A DNA stretch of 6,850 bases from a virus. The position numbers were made by a program, and so were the translations under genes. The notes below the pieces were generated by a model. The model saw nothing but the letters and a program-made list of their open reading frames with translations. It did not search any database and had not been told where the DNA came from. Positions 1 through 6,850 of this stretch are shown piece after piece (positions within the stretch are counted from its first letter, which is position 1; each line of letters starts with the position of its first letter). Location: the IMG/VR virus record IMGVR_UViG_3300038543_000040, positions 1 through 6,850 of that record; one strand, given 5' to 3'.

Positions 1-49
1 ATTTATTAATAGATCACTTTAGGAAATTGAATCAATCGGGGGGCAATTC
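1..49. repeat. Left copy of the exact 49-nt terminal direct repeat (identical to 6802-6850)
   Basis: Base-by-base comparison: atttattaatagatcactttaggaaattgaatcaatcggggggcaattc occurs at both ends. The window ends inside the right copy, so the true repeat length is unknown. Confidence 0.95.
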
Positions 50-115
50 AGCGCTAGAACGTGGGGGGGCGGAGCACCCCAGTTCCGCTGGGCTGTTGGC
101 TGTTGGTGATTAGGT

Positions 116-153
116 AAAAAAAAATTCCCGCGAAGCTGGCAGGCTTCCGGGAA
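116..153 (-). terminator. Intrinsic-terminator-like hairpin read on the minus strand; it could instead be an ssDNA origin hairpin
   Basis: On the + strand an A9 run (116-124) precedes the hairpin TTCCCG-c-GAAGC / loop TGGCAG / GCTTC-CGGGAA (125-153), an 11-bp stem with one bulged C. On the minus strand this reads as a GC-rich stem-loop followed directly by T9. No T-run follows it on the + strand. Confidence 0.5.
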
Positions 154-183
154 CGTGAGCACGTAACAATTGAAAGGTTTCAC

Positions 184-1059
184 ATGCTGGAAAAGATTGT
201 AAACGGAATGCGGTTTGAAGGGTCAATATCTGATAACTGCTACGACGTTCGGACTTGGACTTGTAACGGTGTCACTGAGCGTTCCGCTCGTCGTGTCATT
301 GAATGGCAAGAGTCAAGCCTCATTGAGGGCGGCTACAAGGACATTCCGTATGAGATTGACCCCGAACGTGATGCCGACTACCTCGCAGAGCAAAAAGAAA
401 AAACGTTGCGGGCGAATGCTCGTAGGGCGAAAACAATGGTTCGTCGATTCATCATTTCAGAGAATTTCAACGAAATGTTGACTCTCACATATCGGGAGAA
501 TCAGCCCGATAGGGCATTGTGTAAAAAGCACTTTTCGATCTGGTCTAAGCGCATGAAACGGGCCTTAGGTGAGTTCCGCTACTGTGCAGCATTTGAAGTG
601 CAGGAGCGGGGATCAATGCATGTGCATTGCGCTACAAATAAGCTCCCTACTCATGCCAAATACAAGGGTGTCAAAATCAAGGCGTGGCAGTTGGGCACGG
701 CGATATGGCGTGACATTGTGGGGGCTGATAACGGGCTTTGCTTCGTCGGTGCTGCTCCGTCCAAGTGGGGCAGTTCCCGGCGCAAAAACCTGTCACTGGC
801 AAAAATGGCGTCTTACGTCTCCAAGTACATCCTCAAGGATTTCGCTGCTGCACCTGAGGAAAGCAACCGCTACAGTCGTTCAAACGGCAAACCGGGGGGT
901 GAGGTACACACCTGCCGTTTAAATGGCACCTTGCCCGAAATAATAGCCTGCGCGTTTGAAGTTGGCGAGGGTGATGTAATCGTCTCGCATCATGCGTCAT
1001 CACTCGGTTTCGGCTGGTGGCTCTGCACTGAAAAGCGCCCTCCTGATCACTATTGTTGA
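184..1059 (+). CDS. Rolling-circle replication initiator, HUH endonuclease superfamily (functional analogue of pII)
   Basis: 291-aa ORF. AAAGG lies 6 nt upstream of the ATG. Three RCR motifs appear in order: MLTLTY (aa 98-103), HUH-type MHVHCAT (aa 145-151), and the two-tyrosine motif YVSKYILK (aa 211-218), which resembles the YVAKY arrangement of phiX174 gpA-type Reps. Confidence 0.8.
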   Translation: MLEKIVNGMRFEGSISDNCYDVRTWTCNGVTERSARRVIEWQESSLIEGGYKDIPYEIDPERDADYLAEQKEKTLRANARRAKTMVRRFIISENFNEMLTLTYRENQPDRALCKKHFSIWSKRMKRALGEFRYCAAFEVQERGSMHVHCATNKLPTHAKYKGVKIKAWQLGTAIWRDIVGADNGLCFVGAAPSKWGSSRRKNLSLAKMASYVSKYILKDFAAAPEESNRYSRSNGKPGGEVHTCRLNGTLPEIIACAFEVGEGDVIVSHHASSLGFGWWLCTEKRPPDHYC

Positions 1060-1089
1060 TTTGTGACAATCACCCTCAAGGGGGGTGAT

Positions 1090-1674
1090 ATGCGGCGCAT
1101 AGGGTATGCCAGAGTTTCTACGCTTGAACAGTCAACAGCATTGCAAATTTCGGCGTTTTCCAAGCACGGTATCACCCGGATTTACTCTGAGAGTCAGTCG
1201 AGTGTGAAACGGCGTCCAGTTCTGGATTCGCTGCTTAAAGAATTGAGGGCAGGTGATACCCTCTACGTTTACAAGCTGGATCGGCTCGCTAGGTCAATGT
1301 CGCACTTCGTGCGCATCTTTGAGCAATTGAAAGCTAAGCAAGTCGGCTTCAAGTCTCTGACTGAATCAATCGAAACGGAAACACCTCAAGGTCGGTTGTT
1401 TCTTCAAATGCTCGGTATCTTTGCGGAGTTTGAGCGAGAGCTAATCCGGGAACGGTGCTTAGCGGGTCAGCAGGCTGCGAGGGCACGGGGGAAAACATGG
1501 GGCCGTGTGGCCATGTTCACGCCATCTGAGGCAAAAAAGCTGGCAAAGATTTGGCGCTCCGGTGTTGAGCAAAAGCTGCTCGCGGATATGTTCGGTTGCT
1601 CTGTTGCCTGCCTTCGTGACTCAATACACCGCGCAGAGAATCGGGGCCGTTGGAAAAACGCGACAACGAGATAG
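1090..1674 (+). CDS. Small serine recombinase (resolvase/invertase family) with a C-terminal HTH
   Basis: I chose the ATG at 1090 over the GTG at 1063 in the ORF track. This gives the canonical N-terminus MRRIGYARVSTLEQ with the catalytic Ser at position 10, and a G-rich SD (AAGGGGGG, 1078-1085) sits just upstream. DRLARS and the E-helix region LQMLGIFAEFERELIRERCLAGQQAARARGK are present. The C-terminal part, LLADMFGCSVACLRDSIHR, looks like an HTH. Confidence 0.85.
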   Translation: MRRIGYARVSTLEQSTALQISAFSKHGITRIYSESQSSVKRRPVLDSLLKELRAGDTLYVYKLDRLARSMSHFVRIFEQLKAKQVGFKSLTESIETETPQGRLFLQMLGIFAEFERELIRERCLAGQQAARARGKTWGRVAMFTPSEAKKLAKIWRSGVEQKLLADMFGCSVACLRDSIHRAENRGRWKNATTR

Positions 1675-1938
1675 TTTTTTGTAAAGTGATGTAAGTTGTT
1701 TCAAAAGCCTGTCCTTGATCGGGCTTTCTGGTTCTGCTTCCATGGCTGCGGTCGCTATCCATTGGATCGGATTTTCTCCCAATTTGATAGCTATAGCTCC
1801 AGCAACTCCGGGGGCTAATCTTCCTCTGTGCTTTGCTACCGCTAGTGCACTTCTTGATAGTTTTAACTCTTTGCACCATTGCTCGGCTGATGGTTGCATT
1901 TCTAACGCTCTGTTTAGAAGTTCCATTGTTTTGCCCAT
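1621..1938 (-). CDS. HTH DNA-binding protein, probable phage immunity repressor or regulator
   Basis: 105-aa ORF. A strong SD (AAAGGAG, complement of 1944-1950) lies 5 nt from the ATG at 1938. It has an HTH-like segment, EQWCKELKLSRSALAVAKHRGRLAPGVAGAIAIKLGENPIQWIA. It is divergent from the structural operon and adjacent to palindromic operators. Its 3' end overlaps the recombinase 3' end by 54 nt. Confidence 0.65.
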   Translation of the reverse strand: MGKTMELLNRALEMQPSAEQWCKELKLSRSALAVAKHRGRLAPGVAGAIAIKLGENPIQWIATAAMEAEPESPIKDRLLKQLTSLYKKLSRCRVFPTAPILCAVY

Positions 1939-1979
1939 AGCGGCTCCTTTGGTTGTTGACAGACTGTAATCTTTTCTTG

Positions 1980-1996
1980 CCTTACTGGTAGTAAGG
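1980..1996. promoter_or_regulatory. Operator-like palindrome O1
   Basis: CCTTACT-GGT-AGTAAGG has perfect 7-bp arms. It matches the site at 2013-2029 at 16 of 17 positions. Confidence 0.6.
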
Positions 1997-2012
1997 GCTT
2001 AGGATTCGGGCA

Positions 2013-2029
2013 CCTTACTGGTTGTAAGG
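2013..2029. promoter_or_regulatory. Operator-like palindrome O2
   Basis: CCTTACT-GGT-TGTAAGG has arms matching at 6 of 7 positions. Its centre is 33 bp from the centre of O1, about three helical turns. It overlaps the minus-strand TTGACC hexamer. Confidence 0.6.
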
Positions 2030-2051
2030 GTCAACAAATGGAGTAGTCACC

Positions 2052-2255
2052 ATGCAAGATTTAAAGTTTTCAACCCCAGCGAAGCGGGACAAGTTTCTGA
2101 AGTCCATCGCAAAGCACAAAGCGCGCATAGCCGCGAAACATTGTGATTTATTCGCCCGCCCGTTGTTCGAAAACAGCAATGGTCGTTGTGTGACTACTCC
2201 TCCGGCGCTCGGGGTAACGGTCGGGCACCCTTCTACGTCAAAGGCTGCTGTGTGA
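2052..2255 (+). CDS. Hypothetical small basic protein, first ORF of the rightward operon
   Basis: 67-aa ORF. GGAG (2040-2043) lies 8 nt upstream of the ATG. The N-terminus is Lys/Arg-rich (KFSTPAKRDKFLKSIAKHKARIAAKH). I recognise no motif. Confidence 0.4.
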   Translation: MQDLKFSTPAKRDKFLKSIAKHKARIAAKHCDLFARPLFENSNGRCVTTPPALGVTVGHPSTSKAAV

Positions 2256-2323
2256 GAGTTCCCGGAATGCTTCGCGTGCGGATCATTCGGGGCAACTTTC
2301 GCCCGTAACCCTAAAGGCAAATC

Positions 2324-2638
2324 ATGTCGTTTTCATCAACTATTCAAGTGCTTCTCGTTTCCATTGAGGAAAAGAAAAATCGGGAGGGTGGCACCTACAC
2401 CAAACGCACGGCGGAATGCATCCTCCTTGAGGATGACGGATCAATCAATGCGTGTGGCTCCATGCGTCTTAGTGAGGATTTGGCTAAGGATTTGAAGCCG
2501 GGCACGTATCGGGCTGGCTTCTCCATGGTGCGTTCAACCTTTGGTGATACCAAGGGCGAATTGGTATCCCGGCTGGTGAGCCTGACTCCCGCTCCAGTTC
2601 GTGCCGCTCCCGCTGCTGGCAAGTCTGCAACCGTCTAA
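2324..2638 (+). CDS. ssDNA-binding protein (pV analogue, Pf3-like pattern)
   Basis: 104-aa ORF with AAAGG 6 nt upstream. It lies upstream of the coat gene module, as in other inoviruses. The residue pattern (IQV...GGTY...LLEDD...C...PGTYR...G.GEL) resembles my recollection of the Pf3 78-aa ssDNA-binding protein. It has an Ala/Pro-rich C-terminal tail. Confidence 0.6.
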
Positions 2639-2648
2639 GGGGAACGTC

Positions 2649-3074
2649 ATGCGCCAATCTGGTTTTACTCTCATTGAACTGATGGTGGTCGTTGCCGTTA
2701 TCGGCATCTTGGCTGCTGTGGCCCTTCCCGCATATCAAGACTATGTGACTAAAGGTCGCGTAATGGATGCGGTTTCCATGTCATCCCCAGCGCGTACAGC
2801 CATCGCTCTTGCCTGTTCTGAGGGGTCGATCAGCACGGCGACAAACAATGCCAGTCTCGGCCTTGAGCCTGCGAACACTTACAACAGCAAAGCGGTTTCC
2901 GCTATGGCTGTCGTTGGCCTTAATCCCAACTCGGCGGCTATCACCCTGACCATGAAAAAGCTAGGTGACTTGCCTGCCGGGTCAACCCTTGTCTATACCG
3001 CCACTTGTGGGCCTTCTGGCACCTTGTGGGCAGTGGGGGGAACACTACCGCTCAAGCTACATCCGAAAACCTAA
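2649..3074 (+). CDS. Type IVa prepilin-like protein (class III signal peptide, N-methylation motif)
   Basis: The ATG at 2649 has an SD (AAGGGG, 2637-2642) overlapping the TAA stop of the upstream gene. The N-terminus MRQSG|[28 protein letters not shown] is a textbook short-leader prepilin: Gly-1, Phe+1, Glu+5 and the conserved alpha-1 helix. It is 141 aa with two Cys (ACSEG, TCGPSG) and a pilin-like C-terminus (LPLKLHPKT). The GTG start at 2601 in the ORF track would add 16 residues before the leader and is unlikely. Confidence 0.85.
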
Positions 3075-3081
3075 CCTGAGT

Positions 3082-3097
3082 GCAGGGGAAACCCTGC
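3082..3097 (+). other. Short GC hairpin downstream of the pilin gene
   Basis: GCAGGG-GAAA-CCCTGC, a 6-bp stem with a GAAA loop. No T-run follows. A second weak hairpin lies at 3111-3130. Function unknown; possibly an mRNA stabiliser or attenuator. Confidence 0.3.
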
Positions 3098-3164
3098 GTG
3101 AGGGCATAGCGAAAAGGGTCATCCCTTCTCGGTGCGCCTTTGCACTGTTCAACGGAGATTCAAG

Positions 3165-3377
3165 ATGAATCGTTCTCAAGTTCAAGCCGTTTCGGCTTCT
3201 GTGGCTACTGGTGTTTTGACCCTCTCGACTCAAGCCCATGCGGCCTTGCCTGCTGGTGTGACCACTGCGATTACTGATGCTGGTGCCGATATGGTTACGG
3301 CGGTGACTGCGATCATTGTGGCTTTTGTCGCTTTCTGGGGCCTGCGTAAGCTCGGCTCCAAATTCGGCTGGATTTAA
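3165..3377 (+). CDS. Major coat protein (pVIII-like) precursor
   Basis: The ATG at 3165 has GGAG 7 nt upstream. The protein is 70 aa. It has a signal peptide ending AHA|A. The predicted 44-aa mature protein, ALPAGVTTAITDAGADMVTAVTAIIVAFVAFWGLRKLGSKFGWI, has the canonical layout of acidic N-terminus, hydrophobic core and basic C-terminus. Confidence 0.85.
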   Translation: MNRSQVQAVSASVATGVLTLSTQAHAALPAGVTTAITDAGADMVTAVTAIIVAFVAFWGLRKLGSKFGWI

Positions 3378-3385
3378 TGGGCCTT

Positions 3386-3408
3386 CCGGGGGGTTTGCCT
3401 CCCGGTTT
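3386..3408 (+). terminator. Possible leaky terminator or attenuator after the major coat gene
   Basis: CCGGGGG-gtttgc-CTCCCGG forms a 7-bp stem with one G-T (G-U) pair, followed by only TTT. The position after the coat gene parallels the Ff arrangement. Confidence 0.35.
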
Positions 3409-3411
3409 CCT

Positions 3412-3690
3412 ATGGCAAAAGTCCAAATCGTGGCCTGCATTGCAGCGCCAAACATTACGACAAGCACATATAGCTCGTGGTGCCCCGCTGCTAGTCGGCG
3501 GATTCTTGTTGTCGATGACGTGGTGATTCAGGGGACAACCCTCGAAGTTCAGGCAACGGCTGAACCTGTTGATCCTGATCGCGTTGCGGATATGGCTGCT
3601 CTGTTCGGTTTGTTTATCGGCGTTCTTGTCATTGTTTGGGGTTCCAAGCAACTGCTAAACCTGTTCTCCGGTGATATAGAAAAGGGGTGA
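3412..3690 (+). CDS. Hypothetical membrane-anchored small protein (possible minor virion or assembly protein)
   Basis: 92 aa from the ATG at 3412. The C-terminal hydrophobic segment is MAALFGLFIGVLVIVWGSKQLL. There is no clear SD. The TTG start at 3316 in the ORF track overlaps the coat gene and is unlikely. Confidence 0.5.
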   Translation: MAKVQIVACIAAPNITTSTYSSWCPAASRRILVVDDVVIQGTTLEVQATAEPVDPDRVADMAALFGLFIGVLVIVWGSKQLLNLFSGDIEKG

Positions 3691-3694
3691 TTTC

Positions 3695-3763
3695 GTGGTA
3701 CTCCCTCTTGAATACATGATTGCTTTTGGCCTGATGCTGTTGCTGTACGTGGCCTTCAAATGA
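3695..3763 (+). CDS. 22-aa hydrophobic micro-ORF (pVII/pIX-like candidate), absent from the ORF track
   Basis: The GTG at 3695 lies 7 nt after the SD AAAGGGG (3681-3687). Translation is (M)VLPLEYMIAFGLMLLLYVAFK. Its TGA stop (3761-3763) is embedded in the ATGATG start of the pIII-like gene, which has no SD of its own; this suggests translational coupling. An alternative in-frame ATG at 3716 would give 15 aa. Confidence 0.45.
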   Translation: MVLPLEYMIAFGLMLLLYVAFK

Positions 3764-5187
3764 TGCAATTTTTTTTCTTGCCGTTGCTGCTTCTCCTGCT
3801 GCTGCTGAGCGGTTCTCCTGCCTTTGCCGCATATCAAACGGGCGCGGCTCCGACTTTCGTTTTTAGCTCAAACTCTGCCGGGGGCACAGTGGTAACTAAC
3901 TCCACAATCCCGGTGACAAAAAAGGCAGTCGTTAAGGTTGTCGGCTCTGGTGGTGGTGCTGCCTACACTGGCGCGGCTGGTGCCCTTTCTGGTTCTTCCG
4001 ATTTTGCTCGGCTTATGTCGATGCCTCTCAATGGTGGTAAAGGTGTCGAGTTCGGCGGGAAATATAACTATGCGCCTAGGGTGTCCACACCAAACACCAC
4101 AATTCCGATTTCTGTCGTTCAAAAGGTGCCTTTTAAGTCTGTAGCTAAGGCGCTCCTTCGTTCTCTGCCGGGTATCGGCACGGTTTATGTTCTGGGTGAG
4201 TTGGCCGATGAGTATGCAAGGCATGGCAATGAAGTTGATCCCCATGAAAATAGCCCTTGGACTGTTGAGCAAACTCCTACAGGCTGGACTGTTACCCGCG
4301 ATGAGACTGTCGATCAGGCTTATTTGAATAGTGGCGCTGGGCCTTATGAGTCACCCGGCACGGCCTGTACTGCCTTGGCTGAATCCATGGCTTGTCATGA
4401 TCCTGGCTGCGAACCTCCTCCCTCTTTGACTGCTATCGACAACCGTCCCGCTGTCTATTCGTTTTCCTGTGCGCTCAGTTCTGATCTGAGTCAAATTGCA
4501 GGCGGTGGCGTCATACAACAGCAAGTTCAAAAAATTCCGCTCCCTGAAAGTGTGATTGACGATGAGATTCAGCCCGATGGTGACCCGGCTCCGGGTGTTG
4601 CTGATGGGATTGTGATGGATGCTTTGCGTGGTAATGCGCCTTGGCAGTTGGAAATACCCGACTCGCCGGCTCCTGAAGTCACGGGGCCGGGTACTGTCTC
4701 TAACTCTGTCGTCACAACGACAAACGCGGCGGGAAACACTGTCACCAATACAACCGTGACAACGATCAATTACAACGACAACCGGGTGACCGTCAACAAT
4801 ACAACGACAACCGTCACCAAAAACCCCAGCGGGACAACAATCCCCAATGATCCCGCTGATGTTCCTGCTGATGAGACAAGCGCAGAGCCTGAGCCTCCTA
4901 CTGATCTTTGCAAAGATCACCCGGAGATACTGGCCTGTCAAGAGCTTGATACTCCTTCGGATGAGCCTATCCCGAAAGATACTCGAAACATTACCCTGCA
5001 AACTGGCCCTACATTCGGCGGTGGCGGCTGTATCCCTGACGTTGTGGTCAATGTCGGCGGTCAGCAAATTACGGTTTTGGCTATGACCGTTCCCTGTGGC
5101 TGGATCGAAAACCTTCTTAAACCTTTCATCCTGCTGATTGCCACTATTTCAGCGGTTTATATCGTCATGCCTCGGGCTGGGGATTAA
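3760..5187 (+). CDS. Adsorption / minor coat protein (pIII-like)
   Basis: 475 aa. The signal peptide is MMQFFFLPLLLLLLLLSGSPAFA|AY. N-terminal domains are followed by a Thr/Asn-rich low-complexity linker, a Cys-containing domain, and a C-terminal membrane anchor (LLKPFILLIATISAVYIVMPRAGD). It sits between the coat and pVI-like genes. Confidence 0.75.
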   Translation: MMQFFFLPLLLLLLLLSGSPAFAAYQTGAAPTFVFSSNSAGGTVVTNSTIPVTKKAVVKVVGSGGGAAYTGAAGALSGSSDFARLMSMPLNGGKGVEFGGKYNYAPRVSTPNTTIPISVVQKVPFKSVAKALLRSLPGIGTVYVLGELADEYARHGNEVDPHENSPWTVEQTPTGWTVTRDETVDQAYLNSGAGPYESPGTACTALAESMACHDPGCEPPPSLTAIDNRPAVYSFSCALSSDLSQIAGGGVIQQQVQKIPLPESVIDDEIQPDGDPAPGVADGIVMDALRGNAPWQLEIPDSPAPEVTGPGTVSNSVVTTTNAAGNTVTNTTVTTINYNDNRVTVNNTTTTVTKNPSGTTIPNDPADVPADETSAEPEPPTDLCKDHPEILACQELDTPSDEPIPKDTRNITLQTGPTFGGGGCIPDVVVNVGGQQITVLAMTVPCGWIENLLKPFILLIATISAVYIVMPRAGD

Positions 5188-5189
5188 TC

Positions 5190-5477
5190 ATGGGCCTTGC
5201 TGGTTTCCTTCTTGCGTTGGTGCAACCGATAGTTGCAAGGGTTCTCGTTGCCCTTGGTTTCAGCCTTGTGACCTATGTTGGCATGGATGTAATGATGGGG
5301 CAGGTTACGGCTGCGGCCTTGGCTGCTTGGGGTGCCCTTCCCGCCAATCTTTTGCTGCTGGCTGGCCTTGCTGGTATCGGTCAAGGGCTGGCTATCATCT
5401 TCGGGGCTATCGCAACCCGTGTGCTGATTTGGCAGTTGACCAAATCGACCCGGATGCTTATGAGCAATCCCGGATGA
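5190..5477 (+). CDS. pVI-like minor coat / membrane protein (DUF2523-like)
   Basis: 95 aa, very hydrophobic, with about three predicted TM segments. GGGGA lies 6 nt upstream. The stop overlaps the Zot-like start (ATGA at 5474-5477). The position immediately before the Zot-like gene is canonical. Confidence 0.6.
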   Translation: MGLAGFLLALVQPIVARVLVALGFSLVTYVGMDVMMGQVTAAALAAWGALPANLLLLAGLAGIGQGLAIIFGAIATRVLIWQLTKSTRMLMSNPG

Positions 5478-6553
5478 TTACCCTGATCACTGGCACGCCA
5501 GGGGCCGGAAAAACCCTCTATGCGGTGTCCAAGCTCCTGCGTGATTTGGTCGGGACAACCGTCGATAAATCAAACGATGACGGCACAGTCACCAAAATCA
5601 CCCGGCGCATCCTGACCAATATCAATGGTCTGCTGCTCGATCATGAATTGATCAATGCTGATGCTGGCGGCGGTCTTGCTGATTGGCATCTATGGGCTAA
5701 ACCCGGTGATGTGATCGTTTACGACGAGGTGCAAAAGCCATGGCCACCAAGGGCTAACGGCTCGAAAGTACCCGACTACATTCAAGGGCTTGAGACGCAT
5801 CGTCACATGGGTGTTGATTTCATCCTGTTGACACAAAACCCGATGCTGATTGACCGTAACGTTACGGCGCTCGTCGGTCGTCATCTCCATGTGAGGCGGT
5901 TCGGTGCCATGGGTGCCGCTATCGTCTATGAATGGGATCATTGCTCCCGTAGTCTGCTGTTTTCCAAGTCAATAGCTAAAGCGCCTTGGAAATATGACAA
6001 GTCAGTTTACAAGCTGTACAAGTCTGCCGAACTGCACACAAAACCGAAAACCTCTATTCCCACTTTGGCCTTTGTTGTAGTCGGTGCCATTGCTGCGGCG
6101 GCTTATTTCATTCCCTCGGCTGCGGATCGCATCATGTCTCATGGCGACAAGGCAAAGATAGCGGGTAAGCCTGCATCGTCCCCAGTCACCCCAGCAAGTG
6201 CCTCCCGGCCTGCTGTAGGCGCTTCCGGGCCTGTGCTGATGGTGTCGGCTAAGCCTGACAAGATCGTTCATCCTACTCTTGCCGTTGGCCTTGATCGCGT
6301 GCGGCTGGTCGGCATGTCTACCTTTAACAAAGTGACAACCTACTTTTTTCAATCGGCTGATGGTCAACACGTCACATCGTTTGATCTGGTTAAAGTCGGC
6401 TATCGTTTCTCTGATCCTGTGGGCTGTTCCGTCAAGGTCGAAACCGACTCGGAATCCCGGCACTTCTTGTGTGACCCTCGCCCATTCGATCAGCCTCCCG
6501 CTCTGCCTGGCATGACTGCGGCGTCATCTACTGTTCAGAGTCCTTCCCTCTGA
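5474..6553 (+). CDS. Zot-like / pI-like phage assembly ATPase
   Basis: The ATG at 5474 gives MITLITGTPGAGKTLYAVS, with the Walker A motif near the N-terminus as in Zot/pI proteins. A Walker B-like motif is VIVYDEVQ. It has a single TM segment (IPTLAFVVVGAIAAAAYFIP), then a Pro/Ser/Ala-rich linker and a C-terminal domain. 359 aa. Confidence 0.85.
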   Translation: MITLITGTPGAGKTLYAVSKLLRDLVGTTVDKSNDDGTVTKITRRILTNINGLLLDHELINADAGGGLADWHLWAKPGDVIVYDEVQKPWPPRANGSKVPDYIQGLETHRHMGVDFILLTQNPMLIDRNVTALVGRHLHVRRFGAMGAAIVYEWDHCSRSLLFSKSIAKAPWKYDKSVYKLYKSAELHTKPKTSIPTLAFVVVGAIAAAAYFIPSAADRIMSHGDKAKIAGKPASSPVTPASASRPAVGASGPVLMVSAKPDKIVHPTLAVGLDRVRLVGMSTFNKVTTYFFQSADGQHVTSFDLVKVGYRFSDPVGCSVKVETDSESRHFLCDPRPFDQPPALPGMTAASSTVQSPSL

Positions 6554-6610
6554 CATTTTCCTTTTGAATACAAACGGAAGTTATTGAGTGAGACAAGCGA
6601 ATAGCGTAAG

Positions 6611-6657
6611 TCGAACGGCGGGGGTATGGGGGTACGTCCCCCATGGTCAACCGTCGA
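6611..6657 (+). other. Compound stem-loop in the intergenic region (candidate packaging signal or complementary-strand origin)
   Basis: The outer stem is TCGA(a)CGG / CCGTCGA (6611-6618 with 6651-6657). The inner perfect stem is ATGGGGG / CCCCCAT (6626-6632 with 6638-6644) with a TACGT loop. Confidence 0.45.
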
Positions 6658-6768
6658 TCAATCTCGTACCCGGCCCACTGGGTGCAACTTCATCACCCCA
6701 TGACATTTTCAATTTCACGCGCACCCTGCTGCGGTGTCGAGCGGTCGCGTCATCGTGTCACGCGTCTT

Positions 6769-6800
6769 GTGCGCGTGCGCGATGCGCGAAGCGCGAGCGT
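6769..6800. repeat. Tandem GCGCGA-type heptamer array (iteron-like) abutting an AT-rich block
   Basis: gtgcgcg tgcgcga tgcgcga agcgcga gcgt gives 3-4 contiguous copies of (T/A)GCGCGA. An AT-rich stretch follows immediately (6801-6837, equivalent to 1-36). Confidence 0.5.
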
Positions 6801-6801
6801 A

Positions 6802-6850
6802 ATTTATTAATAGATCACTTTAGGAAATTGAATCAATCGGGGGGCAATTC
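6802..6850. repeat. Right copy of the exact 49-nt terminal direct repeat (identical to 1-49), truncated by the window end
   Basis: See the feature at 1-49. Confidence 0.95.

Follow-up and report, generated by a model that had tools for sequence, protein, structure and literature searches.

The window, a stretch of 6,850 nt from an IMG/VR virus record, is a complete circular inovirus genome of 6,801 nt, its exact 49-nt terminal overlap (6802..6850, a copy of bases 1-49) being the assembly overlap of the circle. An independent Logan assembly of SRR5416889 produced an identical genome, which has thus been assembled twice. Its genes follow the order Rep, serine recombinase, repressor-like gene, ssb, pilin, CoatB, g3p-like, DUF2523 and Zot, all on the plus strand except the repressor-like gene, and the Pfam scan recovered the phage hallmark families Rep (REP_ORF2-G2P), resolvase, DUF2523 and Zot. 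A pIV secretin gene was found neither in the ORF list nor in the Pfam scan of the window, and an Rfam scan matched zero families.

The early region opens with a G2P-like rolling-circle replication initiator (184..1059; PF23343, 1.7e-14; PHROG 3419, 6.5e-36), followed by a serine recombinase of the resolvase/invertase type, a probable integrase (1090..1674, with the start taken from the L001 gene call; PF00239, 9.7e-41; PHROG 125, 5.6e-58). A repressor-like DNA-binding protein is encoded on the minus strand, divergently from the late genes (1621..1938; PHROG 31301 'DNA binding protein', 2.1e-23; no match in the Pfam scan). Between the divergent regulatory genes, a repeat search identified two copies of the palindrome CCTTACTGGTnGTAAGG (1980..2029), a location consistent with an operator role. 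Downstream lie a 67-aa ORF called in both assemblies (2052..2255), for which the Pfam, PHROG and NCBIfam scans gave no family, and the gene of the ssDNA-binding protein, the gene V analogue (2324..2638; PHROG 2866, 5.9e-6), whose homologues occupy the same gene position in related inoviruses. The type IVa major prepilin gene (phage PilA, 141 aa; 2649..3074) comes next, separated by a structured leader (3075..3164; folding at -40.3 kcal/mol, z -3.84) from the gene of the major coat protein CoatB, which carries a signal peptide (3165..3377; PF05356, Phage_Coat_B, 6.5e-6; PHROG 7106, 1.2e-10). Just 3' of the coat gene, the promoter/terminator scan returned a consensus match to a terminator, a GC hairpin with an 8-bp stem (7 GC pairs) and a T-rich tail (3386..3405).

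The remaining genes compose the virion and assembly block. A 92-aa protein with a C-terminal membrane helix (3412..3690, from the L001 gene call) matched no family in the PHROG and NCBIfam scans and is, from its position, a probable minor virion protein. The following gene (3760..5187), encoding a signal peptide and a C-terminal anchor, has the position and size of a g3p-like adsorption protein; its Pfam TspB match is weak (0.0063, under the cut-off), and its homologues in two other pilin carriers, L254 and L256, match PF05616. A g6p-like minor coat protein (DUF2523; 5190..5477; PF10734, 1.3e-16; PHROG 1242) and the Zot/pI assembly ATPase (5474..6553, supported by the gene call; PF05707, 1.2e-23) complete the genome.

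Against GenBank phages, the whole window gave no megablast match and a single 59-nt blastn match, located in Zot. The Zot protein is about 38% identical to that of the Ralstonia RSS type, the nearest cultured relatives, and 56% identical to that of Dulem virus 61, and prophage relatives were found in Hydrogenophaga, Simplicispira, Polaromonas, Acidovorax, Rhodoferax and Lampropedia. The Rep-(recombinase)-ssb-coat-g3p-g6p-Zot order is shared with the Ralstonia RSS/RSM-type, Neisseria MDA/Nf-type and metagenomic Burkholderiales inoviruses.

An intact type IVa prepilin gene in the ssb-to-coat junction

The first-pass annotation had proposed an intact type IVa prepilin gene embedded operonically between the ssDNA-binding and major coat genes, and every part of this description was confirmed. 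The automatic ORF list begins the frame at an upstream GTG (2601), and the prepilin start was taken as the ATG at 2649, which is preceded 6-11 nt upstream by a Shine-Dalgarno-like TAAGGGGA overlapping the TAA stop (2636-2638) of the preceding gene, as had been claimed; stop and ribosome-binding site together form TAAGGGGAACGTC (2636..2648). The spacer to the coat ATG at 3165 is exactly 90 nt, in agreement with the distance first given, and the family matches of both neighbours, PHROG 2866 upstream and Phage_Coat_B with PHROG 7106 downstream, bear out their assignment. The scan placed no terminator between the pilin and coat genes, only the terminator-like hairpin after the latter. Since the hairpin of the coat leader has no T-run, read-through into the coat gene is expected. 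In pilin-less relatives, a similar hairpin-plus-GGAG leader comes directly after ssb. Gene order and these consensus scans suggest that the pilin would be made at a high level.

The protein is pilin-like over its full length, and the possibility that only its N-terminal helix resembles a pilin is contradicted by both homology and predicted fold. Two Pfam models, each above its curated cut-off, span it (PF07963 N_methyl, 3.7e-9, residues 1-26; PF00114 Pilin, 2e-7, residues 35-140 of 141), NCBIfam TIGR02532 scores 35.5 bits (cut-off 16.3), and 7,711 homologues were retrieved at E<=1e-3, the closest being full-length Burkholderiales PilA at 49-59% identity. The N-terminus MRQSG|FTLIE is a class III signal with a short basic leader (2649-2663), Gly-1, Phe+1 and Glu+5, the mature protein starting from the Phe at 2664. 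Gly14, Pro22, Tyr24 and Tyr27 can be read in the sequence, Gly14 and Pro22 lying in the hydrophobic alpha1-N, which runs on into an amphipathic alpha1-C, and the alpha1 helix is modelled over residues 8-58. Cys56 and Cys120, (nearly) invariant in a family alignment of 61 homologues, form a predicted disulfide pair. The AlphaFold model (pLDDT 92) displays the expected alpha-beta pilin fold with a four-stranded antiparallel sheet against alpha1-C (83-92, 95-102, 113-121, 124-131), and Foldseek matched this prediction best to major pilins (1ay2, 3.3e-6; 5vxx, TM 0.70; 8p3b; 1oqw), resembling those of gonococcus, meningococcus and PAK; among the viral structure predictions of BFVD, it found no match at E<=0.001. 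A type II pseudopilin identity was rejected: the GspG and GspH models match only over the N-terminal 36-38 residues and fall far below their cut-offs (TIGR01710, 29.8 bits vs 88.85; TIGR01708, 35.2 vs 80).

With cellular PilA/PilE, above all PilA of Burkholderiales/Comamonadaceae, the window pilin has in common its length, the short Gly-ended leader, Phe1, Glu5, Gly14 and Pro22, the long-range Cys pair and a C-terminal K-x-L-P-K motif. In contrast to cellular PilA, it is encoded in a 6.8-kb inovirus rather than in a pil locus and falls on a phage-only branch. The residue after the C-terminal Lys is aromatic (Y/F) in 166 of 171 cellular homologues, whereas 7 of the 12 phage copies, that of the window among them, have Leu there, the clade-specific C-terminus reading K-L-L-P-K-V, and the Ser/Thr content is 0.23 in phage pilins vs 0.27 in cellular ones.

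A phage pilin lineage: distribution, diversity and selection

The pilin gene is not a one-off and marks a lineage of at least ten inoviruses. A profile of the phage pilins recovered 12 protein clusters at 214-251 bits, the next scoring <=191 bits, a gap that sets the phage clusters apart from about 1,300 cellular PilA. In all ten contexts checked (the window, L004, L006, L132, L246, L254, L255, L256-258, L259 and L260), each an inovirus, the order is ssb, pilin, CoatB, and replication and morphogenesis modules differ from one carrier to another. Neighbour-joining bootstrap support was 24% for all 12 phage pilins and 62% when P0123 was left out, and the branches next to them in the tree, P0031 and P0087, come from pil loci on chromosomes. 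Monophyly of the 12 was therefore discarded as a tree-based claim, and because of this low support the lineage is defined mainly by the profile score gap and the uniform phage context.

The gene is nevertheless rare. Ten phages have a pilin in the same slot, but when IMG/VR and GTDB genomes were surveyed for Zot-related loci, 159 of 160 proved to lack it. Loci devoid of it have the coat leader directly after ssb, or else genes of small membrane proteins follow ssb, their single-helix products of 60-91 aa holding the pilin slot. All carriers are metagenomic contigs, none being in an NCBI genome; the source metagenomes include SRR5416889 and IMG 3300015603, 3300028581 and 3300013232. A tblastn search of 50,697 GenBank phage records returned no pilin at 1e-3, a weaker hit at E 0.02 being an unrelated prepilin from Salmonella. 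This negative result is less strong than it appears, as low-complexity filtering probably hides the N-terminal helix; none of the 190 records of that collection found with Zot was returned by the pilin search. The first-pass statement that no characterised inovirus is known to carry a full pilin in its coat module stands, with no real match in these records and no report in the literature searched. Phage-encoded pilins as such are not unprecedented, since they occur in tailed phages (PMC12952977) and archaeal viruses (PMC12426801), with further examples in PHROG families 27437 and 3433. Other small IMG/VR contigs with pilin-like genes were set aside as tailed-phage fragments (terminase, portal or clamp-loader neighbours) and not inoviruses, as was L030, where a pilin beside inovirus genes sits at the contig edge, convergent with the phage genes, and may belong to either host or phage.

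The phage pilin copies are under purifying selection, with pN of 0.09-0.2, pS of 0.6-0.75 and dN/dS of about 0.1 or lower between them, synonymous sites having reached saturation among these sequences. Identity between copies is 68-85% in the N-terminal 53 residues and 34-69% in the exposed globular domain; selection has preserved this domain as a whole, together with the Cys pair and surface motifs specific to the clade. A difference in net charge, of the kind relevant to the rule derived from the MDA phage, was looked for in the exposed part, and none separated phage from cellular pilins (p 0.38). The window pilin is the highest of the phage set at +4, the others ranging from -2 to +2, and the mature coat N-terminus, as read from sequence, contains two Asp and zero basic residues.

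Divergence of the pilin was compared with that of its partners in the genome. L004 and L246, whose backbones are 85-93% identical, differ in the pilin domain (50-56%) and in the g3p N-terminus (33-44%), which had suggested co-variation of the two; this candidate was dropped, being weak across seven phages (Spearman rho 0.52, over 21 non-independent pairs) and contradicted by L006 and L256, whose pilin globular domains are 79% identical and g3p N-domains 30%. There is no sign of a specific pairing between pilin and adsorption protein, as their divergences do not track each other. Coat and pilin divergences are weakly related (rho 0.31). The pilin also stays in place where the entire morphogenesis module has been swapped, L004 and L255 having pilin globular domains 74% identical and Zot proteins only 36% identical.

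Candidate roles at the infected cell surface

The ssb-to-coat junction can be regarded as a cargo slot for factors acting on the cell envelope. Filamentous phages usually have type IV pili as their receptor, and the carriers, by analogy with their relatives, would use the pilus in the same way. Our favoured reading, quite plausible though held tentatively, is that of a functional type IVa major pilin from a phage-resident lineage, which would change the pilus shaft and so replace the receptor. The pilin would share a transcript with ssb and the major coat gene, in a unit ending at the hairpin after the coat gene, and would therefore be an abundant product whenever the phage is active. The prepilin would enter the inner membrane, the host prepilin peptidase would cleave it after Gly-1 and methylate Phe1, and the host type IV pilus machinery would polymerise it, alone or mixed with host PilA. 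The infected cell would then bear pili with an altered shaft surface, to which kin inoviruses and competing pilus-specific phages needing the shaft would bind less well, the pilus remaining functional, unlike with PfsE-type inhibitors that abolish piliation. In favour of receptor replacement, the assembly-critical Gly-1, Phe1, Glu5, Gly14, Pro22 and Cys pair are all present. To our knowledge, the known superinfection block by filamentous phages consists in switching pili off, as with PfsE; a complete major pilin in what is presumably the most strongly expressed block suggests another tactic, in which the receptor is re-clothed and kept working.

Judging from gene numbering, PA0721 presumably lies between the ssb gene PA0720 and coaB PA0723 in Pf4. 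Its product, PfsE, is thus comparable to the window pilin as an inovirus accessory gene product encoded at the ssb-to-coat position and directed at the type IV pilus, the phage's receptor system. The first-pass annotation had named PfsE as a superinfection-exclusion protein at this same junction, a position consistent with the numbering. Its action on pili as a 30-residue exclusion factor that binds PilC is documented (PMC8764522). PfsE is an inner-membrane peptide with a YxWGW motif that abolishes piliation (Schmidt et al., mBio 2022, PMC8764522), whereas the window gene encodes a complete 141-aa pilin from which the motif is absent; the two are analogous in position and probably in purpose, and not homologous.

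Receptor re-clothing has so far been shown only for a minor pilin of tailed Pseudomonas prophages, in which the prophage-encoded P-FimU swaps a pilus subunit and blocks phage adsorption while pilus function is kept (PMC12952977). The same work (Sztanko et al., Cell Rep 2026) predicts a similar action for PilA-like genes of tailed phages. The window pilin resembles P-FimU and P-PilA as a phage-encoded type IV pilus subunit homologue with highly diverse copies, for which the logic of receptor-component replacement has been proposed, and the roughly 50% identity of the P-PilA proteins from Xylella prophages to host PilA (PMC12952977) is close to its own figure. As for P-FimU, a full-length pilus subunit homologue lies in a phage genome, here in ten carriers, and its exposed parts are diverse while the assembly interface is kept. 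P-FimU is, however, a minor, tip-located pilin of Pseudomonas siphophage prophages that has been experimentally tested, whereas the window pilin is of the major type; P-PilA, with a predicted role, belongs to tailed phages and groups in unrelated phage types, whereas the carrier here is an inovirus and the pilin has a fixed slot inside the ssb-coat unit and a lineage of its own. If confirmed, receptor replacement would be extended to the major pilin and to inoviruses, in a compact system (~6.8 kb, 12 genes) for studying the entry of a foreign pilin into a pilus, and a phage-borne route would be added by which pilin variants with effects on adhesion, biofilm and sensitivity to phages spread among environmental Burkholderiales.

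Some observations run against receptor replacement. The window pilin is the most positive of its set, and the rule derived from the MDA phage would favour phage binding; a pilin carried by 1 of 160 related inoviruses is no general solution for the phage group; and pilin divergence does not follow that of the g3p N-terminal domain.

Rather less probable, and compatible with receptor replacement, is a lysogenic conversion in which the phage pilin would improve adhesion, aggregation, biofilm or twitching, or vary the pilus antigenically, so that carrying the phage would benefit the host, any effect on entry being secondary. A parallel is the pleolipovirus SNJ2 (Xiang et al., Cell Rep 2025, PMC12426801), whose host-captured pilins PilA1/PilA2 are built by host machinery into dominant surface filaments and are carried by many related proviruses. 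Their demonstrated roles are those of a receptor for another virus and of promoters of biofilm and motility, and they are dispensable for the virus itself (PMC12426801); SNJ2 differs as an archaeal virus with archaeal pilins acquired in several independent captures. The window gene is an accessory one, which a single relative in 160 carries, and it is intact and subject to purifying selection. Ralstonia inoviruses, the relatives at ~38% Zot identity, are reported to alter twitching and pili upon infection (PMC3816273). However, cellular homologues are common in the presumed Burkholderiales hosts, which would normally possess a pilA already, so that a second pilin requires a specific advantage, and placement in the ssb-coat unit links expression to phage production and not to host regulation.

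It is unlikely that the pilin acts in a dominant-negative manner, an excess of foreign subunits jamming the platform or capping pili so that piliation is lost and superinfection excluded as by PfsE. The slot presumably matches that of PfsE in Pf4 and, in pilin-less relatives, contains the single-helix membrane proteins of 60-91 aa; the pilin would be expected to be strongly co-expressed with the coat gene, and truncated, N-terminal-only PilA genes of Pseudomonas phages have been suggested to inhibit assembly (PMC12952977). Jamming would, however, need the N-terminal helix alone, whereas the globular domain, Cys pair and surface motifs are conserved here, and Glu5, Gly14 and Pro22, required for normal polymerisation, are kept.

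A tie to the phage's own particle biology, the pilin priming or opening a secretin, capping the virion or binding the capsid laterally, appears equally unlikely as a whole; if true, it would mean that a filament subunit of cells has been co-opted by a virus for the assembly or spread of filamentous virions. One form of it, which we consider improbable, is a coupling of capsid and pilus, where fibres of phage pilin would bind the phage's own capsid laterally and the resulting virion-pilus matrix would aggregate cells or retain virions near kin. MDA, a TspB-type inovirus, attaches by its capsid along the shaft of the pilus, and whether it infects depends on which variant of the major pilin is present (PMC12819557). 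In the window, the pilin and major coat genes adjoin and are probably co-transcribed, and the net +4 of the exposed pilin part faces a coat N-terminus with two Asp and no basic residue. Yet the other phage pilins, at -2 to +2, are like cellular ones, coat and pilin divergences are only weakly related, and progeny bound to the producer's pili would be wasted virions and would invite superinfection.

Still more doubtful is a factor of morphogenesis or egress, either a pilin residing in the virion or a short pilus-like primer opening the host pilus secretin. In Ff phages, the equivalent slot is that of the tip proteins gVII and gIX; the window has no pIV secretin gene, and pilins, like inovirus coat proteins, reside in the inner membrane as helices until they are assembled. 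On the other hand, 159 of 160 related inoviruses, also secretin-less, manage without a pilin, which disfavours a virion component, one of the roles suggested in the first-pass annotation, and the similar pilins but divergent Zot proteins of L004 and L255 argue against a specific fit to the assembly proteins. A core virion protein of the gVII, gIX or gVIII type was rejected on the same absence and on the persistence of the pilin across swaps of the morphogenesis module.

Finally, that the gene is a host pilA picked up recently and neutrally, or a chimera of the assembly, functionless in the phage, is scarcely credible: phages do acquire host genes and every known carrier is a metagenomic contig, but this reading is already contradicted by a circular genome assembled twice, by ten independent phages with the same slot, and by synonymous sites that are saturated while the protein is conserved, the nearest cellular pilins being 49-59% identical.

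A complete inovirus with an intact prepilin gene

An exact 49-nt overlap joins the two ends of the window into a circle of 6,801 nt, and the Logan assembly of run SRR5416889, made independently, contains the same molecule. The window is a complete inovirus, with plus-strand genes for a Rep of the REP_ORF2-G2P type (184-1059), a serine recombinase (1090-1674), a 67-aa ORF (2052-2255), a ssDNA-binding protein (ssb, 2324-2638), the pilin (phage PilA, 2649-3074), the major coat protein CoatB (3165-3377), a 92-aa membrane protein (3412-3690), a g3p-like protein (3760-5187), DUF2523/g6p (5190-5477) and Zot/pI (5474-6553). The sole minus-strand gene listed encodes a repressor-like DNA-binding protein (1621-1938), and no secretin gene was found in the genome. 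A repeat search located two copies of the palindrome CCTTACTGGTnGTAAGG (1980-1996 and 2013-2029) between this repressor-like gene and the first late ORF (2052), which look like operator sites of a lysogeny switch.

The first-pass annotation had described an intact type IVa prepilin gene at 2649-3074, and all its described features are present, including the MRQSG leader and a product of 141 aa. The Shine-Dalgarno-like TAAGGGGA precedes the ATG at 2649 and overlaps the ssb stop codon as proposed, and the coat gene, expected within 90 nt, is separated from the pilin stop by precisely that distance. Restriction of the pilin likeness to the N-terminal helix had been set beforehand as a refuting point, and Pfam matches, homologues and structural model all span the whole protein. 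The Pfam families N_methyl (3.7e-9) and Pilin (2e-7, residues 35-140) jointly cover its length, both above curated cut-offs, and the TIGR02532 match also exceeds its cut-off. A protein database search returned thousands of full-length PilA, the best (49-59% identity) coming from Burkholderiales (Comamonadaceae, Rhodoferax, Oxalobacteraceae), and Gly-1, Phe1, Glu5, Gly14, Pro22 and both Cys are invariant or nearly invariant positions of the family. The solved structures closest in sequence are PAK pilin and gonococcal and meningococcal PilE. The AlphaFold model (61 sequences, mean pLDDT 92) has a long alpha1 helix and a four-stranded sheet, and a Foldseek search against the PDB (E<=0.001) retrieved type IVa major pilins only (1ay2, 8p3b, 1oqw, 5vxx). 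By every criterion of sequence and predicted fold, the phage protein is a type IVa major pilin. Three other identities, a homologue of PfsE (the exclusion peptide of phage Pf4), a type II pseudopilin and a core virion protein, were considered and rejected.

No terminator-like site was detected between the ssb, pilin and coat genes; the 90-nt spacer (3075-3164) folds stably (-40.3 kcal/mol, z -3.84) without a T-run, and a GC-rich hairpin with a T-rich tail lies 3' of the coat gene (3386-3405). Ff phages express their gene V to gene VIII block more abundantly than any other and, by analogy, production of the present phage is probably accompanied by abundant synthesis of the pilin.

A lineage of phage pilins in a shared slot

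A homologous pilin, P0011 (55% identity to the window pilin), occupies the same position in a second inovirus, L004, whose Rep is of a different type (Phage_CRI), and a scan of IMG/VR yielded two further complete pilin-carrying inoviruses, L006 and L007 (= L132), the latter circular with a 31-nt overlap. A neighbour-joining tree groups these pilins with P0002, also phage-borne (L246-249, five contigs from different samples), while the adjoining branches P0031 and P0087 are chromosomal, beside a Wzy_C ligase with minor pilins or beside glycosyltransferases. When a profile built from five phage pilins was run against 5.8 billion proteins, 12 clusters scored 214-251 bits, all on contigs of at most 7.6 kb, the next score being no higher than 191 bits and followed by ~1,300 more pilins. 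Five of the seven new clusters were looked up (L254, L255, L256-258, L259, L260), and all were inoviral with the order ssb-like gene (106-111 aa), pilin, CoatB, bringing the phage context to 10/10 of the pilin loci checked. Bootstrap support is 62% for the eleven-member phage clade including the window and 24% once the divergent P0123 is added; because this support is only moderate, the conclusion that the phage pilins are a lineage rather than a single capture is drawn chiefly from the gap in profile scores and from the uniformly phage context. A different PilA-like gene (L030:1-495, IMGVR_UViG_3300048848_000277; 38% identity to the window pilin, four Cys) lies at a contig edge, 75 nt from and convergent with the recombinase of another inovirus, and could be either the host's own pilA flanking an integrated prophage or another association of pilin and inovirus that arose independently.

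In relatives without a pilin, ssb is directly followed by a conserved hairpin-plus-GGAG coat leader; this leader lies 3' of the pilin in carriers, whose pilin gene is thus placed after the ssb stop and before the leader. The leader's layout (long hairpin, short hairpin, then GTTCAAC..GGAG..ATG) is similar with or without a preceding pilin (window 3075-3164, L171:5900-6015, L180:5750-5860, L132 start, L006:1340-1450). It had no match in Rfam and may serve in the processing or stability of the RNA. The slot of some pilin-less relatives holds single-helix membrane proteins of 60-91 aa (L154:1291-1518, L192:5205-5435, L188:5291-5509, L148:4727-5067, L231:1345-1620), those of L154 and L192 being alike by eye. 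All of these proteins may be PfsE-like, envelope-targeting cargo of the same slot.

Carriage is rare: L132 was the sole pilin carrier among 160 Zot-related loci, of which IMG/VR and GTDB genomes supplied 80 each. The prophage relatives reside in Hydrogenophaga, Simplicispira, Polaromonas, Paracidovorax/Acidovorax, Rhodoferax and Lampropedia, which fits the affinity of the pilin to PilA of Comamonadaceae. The carriers are mosaic, the pilin gene moving with or across modules: the window and L006 share Rep (81%), recombinase (71%) and ssb (52%) and differ in morphogenesis module, and the pilin globular domains of L004 and L255 are 74% identical with Zot at only 36%. Four viral or genomic loci (L089, L101, L159, L219) each bear two inovirus morphogenesis modules on a single contig, of different types on opposite strands in L089, and of one type, arranged in tandem on a shared strand, in L101 and L159. 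They may represent adjacent or tandem prophages or concatemers, and would be a likely place for modules like those of the pilin carriers to be exchanged.

Selection, surface divergence and the g3p-like protein

The phage pilin is kept by selection, with 0.09-0.2 non-synonymous and 0.62-0.75 (saturated) synonymous changes per site between phage copies (dN/dS ~0.1 or less). The N-terminal 53 residues are 68-85% identical and the globular domain 34-69%, as is usual for pilins. The C-terminal K-[YF]-L-P-K motif has its aromatic residue in 166/171 cellular homologues, whereas Leu replaces it in 7/12 phage copies; the phage-clade ending is K-L-L-P-K/R-V, and that of the window K-L-H-P-K-T (3054-3071). 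Ser or Thr ends 94 of the 171 cellular homologues, and overall Ser/Thr content is lower in phage than in cellular pilins (0.23 vs 0.27, p 1.5e-5), with no difference in net charge. The Leu motif and low Ser/Thr would fit an altered or unglycosylated surface, and the phage-clade C-terminus may likewise be linked to glycosylation or to a binding epitope.

The N-terminal ~200 aa of g3p (window 3835-4434) are hypervariable among the window, L006, L256, L004 and L246 (17-38% identity), even in the pair L006/L256, whose g6p and Zot share 77-88% identity, and in L004/L246, with a backbone at 85-93%, which points to rapid turnover of a predicted receptor-binding domain. Among carriers, pilin divergence did not track that of this domain. 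The g3p genes of L254 and L256 match the TspB family, as does, weakly, that of the window. MDA, a TspB-type inovirus, binds along the pilus shaft and infects in a manner that varies with the variant of major pilin present (PMC12819557).

Proposed function and known phage-borne pilins

What the data show is a major pilin of the same family as the host's, intact and under selection, that inoviruses carry at a fixed position. We tentatively propose, at a little under an even chance, that the host prepilin peptidase would cut the phage prepilin and the host pilus machinery would build it into pili, changing the shaft surface, with receptor replacement as the most likely benefit. Receptor replacement is favoured because of the precedent of P-FimU, shaft binding by MDA together with the TspB matches of g3p, and PfsE, which we take to occupy the same slot in Pf4. 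The Pseudomonas prophage protein P-FimU enters pili, preserves their function and blocks phages binding there, a role also predicted for PilA-like genes in Xylella prophages and four groups of virulent phages (PMC12952977), while PfsE blocks pili via PilC (PMC8764522). Two results tell against receptor replacement, namely that pilin divergence does not follow that of the g3p N-domain and that net charge equals that of cellular pilins. Rival explanations are conversion for the benefit of the host, as in the archaeal virus SNJ2 (PMC12426801), capsid-pilus bundling, poisoning of pilus assembly, and a part in virion assembly or egress. Poisoning by the N-terminal helix alone, and likewise a role in virion assembly or egress, agree poorly with the conservation of the whole globular domain, the rarity of the gene among relatives and its persistence across morphogenesis-module swaps.

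Phage-borne pilins are already known from PHROG families 27437 and 3433, from P-FimU and P-PilA of tailed phages and from SNJ2, the general idea having been published in 2025-2026. The first-pass statement that no characterised inovirus is known to carry a full pilin met no exception: the papers searched, Table S3 of PMC12952977 aside, yielded no example, a search of 50,697 GenBank phage records turned up no real match, and one of the BFVD viral structure set no inovirus pilin. What sets the present case apart is that the protein is a major pilin, that its carriers are filamentous phages, and that it has a fixed slot and a lineage of its own. No phage group has a biology more closely bound up with type IV pili than the inoviruses, and the proposal is directly testable. 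Many tailed-phage contigs (L024, L036, L072-L075 and other IMG/VR loci) also have genes with a prepilin-type N-terminus, which fits the PHROG 3433 'pilin' family, and some of these phages are T4-like, with sliding-clamp or clamp-loader neighbours.
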